This document shows, piece by piece, positions 1-64,000 of a stretch of DNA of 64,000 bases. The DNA is taken from contig OZ024740.1 of the NCBI GenBank assembly GCA_964016885.1, positions 282,472,001 through 282,536,000 of the forward strand. Direction: 5' to 3'. Position 1 is the first letter of the stretch; each line of letters opens with the position of its first letter. A model generated the notes under the pieces. It did no database searches, was not told where the DNA came from, and saw only the letters and a program-made list of their open reading frames with translations. This stretch comes from Eledone cirrhosa (Eukaryota). A program made the position numbers and the translations under genes.

Positions 1-68
1 TCGATTTAATCGACTTTCCCCTCCCCCAAATTGCTGGCCTTGTGCCTATATAAGAAACCATTATTATT
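1..68 (+). mobile_element. 3' tail of tRNA-derived SINE (family S1)
   Basis: tcgatttaatcgac...aattgctggccttgtgccta...attattatt matches the tail of the full copy at 20517-20710. Confidence 0.75.
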
Positions 69-644
69 TTATCGACCTCTCTAATATGAAGTCAATGAAT
101 GTAAAGACATTTGAATGGAGAGTCACGTGTTAATAAGGAAGTAAACTAAAAGACTCAGGTTATAGTACTTTGAACTTAGATGTTTGATTTAGTAATATTC
201 AAGTAATTTGGGGAAAAAATTACTTATTTTTGTTGCTATAATTCTTCAAAATTCCATTCATTATAGCTTTGGGTGAGTGCACGTATGTATGTGTCAGTGT
301 ATCTGCGAGTCTGTGTGTGTGTGTCTGTGAGTCTGTGTGGTGATCTGTGTGTGTACGTGTGCGTGTCTGTCTGTGTGAGTGTGTATTTGATGTAGATTTA
401 ATAAACATGACAAAAATGTAATTTAGAATGTGATTATACATATAGGCCTTTTTTATTATTGTACTGATTTCTATCATTGCATTGCAGCTCTACTGGAGCA
501 TCGTATTCGAAAGTTCAAAATGCACCGATGATTGACCCCCTTGCTACTGTTGGACACCGCCAAGGGACAATAGCCTCCGGTGTTTTTGCATAGCTACGGC
601 TCTCTAAATGCTTATCTATAAACATACCTTATTTCTTTAGAAAT

Positions 645-675
645 ACACACATACATACGCACACACACATACACA

Positions 676-768
<93 letters not shown>

Positions 769-852
769 CCAGGGGGTGTAACTAGGAGTTACTGCAGGTT
801 CACCCGGGAGAGCACTCGATGTTTAGGTTCACTTCTGTGATGAGGTGTAGAG

Positions 853-904
<52 letters not shown>
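645..904. repeat. (CA)n/(TA)n microsatellites flanking a ~85 bp interspersed repeat fragment (769-853) also seen at ~46610-46692
   Basis: Direct reading; agttactgcaggttcacccggg...gaggtgtagagcta is shared with 46622-46692. Confidence 0.75.
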
Positions 905-906
<2 letters not shown>

Positions 907-1249
907 CAACCTAGATATTATTTGATGTACTGATTGCACACCGGTATAGATAAATTCAGGCATAGACACGTGTCTATCTGTATGCGTTTAACCCAACTAC
1001 TAGAATTAACAGCTAAACGTCTCTCAATTTATCTTACTATTTTCAACACCAACAGAAGAGTGCCGAGGGCAAAGGCAACCACTCTAAATCTCCTTCATCG
1101 ACCTTACGAAGGCACTCGGCCTAGTTAATAGAGAGGGCCTGTTCAAAATCCTTGCGAAAATTGTCCCCCAAGAATTCTCGTGATAGTCTAATCGTTTCAT
1201 GTAAATATGAAAGGTATCGTTCAATTTAATGGCTCTTCTATGGAGACAT

Positions 1250-2190
1250 TTAACATATGTAGCGGTGTGAAGCAAGACTGTTTTGGGATGACGTAGTACT
1301 AACAACGCACTGCGAGGAGTAAATGCAGCACCTCATGGCCAAACTCTCAAGGGCAAGCCAGGAAGTCAGCCTGAAGAAAACCAACGTACGTAGAAAACCC
1401 TTACCAGCATCATCAACAACTAAGTGCTGGAAGTAGTCCACGAATTCATCAACCTCGACTCCACCATCAATGACAGCTCCTCCTTGGAACCTGGGGTCAG
1501 CAGGAGGTTTGGAGGAGCAGCATCCATATATGCCAGGATGATGAAGTGGGATGGGGAGAACAAAACACTAAGATTGCTGTCTACTAGGTGTATGTTCCTA
1601 GCACACTTCTTGGCGGGAGCGAGACATAGAGCCTCTACTCCAGACTAGAATGGAGTCTCAATGTCTTCCACCTATAGAACCTCACACGCATTTTGGATAT
1701 CAATTGGACGAACCGGGTCATCAACATAGAAGTCTTCAGCCGCACCAAGATACGCAGAATATTTACCCTGCTCCAACAGAGCCGTCAGCGCTGGGTAGGT
1801 CACGTGCATCGTATGCCTGACGGCAGGATCCCAAAAGATCTACTCTATGGGGAACTAGCCACCGGCACAAGAGCACGAGGACGATCTCATCTTCGTTGCA
1901 AAGATGTTAGCCCGAGAGATATGAAACCAAGAGATCTGGACATCCAGAAATGGGAGGGAATGGCTAATGGTCACCCACTATGGAGACGAGTGCAGCATAA
2001 AGGGATCGAGCGAGGGAAAGAGAAACTGAAACTAACCACCGCCCTCGAAGAAAGGATAGCGCAGTAGCACTGGAGGAGAATATCTTCAAATGCAATCGCT
2101 GTATAGAGGATTGCCACTCCCACGTGGGCCTGTACAGCTACAACCGACGCAGACGTTGCACCAGCATCAACAGCTGACACAATTATCCAG
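1250..2190 (+). mobile_element. Decayed RTE-clade LINE, 3' part (end of RT to C-terminus)
   Basis: Translation shows I.W..RV.N.EV, LQQSRQRWVGHVHRMPDGRIPKDLLYGELATG.R.RGR and a terminal C..C...CHSHVGLYSY motif typical of RTE/BovB ORF ends; frameshifts and stops present. Confidence 0.85.
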
Positions 2191-2768
2191 GTGTAGATCA
2201 TTATATTTATATATGCGTGTGTACACATACACACATAAATGTTGGCGTACATTTGCATCTTTCGACAACCAGATTTCTCTTCAAACCCAGAACTACATTA
2301 TTTGAAGTAAACATCTTAACCAAATGGCTAGTATTGCATATTTTGGTGTAAAATGTTATCTTCAAAATTATATTCATGTCTGATAATCTATTTTTAGTTC
2401 TGAAACACACATTTTATCAGCCAAACAACTGTTGCCTGCTGCAAAATCAGTACACTCGTTTCGTTTTATTCTAATAACCTAAGATATTCTAATGACCTAA
2501 TATAAACCTGATGAGGTCAAGTTATTATCTGCTATTTGATATATTGAGAGAGTACAGTCAACTTTACCTACTTGTCTTTCTCTTTATATTTAAAAATGTT
2601 CGTTGACATGAAAAAAATACTAGGTCAGTTTGTAAATAAATAGTATTATTAGATGTGTTCCATGCATTTAAGAAAAGGTGAATAGGTAAAATTAAATAGG
2701 TGATGTGAATTTTATGTTTGTAATGCTCTTATTAACTATAGATATCATTGGGCAATTTTAGATGCTCA

Positions 2769-3450
<682 letters not shown>

Positions 3451-3589
3451 TATGATATCTATAGTTAATGTTTACAAAATAGATGTAGCTGTTGCATAAC
3501 GAATATATGCATGGTCCCGTAATTCCTGAAAGAGTCCTAGGTGCACCCTATTGATATGCTGCGTTCCTGGGACACCTTTATACCTGGCC

Positions 3590-4115
3590 ATGCCCATCTC
3601 CTCTCAAGGTCTGAATACAGCAGATTTCTTCCAGAGAAGGATAGAGAAAATGAAAGAATGGAAGTGAGAAAGAGGTGTAGAGGAAGAATCGTCGCCATTA
3701 ATAGACTGGTACTTTTTTTATAGACCTCGAATGGATGAAATTTGAGCTCAGCGGGTTTTGAACTCAGAGAACAGAGAGTCGAAACGAATTTTACAAAGCA
3801 TTCTAGCCGACGTTGTAACGATTCTACCAATTCGCCAGCAACGAATATGTATGCATGTATGTATGAACCCGAACTCCTGACGGAGCCCATTTCTCCAGGT
3901 CTGAATACAGCAAATTTCTTCCAGAGAAGGATAGATAAAGGGAAATAATCGAAGTGAAAAGAGATATAGAGGAAGAATCGACCACAGTATTAGACTGGTA
4001 TTTTTTTTATCGGCCTCGAATGCATGAAATTTGAACTTAGAGAACAGAGTGTCGAAATAAATATTACAAATCATTCTATCCGACGTTCTAACGACTCTAC
4101 CAATTCCCCACCAAC
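3590..4115 (-). mobile_element. Two tandem SINE copies (S1-related subfamily with long 3' extension)
   Basis: ~295 bp direct repeat (ggtctgaatacagca...cttccagagaaggataga...tttgaactcagagaacagag...taccaattc) with reverse B-box; related copies near 39705-39960 and 47540-47765. Confidence 0.65.
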
Positions 4116-4419
4116 GAATATATATGTATCAATAAAAAACAAAATAAGGGTATATTTACGCGTGCCTTCAGAATTTGACGCCTGGAAGCTCTGGAAAAGG
4201 AAGAAAGAAAGAGAAGTATATCGCCATCTGTACATCATATACTGAAATGGTCAGAAAACTAAAAACTCCTAACATAATTCTTAAACAATTCAATTTTCTT
4301 TATAAAGGTGGTAAGCCTATATATATAAGAAACAATAACAAGAGTAAGAGAGAGTGAAAAAGATGAAAATGTAAAAAAGACAACAAACAAAAGGGGAAAA
4401 GGAGAATTAAAAACAGTTA

Positions 4420-4587
4420 CCGTATTTCCCGGCGTCGAAGACGCTACATTTTTCCTAAAATAAGTCTCAAAAATCTACCAGGCGTCCTGGAGGCCGAAGG
4501 ATGTTTATTATTTTTTTTTTTATTTTTGGTTGTCAAAATTAGGGTGCGTCCTCGAGGACGAATCGTCTTCGGCGCCGGGAAATAGGG
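4420..4587. mobile_element. pogo/Tc1-mariner-type MITE
   Basis: 24 bp TIRs CCGTATTTCCCGGCGTCGAAGACG / CGTCTTCGGCGCCGGGAAATAGGG (2 mismatches), flanked by TA on both sides. Confidence 0.85.
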
Positions 4588-4719
4588 TAAATAGTTCTGT
4601 TATTAAATCATTTTGTAATTTTCAATAATGATTTCTTTATTAACCACAAAGGTTTATTGGTAGCTTCTAATAATAGGAAGATCTAGGGTTGCTGGGTACT
4701 TGAAACATATTGCATCCCC

Positions 4720-5610
4720 AAATTCGGACCGGACCCCCAGGTGGATAAGAACTGGGACGAGGTAACGAGTTGGGTGGCCAATCTCACCCAGAAATCAGTC
4801 GAGAGAAAGGTATCCCTGAAAGGTCGGGTGGAGGTGGCGAACGAGTACATCGCACCCGTCATCTACTACCGCCTGACCGTCGTGCCTTGCTCCCGTTCGC
4901 ACCTTACCAAATTGGAGCGTCTGCTCTTCCGCTTTTTATGGAAGTAAGTGTCAGGTTCCATTGGTGAGGTGGTGAATCTGCTGCAAACACCCTCTACGCA
5001 GAAGGTTGGGGCTGCCATGGCTGATGATGCGCAAACATGCGCTGAGGCAATAGCAACTTCAGATATTCTTAAAAAGTGAACAGTTGTGGTCACCGTCTGT
5101 GAGACATATTTTTCTGCAGCTTGTCCCTTTGACTGACCTGCAGTCCAGGGGCAAGAAGAAACCGCGATTGTGTGCCTGGCATCTGGAATGTTACCAGGCA
5201 CTCAATGCTCTCCACCATATGGGCAATGGGCAATGCGGACAGTAGAAATTCCACTCTTGAGTTCTAGAGAGGTTAGTGGTGGGCAAGTGCCACGATGCTG
5301 TTGGAGTCGACAAAATTGAACTGACCAGTCAGTTCCAGAGGACGTTCGACCCGGGAACTATGGCTAACTTCCAGAAATCCCTCACTTGGTAGAGAGGGGG
5401 CACTGCCGGTTCGAGATAAACTTTACAGGCAAGAAACAAGTGCTGCCTCCCAGTACAGTTGCTAAAAGGTGGGTGAATGTGGCGAGAATGGTCCGTGTGA
5501 ATAGGCCTACTCTGAACATGTGTCTGTAGGCTGGTTGATTTTAGGAGGAGAGAGGTGCCCTTCCCGTGTGCCTTCGAAGCTTCGTGTAGTTCAGCATTGG
5601 TGGGATAGCT
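4720..5610 (+). mobile_element. Tx1/L1-clade LINE fragment, post-RT region
   Basis: NWDEV...RKVSLKGRVEVAN.YI...IYYRL.V.P....LTKLERLLFRFLWK is typical of the L1/Tx1 post-RT segment; homologous to 26445-26667. Confidence 0.75.
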
Positions 5611-5629
5611 GAGTCAAAAATGTGTGCTC

Positions 5630-6800
5630 AAATCGGACCGTTTTTAAAAAATGAAACAGTTACTACCTGTTCTGTTAGACCGGGAGTAGTACTGCTGCTC
5701 AGAAAATACGCGAAAAAAGGAGAGGCAAAGAAAAGTTTTCGGCCTAAAACTTTGCTGACTGCACAGTTTAAAGTTTTGACCAAAGTGTTAGCAAAGAGCA
5801 TGGCGCTTAATACCGAGAGTTTCGTCGTGAAAGTGCAAACATGCGGAGTCCCAAACAGATGTATGCACGACAAACTCCACATGTGGGAAGTAAACTTGGA
5901 TTCTGTGGGTCTCTGATCAAACTGGATCAATGTAAACCTTTCGATGGGGTTTAAATCACTAATCGTTGACTGTCGTTAATGCAGCCTGTTTCGATCAGGT
6001 TTTCAGTAGCTGGATCGCAGCAACACGTAGCGGTGGTACCTGCGTGGTGGTCAATATAAATGACCAGCTCTAAGAACCGTCCTTTATCCATTTAAGATAG
6101 CCACTCTCATATCTGGTTAAATTCTGGCCCTCGAGCCACAGATATGGAAGTTAGAGCTGTTGAAAGGCTTCCCTTTTGAATTTGGATCCGGGATACTTGT
6201 ATTGACATATGTGAAAACGCCACTATATTAGTGTTGGTCACTACGCAGTTAGAATTGGTTGGCACCGCTCTAAAAGAATATGAGGTAGTGGAAGAAGCAG
6301 AGATCAGCCTGAGACATGCAGATCAGCACTTAGAGAAGTACATCAATGCTATCAGAGTCGTGGTATCTTGGTTCGATGACCGGTTAGATATTTGGACAAG
6401 AAGAGGGAAGAGGGTATGAGCAGGGTTTCCGGATTCAACCAGAAATGGACTCACAAAAAATATCACTGAAATGCGCATGTATCGCTAATTTGTGTATTTA
6501 TGTCGAAAAACTTTTGTGTGAAGGTCGAATTCAAGTTATCCACTGTATCCTTCATGAATATCACCCAACTGCCCTCCTATAACAGGTAAGTGGAAGTAGT
6601 TTTCCTTTGTCTGGTGGCTATGGCGAAAGAAAATGTGTGATGGACAACTTCCAAAATGTTCAAGTTTCACCGGGAAAGAAAGGTGTGGGTGGACATGAAG
6701 GGCTCTCCTCCGAAAAATGTAACAAAGGGTGAGCGAAAGCTGCAAACATAGCACTATAGTTCAGACAGTGAGAGTTGAGTGATGGCACTCGCTCTTGGTG
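5630..6800 (+). mobile_element. Tx1/L1-clade LINE RT remnant (heavily decayed)
   Basis: FRPKTLLTAQFKVLTKVLAK...QTCGVPNR.MHD.LH matches RT domains 1-2; later ELVG.ALKEYE.V..A.I. Confidence 0.7.
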
Positions 6801-7079
6801 TTCAGTGGCATTATAAATTTGTGGGGTTTCCCAATTAGCCAAAGGTATTTACCTCTTAGTACTGAGGACTGAATGCCTCATTTAATTATATGGTATGTAT
6901 ACCTATGTTGTATAACTATGTGTGCATGTTACTCGTTTTTCTTATTCCTATGATAAGCCCCACCATCATGTTATGACATGTCTTTTTAATGCCTCTTTCA
7001 TCAGATGGCCTTGTGGCAATTTGTGTTCGCTCTGTGAATTGCCAATACAAACAATCATTATTATTTTTTTTTTTTTCGA

Positions 7080-7343
7080 TTACCAATGCAATAAAAACTG
7101 GATAACTATTTGATATATTATGGGACTTAATAGACTGAGAAATACACACACACACACACACACATACACACACGCACATACACACACACACATACACACA
7201 GACACACATGCATACACACACACACATACTCACACACACACACACACGCACATACGTACGCACACACATACTCACACACACACACACGCGCGCGTACACA
7301 CACAGACACATACTCACACACACACAGACACATACTCACACAC

Positions 7344-7380
<37 letters not shown>

Positions 7381-7548
7381 GAAACACATCGATAAAATGT
7401 CAGATTAAAATCTTAGTGCATTCGTATTTTATCAAAACTCTTTTTTTCAATTACCAATGCAATAAAAACTGGATATGCTATTTGATTTATTATGGGACTT
7501 AGACTGATAAATGCCAGACACACAGACATACACACACAAACACACACA

Positions 7549-7619
<71 letters not shown>

Positions 7620-7665
7620 CTATAAAATGTCAGATTAAAATCTTAGTGCATTTGGGTTTTATTAA
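7080..7665. repeat. Local tandem duplication (~370 bp period) containing (CA)n tracts
   Basis: ttaccaatgcaataaaaactggata...gggactt...(CA)n...taaaatgtcagattaaaatcttagtgcatt occurs twice (from 7080 and 7451). Confidence 0.85.
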
Positions 7666-8764
7666 AAATCTCTATTTTTTAAATTTCATACTGTTTGGTA
7701 TTTACATTGGCAATGAGACATTGTCAGTTTGCTCTATCATTTCCCGGGATTATTTTCATAGATATTGTTATCTATTCCCAAGGGATTGTTTTTCTCAGGG
7801 AAGTAGTCAATAATATTTGACGTCGTAATTTTTAGCCTCATGATATCAATAATGATGATATCTTGATCAACTGAAGTCTTACGACCATCAGAGAAGTAAC
7901 ATGAACAGTGGGGGCTAGGGCTGGGTAGAAACTCTATGAAGCTACCGAAGTGTGATGGTGGCACAAAATATGATTTGGAGAATACAAGAAATGTGTATCG
8001 AATCCCGAAGCGTTAGTCGTTAGAATTCACTTATATCAGTGTTATATATGAGAGGACAATTTAATAGACCGTGTCTTATTGTGTGGCATCAGAGAAGCGA
8101 TCATTGCAGAAAAGGTGTAAAGCATGAAGATCAATTGTTTCTAAATATTAATAAGGAAACTATTTCACCTGATTACTCTCAACCCCCCCCCCCTTTCTTC
8201 TGCTCTATCAGTTATTTATAATTGCTTTCTCCACTTTTGATATCACGATAATCCACTAAAGCTTTTTGCAATAATCTTCATAGAAGTCTTCAACTTCTAC
8301 ATTTCTTATAAGCCTTATCCATATAACTTAAACTTATGCAAAAGGTGAAACATTTAATTTTGCCAGTTAATATTCTTCGATTAACACTTAACGTATCTTA
8401 CATTTCCATACCCAACCGTTATCCATAATGCTTGCTATAGTAGAATAAATTAGAATTATAACCCATGGGTGTGTATTTATCTATATATATATTGGTATTA
8501 GATTAGAGGTGCAAATTAATTGCGTCCGTAAGCGATTTGCTTTTGTTACTGATTGCACTTCTGAACTATTTAATATACCGGTATTCCAGATGTCCTTCAA
8601 TTTGTGGCATTTTACTTACAATACGAAAATATTTCGATCTTTTATTGATGATTATACATAGGTGAATAGTAAAATACATTAACGTAGTGACTAATTCTGG
8701 TTTAGAATAACAGGAAAAACAACTCAAAAGTTTAAGTTATTTATAGGTTATTAAAAATTGAAAG

Positions 8765-9033
8765 TAATAAAAACATTATTATGGCCGGTAGCTCTATATG
8801 GTTGTGAGTCATGAATTTTAAAGGCATCTAACTTGAAACTACTGATTGCATTTGAAATGTCATGCTATAGGCGTGCACTCAAAATTAGCTGGTCAGCTCA
8901 CGGAACAAGTGAATCTGTTCTGGAAAAGATTGGTGCCAATCGAAAGTTGGTTGAAACAGTAAGGAAGAGGAAACTTCAGTATTTTGGTCATGTAATAAGG
9001 GCCCAACATTTTACTACCCATATCCTTGAGTAG
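8765..9033 (+). mobile_element. RTE/RTE-X LINE fragment
   Basis: WPVALYGCES*...LIAFEM.CYRRALKISW....S..VL......L...VRKRKLQYFGHVIR. Confidence 0.8.
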
Positions 9034-9500
9034 AAAAACATATACGTTAGTTAGGACTTATAAACTTGATTTACAGCCAGACGGAATCCCTAGTTAATTT
9101 CTTCCAATAATTTTCTTAAGTTATCTCGCATATCAGTGCTTATTCATCAAGATTATTTATATTCAGCTATCTTGCGTTGTTAGATGTAATGGTAAAGGCG
9201 ATGTTTCCCAAAGGGAGTTTAATAAGTCTACAATATAACCTGATTTGTCATGATCATACTCACTACGTATTTTCTGACATAAATCTTTATATAATTTCAA
9301 TTATGGAATTATCTCCTTTGTCTTTCTTAACAAGAATTAGTCATTAAAGATTTTGTTTATAATTTTCATTATGGATGTAATTAATAAATCTATGTTGACT
9401 CCTTATAACTGTTTGTTTTTCACGAAAGCATCAGTAAGTCATTCATTTCCGTTCATTCAATCAAGAGATACTCCAAGAACTACAAAAAATAAACTCTAAT

Positions 9501-10058
9501 TTGTCAATACTCACCAACAAACTAAACTCTACAAGTGAAGAAACAATCCCCAAATACACATCCGATGAAATCAACGACAATATCAACAACTTATGTGAAA
9601 CAATCAAAACATACCTGAATAACAACACAAATCCTATCCAAGCGAACGAAAATACACATGACACTAATACACTTACAACTCACCAAATAAAAAACAATTT
9701 AATACCACAATGGTACACATCTCTTAAAAACAGGAAATTCTCCTTTTGGAAGATGATACAAAACAATAACAAAGCGGAGATCTATGAAAAATGGATCAAC
9801 TCTTCCCCATTAATCATCCCCCGAAAACTACAAATTAAATCCATCCCAAACGAACCAGAGACACAAAGACAACTCAGGGAAAGAATGGCCCTTGATAACA
9901 TAAAGACCGAAATAGAACTCCTTAAATTGAGAGCCCAAGCAAATGAAGATAGGATCAAATCAATCGACGATGAGATTAATCAAGCAATTATCAATAAAAC
10001 CAAAGACACCACCCTAGAAAATATTTTAAAACTATATAGACAATTATTAAATATATAA
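9501..10058 (+). pseudogene. 185-codon open frame, probably a retroelement ORF fragment (unclassified)
   Basis: Non-repetitive, A/C-skewed stop-free frame with helical or coiled-coil character (WYTSLKNRKFSFW...YEKW...IIPRKL...EIELLKLR); no recognised catalytic motif. Confidence 0.35.
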
Positions 10059-10227
10059 ATAAATAAATAAATGCCATTGCTAATTGATAAATAAATTAAC
10101 TAATACCTTAACACTTCACACAAAGTAAAATATTTTGTTTTAAACATTTTCTAACCCAGAAAAAAGAGAAAAAAATAAAAGGAAAAAAATATATTTTTCT
10201 TCCTAATAATCGTCTTTTTCTCCCTAT

Positions 10228-10266
<39 letters not shown>

Positions 10267-10292
10267 GGTACACATATATAAATATATGTATG

Positions 10293-10364
<72 letters not shown>

Positions 10365-10479
10365 GTATGTGATTTAGTGAATTAGTGGTGGTGGTGGTAC
10401 AAGAACGAGCAGCACTATGTGCACACGAAGAGTGTGTATTAAGAAAAACGCCGAAATTTCGTTTACATGTATTTAGTTT

Positions 10480-10710
10480 TTTATTGTCAATAGACCTGTT
10501 ACGCGCGTTTCGCAGAGTATTGGCTCAAGGTCACCAAAATTAACAATATATTTTTTTCTTGAATCACCAAGCTAAAGAGCAGTTCGGTAATGGAATTTGG
10601 CCCAACACTTCTGTGGATAACACTGAGCTAATCCTCTGCGAAATGTGCATAACAGGTCAATACACAATAAAAAATGAATACATGAATACGAAACTTCATC
10701 GTTTTTAATT
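10480..10710. mobile_element. Degenerate fold-back repeat with hammerhead 3'-half remnants
   Basis: Minus strand CUGC-GAAAC-GCGC-GUA-ACAGGUC (10494-10514); diverged inverted copy at 10635-10660 preceded by CUAAAGA-GCAG. Confidence 0.35.
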
Positions 10711-11367
10711 ATATATACACACACTCACACACACACACACACACACACGTACACACACACATGCACACATACACACACTTACACATACACACACTTACAC
10801 ATACACACACGCACACATATACACACACATCATTGTTCAATATAGAACAGTTTCATTCGACTTAACTCGGGATTGACATATATATATTTGTGTGTCTATA
10901 TATATAAATATATATATATATATAACATTTACTACGGGAACATTTTAATTTCATATGATAATAATCAGATTTATATTATCAAATGTGTAAAGCAATTTCA
11001 AGACGTTTATAGTGGTTTGTTTATGCTGACAAAGGAATTTCATAAATTCTGACCTGATTCCCTAGTTTTCCAAATTTCTTAAATTCTTCGAAATGATATA
11101 GTTTCAGTATTATCTCTCTTCACATCAGAATTGTTGCCAATTTTAACAGAAAGGTGTTAGTATTTAACAGTTGCTAAATAACTAGACGAGATTTGCTATG
11201 TAATTGTTTAATACAATTTACCCTTTTATGTTCTATTCCTCAAAACACGCCCACTCGCATACCATGTACACAGACACATGATAGAATTACAGTGGAATCT
11301 ACTTAAGATAATTACGAATAATGTTATCACACGGTTATTGTTATGAAAATTAGTCGATCACAAAACC

Positions 11368-11401
<34 letters not shown>

Positions 11402-11467
11402 AATTATATATATATAGTTAAATTAAATTAGAAGGAGAAAGAGAGAGAGAGATTGGTATCTAGGACG

Positions 11468-11573
<106 letters not shown>

Positions 11574-12050
11574 CGACCTGGCTACCAAACTCCCTATCAC
11601 TCTCTCCTAATCAAACACTCATAAATGTATAAATGGTATTGATTTGTATTGCCATTTCTAAAAACAATATACATTCAGAATAATCATTGCATCAGGGTTT
11701 CTTACAGCCGATACGAAAACGGAGAACCTCTACGTTGTCGCTCAAACTGCTAATTAAATCAACTAAATCTATTTCAAACCTTAAAAGAAGTAAGGATGTA
11801 TTGGATAATGTAGTATTGAATGTACATTAAAATGATGGTGGTCATTGCTATCATGTCATTCACGGGGTTAAACAATAAGCAACAACAACAATAATCACAA
11901 CGGTAACAAACAGCTGAACAAGTTTGCTAATCTTTGAAATTTGGTAGGAGGAAACTATGTAGAGGTCCGGAGAAATAGAAATTTGTCTAAAGAAATTTCA
12001 GCCTGATAGTGGGGCTTAAAAGCCCACTAAATATGGAAAAGGATGAGTAT

Positions 12051-12129
12051 TGATGTACATGGGAGTGGAACCCACATCCTTGGTTATACAGTCCACTGTG
12101 TTACTGTGTTACCATTACACCAATACATC
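12051..12129 (-). pseudogene. tRNA-like sequence (tRNA pseudogene or SINE head)
   Basis: GATGTA..TACATCA acceptor-like stem, A box TGGTGTAATGG, B box GGTTCCACTCC, loop CTGTATA; 8 nt internal duplication (taacacag). Confidence 0.45.
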
Positions 12130-12561
12130 ACCCATCACTTTCTATTCAAATTAGAAACTATATATTCATAGCAAGTTTAATGACAAAGCAAGTTTGTTTT
12201 GAAACAGCGAGCGAAGTTCGAAATTCAGTAAAAACAGAAGCTTTTGTCGTATTTCTGACTGAAAAAATTTCAGCCTAGCATTCTAAACCCCATTTTTAAA
12301 CCCCACTATTTAGAAAAAAAGAAAATACGGCGAGAGCTTCTATTTCTACTGAATTTCTTCACTATACACATGCATTTGTACATACACACATATGTACATT
12401 TGTGAGTGAATATACACACGTTTATACACATACTATAACTATATTTCCTTATTTTATTTTTATATATCTCTTGCATTACTTTTATTTATATATTTTTTTG
12501 CCCGTTAAACTTTTGCCTTTCTTGAGGAGATTTTTCAAATGTTTCACTATGTTTTAAATTG

Positions 12562-12629
12562 CCTTTTCCGACGAACGAATGAGGACGTTTTTTGTATTCG
12601 TCTTATTCGGGAAACCTCTGGTAATGAGG
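12562..12629 (+). ncRNA. Type I hammerhead-like fold, C4 variant
   Basis: CCUUUU-CCGACGA-a[CGAAUGAGGACG...CGUCUUAUUCG]g-GAAAC-CUCUG-GUA-AUGAGG; helix I imperfect. Confidence 0.5.
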
Positions 12630-12654
12630 TAATTATACTGTATTGTTTATTATA

Positions 12655-12728
<74 letters not shown>

Positions 12729-12796
12729 GAGAGAGAGATTTGCATATACATAAACTAGACAGAGCCATAGATATATATATATATGTGTTTTTTTTT

Positions 12797-13796
<1,000 letters not shown>

Positions 13797-14105
13797 TGTG
13801 TGTGAGTATATGTATGAGAATGAATGAGCATGAGTGTGACAACGACTTGAACCTTAGTTACTCGGAAAAATATAAATGGAATGTACAAAGATAACAACCG
13901 AAAATACATTATGCGTCATCTTTACTTTATTTACTACGTACCACCAGATGTGTAGAACTCTTCTTATCTTGTAATAAAAGACAAAACAAAACAAAAATAC
14001 GCGCATTTCCAAAAAAACGCGTACAGTGTGTTGTAGAAAGGTTAAATTAAAGTGCTTGTGTTTGTGGTTTTGCGAGTTCTTAGAATAGAGAAGTGACAGT
14101 CTGCT

Positions 14106-14139
14106 GAGGTCTGATGAGGGGGAAAAGTTATCTAACCTC
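14106..14139 (+). ncRNA. Minimal hammerhead-like motif lacking helix II
   Basis: GAGGU-CUGAUGA-GGGG-GAAA-AGUUAUC-UA-ACCUC; 5 bp helix I, imperfect helix III. Confidence 0.4.
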
Positions 14140-14224
14140 TTTCTAAAAAAAGAAAACGGTTTTGGTTTCTTTTTAATTAGCCACAAAATGGCTGATAGAA
14201 AACTACATGTCATTGACTTAAATA

Positions 14225-14420
14225 TAATTGTTTCTACTTTTGGCACAAGTCCAGCAATTACTGGTACCTTATTTCATCGACCCCGTTAGGATGAAAGGTA
14301 AAGTTAACCTCGGCGGGATTTGAACTCATACCGTAAAGGGCCGTAACTCTGTTCTACAAAGCATGGCGTCCGATCTCTACCAATACTGCCAACCCACCAT
14401 CTTACGCCAATCCACCGCCC
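14225..14420 (-). mobile_element. tRNA-derived SINE (family S1)
   Basis: Reverse A/B boxes (gagttcaaatcc) and central gcctttcatcct..ggggtcgat-type domain. Confidence 0.85.
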
Positions 14421-15525
14421 GTTGCCAATCCACTGCTCATTGACTTAAATATAATAATTGACTAAAGACATTTTAATAGGATTATACTATATAAAAAACG
14501 TAAAATTAGTGAAATCAAGGGAACGGGACAGGGAGTGGCAGTCTCTACCCTCCTCTCTACGTGGTATTACACGGACATAATGGCGATGGCATTGCGGTTG
14601 AGAACAGCCAGCAACATCTACTGCATCAGTCGTTTCCGAGACAAAGCAGTGTAACAAGCATTTCACTTTTTGCATAATGACGTGAATAAGGTCGCTACAT
14701 TATTTCCTCCTAGTTTAATAGGAAAACATCAATCGATAAGGAGAAATAAAGCGCACATAAAAGATAAAGAATACATGTATACTGACAAGAGTAAATGGTA
14801 CATATGGACTGTCAGCCAAGGAATTGGCAGAGATATGCAGCATACCCAGGTGAAGACCTGGGATTTTCATTACATTTGCGTAAATATCAAGAGAAACTGC
14901 AAGTGGGCGCAAGCTTCAAGTGAAGTCCAAAACTGCGTGTATGTGTGTGCTCAATGGAAGAGGCATTGCAATATGGCATGTGCTTTAATGTAAATACTTA
15001 TGCAGATATGTCAAATGAACTATGATGTTAGTGCCCTGCAATGATCCATACATGGTTTATTTAAATGCTATTTTATGCTCTAAATGAGTTCATAGTTGGA
15101 TCTCTTGGAAGAGGGGTGTTAAGGGTGAAAACAAAGTGCTTATTGATGTCCAGCAGCATAATTTGTTTGTTTCGTGTATTCGCCTGTATTTTTAACAAAT
15201 AATATGTGTCTATGCGTGTGCATACGTGTGTGTGTATGTGTATGTATGTGTGTGTGTATGTGTGTGCATGCGTGTGTATAAAGCAAACCAAAATCCAATA
15301 TACAAGAAATTTCTTCGGCAGAAAGGAAATACTATTTGGATGAAAGTTGTTGACAGCCAATTAAACATTTTAAAGAACTGAAATACTTATATGGTTAAAC
15401 ATACAGAAAAAAGAAAGCAGTATTAGAAAGGAGTATAAATGCCTTAAGTGAGAGGAAAAGGAGGAGGAGAGCAAGGACTACTAGACAAAGGAGAGAAGAA
15501 GGGGGAAGAGGAGAGGGTGACATAC

Positions 15526-15752
15526 TTAGGTCAGAGTAGTGTTTTGGCTGTCATTCTTGGATAAAATGACGAAAGCATTTCCGCGGACAATAACCAGCAA
15601 CACACGCTGCAACAGCCTCCCCAGCTCGCAGGGTTCTTTCCGTAGACGGGCTGCTATCGATCCGATTTGGCGGAGTTGGTCAGCTGTCTGGGGTCCGAAC
15701 TCGCCTGAGGTCTCGATAGCAGGCGGTGCAAAGAGGAAGCGGCCGGACAAAC
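15526..15752 (-). mobile_element. CRE-like non-LTR retrotransposon 3' end (restriction-like endonuclease C-terminus)
   Basis: F.P.AIETSG.FGP.....L..IG..........E...LLQR....IVRGNA..IL; same family as 27626-28065. Confidence 0.7.
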
Positions 15753-16701
15753 TAAAGAATACTAATTATAATTTAAAACAACAGTCCAATTATTTGAATA
15801 ATTAGCACACACAAAAATTATCCAATGTCGTATACTTAAGAAATTAATAATTAAAATGGTAATTCTATTTTATTTTTGTTGCTTATATTTGATTATTCTC
15901 TCAGCGGAGGTGATTCCAGTATAGTATTAATTCCAGACACGTAATAGTCTCGGTAATTTTTTAAGTCATTTATAAGAAATTTTGGTAGTGCTGTGTCGTC
16001 ATTGGGCTAGTCAGTGTTGTGCATTAAAGTATCGTAGTTGATACAGTATTATTTCTAAGCTAAGCGAAAGCTATACCTTCTGATACTATGTAGGGTGACA
16101 GAAAATTTGGTTTCAAGCTGTGGAAACCAGCGAGCTGAGATGTTACACCAGAAGGAAATAACTCTGACCATACAGTTTAACGAAATCTGGTGTAACTGAT
16201 GTTATCGTAGCAATTATCGTAAATATCATAGCTATTATGGTAAAAAAAAGCTATTCATTGAGAGATCAAGTGTTAAAAGACTGAAATGTTGAATGACCTT
16301 GGAAACAAATAGATGTACAACCATTTAAATAATTATGATGTACTTGGAAAATGATGTCGCCCAAAACATGCATACACTCACTTGAAAGTTCGCTTCTTGT
16401 TCATACATACACACACAAACTCACTCTCTTACACACACACACACACATATATATATATATTTCAGTGAGATACTGTCGGACCTGAGAATGAGTACTCAAT
16501 AGAGAGATAGAGTTTAAACATTCTTTATTATGGCTATAGGTTGAAACTTGTTACTCTCGCATTTCACCTGTGTGTTCATAGAATCATTAGACAAAAATGT
16601 CTAATATGGCAAAGATCACAATCATAGTCTTGTCTGGTGATCCTTTGAGAACATCGATGAAACTTCAAAGTAACAAGTCTCATAATGCAACCAAAATATT
16701 G

Positions 16702-16798
<97 letters not shown>

Positions 16799-16799
<1 letters not shown>

Positions 16800-17020
16800 G
16801 TAATAATAATAAATTTGAAGACTAAATTCCAAAGAGGGCTCGATAAGGATAAATATATATAAAATATATAAGAACCGTAGAGCAAATATTTATTAAAATA
16901 ACAGATTAAAGTTTAAGCAAAGAATCGCTGCTTTCACCCTTAACAGGATTTTCTGAAGGGTTAAGGGTGAAAGCAGCGATTCTTTGCTTAAACTTTAATC
17001 TGTTATTTTAATAAATATAT
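16799..17020. mobile_element. (TA)n-flanked fold-back repeat, family D
   Basis: ~60 bp perfect inverted arms (16885-16943 vs 16960-17018); pieces recur at 33500-33560, 48530-48572 and 60143-60198. Confidence 0.75.
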
Positions 17021-17029
17021 ATAAATTTG

Positions 17030-17060
<31 letters not shown>

Positions 17061-17108
17061 TGTATGTATGTATGTATGTATGTATGTACGTGTGTGTGTG
17101 TGTGTAGT

Positions 17109-17166
<58 letters not shown>

Positions 17167-17954
17167 ACTCAATATAATAAAGTAAAAATAACCGTTATAA
17201 GCTTTACTTTTCTCTGATAATTATTTTAACCAAGATAAACTTTATGTTTTTTTAATGTTTTCTATGTGTTGCTTCTAACTTTTTGAAGAGGTCATAGCTG
17301 TTGAATTGTGGCTATCACCGAAATATACATCTAAACTATAATAAAATAAGAAGCGCGGGACTGCGTACGGTTTATAATTTTTTATCCTCTTAGTAAAATA
17401 AGTTAGATTACTTTGATTAAATAATGAATGAATAATTTATCTACTAAATTTCGTGGCTGTTCATTAAATATATTTTAGTGCTTATTTAAAGATTAACTTC
17501 TTTAAAATTTTCAAATGTCAACACTTCCGGTGGCGATCGTTTAAATAAATATTCATATATTTCTTTCACTAATTTTCTAATGGAGTTTATATATAATATC
17601 GTATTTTTTTGAAATGTATCATGGATTACGTTACTGATTACATAAGAGAGTGTAACAGTCTTTTTTTCCATTTCTGTGTATATTGTCAATTACGATTTTA
17701 TTTTATGTATCATATCTACATGCATATATACTTGCGTATAATATCAATATACACACTACACACACTAGCAGAAAACCACCCGAAGGTAGTAATGGTAATG
17801 AAAGAAGTAAATTATGAAAAGTTGACTTATACCTCTTGTTTATAAATTTACTCCGGAGTTAACGGACTTCGTTGAGTGCTCTACCCTGCATACTGAAGTG
17901 TTGGCGCTAAATTATATATATATATTGGCAACATGACCCTCCCAAAGTATAACA

Positions 17955-18017
<63 letters not shown>

Positions 18018-18023
<6 letters not shown>

Positions 18024-18614
18024 GTGGTGTTCTGAAATAGCGATATATATATGAATGTATATATAGTGTATTTTGAAATACACTGTATGATTAATTAAAA
18101 GCATTTTGAAGACCATACGCAATTGTTTTAAAGTAGTGACAATGTCACTTACTTCTATTTTCAGCAAATAATGGGAGATAAGCTGACAGAGCTCTGTTTC
18201 GTACTTGTTGGTACTTATCAAAGCTCAGTACTCCTCCTGTCTGCTGAAAATTATGAATGTTGGATTCTTATAGAATTCCAGTAATAATCAGGAACTGATT
18301 ATATACATTCATATATATATCGCTATTTTAGAGCACCAATTCTAATTTTCAATTTCTTCTGGACCGGCGAACGCTCTGTATAATCAGTTCCTGATTATTA
18401 CTGGAATTCTGTAACAATCCAACAATCATAATTTTCAGCAGACAGGAGGAGTGCTGAGTTTTGATAAGTACCAACAAGTACGAAACAGAGCTCTGTCATC
18501 TTATCTCCCCTTGTTTGCTGAAAATAGAAGTAACTGACATTGTCACTACTTTAAAACAATAGCGTAAGGTCTTCAAATGCTTTTAATTAAGCATACAGTG
18601 TATTGCAAAATACA

Positions 18615-18616
<2 letters not shown>
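18018..18616. mobile_element. HHR-bearing non-coding repeat family B, inverted pair
   Basis: Antisense arm with HHR 18179-18227 and sense arm with HHR 18455-18503; flanked by (TA)n. Confidence 0.85.
18179..18227 (-). ncRNA. Type I hammerhead ribozyme, U3-A8 core (family B)
   Basis: UGAGCU-UUGAUAA-GUAC.caacaa.GUAC-GAAAC-AGAGCUCU-GUC-AGCUUA. Confidence 0.8.
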
Positions 18617-18691
<75 letters not shown>

Positions 18692-18834
18692 CGTGAACTT
18701 AATACCAACACTGTTCGTACTGCACTCCTTGTTTTTGTTTTGATCTTTGCAATATATATATATACATTTATATATATTATATGTGTGTGTATGTGTGTGT
18801 GTGTGTATGTATGTGAGTGTGTGTGTATGTGTGT

Positions 18835-18866
<32 letters not shown>

Positions 18867-19029
18867 ACGTTAAGATGTGTGGCTTAGTTGTTAAAGAGTT
18901 GGATTCCCAATTTTTTTAGGTTATGATTTCGATTCCCGGACCGTGCTTCTGCCTCAGAGGGATCTTTCTAGATGAAAAACCCATGGTCATTCCTGATTGA
19001 AAAGGTCTTTTCCCAATATATACATACAT

Positions 19030-19088
<59 letters not shown>

Positions 19089-19092
<4 letters not shown>

Positions 19093-19782
19093 CTAAACTA
19101 CCCGTCCTTTGGTAGGTTCAAGTAGTTTTCGATGTAGCTCATTAAACTAAGGAAAGGAAATTTGAATACATAGAAGAAAAACGTACTTTATGTAAACATG
19201 AAAACCTTAGGAACTATTCCAGCGAAATAATTAATATGTGAGCTCGGTGTCTTTTTTGAAAACAGTAAAAGCGCATCATGAAATAGAGAAGTGAAGTGAA
19301 TAATAGACGCTATTATGTACAAAGCATAGTATTGTAAAAGTTATGACATCACTTAATGTATGAACATCAAGCTCGAAACGATAAATTATACAATGTCAAA
19401 TCTATAACTTAACTTAGTAATCTGTTAGAAATTGCAGGTTGTGAAATATACAAAATGATATTGTTAGTCTCAAGGAAGCGTACCTTTTGTTTTCAAGTAC
19501 AATGAGTAAATTAAAATCCGAATGAGCCGAATTACGAAAGATAACTCTGGTCTTACGAAAATTCACACAAATAACCGAAATTTGTTAATGTCTCTAAAGG
19601 CCTCAATGTCGATTTTTGAAAACCTTTGTAGATCATGTACAGGTTTTGTGCAAGGAGAAGCTCTGTAAAAAATTTCAAAGAAATCGCATGAATGGTTTAG
19701 AATATATGAGCCCTCATTAAAAATTGTCCACAGAGAGAGAGAGAGAGAGAAAACTTCGTCTTTATATCTATATATATACAGA
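19089..19782 (-). mobile_element. Non-autonomous Helitron-like element
   Basis: Minus strand A|TC...CTACC..GGTAG hairpin..CTAA|T, microsatellite near the 5' end; same architecture as 2769-3450. Confidence 0.55.
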
Positions 19783-20516
19783 TAACGCGCAGACTTGTTT
19801 CTTATTCAAACCGAACGAGGTTTTCAGTCATGAATTAGGAATAGATGCGATTAGTATATTATTTGTAATTCTATTGTGAGCATATATCAGTTCAAAGCAA
19901 GGCTGTATCATATCAAAGTGAGATTAAGGATTTCAAAATGAGACCTTACAGCTTAAAAGCGAGAATAATGACTCTAAAATGAGTGTAAAATAAATTTGAC
20001 TGTTATTTTAAATGACTAACAGAGAGCGTGAAATAACATCGTATACATAATTTGTAATGTCAACAAAGTGAAAATTGTCTTATTAATACATTTTCATCAG
20101 TCTAGTAATGCTACAAATAACTCATCATCTGGTTGTACTACTTTCAAGGTTTGGGGTTTTTTTTTCTGGTGTAAATACAACAGTGGCACTGATCCACGAT
20201 CATAACAGACTATGAGTTGATTGTGAACAACATAAGACACTTGTATCTTCTCTGTTTATGTTAATATTTATTTCATTCGTTTTGTCAAGGCGTTACGAAA
20301 ATAATGTTAAAAAAATAAGCAGGTTAACTCTTACATGATTAAGTGTCGCATTTTAACAAAAAGAAAATCCCTTCGCGCTATGTTTATAGAAGGCGCAGAT
20401 ATTTATAAACGAATAGAAAACGAACTATTAGGATTTAGATTGTTTTTTTTTTAATTGGTCTTTTCGTCTTCTTTCGTTCATGATTAAATTTAACTTACTA
20501 TTATTAACTGTAACCA

Positions 20517-20945
20517 GGGCGGTAGATTTGCAGTATCGGTTGAGCGTCGGCGCTTTACAGTCTGAGTTCAAATCACGCCGAGGTTAACTTTGCCTTTCAT
20601 CCTTACGGGTTTGATAAAATAAAGTACCAGTAACCTACTGGGGTCGATTTAATCGACATTCCCTTCCCCCACAATTGCTGGCCTTGTGCCTAAATCAGAA
20701 GCCATTATTAACTGTAACCTGGGCGGTTGATTGACAGTATTAGTAGAGCGTCGGACAACGTGCTTTGCGGCATATATTTACGTCCCTTTACGTTATGAAT
20801 TCAAATCCGAATGAGGTAGGTTGACCTTTCATCCTTAAGAGGTCGATAGAATAATGTATCAATGACGCAATGGAGTCGATTTAATCGATTTTCTAGTTCT
20901 CTTTAAATTGTTGGACTTGTGCCAAAAGTAAAAAACAATTATTAA
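20517..20945 (+). mobile_element. Two tandem tRNA-derived SINEs (family S1)
   Basis: gggcggt..A box..gagttcaaatc B box, ttgcctttcatcctt core (resembles the Deu/Nin SINE domain), (att)n tail; units 20517-20710 and 20721-20945. Confidence 0.85.
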
Positions 20946-21519
20946 TTGTGAAAAATTATTTCTTTCCTTTTCGTTTTACATGCTGGACCTCTCTCACACT
21001 GTCTCCTGCTAGTTCCGCTTGGGCTAGTTACACAATTCTTTCTCTCTACATTCTATACGGTTCTCTTTTTACACATACATCTTTCGAGTTGGATGTATCC
21101 CCACTCTGCCTGCCCTACGCGACTCTGTATCCTCCCTTTAGGGTTGCACTTTCCATATCGAATATCTATTTATACCATGTATAACAACTAGCTGTTTAAT
21201 ATTAGCCTGTCTGTCAATGATTTTATCCAAAGTATTCATTTATATTTTTTTCCGTTCGTTAAACTTACTTGTTTTTCTGTCCCTCTGTGTTCTGTTCGCT
21301 TTTTTATTCTTTCTTGCTTCGTGTTTTGTTTCTTTCGAACGACGTGTATTTTATTTAGACACTAGCCTCGTAGAATTCCATCGATCCGTGAAGTCGACTG
21401 ATGATCGGAAACCTTTATTGTGTCTTCCTCGTCTGTTTCTGTACTGTCCTGTTTTCAACGTGCTTCCTTCTTTTATCTGTTTTGTATCATTTCAAATCAT
21501 TTCATTATATTTGATTTAT

Positions 21520-21667
21520 AATAATGATTTCTGATTTAGGCACAAGGTCACCAATTTGGGGGGAAGGGAGTCGATTAAATCGACACTAGTGCATTATTGG
21601 TGCTTTATTTAACCACCCCTTAAGTATGAAAGGCCAAGCTACCCTCGGCGGGAGTTGAAATCAGAAT
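21520..21667 (-). mobile_element. SINE S1 fragment
   Basis: ggcacaagg..gtcgattaaatcgac..atgaaaggc..cctcggcggg. Confidence 0.7.
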
Positions 21668-22216
21668 GTATGTATGTATGTAAATGTATGTATGTATGTA
21701 AATGTATGTATGTATGTACAGTATGTATGTGTGTGTGTGTGTGTGTATGTATGTATATAAATGTGAAGAGCAAAATATATAACAGTAATTATATATATAT
21801 ATATATAGACACGATATACATTTCCGTGGGTACTTAGTACCTACTGGAATATCTATATCATTTATCTGAATTCTCCTTAATGTTGAGAAAAAAAATGTTG
21901 TATCATGCTGCTATTTCTAGTAACATGAAATATCAACTAGTCTATTATTCCCGCTCTTTCTAACGGCCCATTTGTGTGGTGGTCATTTTAACGGGTTGAT
22001 TCGTTCACCGGGCAGAAAGCAACACATCCACATCTACGTGGATTTATATCTAGTAGGTTTGGAAAAGCTATCTGAAGAGCTATATCTGTACATTGGAAAT
22101 TCTCTGAATTTCCAATCTTTTGATTAGCGAAACCGTCGGTCATGGCACTAGAAGAGGTAAATATTTTAATCGTATTTTAATTTATTTAAAAGATAGTTTA
22201 ATGTTTACTTGATCCG

Positions 22217-22271
<55 letters not shown>

Positions 22272-22837
22272 TGTTGTAGTTTGGAAGTGTCATCCTTCTA
22301 ATAAACGTTTTTATTACCAGTTAACCCTTTGCATTATCGCTTTAGTTACACTTATACTTTATAGCGTGCTAGTATTGATGTACTCCGTGCCCCGTGCTGC
22401 TGGGCTCATGTGTACGTTTTGGTATAAAGCTGACTGTTTATATGTGCTTGTAAGCATGTGTTTGCTAATTTGGTCTTCGTTTTCGACGTTGTTTGTGTTA
22501 ATGTTTATCAGTTCTATCGTGTTTTGTTTTTGACGTGTCATTCGGCTGTGTTATTCTGTCATGCGTGTTGGTATTTAGTACGATATCGGTTGATATGTTT
22601 GTTTCGTTATCGTTGTTACATCACTGTATTATTGCCATCTATACATATCTCTCCACATACACTCATGCATTCATTCATACATACATAACTACCTACCTAC
22701 CTACCTACCTACCTACCTACCTACCTACCTACCTACCTACCTACCTACCTACCTACCTACCTACCTACTTACATACCTACCTACCAACATACATACCTAC
22801 ATACATACAAACATACAAACATAAATACATACATACG

Positions 22838-23150
22838 TGATGGCTGCTCCCTCGTTATCGAGTATGGCCATTGCACGATATACCATTATCAATAATTATT
22901 AATTAATTCTATCGTGAAATTCCTGTGCGTGAAGATTTTTTTTAAAGTGGGGAAAGACTGTGCACTGAGCCAATCCCACTCTCTGAGCGACAGTAGCTAT
23001 AACCCAAAAAGAAGAAAAAATCAACATCATCGGTAACTACTGAGCCGCAGGTTTTATGTTGGTGTTATCCCAGTTTCCTGATTTGCCTTCTCCTACAAGA
23101 ATGCGCTGACAAAGGCGAGGGGTCCTTCACTCCCAGTGGTTTAACAGCGC
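22838..23150 (-). mobile_element. RTE-derived short bipartite element
   Basis: 3' end tggccatactcgataacgagggagcagcc resembles the ends at 30959-30987 and 40827-40854; 5' part taggagaaggcaaatcagga. Confidence 0.5.
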
Positions 23151-23499
23151 GATCAGATATCTAGCCCGACTATTTCTATGTCCCTGCGCATACATACATA
23201 CATACATACATACATACATACATACATACATACATACATACATACATACATACATACATACATACATACATACATACATACATACATACATACATACATT
23301 ACACGTGTGTAAGTGTTCACATATATATGTAGGTATGCGTGTGTGGGAATCAAATGCCATATTGTCTAGTCATACAGTCAGTAGGTGTCGGCGATGCTGC
23401 CTCGCTTCATATCCAGCCAGAATTATCTCACCTCTTTCTGTTCAAACCAGCCGTAACTGGCCACTCTTACTGATGTTAACGTATTGATTTTAAAATAAA

Positions 23500-23700
23500 T
23501 AATTGTTTATACTTTTGGCAAAATGCCAGCAATTATCCTAGTGTATTACTAGTGCTCTATTTAATCGACCCTGTAAAGCAAAGATTTGAAATCAACGGGA
23601 TTTGAACTCGGTGAGATTTGAACTCAGACCGTAAAGGGCCGTAACGCTATGCTGTAAAGCACAGCGTCCGACTCTCTAACGATACAGCCAATCCACCGCT
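23500..23700 (-). mobile_element. SINE S1
   Basis: gatttgaactcagaccgtaaaggg...gccaatccaccgc. Confidence 0.8.
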
Positions 23701-24329
23701 CAAAATAAATAATATCAAAATCTCATAGATTCGATATTATGTGAGATGATTATGTGAGGTAAAGTGTTTACCGTAAAAATACAATAGTAGATGTAGAGTA
23801 ATGTAAATGCTAAAGGGTTAAAGAGAGCTTGGTAGATATGTCATAACCACTGACACATTTCATTCGTCTTACCTGCTCATCCACAATGATAAAAAAAACA
23901 ATCTATGTATGCGTGCCCGCATGGCTTCGGCAAATATAAGTAAAACAATTAAGTATGAAAGTAAACGAACCACAAAATCAAATATTTACTGCAAGGAAAT
24001 ATCCTTTTCGCACCACGGAAACTATCTTGCCTTTTATTTATAAGCAATTCGCTCAACTGCACGCTACTAACATACAAGCTAAAGACTAGCTGAAAATTCG
24101 AAAATCAGTACGGGTTCGAATATCATCGAAGGTGCTGTGCAAAAAAATTGTAATCATGTCTCTGCTTAATACTGGAATATAACCAATTTTTGCTTGATTA
24201 AATTGGGTGTGGTGGAGGGATTACGATTTTTCAAAGAATAAACGGCGTTCATCTGCTATAACGCCTAAACCCCTTCTGCTCATCAGGAAGCAGATATTTT
24301 CACTCCTTATGTATGTGTATACATTTCTT

Positions 24330-24436
24330 CGTCTAATATTCCCGCTCAACCGGGACATGGAAACGATGCATCAGCATTTGCGGAAGACGTCAGCGTGATG
24401 GTGTTGAACATCTCGGAAATTTAGGTAGTCGGTAAA
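24330..24436 (+). mobile_element. Tx1/L1 RT fragment (catalytic-motif region), continued at 26307-26667
   Basis: Translates SAFAEDVSVMV...VVGK, a decayed YADD motif. Confidence 0.6.
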
Positions 24437-24439
24437 TTA

Positions 24440-26303
24440 CACCGTGTAACATATTTTTTGTTCCCCGGTTCTAAGTGTCATTTCATGGTTTGTTATATCC
24501 CATTATTATTGCAGCAAAGAGTTACGGCTCTTTATGGTCTGAAGTCAAATCCCGCCGAGGTTAACTTTGCCTTTCATGCTTACGGGGTCGATAAAATAAA
24601 GTACCAGTAATACACTGGGATAATTGCTGGCCTTGTGCCAAAAGTAGAAACAATTATTATAAAAAAAACACTATTATTTAATCAGAAGTTTGGGTTTGTG
24701 GTCAGGGGTTTGATATTTCGAAATTTTCATATTTTTCAAGAAAAAACACATTTTTTTTAGATTTATCAGTTCATATAATTAAATCAACAGAGTATATATT
24801 TATTTTATTACACAAACTTATCAAAAGCAAACAAGTAAAAACAAATAACACTTATAAAGCAACTTATACACGTCAGAAATGACTGGATTTCCTGGATTTG
24901 CGGTTGTAGTCGAGGTCGCATTCCCGCACTAGCCCCCAGATATAGTCCCCCATCATATTTTCATTGTAGTGGCCCTGGTACCTCTGCTTTATCTCTTTCA
25001 CATCTTGGTGGAATCGTTCGCCTTGTTCTTCTGAGTAGGCGCCCATATTGTCCTTGAATTTTTCCAGGGGAGCGTCCAGCATATGGAGTTTAAGCGACAT
25101 CCTGCATCCCATGGCGCCAAAAGGCTTTATCAGATCCTGCACCAGTAGCTGGTAGTTCTCAGCTCTGTAGTTGCCCAGGAAGCCCTTAACTCCCTTGAAA
25201 CAGTTCCATGCTGTTCTCTCAATCCTATTGAGCTTATTGGAGAACTCGGTAGACTCAAACACCTTCTTTATCTGATGTCCAACAAAAATTCCATCTTTGA
25301 TTTTGGCCTCAGATAACTTGGGGAAGAACTCAAGAAGGTACTTCAAAGCGGCTGATTCTTGGTTGAGAGTCTTCACAAACTGCTTCATCAACCCCAACTT
25401 AATGTGCAGTGGCGGCATAAGCACAATCCTGGGATCAACCAGTGGCTCCCACATGACATTCCGGGTTCCAACTACAAATTCTGTTCGTTGCACCCAGTTC
25501 TTTCTTTTGTAGTGGTCAGAGGTGGCTCTGCTGTCCCAAAGGCAGAGGAAGCATTGGAATTTGATAAAGCCCCCTTGGAGTCCGAGCATGAAAGCCACCA
25601 TCTTGAAGTCTCCAATGATTTCCCAATTGTACTGGTTTTATTGCACACTGTAGTAATCTTCCTTGAGGCAGACTTAATGAGCTAGGGGCAGTGTCGGGAA
25701 CTTGTTTCCATTGTGGAGGAGGACAGCCTTCAAACTTGTGGTGGAGCTGTCTATAAATAGCCGCCACTCCTTGGGCACAAACGGCACCCCAATAACGTCA
25801 AACAGTCCAGGCACGTCATGGCAGAAACAGAGGCCATCCCTAAGAGTGTAAAAGCCTGAGAAAGGTTCGTGTCGACTTCTCTGACTTGTTACACTTCCTC
25901 CTTGACCAAGTTCCACTGCTTCATCCTGGAGACGAATGTTTAAAACACAACTTACCCCTTATTCAGGGTTCGAAAATCCAGTATCAATAAATCTCTTTAA
26001 TCCACTTTTTAACAATTTTATACTTTATTGCACTTTTATAATTTTCTTTAGGTATTACTCTTTATTTTTTATAATTTTAATTTAACCTGAAACATATAAA
26101 AAAAATCATTTAATATAGGCAAATTAAACTTACATACCACGTAAAATCCAGCATACAAATAATTCTAGTGAATAGCTCAGAATTTTTACAAACCCAAACT
26201 TTTAACTGTTTAATAGCACTTTTTTTTTATTTGGGACCTAAGCAACACAAAAAAGTGATTACAAGCCAGGAACAGAGAAAGAATTTGTTTTTGTTATATT
26301 GTG
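24440..26303 (-). mobile_element. Chapaev3-type (CMC) DNA transposon, internally deleted, with transposase remnant at 24873-25930
   Basis: WRLFIDSS..SLKAVLLHNGN, LGLQGG..K..CFLCLWDSR, PPLHIKLGLMKQFVK, SEEQGERFHQD motifs; CAC...GTG termini with 3 bp TTA duplication (24437-24439, 26304-26306); SINE inserted at ~24505-24660. Confidence 0.75.
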
Positions 26304-26306
26304 TTA

Positions 26307-26667
26307 TTAGAGGGATAGTAAAAGTTGTCGGGGGGCAAAGATCAGTCCGGAAAAGTGTGTGTGTTTGCAGCTCGGCACGTGGAGAGGCAAAACAATGCCG
26401 TTCAACAGCATCGTCAGACACTGGAAAGACGGAAAGGTGAATTTTCTCGGGGTCTGGTTTGAGCTAGGCCTTCAGGTGGATAAGAACTGGGACGAGGCAA
26501 GAAACAGGGTGGCTACTCTTACCCAGAAATGAGCTGAGAGAAAGCTAACCGTAAAAGGCCAGTGAGAGCTGACGGACGCGTACATTGCCTCCGTCATCTG
26601 TTACCCCGTGACCGTCATGTCTTGCTCCTGTTTGCGCCTCACCAATTTAGAACGCCTGCTCTTCATT
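26307..26667 (+). mobile_element. Tx1/L1 LINE fragment (continuation of 24330-24436)
   Basis: GAKISPEK...QLGTWRGK...FLGVWF....QVDKNWDE; homologous to 4730-4945. Confidence 0.75.
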
Positions 26668-26886
26668 TAAAGGTACCTATTTTCCATCAGTTGAAGATGT
26701 AAAAAAAGCTGCTTTTACATGGTTTAAATCGCATGACCTTCAGTTTTACACAGATGGACTTAAATGCTGGAATCAGCACTTGCAGAAGTGTATTGGCCTA
26801 GATGGAGCATATGTTGAAAAATAGACATCATAACGTAAACCGTTTTTTCCAACAGTCCTTTTTCCACGAATTTTTTAAGCCCCCTC

Positions 26887-26887
<1 letters not shown>
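26668..26887 (+). mobile_element. mariner transposon 3' end
   Basis: FPSVEDVKKA...WF......FY.DGL..W...LQKCI.LDG.YVEK* followed by TIR ...gccccctcg|TA. Confidence 0.8.
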
Positions 26888-26936
<49 letters not shown>

Positions 26937-27062
26937 GTGAGGTTTTTTTACAATATGAAAAAAAAAACCGAGGTCTCCTACACGAGTGCAAGTATAAGGA
27001 AAAAAGATGAAATCGAAAATGCAACTGGGGTTTTATTTTTTTTAAATATATTTATTTGGTTC

Positions 27063-27098
27063 CTTTACCGGTTTCGCAGTATTTGTGCTTTTCAAAAG
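27063..27098 (-). ncRNA. Minimal type I hammerhead, U3-A8 core (family J), in fold-back 26994-27205
   Basis: CUU-UUGAAAA-GCA.caaauac.UGC-GAAAC-CG-GUA-AAG; inverted partner at 27104-27136. Confidence 0.65.
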
Positions 27099-27208
27099 TA
27101 GAATTGAAAAGCACAAGAACTGCGAAACTGGTAAAGGAACCAAATAAATATATTTTTTTAAAATAAGACTCCAGTTGCATTTTCGATTTCATCTTTGTTC
27201 CTTATATA

Positions 27209-27625
27209 CGAGGTGGGTCAGAAAAGTTCCAGGACTGATGTCACAAAAGATTTATTTCAAACCCAAACTTCACACTAAGAGTTTTCTCCTTCAAAGTAAT
27301 CCTTCTGGAGTCTAAAGCACTTTTCCATCCTTTTCTGCCACGCTTGCATTCACTCCTGGAAGGATTCTTCCGGGATCCTCCGCAGTTCCGTCGTCACGGC
27401 CTTTTTGATGTCGTCCACGTCTTCAAAACGGGTCGTACTCGAAGATCCATGACTCATCACTGGTGATGACTGTCCCTAGCAAGTCTGGTTCGTTTTCAAG
27501 ACGCTCGAGGATGTCCTGGCACACTTGCATGCGTCGACCCTTCCGGTCATCGTTCAGCAGTTTTGACACCATCTTCGCTCAGACTTTCCACATGTCCAAA
27601 TCTTCAGTGAGAATCTTCCAGACGC
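27209..27625 (-). mobile_element. mariner transposon, internally deleted
   Basis: AKMVSKLL...VCQDIL......LL..VITSDESWIFEYD joined to RFEDVDDIKKAVT..L..IPE..FQ....W.KR..KC......YFEG; TIR TA|CGAGGTGGGTCAGAAAAGTTCC. Confidence 0.85.
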
Positions 27626-28065
27626 TGTCCCAGCGACACCTGCTGCAATAGCTACCCCACCCAGTGATCCTCCTTCCTCAGACGGGCCACCGACATTCCG
27701 ATCTTGCGGGGTCCAAGTACGCCTGAGGTCTCGATGGCGACTGGTGCGAAGAGGAGCAGCCGGACAAGCCCCGGTATTTGTTTATCTTCCTTTCCTTTGC
27801 ATTGCGGGTCACAGTACCGGGGTTTGTGGCTGAAGCAATTAAGTTGGAGGCGGAGAAAGCGTCACAACATGTGGCGTTCCAGATGAGGGATCTACCTTTT
27901 TCGAATGGGAAGAGGGTGATTGAATCAGGGTGCTTGCAGTTTGCGAGGTCAAGGTCTACTGGCTCCAGTTGTGATGGGAAGCCAGCTCCATCTAGGCTCC
28001 TCAATATGTCGTTGAGAGCGGGATGTCGGGGTAAACGAGCTGCGCTCTGGCGGCAAGACAGTGGG
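27626..28065 (-). mobile_element. CRE-like non-LTR retrotransposon fragment (zinc knuckle plus PD-(D/E)xK-type endonuclease)
   Basis: H.LSC......RH..LNDI..R.L...G.P..LEP........PD.ITL.PF..G..L.WN.TC.D. Confidence 0.75.
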
Positions 28066-28529
28066 TGCAAGCCGAATATGACAACGACTACAATTATACA
28101 TACAATCAATACAGATATTTTAGCTGTACATTAAGGTTAATAATTTCTAAATTATAGTTAATTGTTGAAATTATTTCATGCAAACATTCCGATATTTAAT
28201 TACTCACATGTAAATTTTCATTAGCTGCATCGGAAAAGCCGGTTGACAATATTGTGTTAAGGTCACTGTGCTTTTTCCACTCTTGCTATGTGATACTTTT
28301 GTGCTAACGCTATTTTAATGCAACGCTTCTCTAGCATACAATTGCATTTATATTGTCTGAGCACATGAACGCTTTCAAATCAAACATCCAAATTGTAGTT
28401 TAGCATTCGGGCAGACTGAATGTAGGTTTACGCACATGCTTATATGCTTCTTATGTTTTTAAATTGTTATGTAGTTATGCATATGACAACCCAGTTTCCT
28501 CATTCGTTTATGTAATTATGAATATATGC

Positions 28530-29019
28530 CAGTGATTCACATCGTGGAGCGCACGCCACACATGGGGGTAATTTGAATATAATGGGGGGGGGGGGGATTT
28601 AAAAGTGATATAATACGACCACACTTCCAGTAAGACTTCCTCTACACATGTTATCGTGTATCTGGTAGCCCCTACTAGCAGTTTGTTTACAATTTGGATT
28701 TGATTTTGATCGACACTGCATCGTATGTCACAGATCGCTCTCGTACGTCAAGCAAGAATGTTGAATGAGACTTGTTCTCTTATGCAAAGTATTATCATTT
28801 ACAAACTGTAGTTATTTCTTCTGTAGTTAAGTTGAACTTAAATTCGAAGAAAAAATTGTTTCCCTAATTTTTAGCTTTGTTTAATTAAAGGATTTCTACT
28901 TTATATTACAGTAATTACACTTTTACAAAACTCAGTTTGTTTTTATATCAAAGGGGGGGACATAAACATTTTTTAGATGTCAAGGTAGGACATGGAGTAA
29001 AAATGGTTGGGAACCACTG
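28530..29019. mobile_element. hAT-type MITE
   Basis: CAGTGATTCAC ... GGTTGGGAACCACTG termini with a perfect 8 bp TSD ATATATGC (28522-28529, 29020-29027). Confidence 0.85.
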
Positions 29020-29397
29020 ATATATGCCCTGGTATCTATGAGCATGGGAATCAGTGGGCATGCGTTTCCAGCCGCGTGAGCACACGCTCGATTGTTACAC
29101 TCACCTCCATCCACTGTGCCATCCTCATCGCCTCTAACAACAGCGTATGCTTGTGCTTGTGTATGTGTATGTGTAACGATGTATGCATTTGTATGCTTGA
29201 ATTGTTATCTATATATATACACACATATGTAAATTATATATTTATATATATAGAATAGAAATAGGATTTAGCTTCAGGCATAGCTGTATACAGATATGTA
29301 TAGAAATTTCGTATGTCTAAAGAAACACGGTATGTTTATATATAATATTTAGAAAGCCGTAGCTATGCAAAAAACACCGGGGCTGTCGCCCTCTGGT

Positions 29398-29451
<54 letters not shown>

Positions 29452-29515
29452 TGTACTCCCGTTTCATGTTTGTTTCTTCTTTTCGTGCAGCCCAAACTGC
29501 ACACATACAAGCACG

Positions 29516-29610
<95 letters not shown>

Positions 29611-29944
29611 CACACACACACACACACCACACACACACACATACACACACTGTATTATACTATCATAATATCAACATCGCTAGGTGCAAGCGAAACTTGA
29701 ACGCAAGCTGGAAAAATCACCTAAACGCTGGGTACAGTTCACCAAATGTGTTTCAGAAAGAATACAAGGATTTCATATAATGATCATATCAGAAAAAAAA
29801 GGTCTTATGAAGTGGAATCTGGCCGACCGGCTAGTATTCTCTTAACTTTATGCTATGGGAATAGAAATCATATATGGAATGGAAAGTGTTGTTTTTTTAA
29901 TTGTCATAGAACTAAAATAGAACTTAGAAAAATCAAAGAATCGA

Positions 29945-30231
29945 CAGTCGATCGACTCTCGTCAAATCGGACCGAGGAATCAGTATTTCCATTTGTCTTT
30001 CCAATTGCTAATACTATCTATCGGTCGCAACTCCGAGTAGAAGGAGCAACATAAAATAAAGTGTCTTGCCCAAGGACATAACGCATCGCGCGGTCCCGGA
30101 ATCGAATTCACAATCTCACGATTGTGAACCCAATTTTCTAACCACGCAGCAACGCGCTGGAGTTGCGACCGATAGAGAATATTAGCAATTGGAAAGAACA
30201 ATGGAAACATTTGACGAAGGTCGATCGACTG

Positions 30232-30235
<4 letters not shown>
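29945..30235 (-). mobile_element. tRNA(Arg)-like SINE family S2, with inverted partial duplicate
   Basis: Reverse complement of the 45210-45422 type; 30157-30235 repeats the 3' part in the opposite orientation. Confidence 0.8.
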
Positions 30236-30275
<40 letters not shown>

Positions 30276-30292
30276 CACACACACACACACAT

Positions 30293-30333
<41 letters not shown>

Positions 30334-30544
30334 ATTTCATCGTAGTAAATTTCATAGACATCTAGGTGTCCTTGCGACAGAGACATGCACATACATACAC
30401 CTACCTATATGCAATGAGTTGTCATATATATATTTTATGTATATTGTCTATTTGTAATTGAGTAGGTATATACAGTGTCATACATGTATGTACAGTCATG
30501 CTTATGCCTGTATATATAAATATATATATATACAGGCATAAGCA

Positions 30545-30988
30545 ATCCAGGCAAAGGAGTCAATGGCCATCTAAAATCACCGGGAGAGATGACCCCTTAG
30601 CCTTTGTCAAGGTAGAATTCTAGGAGAAGGAAAACTCTGATATAACACCTGCAATCCTGATGGTATCCAATGATGTTGACTTGTTCTTCTTTTTGGTAAA
30701 TATCATCTTGGTTAAGAGAGTGGGACTGGCTTTGTGCAGAGCCTTTGCTCACTATAAAAGCTTCACGGCACAGGCATTGCTTTATATCTGGAGATGTCTC
30801 TGCACTTGTCGTCACATGGTACCATGGGCCCAGCACTATGTGTCAATAATTGTCACAAGTGTAGTGTTTGTGCTTGAGTTTTCAAGTCGCTGGCTGGACT
30901 CAAATGTCACACTCGTTCAGGGCATCGGTAGGGGTTCTCCTACATAGATATAAAGTAGTGGCCGTACTCGAAAACGAGTTGGCAGCCA

Positions 30989-30990
<2 letters not shown>
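30545..30990 (+). mobile_element. RTE-derived bipartite non-autonomous element
   Basis: RTE-like 5' motif ctaggagaaggaaaactctgat fused to a 3' end encoding C..C.RVFKSLAGL; second copy 40617-40858. Confidence 0.6.
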
Positions 30991-31024
<34 letters not shown>

Positions 31025-31217
31025 CTATATATATATGGGTGTGTGTAGGTTTAGATAATGATGTATGATTTATTTCTAAACATATATAGATATGTGTGCG
31101 TATATGTATGAAAGGCGCTATACGCACGTGTTGTTTTTTGTGTATATGCGTGTGCATATATATATAACAAAATTAATAATAATAGTGATAATTATATAAT
31201 AATAATAATTAGACTTA

Positions 31218-31481
31218 TATAATAATTGTTTCAACTTTTCGGCACAAGGCTAGCAATTACACAGTACATTACTGGTACTTAGACTTATATAATAATTGTT
31301 TCTACTTTAGGCACAAGGCCAGCAATTACCCAATGCATTACTGGTACTTTATTTTATCGACCCCGTAAGGATGAAAGGCAAAGTCAACCTCGGCGGGATT
31401 TGAACTCAGATCGTAAAGGGACGTAACTATGCTGGACAGCATGGCGTTCGACCCTCTACTGATACTGCCAATCCACCGCCC
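31218..31481 (-). mobile_element. SINE S1 with partial tail duplication
   Basis: Nearly identical to 36084-36274. Confidence 0.85.
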
Positions 31482-31659
31482 TAGACATATATAATAATGT
31501 GAGTAAATATTGGTGCAAAAATTTAGATTAGCGCTGGACTAGTATTAATATCCCAACACATGATACATTATTCTAGAATGATCGCAGGTTACATCTATAT
31601 AAACCTCATTGTCTGTGTTTGTCTAGTCAGTGGTATTACTTTCAAATTAGTAATCATAT

Positions 31660-31696
<37 letters not shown>

Positions 31697-31863
31697 GACT
31701 ACTCGTGAAGGATGCAGATAGAGTCTAAATGTCATGTGAATTATTAATTGTAACTTTGGTTCCTTGTTTATATGTACTAGCATGGCTGTTATCTGTATAG
31801 AAGCAATTGTTGAGATTAAAGATAAAGATGGATTTAATCAACATCTTTGATTTCATTCTGTAT

Positions 31864-31915
<52 letters not shown>

Positions 31916-31917
<2 letters not shown>

Positions 31918-32037
31918 GGAAAAAGTATGACCCCGACGGCAGGGGTCATATATTTTCCTATTACCCACTCTACTACCCTAAGTATTGAGTACTCTGGTGC
32001 GTTATGGTCCATCTGGTTCCTTACCACATTTCCTTCG

Positions 32038-32040
<3 letters not shown>
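31916..32040 (+). mobile_element. Family A pLTR 3' fragment with short inverted head, between (TA)n tracts
   Basis: aggaaaaagtatgacccc..ggggtcatatattttcct hairpin followed by the pLTR tail. Confidence 0.8.
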
Positions 32041-32080
<40 letters not shown>

Positions 32081-32116
32081 GGTGTTAAAGTTTGCTTGAA
32101 GCATTGTGAAATGTGT

Positions 32117-32400
32117 AAAATACGTAGTTTAGAAAGCCACAACAATGCAGAGGGAAATCTCGAGGTAGGAAGTGAATGATAGATAGGAGAAAGTGAAAAT
32201 TGGGAGAGACAAAGATGAAAACAAAACAAAGGTAGAAGGGTTACCGTGGTGGAGATTTGAAATCTCCACCACGGTAACCCTTCTAGCTTTGTTTTGTTTT
32301 CATCTTTGTCTCTCTCAATTTTCACTTTCTCCTATCTATCATTCACTTCCTACCTAGAGATTTCCCTTTGCATTGTTATGGCTTTCTAAACTACGTATTT
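32117..32400. repeat. ~140 bp-arm fold-back with 1 nt loop (centre 32259)
   Basis: ...gggttaccgtggtggagattt G aaatctccaccacggtaaccc... Confidence 0.9.
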
Positions 32401-32419
32401 ATATATATATATATATATG

Positions 32420-33560
32420 AGAAAGTATGACTCCGACGGCAGAGCTCAAGCCGTTTCGACGGCTATTTCTGGACTAAAGTAAGAGTTTTTTTTAGTCTGG
32501 TAAATAAATACCCAAACTTTTCAAGGGGTATTTCCTTATATGGGAAGATTGTAGTTGTCAAGTGGATTGGTCAAAATTTGTAGCAGCCACAGAAAAGTAT
32601 ATCATGGCAGTGGGTGCGGGGTGGGGTTGGCTGAACTTGCCTGTAGAACGATAGGGGAGTGGGTAGAGCCGGTCAAGCGTAGAAGGTGAAATCTACACGG
32701 CAAATTCTAAGGAATGTGTATGAAAGTAGGCCAGTGGAGGTTGGCGAAAAAACGTTTCTTTAGAAAGTGGAGGAGGGACGTTATACATCTCTGGGGTCTA
32801 ATACCCTGAGGCAGCGCATCGGGCCTCTTTAGCCTCAGTACCCCCCACCCGAGTAACTTACAGATAGCATTCGCCGATTACGCTATACTAACTATTCATA
32901 GCAGCTGTATTAGACCCCAGACATGTGGTATTAATTTTTAATTCTAAATTTTCAATAATTTTCATCTAGCAACTCATTCTGTAGCTTTGGCTGAAATAGC
33001 AGCACCAACTAAATATAGCAGCTGTGTTAGACTCCTTAGTTTTATTTCACTTCTCACTTTCCAATCTTACATTCTGATACATCTTTCTCTCATTTTTTAT
33101 TATATTCTCTTTTATTATATTTTTCATTGTCCCCTAATCGCATTTGATTTACTATTTCTATATCGTCCCTTTATAATGTCTTTGCGTGTAATTCTTCTCA
33201 CCGTTCCACATAATGACGTATTATCTTCGTTTCTTCCGTTCATTGCCAGAGAACGTCTCCATGAACCACCTAAAAGAATATTAGTCTACGACTTCATTTC
33301 TGCCATAAACGTGGTTTTGTCTTCGCCCGTAATTGTTTTCACCGCACTAAATATGACGTATTATCTTCGTTTTTTTCTGTTCTTTGCCAGGGAACGTTTC
33401 CACGAACGAAAGTATACTTTTCCTGTCTTCCTTCGGTTGAAACGTTTTTTAAATATTTACTTCTGCGTTCACAGATTGACTTTTTTAGTTTCATAAGATC
33501 CCGTTAGGGTGAAAGCAGCGATTCTTTGCTTAAACTTTAATCTGTTATTTTAATAAATAT
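32420..33560 (+). mobile_element. Penelope-like 3' remnant: inverted family-A pLTR (degenerate HHR 32431-32528, minus) plus 3'UTR-like region ending in a family-D hammerhead-like fold (33487-33536)
   Basis: Homology to 55800-56100 and 57750-57775; AGUUU-CAUAAGA-UCCC.guua.GGGU-GAAAGCA..UGCUU-AAACU. Confidence 0.6.
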
Positions 33561-33922
33561 ATATATATATAAAGATTTACATATACATAAAGTCATAGAT
33601 ATATATGTGACAACCGGTCACGTTGTGGCTCAATGAAGAATTAATAAATTAAATAATCAGAGCAATATATCATAAATCATGTCCTTAGAATTATTAGATA
33701 TAATATATACCATTTTCTCTCCCAATTAGAATAATTAAACATATAAAAAATCAATTAGACCAGGCTATAAGAATAAAGGCTTCTATGAAGAAATTTTCGA
33801 CAAATAACCGAAAGTGGCCTCTTCGCGGTGACCCCAATAGAGTATTTATCCAACATTTTAACAGCATGTAGAAACTGACTAAATATACCGTCAACCATAC
33901 ACAATATATATATATTTATATA

Positions 33923-34115
<193 letters not shown>

Positions 34116-34269
34116 ATTGATTCTTTTTGAATTTGCCACCGACGCAGAGGCAGTGATTTTCTCAATGGCTAGGAATTCAGTCCACGCTTTGCTATTTTCT
34201 ATCCACTGAAATATTTTTTACTAAGTTTCCAGAGTCCACGCTTTGCCTGGATACTTAGATGAGAATAGT

Positions 34270-34352
34270 CTTCCCTGACGACGGAATGATTCTCTGTATT
34301 TTTTTCTTCGGAAAATATATTTATTCCATTCCAGAAACTAATTAGTTGGAAG
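34270..34352 (+). ncRNA. Type I hammerhead with long helix II insertion (family E)
   Basis: CUUCC-CUGACGA-c[GGAAUG...CAUUCC]a-GAAAC-UAAUUA-GUU-GGAAG, within repeat 34110-34403. Confidence 0.75.
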
Positions 34353-34398
34353 TGATATTTTAGTAAGTAAGTTAATTTTATAATTTTCTTATTTTACG

Positions 34399-34521
<123 letters not shown>

Positions 34522-34539
34522 ATATATATGCATATATAT

Positions 34540-35240
34540 AATTCGGGATGTTTGTTTACAAACAAACCGAGCATTATAATAAATGTTCAGTAAATCCGTA
34601 CGTGCATATATATATGTGTGCATGTCTGTATATATATATATACATACTACTGTATGTCTGTACACATATATGTATGTACGTATACATACTTATATTTAGG
34701 TAACAGCCGTACTAAGAGTGAGAAATGAAATTTCGTTTTATTTTTTTCCATTTATCGTTTCCGGTGCGCCCGGCCAATTAACTTACTCGATATGCAAATT
34801 AGGCTGCTCAGCCGTTAATATGCATAAGGAAAGTATATACTTTCAGACGTTCAATCATCTGGCAGGAAGGTATACGGTGCTGACGATAGCTAATAAGCTT
34901 GAAACTAGTTCATCGTTCCTTTGTCAGTGTTGAACAAAAGGGCAACGATGGTTGCTAAACACTGTACGGTTTAATTCGGGATGTTTGTTTACAAACAAAC
35001 CGAGCATTATAATAAATGTTCGGCATATACGTGCATATATATATGTGTGCATGTATGTATATATATATACATACTACTGTACGTCTGTATACATATATGT
35101 ATGTACGTATACATACTTATATTTAAGTAACAGCCGTACTAAGAGTGAGAAATGAAATTTCGTTTCATTTTTTCCATTTATTGTTTTCGGTGCGCCCGGC
35201 CGTTTAACTCACTCGATATATGTATGTACGTATACATACT
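34540..35240 (+). mobile_element. HHR-bearing tandem repeat family F (~430 nt unit, ~1.6 copies)
   Basis: attcgggatgtttg at 34541 and 34974; actaagagtgagaaatg at 34711 and 35138; no ORF. Confidence 0.85.
34874..34916 (+). ncRNA. Minimal type I hammerhead (family F)
   Basis: ACGGUG-CUGACGA-uAGCU.aaua.AGCUu-GAAAC-UA-GUU-CAUCGU. Confidence 0.8.
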
Positions 35241-35272
<32 letters not shown>

Positions 35273-35274
<2 letters not shown>

Positions 35275-36028
35275 ATGCTTTCTTGACCACTTTTTCAGTT
35301 TTGTATGGCTTCTTAACACATTGTTTAGCTCTGGTTTTCAACTATTGAGCACTTTGCCAGTATCATCTCTGATTTTGGCGTTTCGTTTCGCTTTTCCTAC
35401 CCGCCGAAATGCGATTCTCGCTGAATCTATATTTTTATTAATCTCCCGTGTCTTACAATTAACTTGTTAATAATTTTTATTGACAGGTTAATTGTATAAG
35501 TTTATTTTAAAAACCACCCGGTTGAGAACTTATTCGATTTGTGCTATTTATGCATGATATACACTTACTGAATTCTTTTGCCAAAATCTGGGTTATTTCC
35601 CCTAGTGATTTCCACACGTGGCCTCTGTGTCAATCACATATTTTGTACGGAGCAAAATACCTGTTGAGAACGTGATATTCCTTGTTCGATCATTATAACC
35701 AAAGCTTATATTTTTAAGCAGACAGTATTTTGATTTAGGTGTCATTGAAACCCTGCATTGGATTTTAACAGCTATTCCGAGGGTCCAGGTCTGGTTTTAT
35801 TATTTATTTTTTATCGTTTAATTAGTTTTGACATGTTTAGCTTGATTTGCTTTTTGGCTTCGGTGGTTAATGCTTTCTTGAGCACTTTTTCAGTTTTGTA
35901 TGGCTTCTTAACACATTGTTTAGCCCTGGTTTTTAACTATGGACCACTTTGCCAGTGTCATCTCTGATTTTTGCGTTTCGTTTCGCCTTTCCGACCCGCC
36001 GAAATGCGATTCTCGCTGAATCTATATT

Positions 36029-36030
<2 letters not shown>
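35273..36030. mobile_element. (TA)n-flanked element with ~160 bp terminal direct repeats (period ~595)
   Basis: taatgctttcttga...gctgaatctatattt at 35273-35435 and 35868-36030. Confidence 0.75.
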
Positions 36031-36083
<53 letters not shown>

Positions 36084-36087
<4 letters not shown>

Positions 36088-36274
36088 ATTGTTTCTACTT
36101 TAGGCACAAGGCCAGCAATTACCTAGTGCATTACTGGTACTTTATTTTATCGACCCCGTAAGGATGAAAGGCAAAGTCAACCTCGGCGGGATTTGAACTC
36201 AGATCGTAAAGGGACGTAACTATGCTGGAAAGCATGGCGTCCGACCCTCTACTGATACTGCCAATCCACCGCCC
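36084..36274 (-). mobile_element. SINE S1
   Basis: Full-length, A/B boxes on the minus strand. Confidence 0.85.
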
Positions 36275-36341
36275 TTATATATAATATAATATAATGAAAT
36301 GACAGGAGGCTGGACTTGTGTAAATCCTTAAAAGGTTTTTT

Positions 36342-36398
36342 ATACTAGATCATTTCAATGACCGGGTTCTGTATGAATCCGGTGACATCATCAGGTAT
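36342..36398 (-). ncRNA. Hammerhead-like fold inside fold-back repeat 36290-36532
   Basis: AUAC-CUGAUGA-[..ACCGG..CCGGU..]-GAAA-UGAUC-UA-GUAU; helix II base and helix III imperfect. Confidence 0.5.
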
Positions 36399-36670
36399 TC
36401 GAAATATAATAAGTGAATGTAATAGATAAAATCCATGGGGCTGAAAATCAAAGACCCAAGGACGACCGCCATCCAGCGTCTTCCACCTTTGCCGGTCTCC
36501 CTCAAGTCCAGCTTCCTGTCATTTCATTATAATATTTAACTCCGTAATAGCACCACCAACTACAAAAACAAAGACGGTTGAACTGCTTTACGTTGAGTAC
36601 TCTCCATATTATTACATTAAGATTGACCATACGGAATTGACCAGCTCTATCCAGTGGTGAACCTCAATCC

Positions 36671-36707
<37 letters not shown>

Positions 36708-36710
<3 letters not shown>

Positions 36711-38480
36711 ATCTTCCAGTGCAAAAGCATCCATAAATATATATGGTATAAGGGGAATCAAGGACAGAAATCAATAATTGATTTTGTTATTGTCTCTGAC
36801 CTCTTCGATTCTATGATGGATGTTTCTTTTAGGAGACAGGGTTAGCTGACAACTGATCACATCTAGTTATCTGCAATCTGAGATTACTTAAATCCAAGAA
36901 TGCCCACAAATCTATAAAACTGACAGGTCCAGCTTGACTTACAGGATAAAAGGAGAAGCGGTTACGGATAAGGATATCAGGACCAAGTATGCGTATCCTA
37001 TTGCATGCAAAGTCAGATCACTCCTTGAGCAAGCTGAAGACGTTAAAATGGAATAGTGACTTTAGCACGACAGTTTCTGATTGAAATATTAAATACTGCG
37101 CTTGAAAGCGGCTTGTTGCGTCGACGGGTGGCAGGAAAAACCCTTGGTTCAAACTAGTGGTTAAAGATACTATCCCAGCAGAAGGGGAGTTACAAAGCTT
37201 GGCTGTAAAATATGTCCTGCTTCTTGCAGTTGAGGTACAAGCAGGCGCGAAATGTCGAAGCAGGAACAATAAAGGCGTCCAAAGTTAAGACATGGGAGAA
37301 CTCTGTGTTTCAGCTGGAATTGTCCGAGAGGTACATTCTCGCGAGGAAGAGAGAATATTTTGCTGATCCACTAACAACAGTATATTCTGATGTACATGGG
37401 ATGCATCTGGAAGCGATGATTAATCTCTCGGAGGCTAACAATTAAAGAGCAGAAATGTGGAAAAGGCTCTTGCGATGATTAAATTAGGCCCGAGATGTTA
37501 AAAACCTTAAATAGAGAAGGTATTATCCTTCTGATTCGTGTGTGCCAGGTGGCCTGGGTCACTGGAAAGGCACCTAAGCAATGGCAACCGGGAGTGATAA
37601 TCCCAATTTTCAAGTATGCTGCAAGAGACATTGTCCTAATTATAGCATGATCTCACTGTTAAGTCTCCCCTGTAGATTCTATGCTAAGTGTCTGGAAAAG
37701 AGATGTAAAGATATTGTCGAGTCCAACCTAGTTGACGAACAGTGTGATTTTATTCCGGATGCAGCACAGCCGAAAAACTATTCACACCAAGCAGGTCTTT
37801 GCGAAATTGTGAGAGTATTGCCAAGAGGTGTATGCTTGTTTCGTTGAACTCAAAACGGCATATGACCGCGTTCCTTGAGACCTGCTGTGGAAGGTTCTGC
37901 AGGAGTATGTAATCGATGGCAGCCTCTTGTTGCCTTGGTGTTTCTATACGAATGCGCTAATATTTGCATTCGGATAAAGGGTGTTAAATGTGGGTGTCGG
38001 ACTCCGCCATGTCTGCGTACTGTAACCTCTCAGGTTCATAACCTTCATGGACAAAATTGACATGCGCAGCCAAATTGGAAGTCGTATCACGGCTGGCAGG
38101 TGTATTCAGTTGGAATCCTAGGTCGACATGGATTAATTAAATCGTCAGAAGATAATCTCTGACACGCACATGAGGGGTTTGCTCCACAGCTGGAATGAAA
38201 ATCAGTGCGGCGAAGACTGGAACACTCCTCTTCACAAGGAACGCTGCGTAGTGCATTCTATATATGGGTGGATTTCCACTGAAGCAGATGGAGACGTTCA
38301 AGTATCTCTGGGCCGTATTCACGATTGATGGAAGGCAGCAGGCTGAATTCAGTGCAAAAATTGCGGGCGCTGGTTCAGTAATGTGCCAGTTTCAGCATTC
38401 TGTCATCAGAAGAATTGGGGCTGTAAAAGCTAAACTATCTATCTTCAATTCGGTATTCGTGCCAATCTTAACCTACATAA
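36708..38480 (+). mobile_element. Decayed RTE (Expander/Rex3-like) LINE, end of APE through RT
   Basis: HKYIWY....QKSIIDFVIVS; IRPEMLK.LN..G....RVCQVAW..GKAP; NY..ISLLSLP; LKTAYDRVP; ETFKYL...FT.DGR. Confidence 0.85.
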
Positions 38481-39704
38481 GTCTCACCATGGATATGTAT
38501 AACTGTGATCATGTCTGATACTTGGCTTTCTCATACGCCTACTGGGCAGCTGTGATAAAATATTTGACGTATCCTGTTTCGCTTATTAACTATTCACTGT
38601 CATTTATAAATTTTGCTCTATTATCCGAGTTAACGTTCATTCATGTTTTCATCATTCGTCATTGCCTTGGCCAATACAATGTTTGTCCTGTGTCTGCTTA
38701 TCTCATGAAATAATAACTGTCGCATTATTTACAAAGGGCAAACTGTTTTCTATTGGTTAATTTGTTGATTACGTATTTGACGAAATGGAGTTATAGTATC
38801 TATCTTCAAAAGACAAAAGGCGAAATTGTTGGAGAAGATTGTTATTAAAAGCTATCTCAACCTCCTTTGGGATATTTGAAGTGGGTGCAATTGTTAGGGT
38901 CAGCGTGGTTGCCATTTCGGGGAAAGGATGTGTGTTTTCAAAGATTAGGAATTATTCACGTTCAGAGAAAAAATAATTGAAAAGTTAGTAAAGTATGGTT
39001 TCTATCTCCAGAGTGATATTGTTTGAGTGACATGAACTGGACAATGCCAAGTCCAGTTTCCGAGTTGATTTGAAGTGACTGTAGGTAATTTTTCACATGA
39101 CATGAATGTGTAGATGGTGGTGGGAATAGTTTGGGGAGATAATTAACAATGGTGTGTTGTGTAGAGTTGTAAATTTCTCTTCCTAATTTGGATGGTTGGA
39201 AGAGACACTATGTACACGAGTACCTCGTTGTAATAAGTGGGGTGCAGATATCTGTATCAACTGATGAACCGAAGATTATTCTGCTAATGCTGTTCATTAG
39301 GCTTCTAACCAGAGCAAGTTTGTCACTGTATTTGTTACCAAACTCATGGTGCCATCAGGCCGTCTGACTTTCCACCTGGTCAGCAACCAAGAAAATTGAT
39401 GTCACTCATCCTTCCTCTTCAGCACGTGACCCTATCAACACTTATTCAGGACACATCTGAAGAGATAGTCGTGTTTACGTTTAACGATACCATTGGTAAT
39501 ACACATATAAACTAATCTGTTAATGTATATATTCTCGAGCAGTCTCCAATATATAAATTTACATAAACAATACGATTTCGGACAAAATATCAAGTTAAAT
39601 TATAAACAAATAGAGTATAGGGTATGGTATAGTCCCGTAACGTTTGATGGGTCGTAGCAGCGCTGCAGTCATATTCGACGTTTCTTGGTTATTTTCAGCC
39701 TGGT

Positions 39705-39960
39705 GGAGCCCATCTCTCTCCAATCTTGAGTATATCAGATTTCTTCCAGAGAAGGAGAGGAAGTGACAGAGAGGAAGTGAGAAAAAGACAAAAAGGAAGA
39801 ATCGACCACAGTACTAGACTGGTACATTTTTTTATCGACCTGGAAAAGATGAAAGGCGAAGTTGGCCTGGGCGAGAATTGAACTCAGGGAGCAGAGAGCC
39901 GGCATGAATATCACAAAACACTCTATCCGACGTTTTACCGACTCTGCCAATTCGTCGTCG
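39705..39960 (-). mobile_element. SINE (same subfamily as 3590-4115)
   Basis: atttcttccagagaagga...tagactggtac...gatgaaaggcgaagtt...ttgaactcag. Confidence 0.7.
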
Positions 39961-40616
39961 AAAGAAGATAAAACATTGTAAAAAGAATATTTCAGAAAAG
40001 TGAGAAGACAAAATGTGAACGAAGTGTATACGAAAATAGTCAAGAGAAGATCGTACGAGTGTAAAGGTATTTAGAAGCACAATGAATCTGCAGAAATACA
40101 GAATGTATAGGGATCATATATCGTTTACAGTAAGGATTTGTAGTAGGTGTAGAGGCCCTTAACTACTAGCTAAAATAGGTGACTGTACAAAAAAAGCGGT
40201 TATTAGGTTATATAAAGGTTTGAAGCAGCAATAGACCGTAAAAAATATAGCGACTGGACGTATGTTAGGAATTTGATCTCTTTAAAAATGTGTTGAGTTC
40301 GAAAGGCTTATACGATAATATTGAATTGAAAAGATATAATACAAAGTGAGGCATTAGAGGTCTCTTATAGAAGTTACAGTCGAAGTAGGCAGGATGTCAA
40401 ATTAGCTTGTTTCAGTGCTCACTAACGTAAACCTGTCTATGATATCTAGAACTGGTCGCTAGATTCTATAAAGGTTTAAAATACTAATTGATAGTAATAA
40501 AGAGATAATTTTAACATATACGAGTATTTCGTTTGGACAGCTAATAATTTGGAAAATGTGTATGACGACTATGTATGTATGCATTCATGTATGCATGTAT
40601 GTATGTATGTATGTAT

Positions 40617-40858
40617 GTTATATCAGAGTTTTCCTTCTCCTAATTGCTTTATATCTGGAGATCTCCCTGCACTTGTCATCACATGGTACCATGGGCCCAG
40701 CACTATGTGTCAATAATTGTCACAAGTGTAGTGTTTGTACCAGAGTTTTCAAGTCGCTGGCTGGACTAAAAAGTCACACTCCTTCAGCGCATCGGTAGGG
40801 GTTCTCCTACATGGATATAAAGTAGTGGCCGTACTCGAAAACGAGTTGGCAGCCGCCA
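40617..40858 (+). mobile_element. RTE-derived element with inverted 5' piece
   Basis: tatcagagttttccttctccta (reverse of 30621-30642) joined to a 3' part matching 30777-30988. Confidence 0.65.
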
Positions 40859-41064
40859 TGTATGTATGTATATATATATACATATATATATGTGCATGTG
40901 TGTGTGTGCGCATATGCTTGGGTGTGTGTTTTTGTGTGTCTGTTTGTATTTACGTTTTTGTTTGTGTTTATGCCTAGTGAAATAGAGATTGATGAAATAT
41001 GTACTAGTGGGGAAAAATAAGTACGATCGGCTCAATGAAGGCGGCGTCCTACCAGAGCTGTAGC

Positions 41065-41667
<603 letters not shown>

Positions 41668-41871
41668 GTTATACTTGGAGAGGGTCATATTTGTGTAATA
41701 ATGCCAGAATTAATAACAGCACACACTCACTGTTTGGTTGGTTTTCGCTTCTCGCTTCTGTGTCTTTTATATCGGTAATCTAACTTACTCGGTCCTCAAT
41801 GTTGCCATTGACTGATCGACGGTCAAAAATAATACAGATACAATATAGACACAAACACATATATATAGTTT

Positions 41872-41913
41872 ATCATAAATCTTTCGTTGCACATCTGCAA
41901 CATCGTCAGTGGT
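41872..41913 (-). ncRNA. Type I hammerhead with extra nucleotide after A9 (family G-related)
   Basis: ACCA-CUGACGA-u-GUUGCA.gaug.UGCAAC-GAAAG-AU-UUA-UGAU. Confidence 0.6.
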
Positions 41914-42145
41914 GCTATTTTTTCCTCCTGTTGTATTGTAAGTTTACGCCATTTTTATTCAGTCTGTCTATATATTTATTTATTTATTTATTTGCTTGTT
42001 TGTTTATTTTATTTTGTCTTCTTTGCGCATGCTTTTGCGTGTGTGTATAGTGTTTTGTTTGCTGTGTGATGGGTGACTAGTGTGTGTTTATATGCTTGTT
42101 GTTATTGTGCTTGTGTATGTATTTATATATATATATTGGTAAAAG

Positions 42146-42686
<541 letters not shown>

Positions 42687-43196
42687 ATACAACTTTTTGA
42701 CATTAAGTGATATGTTTGATGTAGTTCTGTATATTTTGATATCTATATTATTATATTATTATATTATTTCTTGTATAACTTATATTTTGTATAGTTTATT
42801 TTTTGTATAGTTTATGCGCACCGTCAGGGTGTTTTTATTTTATTTTATATTATAAAGAGTATATTTATACTTATTAAGTGTTAGTATGTGTTTGTGTAAA
42901 TGTATATGTATATGGATATATATATATAAATATACATTTATTAAGCCTTATTACCCATTATATTGTATTGTAATTCCCATATTATATTACCACGTTGTAT
43001 TCAATGTATTTGTATCACACTGTAATTTCTACATTCGTTGGACATTTTACTCACTTCCTTGCCATATAATCTATTTTTGTAACTTTTAGCTTTAGCATGC
43101 TTTTCCTTCATATCTCTCATAACCTTTCATAGATATGAATTCACTATTCTTCTGAGTTTTGGCTAGTTCTGGCCGTTAATGCTTCTTATCTGTTTA

Positions 43197-43241
43197 ATTG
43201 CCCTGATGAGTCCTTAATGGGACGAAACATTGTAGGCTAAT
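43197..43241 (+). ncRNA. Canonical-core minimal type I hammerhead ribozyme
   Basis: GCC-CUGAUGA-GUCC.uuaaug.GGAC-GAAAC-AUU-GUA-GGC, immediately followed by AATAAA; predicted cleavage after A43234. Confidence 0.85.
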
Positions 43242-43391
43242 AAAGACTTTTGATGTATTGAAGGCTTCTTTGTCTATTTTTATAATTTTTCGGCTCTGTT
43301 GTATTACATTGAGCTATATCCTATACTGTCATTTCTATAATATGACGAATGTGTTTTAATCCAACGCACTCTAGCATTTTAATTTTTAATT

Positions 43392-43540
<149 letters not shown>

Positions 43541-43544
43541 ATGT

Positions 43545-43582
<38 letters not shown>

Positions 43583-44834
43583 GCGTGTGTGTGTGTGTGT
43601 GCGTGTGCGTGTGTGTGTGTATTCTTTGTCGGCACGTTGGACTACAGTCCTTAGTATTCTCTTCTGTTTTACAATTTCCCGTCTTTCTATATTTTTTCTC
43701 CTTTGGTAAAGCCTTTGTGTACTCTATATTTGTGCAATTTGCCTAAAGGCATAACTTATCTCTAACTGTTTTGCCCCAGAATTCGCTGGAATTAAAGGTA
43801 TCGACCTTATAACGATGAAGTCAATTGAGTGCCAATGAATACATCGCAGTTGCAGCTAGGCTGTCTCATGTTCGTTTTTATGTTTGTGAGACCTGCCTAT
43901 ACGATCGTACTCAACTCATTTAGCTTGGGTTTGATTACTTGCTGTTCCCTAATGAAAGTCTGGAAAGCTAATCCCAGCAAGCGGGACTGCATTTGCAATC
44001 AAGACCTACTACCGGTAGTATCGTAATTTCCTGCCACACGAAGTTAATGAACAGCTAATGGTACTTGACACTGGTTACATCACCATGATCAGTGCGTGTG
44101 CACAAACCGTGATGCATATGGACGAGACAATTGACCAGTTCTACTAAGAGCACGACAGACTCACCCAAGTCACTCCCCACTCATGATCATGGAAGTACAT
44201 CATGGCTAGTGTTGGCTCTGTTCTTTCTACCTACAATAGAATCATTGTCCACAAAGATGTCGGGAAAGAAGCTATCAGCATAACTGTCCTTTTATTGATA
44301 TGCACTGAGCATCAACAGAGCAGCATCAATATGATAGCCCACCGGAAAAAGAAACATGTGTGTGGTGGTGGGGAGCGAGTTCTTTAATAGAAAAAAAAGA
44401 TGCGATAGAAAACAATGGGTTTCTTTTTTATATTTCGCACGTACCAACAGAAGGTAGGCGTTCTAAATGGTACGATGAGTCAGTGTAGTAAAACAACGCG
44501 TTTACTTCCAAAATGATCGTAAAGAGCAGATTTGGATGAGACTATAATTCATAGAGAGAAAAATAACAATATTTAATTACAATATTCATAAAAAACAGAT
44601 TTCTGTTTAGCCTATTGTAGAAATAGTGTCATGTACATAAATGCGTTTCTTCTTGAAATATGATGTCTCTTCACACGTGCAGTGAAAACGAGAAATGTTA
44701 CCGAAATAAAAGTAGGAAAATCAACATTTGTGGTTGATTAAATATATATATGCGTGTGTGTATATGTGTGCGTGTGTGTGTGTGTTTGTGTGTGCAGTTG
44801 TGTGTGGGTGTGTGGGTGTATGTATGTATGTATG

Positions 44835-44892
<58 letters not shown>

Positions 44893-45209
44893 TGTGTGTG
44901 TTTGCGCGTGTGTGTGTACTAATCGGAAGCACAAATATTATAGTTCATATTTGCATTCGGGAGCAACTTGCACGCACACATTTACTCACAGACAGACACA
45001 CCCAGTATACACATGCATGTGCAATCAATTGACACTCATCTGTACGTGTGTATCGTCGCAATATGGTTGCATTGCAGATGTAGTAGGGTATATTACACAT
45101 AATCTCGTTACAAATTGTAAACGTTGTGTATTTCCACTTCGATTTATGATGCATTTGCCTCCGGTATTCCAGTATCGACAGCTATCGTCACTTATATATA
45201 TATACAGTG

Positions 45210-45422
45210 AAGGCGTGTGGCTGAGTGGTTAGAGAATTGGATTCGCAATCGTAAGGTTGTGAGTTCGATTCCTGGACCAGGTGATGCGTTATGTCCTTGA
45301 GCAAGACACTTTATTTCACGTTGCTCCTTCTACCTGGAGTTGCGACCAATAGATAGTATTAGAAATTGGAAAGACCAACGGAAACATTGTTCCCTCGGTC
45401 CGATTTGACGAAAGTCGATCGT
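45210..45422 (+). mobile_element. tRNA(Arg)-like SINE family S2
   Basis: A box TGGCTGAGTGG, loop TTCGCAA, B box GAGTTCGATTCC, then tgtccttgagcaagacactt core. Confidence 0.85.
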
Positions 45423-45427
45423 TCCTT

Positions 45428-45467
<40 letters not shown>

Positions 45468-45688
45468 GGATATCCTTAGATAAAAGGGCAAGGAAAACAA
45501 TGCTCAATGTATTGCAAGAGAGCTTATTTGGTATACAAAGTAAAAATCCACATACTTAACATCTATATGCGACCTTAGGTTTCGGCGTAGAGCGCCCGAT
45601 AAGAGGGTAGTTTTGAAACGGCTCATCTACAGTAGAGTGGTGGCCAGACTGGTCACACATACATGTTAAGTGTATGAAACTTTTAATA

Positions 45689-45732
<44 letters not shown>

Positions 45733-45827
45733 GTAGAACACTGGAAGGTAATATCCGTAGTGGTAGAGCACTCAGTACATGGGACGAGTTAGGTAGAAGT
45801 GGTTACACAACAGTTAGTTCACCATAC

Positions 45828-45865
45828 CGAGACCAATTGTTTCACCTTAGCGGATCCTCAGCTCG
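45828..45865 (-). ncRNA. Hammerhead-like fold, one substitution near the cleavage triplet
   Basis: CGAG-CUGAGGA-uCC.gcuaa.GGu-GAAAC-AAUU-GGU-CUCG; a separate 3'-half HHR (GGCG..CGCC-GAAAC-CUAAG-GUC) lies at 45567-45596 on the minus strand. Confidence 0.5.
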
Positions 45866-46087
45866 TAATGGATATGGTTATACGGAACAGGAAGGACAAC
45901 CGTACGAACGCGCATGAGTAGAAACGAACACTTCACACAGGCAATACTAAAATGCGTGCGAGAGGTGTAAGGGAGATAACTGCGAAAGTCAGAAAAGTTT
46001 CTAGTTGATAAGAAAATTAGGATGTTGTTGTAATTCAATCCGGAGCTTTGTAGTTACGTAAGAGGTGTTTCGAGACGTGTGGACAAC

Positions 46088-46132
<45 letters not shown>

Positions 46133-46137
<5 letters not shown>

Positions 46138-46588
46138 TATGTTGCAATACACTGTATGCAACGGGAGATAAGCTGACAGAGCTCTGTTTCGTTTTTTTTT
46201 TTGTTGGTACTTATCAAAGCTCACTACTATCCCTGTTTGCTATTTCAGAGCACCAATTCTAATTTTCAATTTCTGCTGGGCCGGTGACCTCTCTGTATAA
46301 TCAGTTCCTGATTATTACTGGAATTCTATAAGAATCCAACACACATAATTTTCATCAAACAGGAGGAGTAGTGAGCTTTGATAAGTACCAAAAAGTACGA
46401 AACAGAACTCTGTCAGTTTATCTCCCCTGTTTGCTGAAAATTTAAATAAGTGACATTGTCACTATTTTAAAACAATAGCGTATGGTCTTCAAAATGGTTT
46501 TAATTAAGCATACAGTGTATTTCAAAATACACTATATATACATTCATATATATATATCGCTATTTCAGAACACCAATTCTAATTTTAT
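46133..46588. mobile_element. Family B HHR repeat: inverted head plus just over one sense monomer
   Basis: HHR at 46372-46420 (+) and damaged copy at 46169-46223 (-); gctatttcaga.caccaattctaatttt at both ends of the sense unit. Confidence 0.85.
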
Positions 46589-46750
46589 ATATATATATAC
46601 ACACACAGGAAGGGTAACGCGAAGTTACTGTAGGTTCATCCGGGTGACCATTCTATGTTTAGGTCCACGTCAGTATCGAGGTGTAGAGCTAGACAGAGTG
46701 TAATATGATAATACAAGGACGAATGGTTACTCCTTCATTATGCTTATTGG

Positions 46751-46779
46751 TCGGTGACGCGCGTTTCGCTACTCATCAG
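46751..46779 (-). ncRNA. Minimal hammerhead core (1 bp helix II), helix I not recoverable
   Basis: CUGAUGA-GUAGC-GAAAC-GCGC-GUC. Confidence 0.45.
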
Positions 46780-46834
46780 CTCAAGGTTCGATCTGTATCG
46801 ATCTAGCCTGACTCTGGAATCAAAAGCTCATGGG

Positions 46835-46948
<114 letters not shown>

Positions 46949-48212
46949 GAGAGAGAGAGAAATATGAAGAGAAACAGAGAGGGAGGTGATGCTGAAACGG
47001 GGGAAACCACTGATCAAAATGACGAACGGCAGGCTCTCCTTGTAATTGTCCTCAATCTACTTCATTGTTTAAAATAATCACAGTATGAATTTTCAAGCTA
47101 TATAACCCATTTCTTTGAATAAGTAGAAAGATGATCTTATGAACAACATTTTTTGATTGTAACTGATGAATGAAATTGAATAAATATTAGGTCTAAAACA
47201 ACAAAATCATCTTTTTAGTCAACCCTTTGATTGATTTCATCATGCAGACAGAAAATTATTTCAACTAATCAAAGCACAGAATTCAATGAAAACCGAAATA
47301 TTAATTATTTTTTTTAAATGCTATTAGTTTCTTTTTATGCATTTAGATAATCCACTATCATACGATACGCACAGACTTAAGCAATTAATAAAGACAAATA
47401 TGTATGTAATGTAAGTATGTTGCATATTTTCATACATAAACTAACCTTTAGTAAAATCTATTACCCTTATTCTGTAATCGGCTCTATTCTCCAGATAGAG
47501 CCGTAAGGGTTCTGGAGTGAGCTATGGCCTATCCTGGGCATCAAACCTGACAGTGCTCTTCCCTCTCCAAGTATGACTACATACCGATTCCTTCGAATAA
47601 AAGGAAGAAGAGAGAGAAAGAAAACCGATACGGGATTTTGAATCTTATAAGGGTGAGAAGCAAAGATGATCTCTATAGGAATTGAACTCAGAGTGCAAAG
47701 AACAAGAATGAATAAGACACGACACTCAAACCAATACTTTAATGATTCCACTAAATCGCCGCCTTGAACCATTGTCTTTAATGGAAAGATTTAACTGAGG
47801 ATTAAAGGAGTTCCATTTGGACCTTCAATAGTCGATTTTGATAGATATGATCTAGCCGGGGAAGAAGGACAAAATCAGACTTCTCAAAATCTTCCATAAA
47901 CACCCTTACTGTAAATATTAAAAATGCATACAAAAATTATCGCTTGGCTTTGTAATGAGTCAATTTATTAATAAAAGCAATACGAAAGTTTCACTTATAT
48001 CTAAATGATTAACATATTGAAGTTGTTATGTCTAAATTTTTTCGCTCGTGAAACATTGAACGACTCGTTGGAAATATGTTATATATACACGATTTCTGAT
48101 AACTGAATATTTATCTTTTCCTTGTTTTTTAAATAGGACGGAGCTCTGGATAAAGGCGAAATTGAGAAAGCGCTGTTTCACTGCCTTAATAAAAACATTT
48201 CTCTCCCTTCCG

Positions 48213-48314
<102 letters not shown>

Positions 48315-48393
48315 AATGGAAAAGAACGAAACGAAATTTCATTTCTCACTCTTAGTTCGGCAGTTATATTACATACGTACTTATATTTATACT

Positions 48394-48499
<106 letters not shown>

Positions 48500-48500
48500 A

Positions 48501-48531
<31 letters not shown>

Positions 48532-48596
48532 GTAATAATAATAAATTTGAAGACTAAAATCCAAAGAGGGCTAATAAATACATATATATATATATA

Positions 48597-49496
48597 TGAG
48601 AGACGTAAAATAAGAAAATTATAAAATTAACTTACTTACTAAAATATCACTTCCAACTAATTAGTTTCTGAAATGGAATAAATATATTTTCCGAAGAAAA
48701 CATAGAGAATCATTTCGTCGTCAGGGAAGACTATTCTCATCTAAGTATCCAGGCAAAGCGGGGACTCTGGAAACTTATTCAAAAATAATTCAGTGGATAG
48801 GAAATAGCAAAGCGTGGACTGAATTCCTAGACATTGAGAAAATCACTGCCTCTGCGTCGGTGGCAAATTCAAAAAGAATCAATCACGTGACATCGAGGTC
48901 AATCAGTGGAAAGTGGGTTGCTCATAAGACAGCGGCCTGCCTGCTACCATAGCAGCAGTCGTGGCCAATATTGCTCGACAAATAATTTGGAGATAATTAT
49001 AAAGAATTAATATCTAGTAACATATATATATACATACAGATGCATATCAATGCTAGCAAATATATAGGTTTTGTCTTAGTAACTTTGTGGTTCAATGCAT
49101 GGGGTTGAAGAACAATAAGAAAATTATAAAATAAACTTACTTACTAAAATATCACTTCCAACTAATTAGTTTCTGAAATGGAATAAATATATTTTCCGAA
49201 GTTTCCAGAGTCCCTGCTTTGCCTGGATACTTAGATGAGAATAGTCTTCCCTGACGACGAAATGATTCTCTAAGTTTTCTTCGGAAAATATATTTATTCC
49301 ATTTCAGAAACTAATTAGTTGGAAGTGTTATTTTAGTAAGTAAGTTAATTTTATAATTTTCTTATTTTACGTCTCTCATATTATTGTTCTGAAACCCCAT
49401 GCATTGAACCACAAAGTTACTAAGACAAAACCTATATATTTGCTAGCATTGATATGCATCTGTATGTATATATATGTTACTAGATATTAATTCTTT

Positions 49497-49497
<1 letters not shown>
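48597..49497. mobile_element. Family E HHR repeat: ~1.2 antisense units (period ~505) plus inverted sense arm
   Basis: HHR at 48650-48729 (-) and 49246-49325 (+); aataagaaaattataaaa at 48609 and 49114. Confidence 0.85.
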
Positions 49498-50189
<692 letters not shown>

Positions 50190-50858
50190 CATATACATAA
50201 AGTCATATATATATATATAAAATGAGAATCTTATTTCTCGCCCTAGCACAGCGATACATACATACATATATATACATACATACATACATACATATACATA
50301 TATATATATATATATACATATATACATAAAGAGAGAGACAGAGACAGAGAGAGATAGAGAGAGAGAAGGAGAGAGCGAGAGAGAGTTATTAAAAAGATAG
50401 GAAAAAATGATATGTATATATGTTTGTATGTTTATATATATATAAACATAGAAACATATATACATATATAGTTTAATTTCCTCTCCTTTTAACGCTCTCT
50501 CTCTCTCTTTCTCTCTCTCTCTTTCTCTCTCTCTCTTTCTCTCTCTCTCTTTCTCACCGGGACAATAATTTATTTCATTATATTATTGCTATAATTGGTT
50601 GCAGAAATACCCTAATTTGCCACCCTACAATAGAATAACAACTACATAGAAACTTGTGATATTGTTTTTATTATTTATTTTAAGTATCTGATTAACTTAG
50701 GATTTTAATGTATAGTAATGTAGTAACATTATCCATTATTTTACGGAAGGAATGAGAAATATTCAGTTTCTTCACCAGACTATAAAATGTTAACAAAGAT
50801 GTGTTTGTGTATTATATCATCATCACCACCACCACCACCATATATAGATATTAAGAGA

Positions 50859-50947
<89 letters not shown>

Positions 50948-50986
50948 ACTACCTATCATTCCATTTACTCTGCTCTTTCTCACTTT

Positions 50987-51032
<46 letters not shown>

Positions 51033-51049
51033 AATGTGGTATATATATA

Positions 51050-51605
51050 TAAAATTAGAATTAGTGCTCTGAAATAGCGATATATATATGAATGTATATG
51101 TAGTGTATTTTGCAATAGACTGTATGCTTAATTAAAAGCATTTCGAAGACATTACGCTATTGTTTTAGAGTAGTGACAGTCTCACTTACTTTAATTTTCA
51201 GAAAACAGGGGAGATAAAACTGACAGAGTTCTTTTTCGCATTTTTTGGTGCTTATCAAAGCTAAGTATTCCGCCTGTTTGCTGAAAATCATGAATGTTTG
51301 ATTCTTATAGAATTCTAGTAATAATCAGGAATGATTATGCAGAGCGGTTACCGGTCAAGCAGAAATTAAAAATTAGAATTGGTGCTCTGAAATAGCGATA
51401 TATATATGAATGTATATATAGTGTATTTTGAAATACACTGTATGCTTAATTAAAAGAATTTCGAAGACCTTACGCTATTGTTTTAGAGTAGCGACAGTCT
51501 CACTTACTTTAATTTTCAGCAAACAGGGGAGATAAAACTGACAGAGCCCTGTTTCGCACTTTTTGGTGCTTATCAAAGCTAAGTACTCCGCCTGTTATAC
51601 ATTCA
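51050..51605 (-). mobile_element. Family B HHR repeat, tandem (period ~318)
   Basis: HHRs at ~51216-51264 and ~51534-51582; helix II is GCAC/GUGC in the second. Confidence 0.85.
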
Positions 51606-51619
51606 TATATATATATATA

Positions 51620-52386
51620 TTGTTATGCTTTGGGAGGGTCATGTTGCCAATAAGAAACACACGCACCAGTTGCTTTCACTACAATTTTTTTATAAATTAA
51701 ATTTATAAATTTAAAAATTTATAAATTTCCGGTTGGTTGGTTGCTTCCATAACCGGACGGTTGTTCATATATTGTCAAAGTTCTTTCGTCACACATTATG
51801 TGACCTCTTCAGTGACTGGGGATTCTTTTCTTTGTTTTTGTGCCTCTCATTTTTTTCTGTCCTACGCCATCTTGTTTTTGCGTGTGTTGTGTGCTTCGTT
51901 TGCGCATGTGTTACATCCGGGTGTCTGTGTGTGTTTATATTTGTTTATTTATTTGTTATTTACATGTTACTGGTTGGTTGGTAGTTCTATGTGTGTGTGT
52001 ATTTTCATTTTGTCCTTAATTGTAAGTTGTGATGTTGCTATTCCATTCATGGATGGAATAGCAACATCACAACTTACAATTAAGGACAAAATGAAAACAC
52101 ACATACAACAAACAACCAACCAGTAACACAAAAACAAGATGGCGTAGGACAGAACAAAGGAGAGGCACAACACAAAGAAAAGAATCCCCAGTCACTGAAG
52201 AGGTCATAGAATGTGTGACGAAAGAACTTTGACAAAATATGAACAACCGTCCGGTTGTGGAACCAACCAACCAACCGGAAATTTATAAATTCTTAAATTT
52301 ATAAATTTAATTTATAATACATTGGAGTAAAAGCAACTGGTGCGTGTGTTTCTTATTGGAAACATGACCCTCCCAAAGTATAACAA
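51620..52386. mobile_element. Family G fold-back element with an HHR in each arm
   Basis: Arms invert around ~52050; HHR 52191-52233 (+) GUCA-CUGAAGA-g-GUCAUA..UGUGAC-GAAAG-AA-CUU-UGAC, and 51774-51816 (-). Confidence 0.8.
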
Positions 52387-52489
52387 TATCGGTTTCAACA
52401 CACGTTTTCAGATAAAGAATCTTGCCAAACAAATTCAGAAACGAAATATATATATATATATATATTACACTCAAACACACTCACACACA

Positions 52490-52579
<90 letters not shown>

Positions 52580-52924
52580 TACAGAGGGAGAGGGAGAGAG
52601 AGAGGGAGATAATGATGATGAATTAAAATATTTTAGAACACAATGATTATGTCCTGATTGAGTTCAATTTGTTCTGAATACAATCTTTAGAACGTTTTTG
52701 ACAGACGGGTTGAAAGGAATAACAGTACAGTTATTATGATATACATTATTCTAGGATCGTCTTCGGGGGAAACGCTTTAAACAAACACTAGCTTAACTAT
52801 TGAACAAAATTGAAGAGGCCTTCTATTATAAAAACATTATATAAATTTTAAATTTTTTGTAAGATAATTAACTGATAGATAGTTATAATGTGTGTGTGCG
52901 GGTATGTATGTATATATATATCTA

Positions 52925-53115
52925 TAGCAAAGAAAGTGAAAGTGTGGTAAGAAACCAGGTGGACCTTAACGCACAAGTGTACTCGATACTTAGGGTAGTA
53001 GAGTGGGTTATAGGAAAAGAGTTAGGACCCCAACGGCTGAGCTCCAGCCGTTTCGACAGCTAGATCTAGCTGTCGAAACGCTCGGAGCTCAGCCGTCGGG
53101 GTTCTCACTCTTTTC

Positions 53116-53120
<5 letters not shown>
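52925..53120. mobile_element. Family A pLTR fragment folded back within the HHR 3' half
   Basis: gtttcgacagctagatctagctgtcgaaac palindromic junction. Confidence 0.75.
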
Positions 53121-53156
<36 letters not shown>

Positions 53157-53372
53157 TAAGACGTGTGGCTGAGTGGTTAGAGAATTGGATTCGCAATCGT
53201 GAGGTTGTGAGTTCGATTCCTGGACCAGGCGATGCGTTATGTCCTTGAGCAAGACACTTTATTTCACGTTGCTCCTTCTACCTGGAGTTGCGACCGATAG
53301 ATAGTATTAGCAATTGGAAAGACCAACGGAAACATTGTTCCCTCGGTCCGATTTGACGAAAGACGATCGTTC
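53157..53372 (+). mobile_element. SINE S2
   Basis: Near-identical to 45210-45422. Confidence 0.85.
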
Positions 53373-53382
53373 CTTTTATATA

Positions 53383-53824
53383 TTGGTAAAAGGAAAAGAA
53401 AATGCTGACAAATTGTTCCCAGTGAAAAATAGTTTAATTAGGAATAAGCAAAAATTAGTCATTGTTTCTACTTTAGGCACAAGGCCAGCAATTACCCAGT
53501 GCATTACTGGTACTTTATTTTATCGACAAAGTAAGGATGAAAGCAAAGTCAACCTCGGCGGGATTTGAACTAAGATCGTAAAGGGACGTAACTATGCTGC
53601 AAAGCATGGCGTCCGACCCTCTACCATACTGCCAATCCAGAGCAAACATCACGGGCGCTCTATCTCAAAATTATTTTTGAAAAGCATTAGAAATGCGCAA
53701 ACGGTAAAAGCTTAAAACCAAAACTGAATACTAACCAATACTTATTACTAATTTTTACTTATTCCTAATTAAACTATTTTTCACAGGGAACAATTTGTCA
53801 GCATTTTCTTTTCCTTTTACCAAT
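53383..53824. mobile_element. Element with ~77 bp inverted ends, nested SINE S1 (53459-53638) and degenerate UUGAAAA-core hammerhead (53674-53709)
   Basis: ttggtaaaaggaaaagaaaatgctgac... vs ...gtcagcattttcttttccttttaccaa; UUU-UUGAAAA-GCAUU.aga.AAUGC-GCAAAC-GGUA-AAA. Confidence 0.6.
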
Positions 53825-53865
53825 ATATCATAACTCGTGTGTTACACCTCTATTCTTTTAAATAT

Positions 53866-53970
<105 letters not shown>

Positions 53971-54324
53971 AAGTGTGTGTGTGTGTGTGTGTGTAAGTGT
54001 GTGTGTGTGTGTGCATGTGTGTGAGCAAGTTTTCACCACACTGTTAGAAATAATGAATAAAAGAATTTGGAATTGCCCCTGTAGATTTTAAGAAGATTTA
54101 TTTCCATTAATTTAACCAGACTGTAAAAGAATGAAGACAAAAAATATGAAGAAAATCGTAAACAAAGCGTCTACGATTATATTATTTACGCCGAATGAAA
54201 GGAGAAGTATCTGATGTTTCAGGTTGATCCCTTTTGAAAGATGGAAAGTGTTAGGATGATGCTAAGTTGTCTGCCCTCTGTTTTGTTATCACACACAGAT
54301 TTTATATATATATATATATATATA

Positions 54325-55088
54325 TAAATGTATATATAGTGTATTTTGCAATACACTGTATGCTTAATTAAAAGCATTTTGAAGACCATACCCTATTACT
54401 TTAAAGTAGCGACAATGTCGCTTACTTAATTTTGCAGCAGACAAGGGGAGATAAGCTGACAGAGCTGTGTTTCGTACTTTTTGGTACTTATCAAAGCTCA
54501 CTATTCTCCCTGTTTGCTGAAAATTATGTGTGTTTGATTCTTATAGAATTCCAGTAATAATAAGTACCAAAACGTACGAAACAGAGCTATATCAGCTTAT
54601 CTACCCTTGTTTGCTGAAAATTTAAGTAAGCGACATTGTCGCTACTTTAAAACAATAGCGTATGGTCTTCAAAATGCTTTTAATTAAGCATACAGTGTAT
54701 TGCAAAATACACTATATATACACTCATATATATATATATATCGCTATTTCAGAGCACCAATTCTAATTTTCAATTCCTGCTGGACCGGCGACCGCTCTGT
54801 ATAATCAGTTCCTGATTATTACTGGAATTCTATAAGAATCAAACACACATAATTTTCAGCAAACAGGGATAGTAGTGAGCTTTGATAAGTACCTAAAAGT
54901 ACGAAACAGAGCTCTGTCAGCTTATCTCCCCTTGTTTGCTGAAAACGTAAGTAAGTGACATTGTGGCTACTTTAAAACAATAGCGTATGGTCTTCAAAAT
55001 GCTTTTAATTAAGCATACAGTGTATTGCAAAATACACTATATATACATTCATATATATATCGCTATTTCAGAGCACCAATTCTAATTT

Positions 55089-55089
<1 letters not shown>
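54325..55089. mobile_element. Family B HHR repeat: inverted arm plus ~1.6 tandem sense monomers (period 325)
   Basis: GAAAC cores at 54578 and 54903; antisense HHR at 54452-54500. Confidence 0.88.
54876..54924 (+). ncRNA. Type I hammerhead ribozyme, U3-A8 core (family B)
   Basis: UGAGCU-UUGAUAA-GUAC.cuaaaa.GUAC-GAAAC-AGAGCUCU-GUC-AGCUUA; helix I extended by UUUUCAGCAAACAGGG / CCCUUGUUUGCUGAAAA. Confidence 0.85.
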
Positions 55090-55122
<33 letters not shown>

Positions 55123-55488
55123 CTTGTGTGTGTGTGTGTGTGTGCGTGTGTGTGTATGTATACATGTATTATCTGTATTATTGTGCATTATATAACTTGT
55201 TATATAACTTCCAGGGGTTCCAGAAGCCTATGTGAAATTATATCGAGTATATCAATTTTAATCAATCTAAGATGGTCCAGGTATGTAAAACTGTTCTGTA
55301 TCTATGGTAGGTATGTTATATGTATAGCCGGTGTCTTCGGCCTGTATGCTTGGTGTCACACTTTATAACTGTTGTGTTTAGTCTGGACCTAATGTTTCTT
55401 TTAACTTTCGATACATTGAGTATTTTGTGATAGCCTCAAACAAATCGAATAGTACTTGCTGTGCAACAGTTAAACATCGCTTTACAAC

Positions 55489-55522
<34 letters not shown>

Positions 55523-55681
55523 GAAAATGTTTAACCGCGACGGCAGTCCAGAAATAGCCATCGAAACGGCTTGAGCTCGGCCGTTGGGGTTAAACATTTT
55601 CGTATTAAGCACTATACTACTCTAAGTATTGAGTACTATGGTGCGTTATGGTCCATCTGGTTCTTTACCACACCTCCTTCG

Positions 55682-55719
<38 letters not shown>

Positions 55720-56151
55720 CGAAGGAAATGTGGTAAGGAACCAGGTGGACCATAACGCACCAAAGTACTCAATACTTGAGGTAGTAGAGTGGGTAATAGG
55801 AACCAGTAAGACCCCGACAGCTGAGCTCAAGCCGTTTCGACGGCTAATTCTGGACTAAATGAAAATTTATCCTGGTATTTAAATAGCCGATCTTCTCAAG
55901 GGGTAATTCCATATATGGTCAAAGTGATTGTCAAAAATCAGTAGTAATTCTGTGGTTGCAAATTAGTAGGGGAGATGGTGGCTAAACCTGCCAGTAGGAG
56001 AAAGAGGGGAGGGGGTGGAGTAGACCCAATCAAGCGTTGGTAGTGCCAGCTACAGCTGAGCATGAGGTCAAAGAAGATAGGTCAAAGGAGGGGGAGGAAG
56101 TCGGAACGGTAGGTAGAACAATGGGGGGTAGAAATAGGAAAGAAAAAAAAG

Positions 56152-57565
56152 TTCGACATAGAGAGCTACTATGCTTCAATCACCTTACCGCTACTTACTG
56201 CCGCCTTGGACTTCGCCGAAACACTCGTGCCCATCACCGACCAGGAAAGAAAAATCATCCTCCACGCCAGGAAGACAGTCTTACTCTTTGACGACTCTAA
56301 ATGGATAAAAAGAGCTCCCGACTCACCCTTCGACGTCAGCATGGGCGCCACGGATTCGGCGGAGGTCACTGATCTTATAGGATTATTCCTAATAGCCAAA
56401 CTCACTGATATGTTTCCTGCATTCGGTGGTGGATTGTACCGTGATGATGGGCTCCTTGCCCTTAAAGGGTACAACCCCAGTAGTACAGATCGGGTCCGGA
56501 AACAATTTATCAGATTCTTCCGCGACTGGGGATTTAAAATAAATAGCCCTACAAACGTCCCTGACCCGAGTAAACTTCCTGGACGTAACCCTCGACCTCG
56601 AAAACGACCTGTACTACCCATACAGGAAACCTAATGCCAATCTGCACTACATCCACCGCCGATCAAACCATCCTAGGAACATCACAAACAACCTGGTCAA
56701 AAACATCTCCCTCCGCATATCCCGTTTGTCAGCTAATGAGCGGATATTCGATGAACATGCGCCTTATTACAACCAGGCCCTCAAGCGGAGTGGTTTCCGG
56801 GAGGAAATATCCTACTGTCCAGCTCCCATTAGCGGAACCAGCAGGAGACACCGCCGCTCACGCAATGTAACATGGTTCAATCCTCCCCACAACGCAGAGG
56901 TGACTACTCCCATCGGGAAACTATTCTTTAGGCTCATTGAAAAACACTTCCCATTACAACACCGCTACCACAACATAATTAACAAAAATACCATCAAACT
57001 CTCTTACAGCACTACACCAAACTTCGCACAATACATCGTCTCCTCTAACAACAAAAAACTCAACCCCGATGGCAGAAATAACCTAAATAGCAGTGGAGAA
57101 CCGACCAGGAGGTGTAACTGCCCGGATAGATCTATTTGCCCACTCGACAATAGATGCAGAGACCGTAATGTGATCTACCAGTGCAACGTGAGGACGGATA
57201 CCTCCAACAAAGCCTATATAGGATTTACCGCATGTGACTTCAAGACCCGGCTATACCAACATAGACATACCTTCCGAAACCCGGCCCGGCGTCACGCCAC
57301 TACACTTTCGGGCCACATATGGGACCTCAAGGACAACAACATCACCTATGATCTCACTTGGAGATTACTGTCCAGAGCCAATTCTTACACGGGAGGACGC
57401 CGTCCGTGCAATTTATGCTCGGAGGAAACTTTACAAATGCTGTTTTCGACGGACCAACTCCTAAACAAGAAAGATGAACTGGTTACTGCATGTAAACATA
57501 GATTGCGTAGGACTTACCTCGCCCTCAAACCCCATAATGACCCGGGGGGTAGACTAGGGCTATAA
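56152..57565 (+). pseudogene. Penelope-like RT and C-terminal GIY-YIG endonuclease, 5'-truncated, one frameshift near 56555
   Basis: FDIESYYASI, FDVSMGATDSAEVTDLIG, GLYRDDGL, VNFLDVTL, SNHP, VTWFNPP, CNC(x5)CPL(x3)C, VIYQ..(x)..YIG.T..FK.R..QH, CNLC.EE. Confidence 0.9.
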
Positions 57566-58655
57566 CACCCCACTTGCCGATTTTGCAATGGGTAACCCCT
57601 GCTTGCCAAGGAAGACGTAAGATCTTCTTTGTATTCTTTTATCGCTTCCTTTATTTCCTTCCCCCCTCTCTCCTTTGTCCTTCTACCCCAGCTCTTCTCC
57701 TTTGTCGGCGTCTTTTCTCGCCCACCCGAGGCTGCCCTTTGGCCCCATGTAGCCTTAGTACCCCCACCACCCCCTCCCCTAGTCTATGATAGATTTGGCG
57801 GACTCCGCCCTTTATAGCAGTTGGCTTAGACCCCGGATACTTGCCCCCTTTTTCCGACCGCTCCCACTATTCTCTGTGCCCTCTATATTTCTTAGTGGCA
57901 CTTATGCCTTATTTTTTCGTTTCAGTATTTCTTGCTTCGCTTTTCTTCTGGGCGGGGTGGATTCTGAATTTATTTTTCCGTATTCTACCTTTATTTCGTA
58001 CGAACTTTCATGTAGCTTGTTTTAGATCTTTTAGAGTTAGCATTAGTATATATTTTTCTCGGGACTCAGAATTATTATCTCGTACAAGTTCACTTTGCTG
58101 CACTGGGTCGTTGCTGGCCCGGGATGGAAACCTTTATTGTTTATTTCGTGGTAGTCTCTTTAGTATTTTGGCCCCTTTTGTTGACCCGTCACCGTATCAT
58201 TTACGTACTTATACCTCCTAAAAGGGTCCTTGCCTAATCCGTCCCACCTAGTTCTTTTACTTATTTCCTTATTTATTTATTTATTTATTTATTTACTTCT
58301 TTCTTTCTTTATTTTATTCTCGCCTAACAATAGCCTGACACCTAGGTCGTAGAATTTAATTTACTTTACTTTTTTCTTTACACTTATTTGCTTTTCTTCA
58401 CTCTCAGTATTTTTTCTTTCCTATTTCTACCCCCATTGTTCTACCTAACGTTCCGACTTCCTCCCCCTCCCCCTCCCCTGTATCTTCTTTGACCTCATGC
58501 CCAGCTGTAGCTGGCACTACCAACGCTTGATTGGGTCTACTCCACCCCCTCCCCTCTTTCTCCTACTGGCAGGTTTAGCCACCATCTCCCCTACTAATTT
58601 GCAACCACAGAATTACTACTGATTTTTGACAATCACTTTGACCATATATGGAATT

Positions 58656-58749
58656 ACCCCTTGAGAAGATCGGCTATTTAAATACCAGGATAAATTTTCA
58701 TTTAGTCCAGAATTAGCCGTCGAAACGGCTTGAGCTCAGCTGTCGGGGT
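58656..58749 (+). ncRNA. Type I hammerhead ribozyme in the pLTR, U3-A8 core (family A); identical inverted copy at 55811-55904
   Basis: ACCCC-UUGAGAA-GA(U)CGGCUA...UAGCCGUC-GAAAC-GGCU.ugagcuc.AGCU-GUC-GGGGU; predicted cleavage after C58744. Confidence 0.8.
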
Positions 58750-58784
58750 CTTACTGGTTCCTATATATATATATATATATATAT

Positions 58785-59431
58785 ATAAATGTAAGTATAT
58801 ATGTACACGTACATACATATATGTATACAGACGTACAGTATCACGTATATATATATATATATATATATACATACATACAGGTACACATATATGCATGTAC
58901 GTATCAGTTTAGCGGACGTTTATTATAACGCTCGCTTTGTCCATTTGTAAACAAACGGACAGCCTGATTTATGCCGTACGATGTTAAGGCAACCACGTCA
59001 CCTTTTTGCTCAACACTGACACAGGAACGATGTACTAGTTTCAAGCTTCTTAGCTATCGTCAGCACCGTATACCCTTCTGCCAGATGGTTGAACGTTCGA
59101 AAGTATATACTTTCCTTATGAAAATTAACGGCTGAGCAGCCTAATTTGCATATCGATTGAGTTCAGTCGACCAGGCGCACCGAAAACGATAAGTTGGAAT
59201 AGAATGAAACGAAATTTCATTTCTCACTCTTAGTACGACACTTACTTAAATGTAAGTATGTATGTATACTTACATGCATATATGTATACAGACGTACAGT
59301 AGCACGTATATATATATATATACGTGCTACTGTACGTCTGTATACATATATGTATGTACGTATACATACTTACATTTAAGTAAGTGTCGTACTAAGAGTG
59401 AGAAATGAAATTTCGTTTCATTCTATTCCAA

Positions 59432-59433
<2 letters not shown>
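58785..59433 (-). mobile_element. Family F HHR repeat (just over one unit) with fold-back end centred ~59315
   Basis: HHR 59027-59069 (-): ACGGUG-CUGACGA-uAGCU.aaga.AGCUu-GAAAC-UA-GUA-CAUCGU. Confidence 0.85.
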
Positions 59434-59492
<59 letters not shown>

Positions 59493-59938
59493 AAGGTTTT
59501 TGATATTTTGGTGTTTCCCCGCATCCGAGACTGTATATCATACAGATGTATGAGAATAAATGACTTAATAATTCAGCCTATATAATAAGATCGATTGCCT
59601 GCTGCAACTGCCTGACCCTGCAAATATCATTCTGGCGCACTCTAATCATGTATAGATAAGACACGCGTGCATGCTACACGGGAGATTGTTTCATACACTG
59701 ACTACTCTAAGCTTTCCTCTTGCTTTATCTTCATAGACTGCCAACGCTTCATGTTTATCTTTATTTTCACTCTTATTTTCACTCTTGTTTTTATTTTATT
59801 TTATTTTTATCCTGTAACCTTTATATGTAAATTGCCATGCTATATCATTTGCTGAATGTCACCCCACTGTTGATCAATATGCGCATATGTTTTATGTGTC
59901 TCTTGGGTTGAAAAGGAGGTCAAGTATGTTATAAATAG

Positions 59939-59987
59939 TTGCTCCGAAGAATCCAAACCTCGGTTTGGAGGAAACAATTGTAAGCAA
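59939..59987 (+). ncRNA. Type I hammerhead fold, C4 variant with A.G-closed helix II
   Basis: UUGCU-CCGAAGA-a[UCCAAACC.uc.GGUUUGGA]g-GAAAC-AAUU-GUA-AGCAA, then AATAAA. Confidence 0.75.
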
Positions 59988-60035
59988 ATAAATGACTTAA
60001 ACTGAACTTTGATTACTGTAATCTCTCTCTCTCTC

Positions 60036-60142
<107 letters not shown>

Positions 60143-60625
60143 TATCCTTTTCGAGCCCTCTTCGGATTTCAGTCTTCACGTTTATTATTATTACTATTAT
60201 ATATATATATATATTATATACATATATATATGATAGACTCTCCCGATGTTGAACTACCCACACAAAGTTTGTGGTCTTAAGTGGTGAAAGATTGTGTAGG
60301 ATCAACCATACCTTTTGGAACTGACGACACATATCTTCGTTGCAAATGTCTGCTTCGGAAAATACAACGACCGCCCTCAGCTTTTATGCCTCGGAGTTTA
60401 ACCTCTTCGTATAAAAAAAAATACTATACTATTTGGATGGCCGTTGACTCTGCTGAGTTTCTCCGCCCTTTGTCGGGTCTTGTATCTCATCCCACAGTGT
60501 GTCCAAATATCACCCTCCTCACAAAGCAAGCTTTGTGGGGTTGCTGGTTTAGTCGCCGACGGCCCGACCATGAGATAGGTTGTACTGGGTTACGTGTTAC
60601 CAGTAGCTCTCTTGAGCGCGACCTG

Positions 60626-60698
<73 letters not shown>

Positions 60699-61679
60699 GT
60701 ATATAGGGAGAGAAGAAAAGAGTGATAGAGCATATATCTTGACATGAAGAAATAAGAATAGAATGACTGGGGAAAAGTTGAAGAATATAAAATAAAGCAT
60801 TATAGCGCCGGAATATCATCAGCTTCCTTCTAGTCAAGTGATTTCACGGGTGGGGGGAAGTATCACGTATTTAAGGTGGCTTGCACAACAGAATCAAAAT
60901 TTCTGTTAGTGTGATACTGTAAATAGAAAAAAAAAACCAAACAACAAAGAACCAAGAAACACGTTAGTCCTGGGCTGCGACAGACCAGAAAAAGAGGCAG
61001 TCTCCTATTTTGAAGAACGCAGCTGCAGCAGCAAGCGAAAATACAGTGGAAGTAGCAGCAGCGGTTGTGGAGTGTAGAAGAAGGGCAAGAGAGAAAGACA
61101 AAGATAGTTAAAGATATAAAGAGTTAAAGAGTAATCTTCCCTGGCACTGTTTTCCGTTCATATTCGAGGCTGAGTATATGTAAACATGATATGTAATGAT
61201 TTGGAGCTACGAATGTGTATAAATTTCGTAAAATTGTAGGAATCTCAAACACGGAAATAGCTGTTAAACAGCCAGCTGCTCTGTGTACGTATGTGTATAT
61301 ATGTTTGTTTCAGGTATGCGTGTGGGTTGAAATAAGCAACCAACTAACTATGGTGTCATCAAACATAAGTACTCCATGTCATAGCTATCCGTTGGTAATT
61401 ATGTATATGGTATCAGACGGAGGATCAATATTAACATGTCTGAAGACACTTTTACATATTCCACTTAGGTTCATTGTTTTGCATCAAATAAATGAACAAC
61501 AGCGGGGATATAAAAAAAAAGACGCAAACATTGTTTACATTTTCAGCACTTTTCTGACGACAATGCATTAAATAACTATTACATAAGGTCATGCTAATAC
61601 ATTTGAAATGTACATAATTGGTGTGATATAAGACAATAAATTGAAGTGGAATATGTAAAAACCGTATCTCTTGTTACAC

Positions 61680-61711
<32 letters not shown>

Positions 61712-61800
61712 ACTATATATATGTATAAACACAGACACGTGGGCACACACATACACACACACACGCACGCGCGGGCACACACATACACACTCATACACAC

Positions 61801-62107
<307 letters not shown>

Positions 62108-62167
62108 TATATATATATATAAAAGAAAATTTCGCTTCGAGCATAGCTTTATAAAAACTTCCATACG

Positions 62168-62224
<57 letters not shown>

Positions 62225-62305
62225 ATGTCTACATACTTACATATACATGTGCATACTTACATTTACGTATCAGACGTGCTAGGGTGAAAAATAGAATTCT
62301 AATAT

Positions 62306-62365
<60 letters not shown>

Positions 62366-62378
62366 AACACACACATAG

Positions 62379-62432
<54 letters not shown>

Positions 62433-64000
62433 CTTACTTGCGTACTATCATGAGTATAGTCCTCTTCTGGTCTGATTGGTACAATAATTCAATGTATTCG
62501 AACAACATGTTTTCTTACAAAGGTAGTGAAATACAGGTTTAAAGATGAAGGATAAGTCATGCATAAAAAAACCCAACACGTCTCAAATTACACAACTCTC
62601 ACCAAGGTTTACATAAAATATATTGTAGGACAAGTATTATACAGATGTTTGTGCTTTTCAAGTTAAATTGAGTAATTACTGTGTTGTAGAGAATGATGTT
62701 ATACATAATATCATATTCATAAAAATTAATGGCGTAATGCATGCGTGGTAAAGAGTAGTTTTATACATTTGTTCGAGAATTAATGTTCCTCTTAGTGTTA
62801 ACATGCAGCATGAAAGGAGACATTTTGCCGATGAAAATTCGGACAATAAATAAATATACCTCGTTATCATCTAGTGAAACAGAAATAAGTGCGAAAAAAT
62901 TTATATTTCATTCAGCTTATATAGAATGTTGTTATTTAAGGTAATTGAAAATATGAGTGGGCAAACGGTCGATTCTGTTCTGTTTGCTATTTTACCTATG
63001 TCTCAATTAGAAAGAGAGCAGGTCTAAACAGCTCACTTATTTTTGCCTAGTGAAGAATAAAGATTCTTTAGATTTATTTAATAAAATCTCGGAAATCCCA
63101 AAACGTCTCTATTACAAGAAGAGTTGCCACAGTTTTCTCATCAGGAATACAATGTTTAATATACTCCAAAATATTCCCCAAATGTGGTGTATTTACTGAA
63201 ACAATTAAAATAATTATTATGCGATTATTGTCTTTTTCTCACCACATAATTACTTTGAATTAGATTTTTCATGCGAACTTCCCTGACGTAAGTAATGCTT
63301 ATCATGCGGAAGACATTTATGAGTAATTAACAACAGTTTTTATTTTAACTTTTAAATTGCTATGACTGTCTTGTGGCAACAGTAACCGATGCTGCTATTA
63401 CTGCTGCTGCTGCATTTTTGTTTTGTTGTTTCTGCTACAAAATTGTTTTCGTACTTGGGCATAAGGCCAGGACTTTATTATATAGAAAAACAACTATGTG
63501 TAATTGCCACAACTTTCAAAAACAAATAGCAGCGGGACATCTTTTAAAGTTATGTAAGAGTTTTTACCAGCTTTTACTTAAAGCTTATTTGCAAAGATTT
63601 GTGGTTTTGTACGAGAAAGTATAGCAAAGTCATGATTATCGCTGTTATGTTTACCCTCAAGTCTTCCCCACTCTAGCATATCAACGTAAATCTAGCTGTG
63701 AGAATTCCGCCCATTTTCAGAGTGTGTACATCTATATTATTTAATATTTTATTGTCTTACTTAAGAAAATAGGCAGTGATTTGAAAGGGGTTAGCGCATA
63801 TGCTTGGTAATGTGTATGCTTCCTGCTTGCTAGATGCTGGATTGTATAATTTTGTTTGCAGATTTTGTTGCTAATGTTGCATCAGTTTTGCTGCATTGAT
63901 ATTATTGTATTTGTTAGCACATCGAACAAAATGCATTAAGGTATTTAATTTCGAACATTTAGGCTCTGTATTTATGTCTCACCGAGATAACGTTGCTGTT

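Follow-up and report, generated by a model that had tools for sequence, protein, structure and literature searches.

Background

Metazoan non-LTR retrozymes have been described as non-coding repeats of 150-450 bp and low GC content, with one type I hammerhead ribozyme per unit, which occur in tandem copies, as dispersed monomers and in arrays, in genomes that also contain PLEs (PMC7229834; Li 2026, bioRxiv 10.64898/2026.07.22.740005). The units of the mussel and axolotl families measure 350-390 and 330-350 nt, respectively; in the same account RtcB circularises the retrozymes of both animals, and in most circles of metazoan retrozymes a free ribozyme is predicted (PMC7229834). Cleavage was reported for one of nine predicted retrozyme dimers (Li 2026). 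Satellite hammerheads of newt and axolotl reside in repeats of about 330 nt, have a palindromic helix III loop and a weak stem, and cleave in a dimer-dependent manner (PMC7229834).

PLEs are reported to insert as partial tandems, with an inverted 5'-truncated copy and a 30-40-bp tail at one end, into (TA)n targets (Craig 2021, PMC8557442), the tail of Penelope measuring 31 bp (Arkhipova 2013, PMC3846280). Their pLTRs carry a hammerhead near the 3' end, in Schistosoma with a U3-A8 core described as a natural variant, and a circle model for PLEs was offered tentatively in the same study (Cervera 2014, PMC4209133); a later survey calls the role of the hammerhead in PLEs unclear (Craig 2021). Non-coding derivatives such as MRC1 of Chlamydomonas, head-to-tail multicopy elements made in trans, generally match an autonomous family at their 3' end and belong to clades mostly without canonical hammerheads (Craig 2021). 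The link between retrozymes and PLE enzymes has previously been based on co-occurrence and pLTR phylogeny.

Here we report a 319-nt repeat family of Eledone cirrhosa, first noticed in a 64,000-nt stretch of contig OZ024740.1 (the whole stretch of DNA analysed, hereafter the window). In the sequence features open to testing the family agrees with a non-LTR retrozyme, and it does not qualify as an autonomous PLE; our best reading, to which we assign a probability of about 0.65, is a non-LTR retrozyme that PLE enzymes mobilise by copying a circular RNA. With the metazoan retrozymes described in the sources above it shares, at the level of DNA, a non-coding unit within the size range given there, one type I hammerhead per unit, a low GC content (35%), the occurrence as tandem copies, dispersed monomers and arrays, and a genome that also contains PLEs; its unit length is near that of the mussel and axolotl families. 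It differs from them in consisting mostly of dispersed insertions of one to two units, which have inverted arms, carry a tail on one side and occupy a TA target, and in a core pair that switches between U3:A8 and C3:G8 within the family. With PLEs and their pLTRs, as characterised in the papers cited, it shares the partial tandems, the inverted copy, the 30-40-bp tail, the (TA)n target, a hammerhead near the 3' end and the U3-A8 core of the Schistosoma elements; unlike them, it has no RT or GIY-YIG frame between pLTRs, the whole element being one repeat unit, and the pLTRs of those PLE families that were sampled in the genome do not resemble this unit in sequence. Like MRC1 it is non-coding, multicopy and arranged head-to-tail; in contrast to derivatives of that type, as Craig 2021 describes them, it conserves its ribozyme, and we found no partner matching it among the PLE loci sampled. 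Elements of this kind have thus been described before, and the gain is mechanistic evidence rather than a new class: the family offers unusually clear evidence of a PLE footprint, it provides an insertion-level argument for both the PLE-enzyme link and a circular template, and a 319-nt substrate with natural variants suits tests of both ideas. In the main texts of the open literature consulted, we found no end-pairing or read-through statistics for any retrozyme family.

Results and discussion

Anatomy of the repeat and its insertions in the window

The four loci singled out in the original prediction belong, as stated there, to one repeat (BLAST E values from 1e-57 to 0) and are also matched by a profile search. 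Comparison of the units at 54325-55089 gives a core period of 319 nt; the head-to-tail repetition stands and the proposed period of 325 does not, the upstream unit having six extra TA bases. The unit has a GC content of 0.35 and is indeed ORF-less, its longest ATG frame in 54560-55089 spanning 34 aa. Contrary to the first description, 54325-55089 is not a direct tandem throughout: the left third is an inverted minus-strand arm, head-to-head with a plus arm of 1.6 units (54560-55089). Inverted arms occur at three of the four window loci, whose features are as follows (unit positions in the text are counted from window position 54765).

18017..18303, minus strand: second insertion, tailed arm with an intact hammerhead, core at 18221
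18311..18616, plus strand: second insertion, tail-less arm spanning a unit junction
46112..46241, minus strand: third insertion, inverted arm with an internal deletion
46239..46586, plus strand: third insertion, tailed arm 28 nt longer than one unit, with its hammerhead core at 46378
51051..51596, minus strand: fourth insertion, one arm only, tailed and 1.7 units long, both repeats belonging to the GCAC/GUGC subfamily
54303..54323: (TA)n target run, left flank
54324..54564, minus strand: inverted, 5'-truncated, tail-less arm, head-to-head with the plus arm
54560..54770, plus strand: upstream 5'-truncated unit of the plus arm, seamlessly joined to the next unit
54771..55089, plus strand: full 319-nt unit, last of the plus arm, with the tailed (T-type) 3' end TTCTAATTTT
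54853..54945, plus strand: type I hammerhead whose helix I is extended; UUGAUAA core box at 54882-54888, helix II GUAC/GUAC, GAAA at 54903
54999..55052, plus strand: cluster of conserved 3' hairpins, up to the internal (I-type) 3' end CATTCAT
55053..55089, plus strand: tail of about 35 nt, at one insertion end only
55090..55105: (TA)n target run, right flank

Both GAAAC motifs reported for the locus, at 54578 and 54903, are present; only the second lies in an intact ribozyme. The hammerhead at 54578 is 5'-truncated and mutated, lacks the first core box and has AUC in place of GUC, and the locus therefore has a single intact ribozyme on the plus strand, besides that of the minus arm, whose core runs from 54494 to 54458 and which has one mismatch in helix III. 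Of the 44 columns that are diagnostic of subfamilies, just one is found past unit position 232, and the 3' hairpin cluster is a likely enzyme-recognition region. No match to the consensus patterns of internal A and B boxes, as a Pol III SINE such as Schistosoma Sm-alpha would have, was found on either strand; internal T runs are present.

Six window ORFs gave no Pfam match, among them open frames of 254 aa (24873-25637, minus strand) and 206 aa (9438-10058, plus strand), which are probably transposon fragments. Among the 150 of 257 Rfam matches listed for the window there were solely spurious microRNA-like hairpins.

Structure and conservation of the hammerhead

The type I hammerhead is predicted to cut between GUC and AGCUUA, that is after 54918, equivalent to unit position 155, where the original prediction had placed the cleavage. 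The palindrome of helix III (ACAGAGCUCUGU), the distal stem of helix I (16 bp) and the helix II variant GCAC/GUGC at about 51556-51569 were likewise recovered, and one hammerhead per unit holds across the family, truncated end units carrying partial ribozymes. A point absent from the earlier description is the core box UUGAUAA, with a U3:A8 pair, instead of the canonical CUGAUGA. The local fold has a z score of -7.2, none of 200 shuffles being as stable; the sole Rfam match, to Hammerhead_HH9, is below threshold, with 19.4 bits where the gathering score is 52.

In five subfamilies the ribozyme is preserved through double changes, the core pair included (U3:A8 versus C3:G8). Helix II occurs in four versions (GUAC/GUAC, GCAC/GUGC, GCAU/AUGC and UCGC/GCGU). 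Helix III is palindromic in the forms CAGAGCUCUG, CAAGGCCUUG and CAGGGCCCUG and is also found as CAGAGAUCUG and CAGACUG; the distal stem of helix I shows changes on both sides. The 3:8 pair of 254 full hammerheads, arrays excluded, is U-A in 213, C-G in 28, mixed in five and other or gapped in eight; because most C-G cases among these were selected by a motif containing both changes, the unbiased figure is that of the first 100 of 884 degenerate matches, with 85 U-A, 14 C-G, one C-A and no U-G. Three runs of one sample, seemingly genomic, pointed through their loose ends to the C3:G8 subfamilies.

For covariation, the window copy was aligned with 10 random intact-core copies per subfamily. In this alignment 93.7% of cells are paired, against 38-49% in slid controls, and 16 of 33 pairs show a change on both sides. 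The observed value was reached by 19 of 500 shuffles for double-change pairs and by 121 of 500 for pair types; about five lineages underlie these counts, and the two changes of the core represent one event on one branch. In copies taken without ribozyme-motif selection, the nine core positions deviate from the commonest letter of their subfamily in 15 of 1139 cases, against 1136 of 34319 elsewhere. As far as its pattern of substitutions tells, the hammerhead is maintained under selection in an element that has no ORF.

Insertion footprint

We compiled 214 distinct insertions, selected by best matches or exact motifs and hence not a random sample: 125 have two head-to-head arms, 64 have one arm, 24 are complex and one is of another kind. 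Among the 125, tailed and tail-less arms are combined in 79, two tailed arms in nine and two tail-less arms in two, one end being non-standard in the remaining 35; the tailed/tail-less combination thus accounts for 79 of the 90 insertions with two standard ends, where 44.7 would be expected. The two 3' end points are fixed and lie about 35 nt apart: of 370 arm 3' ends, 174 are tailed, 137 are internal and one is at the cut site, and a TA run comes after 129 of the 174 tailed, 75 of the 137 internal and 8 of the 59 other ends. An internal (AT)5 run was considered as a target-annealing patch and rejected, since the most diverged subfamily lacks the run and still fixes its internal end at CATTCAT, with a tail of about 35 nt.

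The copies had been thought to start at different points of the unit, as circular permutations would. This is not so; in 68 loci selected by the ribozyme motif the 3' ends fall at the two fixed points and the 5' ends alone vary, a pattern of 5' truncation. Together with the partial tandem, the inverted 5'-truncated arm, the tail at one end and the microsatellite target, this is a PLE-type footprint, and the autonomous coding PLEs of the genome show the same two-end pattern with longer tails. An LTR-plus-internal-region layout was found in none of the 214 insertions. As it inserts exactly like PLEs, the 319-nt element is best read as a PLE-dependent passenger.

Search for a coding partner

The case set against the retrozyme reading at the outset was that most copies might be pLTR debris attached to a coding PLE. 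We found something else: searched with the family profile, 116 PLE loci (46 of Hydra type and 70 with GIY-YIG matches, a small sample of 91,625 and 10,597 candidates, respectively) contain free-standing copies only, with no unit attached to a coding PLE, and the source of the enzymes is consequently inferred from the footprint alone. PLE coding matches lie within 600 nt of 6 of 95 free 5' ends (259 insertions), and one of the 95 adjoins, on the same strand, an ORF (L154:104-1760) with a DKG motif and a cysteine linker, which we take to be Neptune-like. A remnant inverted arm separates this ORF from the unit, an arrangement that both a template switch and a later deletion would fit. The family of the L154 ORF ends in TTCTAAT, as does the tailed end of the 319-nt unit, and another Neptune-like family shares UUGAUAA, the GCAU/AUGC helix II and TTCAT before the TA run; we regard this motif sharing and the L154 junction as weak leads to a partner.

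The same junction, together with an insertion anatomy identical to that of PLEs and the fact that the PLE families of the genome were sampled only in part, could be taken to mean that the copies are 5'-truncated pLTR debris of a further autonomous PLE, much as Xenopus retrozymes are derived from pLTRs in the account of Li 2026. However, what lies upstream of a unit is another unit, seamlessly joined (183 of 185 junctions, and 1,362 exact junctions genome-wide), all 30 loci selected by the 3' motif are ORF-less, and the remnant arm at L154 fits a later deletion. We consider this explanation largely refuted and the least probable of those discussed here, although the unit may descend from a lost pLTR.

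The PLE nearest at hand, at 55719-58764 of the window, has the CxCX5C linker of the Hydra clade. It is 5'-truncated and frameshifted (frames 56113-56634 and 56543-57565), has an inverted tailed arm with a 77-nt tail, and carries a hammerhead at 58661-58744 with a U3:A8 core, a GAGCUC loop and a long helix II. As a parent of the unit it was rejected, there being no significant similarity between the two (best E value 0.18).

The Hydra-clade load of the genome is very large, with 91,625 first-look candidates (sampled as L101-L146). Many near-identical open frames of 714 aa were seen, in addition to families of 719 and 788 aa. Full-length copies of the 714-aa family (L102-L144) run seamlessly from hammerhead to tail to ORF start, and one of them (L131) starts at about the predicted cut site.

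Template of the copies

Copies of the 319-nt unit run across the predicted cut site. Among unselected arms that reach it, 62 of 64 read past; the first pass is read through in 279 of 289 cases and the second in 38 of 50. Of 347 5' ends, four fall no further than 2 nt from the cut (unit positions 153-157), where an average 5-nt bin holds 5.4. A cleaved linear monomer was rejected as template, as it would stop copies at unit position 155 and no 5' pile-up occurs there. Counting joins within 25 nt of register, 183 of 185 unit junctions are seamless. Two or more consecutive complete ribozymes, an arrangement that serves as a criterion for retrozymes, occur in 30 of 347 arms and in a 28-ribozyme array; 54325-55089 has one complete ribozyme on its plus strand.

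Repeats and inverted arms of the same insertion agree in subfamily in 208 of 211 assignable pairs, where chance would give 0.33. Distances within insertions are 0.048-0.055, against 0.074 to other insertions of the same subfamily, and rare alleles are shared in 54 of 532 and 21 of 272 comparisons within insertions as opposed to 132 of 10522 between them, about six to eight times more frequently. Both arms of an insertion evidently come from one template lineage.

One alternative is self-priming on an antisense template, as proposed for Penelope (Arkhipova 2013, PMC3846280): inverted arms would arise by self-priming, the endonuclease would resolve the two fixed ends, and the sense-strand ribozyme would act in a different step. 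This would account for cut-site read-through without a ligated template, and head-to-head arms with short central overlaps are common. In its simplest form, the fold-back copying of a tailed arm as a single cDNA, it fails in the 20 of 77 tailed/tail-less pairs in which neither arm contains the other, and we rejected that form; these pairs suggest instead that both arms were likely primed on RNA. End resolution could rescue the more elaborate version, yet a selected sense-strand ribozyme in an ORF-less element would be left unexplained, and we think self-priming improbable.

A second possibility is that a PLE-dependent passenger is copied from a linear, mostly uncleaved multimeric transcript, the ribozyme just trimming the read-through 5' end. 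Arrays able to supply multimeric RNA do exist, the monomer fold is predicted to be inactive (see below), the stop rate grows with arm length, arms rarely exceed two units, and second-pass stops cluster at unit positions 150-175. This clustering also fits stalling at a strong stem, however, and stops do not pile up at the nucleotide of the cut. The model requires that RNAs escape cutting although they contain at least two ribozymes that are intact and dimer-competent, such as those held by the 30 arms above, and arrays occur at few loci, whereas wrapped arms are present in all five subfamilies. We consider a linear multimer unlikely as the general template, if less so than self-priming. Since second-pass stops are somewhat more frequent around the cut and the stem that lies behind (of 50 cases, 5 at unit positions 150-160 and 7 at 161-165), a minority of cut linear templates may have been used.

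For an ORF-less element that retains its ribozyme and is nonetheless copied across the cut site, cutting followed by re-ligation is the simplest account. The retrozyme label and reverse transcription of a circular or multimeric RNA, both of which formed part of the original prediction, are supported by copies that pass the cut site, by units joined without a seam, by arms that exceed one unit and by the selected ribozyme; the circular permutation from which it argued plays no part in this. In the retrozyme reading that we prefer, tandem transcripts of the repeat would self-cleave as dimers and the monomer would be ligated into a 319-nt circle, transcription, cleavage and ligation being steps that we infer. 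A borrowed PLE reverse transcriptase and endonuclease would then copy the circle into (TA)n runs of the genome, presumably from two priming sites separated by about 35 nt, one used from each side of the target break.

Predicted folding of monomer and dimer

In folding predictions 227 of 241 intact-core copies favour a monomer fold that blocks the ribozyme, in which the helix III strand pairs with that of helix I and with the first part of the core; in one subfamily this blocking helix is retained by a double change (7/51 rows). Relative to two monomers, an open-core dimer with intermolecular helix III gains 4.6-9.3 kcal/mol in stability in four subfamilies; the fifth, most diverged one shows no such gain (9/25). 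A lone ribozyme is thus predicted to lock into an inactive helix and a pair to fold actively through the helix III palindrome, so that multimers could cut while circles stay closed. As folding programs ignore tertiary contacts of the core, this gate is a lead rather than a result.

The predicted self-blocking differs from most metazoan retrozyme circles, as those are presented in PMC7229834. The newt and axolotl satellites of the same source resemble the 319-nt unit in repeat length and in the palindromic loop of helix III, and one subfamily has a U.U at the helix II base that is reminiscent of HHR_Amex2. Dimer-dependent cleavage is described for those satellites, whereas dimer opening is a fold prediction here; helix III of the 319-nt unit could form 4 bp alone, and the barrier in the monomer is a predicted alternative helix instead of a weak stem.

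A more specific form of the retrozyme reading, which we offer tentatively and consider rather doubtful as a whole, is a self-gated circle, off as a monomer and on as a pair, whose genomic copies would result from rolling-circle reverse transcription by a PLE enzyme priming twice, about 35 nt apart. If this were true, the family would be population-scale evidence that the partial tandems and one-sided tails of PLEs come from a circular template, and a Neptune-like element would be the carrier of the self-gated circle.

Genome-wide abundance and arrays

The 3.0-Gb genome contains 3,186 exact matches to the 3' 28-mer, 1,362 exact junction 27-mers, 884 matches to the ribozyme 18-mer and 86 to a 33-mer spanning the cut site; reversed-motif controls gave none. 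A single copy in 37 arbitrary 10-kb stretches extrapolates to about 8,000 loci (95% range 205-45,112), and the cautious estimate is a few thousand loci.

Local arrays of the unit were seen at L237:512-9740 (C14), at L239 and on C1 near 82.39 Mb. The C14 array, with its 28 ribozymes, has a higher-order periodicity of 6 and 12 units (2.5 differences at lag 12, compared with 6.0 at lag 1), suggesting that it grew locally once inserted, and it retains the inverted arm and tail of a single insertion.

Other hammerheads and insertions in the region

The window holds four insertions of the family in 37 kb (18017-55089), against one in 370 kb of arbitrary stretches, and looks like a hotspot for TA-targeting elements. 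A U3:A8 core was found in four otherwise dissimilar families of the genome, namely the 319-nt repeat, one Hydra and two Neptune-like families (window 54882 and 58661; L361:2205; L368:3903), which suggests repeated switching. Four further hammerhead families with C3:G8 cores lie near TA runs in the window, at 34880 (plus strand), 59063 (minus), 43203 (plus), 49251 (plus), 48724 (minus), 52195 (plus) and 51812 (minus); they are probably the ends of other PLE families.

Follow-up and report, generated by a model that had tools for sequence, protein, structure and literature searches.

Hammerhead ribozymes are described with an established numbering of positions and established catalytic roles, in which a U at core position 4 is nearly universal and a G10.1-C11.1 pair closing helix II is highly conserved, although not absolute. 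Small hammerheads of Penelope-like elements (PLEs) reportedly number about 150,000 in the survey of Lunse et al. 2017. Minimal PLE hammerheads were inactive as monomers and had low activity as dimers in the accessible parts of the report of Cervera and de la Pena (2014, PMC4209133). According to the portions consulted of PMC11167929, the hammerhead of a lizard element required protein to cleave and was dispensable for insertion in vitro. When a type III hammerhead was mutagenised pairwise, activity was low for mutants of the CUGA turn, and only a C3-G8 swap gave rescue (PMC9901934, in the sections available). A viroid variant with a U4C change was much slower in vitro and sufficient in vivo (Ambros and Flores 1998, cited in PMC3088659), and the excerpts of the citing paper also document a natural U·U closure of helix II.

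The window analysed here, a stretch of 64,000 nucleotides from Eledone cirrhosa, contains on its + strand at 59939-59987 a type I hammerhead fold, confirmed by reading the sequence, with a three-way junction of helices I, II and III and its ends in helix I. The two arms of helix I, UUGCU (59939..59943, +) and AGCAA (59983..59987, +), were assigned from sequence and pair counts, and the core C3-C4-G5-A6-A7-G8-A9 (CCGAAGA; 59944..59950, +; C4 at 59945) from sequence and copy counts. An A at position 10.1 (59951, +) faces a G at position 11.1 (59970, +), both varying among subfamilies; alternatively, A 59951 is the extra nucleotide after A9 of the published PLE register. RNAfold gives helix II (59952..59969, +) 7 bp and a CUCG loop instead of the 8 bp of the original prediction, because an eighth pair would close a loop of 2 nt. 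The sequence then continues with G12-A13-A14 (GAA; 59971..59973, +), the palindromic helix III ACAAUUGU (59974..59981, +) and the GUA site (59980..59982, +), whose last base is A17 (59982, +); by the hammerhead consensus cleavage is predicted 3' of it, 44 nt from the 3' end of the element. Position 17 is A, C or U in 13/13 subfamily representatives. The original prediction was thus right about the 5-bp helix I, the CCGAAGA core, the A·G closure and the GUA site, and also about the palindrome of helix III, but the full pairing of this helix requires a dimer: 2 bp form in the monomer and 8 bp only in the dimer. C3-G8, G5, A6, A9, G12, A13, A14, A15.1-U16.1 and H17 are all present, and two hammerhead features are absent, U4 (replaced by C4) and G10.1-C11.1 (replaced by A·G).

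Rfam returned no hammerhead match for 59900-60020 at E up to 10, in a run that had no separate U4 minimal-hammerhead control, and for the whole window at E up to 5 no hammerhead was among the 150 matches listed of 363, nearly all of which are microRNA models below gathering scores. Sub-threshold microRNA-model scores also fall on long near-perfect inverted repeats at 59201-59424, 55626-55775, 32182-32336 and 51957-52134, which are possibly head-to-head element ends. Contigs assembled from three sequencing runs (X2, X5, X6), which may include the window's own source and are therefore not independent, carry other letters at 59933, 59938, 59951, 59970 and 59986, with none listed at 59945; a fourth run (X1) gave nothing. 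These contigs have no bearing on expression or cleavage, and no RNA dataset containing this repeat was listed.

The fold lies in a 5'-truncated PLE copy (3' end, pseudo-LTR; 59482..60026, +) of a family designated family 1, with ~98% identity to the repeats beside the ORFs of loci L031 and L034. Sequence inspection places (TA)n microsatellites on the left (59434..59488) and right (60036..60142) flanks of the insertion. This copy is solo and carries no ORF, and is probably an inert remnant; the sole ORF matches to the family 1 protein in the window are 36-40% identical and come from another family. The latter belong to a truncated PLE ORF at 56161-57535 (+), lying between two hammerheads with U3-A8 cores at 55899 (-) and 58661 (+). 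A full copy (L031) comprises an RT and endonuclease ORF of 830 aa, hammerheads on the sense strand on both sides, and an additional inverted copy of the repeat; the first hammerhead is ~290 nt before the ORF, the second follows it, and ~4.3 kb separate them. Hammerheads in terminal repeats on the strand of the ORF were found in L031, L264, L273 and L278. Within the ORF the RT (YRDD at 357) precedes a C-terminal GIY-YIG endonuclease (region near 710-830; YIG is present in L032-L034). Its motifs RWR, DKT, CxCX5C, CxxC and CxH, together with insertion into TA repeats, match the description of the Hydra clade of PLEs in the available sections of PMC8557442, an assignment that rests on protein motifs, the RT tree having held no named Hydra reference. 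The Naiad clade was rejected because the endonuclease is C-terminal here, and a retrozyme tandem repeat was likewise rejected, since the window copy stands alone and a coding master element exists in the family. Pfam gave no match on the 830-aa ORF, and viral contigs contained no relative of the element. The named protein relatives among the best matches are molluscan, and the genome measures 3.0 Gb.

The C at position 4 belongs to the family and not to one damaged copy. An exact 35-nt motif with C4 and A·G has 3,749 copies in the genome versus 0 for the reversed control, against 27 copies that combine U4 with A·G, and a damaged copy of a canonical family was thereby discarded as an explanation. 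By hand count of the listed rows, position 4 differs from C in 82 copies (53 U, which include those 27, 17 A and 12 G) and position 5 differs from G in 72 (59 A, 11 U and 2 C). C4 and G5 form a CpG, and the core-breaking G5A is at least as frequent as U4 (59 vs 53), so the U4 copies look like decay, and the spread of a U4 subfamily was not seen in family 1. Sister copies with the same helix II and another base at 10.1 (n=735) have C4 in 99 of the first 100, and older relatives (n=1,354) in 96 of the first 100, the matched list of the latter holding 4 U4 and 4 A5. Where the pattern left the core free, in an older subfamily of 631 copies, the first 100 copies included 93 with C4, 94 with G5 and 93 with G8. 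The three disjoint sets (3,749 + 735 + 1,354) bring the family 1 lineage to 5,838 hammerheads; C4 is lineage-wide and fixed in over 5,800 copies, and looks more constant than mere tolerance would predict.

The closure of helix II behaves differently. Among the first 100 of the 735 sister copies, nearly all of which (99) keep C4, the facing bases are C·A in 64, C·C in 20, U-A in 6, U·G in 5, C·U in 4 and C-G in 1, while the older 631-copy subfamily combines C4 mostly with a U-A closure, and 3 copies were listed with C4 and a G-C closure on the family 1 helix II. On a midpoint-rooted RT tree of 44 rows, from which L272 was left out because too little of its RT aligned (its ORF is 40-54% identical and cannot be tied to one hammerhead), family 1 elements form one clade (100/100), spanning ~0.4 RT changes per site, in which a terminal tip alone carries A·G. 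The A·G closure arose late, as a change of its own, where C4 was already present.

The second sequence cited in the original prediction (12562-12629) does have both deviations, but the two are related in origin, the second being a member of another family in the same retrotransposon clade. This family 2 copy is a 5'-truncated end followed by (TA)n (12353..12654, +), and its hammerhead (12557..12634, +) has C3 at 12568, C4 at 12569, an A 12575/G 12610 closure and site A 12623. Family 2 ORFs are mostly 33-44% identical to those of family 1 and lie across the midpoint root of the RT tree. Of its 1,186 copies, 100 were listed, with A·G in ~97 and with C4 in 73, U4 in 24 and A5 in 3; because 22/24 of the U4 copies share a loop variant, an amplified U4/A·G subfamily exists in this family. 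The two repeats of one family 2 element (L268:1033 and 4628, +) differ, the 5' one having U4 and the 3' one C4. U4 with A·G was also found in 4/5 copies of another family. Family 3 has a G-C closure and groups weakly (83/81) with family 1 on the RT tree; position 4 in its complete set of 54 matches is C in 22, A in 25, U in 6 and G in 1. The members of family 3 (L246-L257, L266) have a helix II of 4 bp, with A or C at position 4 in 47/54 and many identical A4 copies. An A at position 4 cannot mimic the base of the U-turn and is stranger than C4. A further family with a UGCA palindrome (L149, L160) has A4 in 2/4 sampled copies.

A wider view was obtained with a scored hammerhead descriptor on a genome sample of 1,264,000 bases, made of the window and 120 spaced 10-kb stretches, which gave 132 matches versus 9 in the reversed sequence. 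U4 is present in 118/132, with closures G-C in 45, U·U in 25, A-U in 25, C·A in 14, A·G in 6 and others in 3. In the same sample U4 accompanies 6 of the 8 A·G matches, and A·G accompanies 2 of the 10 C4 matches. Mismatched closures are routine in these ribozymes. Metagenomes provided 77 loci with related ORFs, 44 of them with a match on the sense strand; U4 is found in 51/55 matches, U·U (20) and G-C (19) are the commonest closures, and the reversed control gave 7. Two C4 candidates appeared there, L345:2680 (+) and L333:2464 (-), one sense and one antisense, neither with A·G, which suggests that C4 may recur in other animals. The L345 candidate has a helix I of 6 bp.

Other hammerhead-bearing repeats are common alongside these families. 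A permissive descriptor gave 15 hammerhead rows in the 64-kb window, 13 of them additional candidates. These come from about five repeat families, U3-A8 cores and closures of the U·U or C·A kind occur among them, and they lie at 22072, 34275, 34880, 46378, 49251, 54882 and 58661 on the + strand and at 59063, 55899, 54494, 51576, 48724 and 18221 on the - strand. Elsewhere in the sampled loci, L286-L311 represent a very young U4 family with many intact ORFs of 738 aa and an A facing a C at the foot of helix II; in L291-L293 the family forms a tandem array with a period of ~4 kb. L115:281-3381 (-) consists of 11 tandem units of ~310 bp, each with a U4 hammerhead, in a retrozyme-like array.

Comparison among subfamilies suggests that the fold is probably under selection. 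In 13 subfamily representatives, invariant columns make up 25/49 of the hammerhead versus 13/115 upstream and 10/37 downstream, a partly circular comparison in that the representatives were found by core patterns and picked for C3-C4, and one in which the far upstream columns align poorly. Because of that origin, the older 631-copy subfamily with the free core serves as the non-circular check. Positions 7, 10.1, 11.1 and 17 take 3-4 states among the same representatives, and pairing is held in 86% of cells versus 23-44% when slid. One pair of helix II changes on both sides (A-U to G-C) in 4/18 aligned relatives; this covariation is thin, consisting of a single two-sided pair change with a score that 13/500 shuffles reach. 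The helix III variant CAGCUG keeps the palindrome through a double change.

The fold, at one end of a Penelope-like retrotransposon, is likely a hammerhead RNA capable of self-cleavage, and its location and architecture place it with the minimal PLE hammerheads. The reading that we favour with reasonable confidence is that of a minimal type I hammerhead in the repeat of a PLE with Hydra motifs, with weak cleavage that depends on a dimer or a protein, in which C4 is fixed and A·G arose later and independently. By analogy with the systems described above, cleavage is probably weak and dimer- or protein-dependent, C4 probably being an old tolerated substitution, and the dimer is likely the active form. 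A transcript that spans both repeats, from 5' to 3', would carry two hammerheads ~4.3 kb apart, which would pair through their ACAAUUGU palindromes into a double hammerhead, where G12 and G8 would act as in other hammerheads. The long helix II would make the G-C closure dispensable, C4 would be a tolerated substitute in the turn at a cost in activity, and A·G would be a change at a site where mismatches are tolerated. Since the observed copies passed through reverse transcription with the site uncut, cleavage is likely to be infrequent or late. The C4 ribozyme may even be nearly dead, given the low activity of CUGA-turn mutants in the type III hammerhead (PMC9901934, in its available sections).

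Predicted folding energies weigh against activity. For the window copy the inactive fold is predicted at -14.7 versus -10.6 kcal/mol for the hammerhead in the monomer, and at -35.5 versus -32.4 kcal/mol for the double hammerhead in the dimer. In the predicted off state, U2.1-C3-C4 pairs with G11.1-G12-A13, and the double hammerhead becomes the predicted minimum when the same copy is given U4. In several subfamilies with A at 11.1 the predicted sign is reversed and C4 favours helix I.

The first alternative is that C4 is actively selected: by throttling cleavage or steering folding it would leave uncut RNA for reverse transcription and hold back cleavage until the element protein acts, and in the youngest family a C4-G11.1 pair would lock G12 in an off fold. 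This is unlikely, although several observations are in its favour. The change to U is the commonest at the CpG C4 (53/82), yet a U4 subfamily was not seen in the family 1 clade; positions 7, 10.1, 11.1 and 17 change while C4 stays across the ~0.4 RT changes per site; the C4-G11.1 pairing probability is predicted at 0.59-0.91; and in several A11.1 subfamilies U4 is predicted to disrupt helix I (0.85 to 0.28; 0.90 to 0.25). Conversely, family 2 amplified both C4 and U4 (73 and 24 of 100 listed) and family 3 has C, A or U (22, 25 and 6 of 54). The predicted folding effect has opposite signs among subfamilies, the predicted off fold of family 2 uses another partner, and the independent subfamilies are few (about ten). 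The broader form of the idea, in which several lineages gave up U4 under selection and C4 or A4 is a brake until dimerisation or the element protein switches the ribozyme on, is equally doubtful.

In the second alternative, which is quite improbable, cleavage has been lost in this lineage and the fold persists as a signal for binding of the element protein or for dimerisation, or as part of a repeat promoter. Three families of this genome have left U4, and cleavage was dispensable for insertion in vitro in another PLE (PMC11167929, in the portions consulted). Moreover, 0 of 4 candidate copies of the young subfamily begin at the cut site (2 are point mutants and 2 internal deletions), in a search whose pattern misses junctions with T two bases upstream and which had no control position. 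Two family 1 internal deletions (L259 and L260, near 1502, -) end at or beside the predicted cut site, as found by a search that selected for ends at the site and had no baseline. Nevertheless, G5, A6, G8, A9 and G12 are the majority states in the old subfamily whose core was unconstrained, the positions that vary are those that a hammerhead allows (N7, H17), and the helix III palindrome survives its double change.

The third alternative, the idea of the original prediction that C4 and A·G form one linked structural variant with mutual compensation, is very improbable: the two do predominate together in two families that sit on separate branches of the RT tree, but the comparison of homologues that it called for found no linkage in the family counts or in the tree, C4 predating A·G and being kept across U-A, C·U, C·A, C·C and G-C closures, and A·G occurring with U4 in the amplified family 2 subfamily and in another family, while the genome sample points the same way and neither C4 candidate in the metagenome loci has A·G. 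The coupling fails and the two features vary independently. The novelty left after its failure is a lineage-wide fixed C4, together with a third family in which position 4 is C or A.

Hammerhead descriptors treat U4 as invariant, so searches of the published style miss families such as this one, with its more than 5,800 copies in a single genome, and such gaps may bias statements on which PLEs carry a ribozyme. Within the family 1 clade a single C4 core is combined with U-A, C·U, C·A, C·C, G-C and A·G closures, a natural series that the U4/C4 sister subfamilies of family 2 and the C4/A4/U4 states of family 3 extend. With such material one could test directly whether PLE hammerheads need to cleave or need to be slow. 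If C4 or A4 were indeed a brake, the series would be one of non-U4 hammerheads that CUGA-based searches miss.

In the papers and supplement parts covered by the literature search, no report of a fixed C4 family was found, and a natural U4C was found only as one viroid variant (PMC3088659, in the excerpts at hand). C4 could already appear in Lunse et al. 2017, in Ambros and Flores 1998 or in the supplements of PMC4209133, PMC8557442 or PMC3088659. The accessible parts of PMC6765202, PMC11300833, PMC6155905 and bioRxiv 10.64898/2026.07.22.740005 held nothing that alters the reading.

Among described systems, the non-LTR retrozyme consists of short tandem non-coding hammerhead units, whereas the window copy is solo and its family has a coding master. 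The viroid U4C variant has the same core substitution (PMC3088659, as far as its excerpts go), but it is one variant, whereas here a minimal, dimer-type ribozyme has the state fixed across its thousands of copies in the genome. With the Hydra clade, as described in the available sections of Craig et al. (2021, PMC8557442), the element has in common RWR in place of RWK, DKT, the CxCX5C linker, CxxC and CxH around a conserved E and N, the (TA)n insertion and the repeat hammerheads; published members are generally <3 kb with canonical hammerheads, in contrast to the ~4.3 kb between hammerheads and the C4 found here. The minimal PLE hammerheads in the accessible parts of PMC4209133 share the type I topology, the long helix II, the short helix I, the palindromic helix III, the place in both terminal repeats and the unpaired base after A9, and the published rows of Hydra magnipapillata and Drosophila willistoni have U opposite U at the base of helix II. 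The rows examined of that PLE alignment are all U4, with a G10.1-C11.1 consensus; unlike these published PLE hammerheads, the lineage described here has a fixed C4 and a closure that wanders among six or more states.
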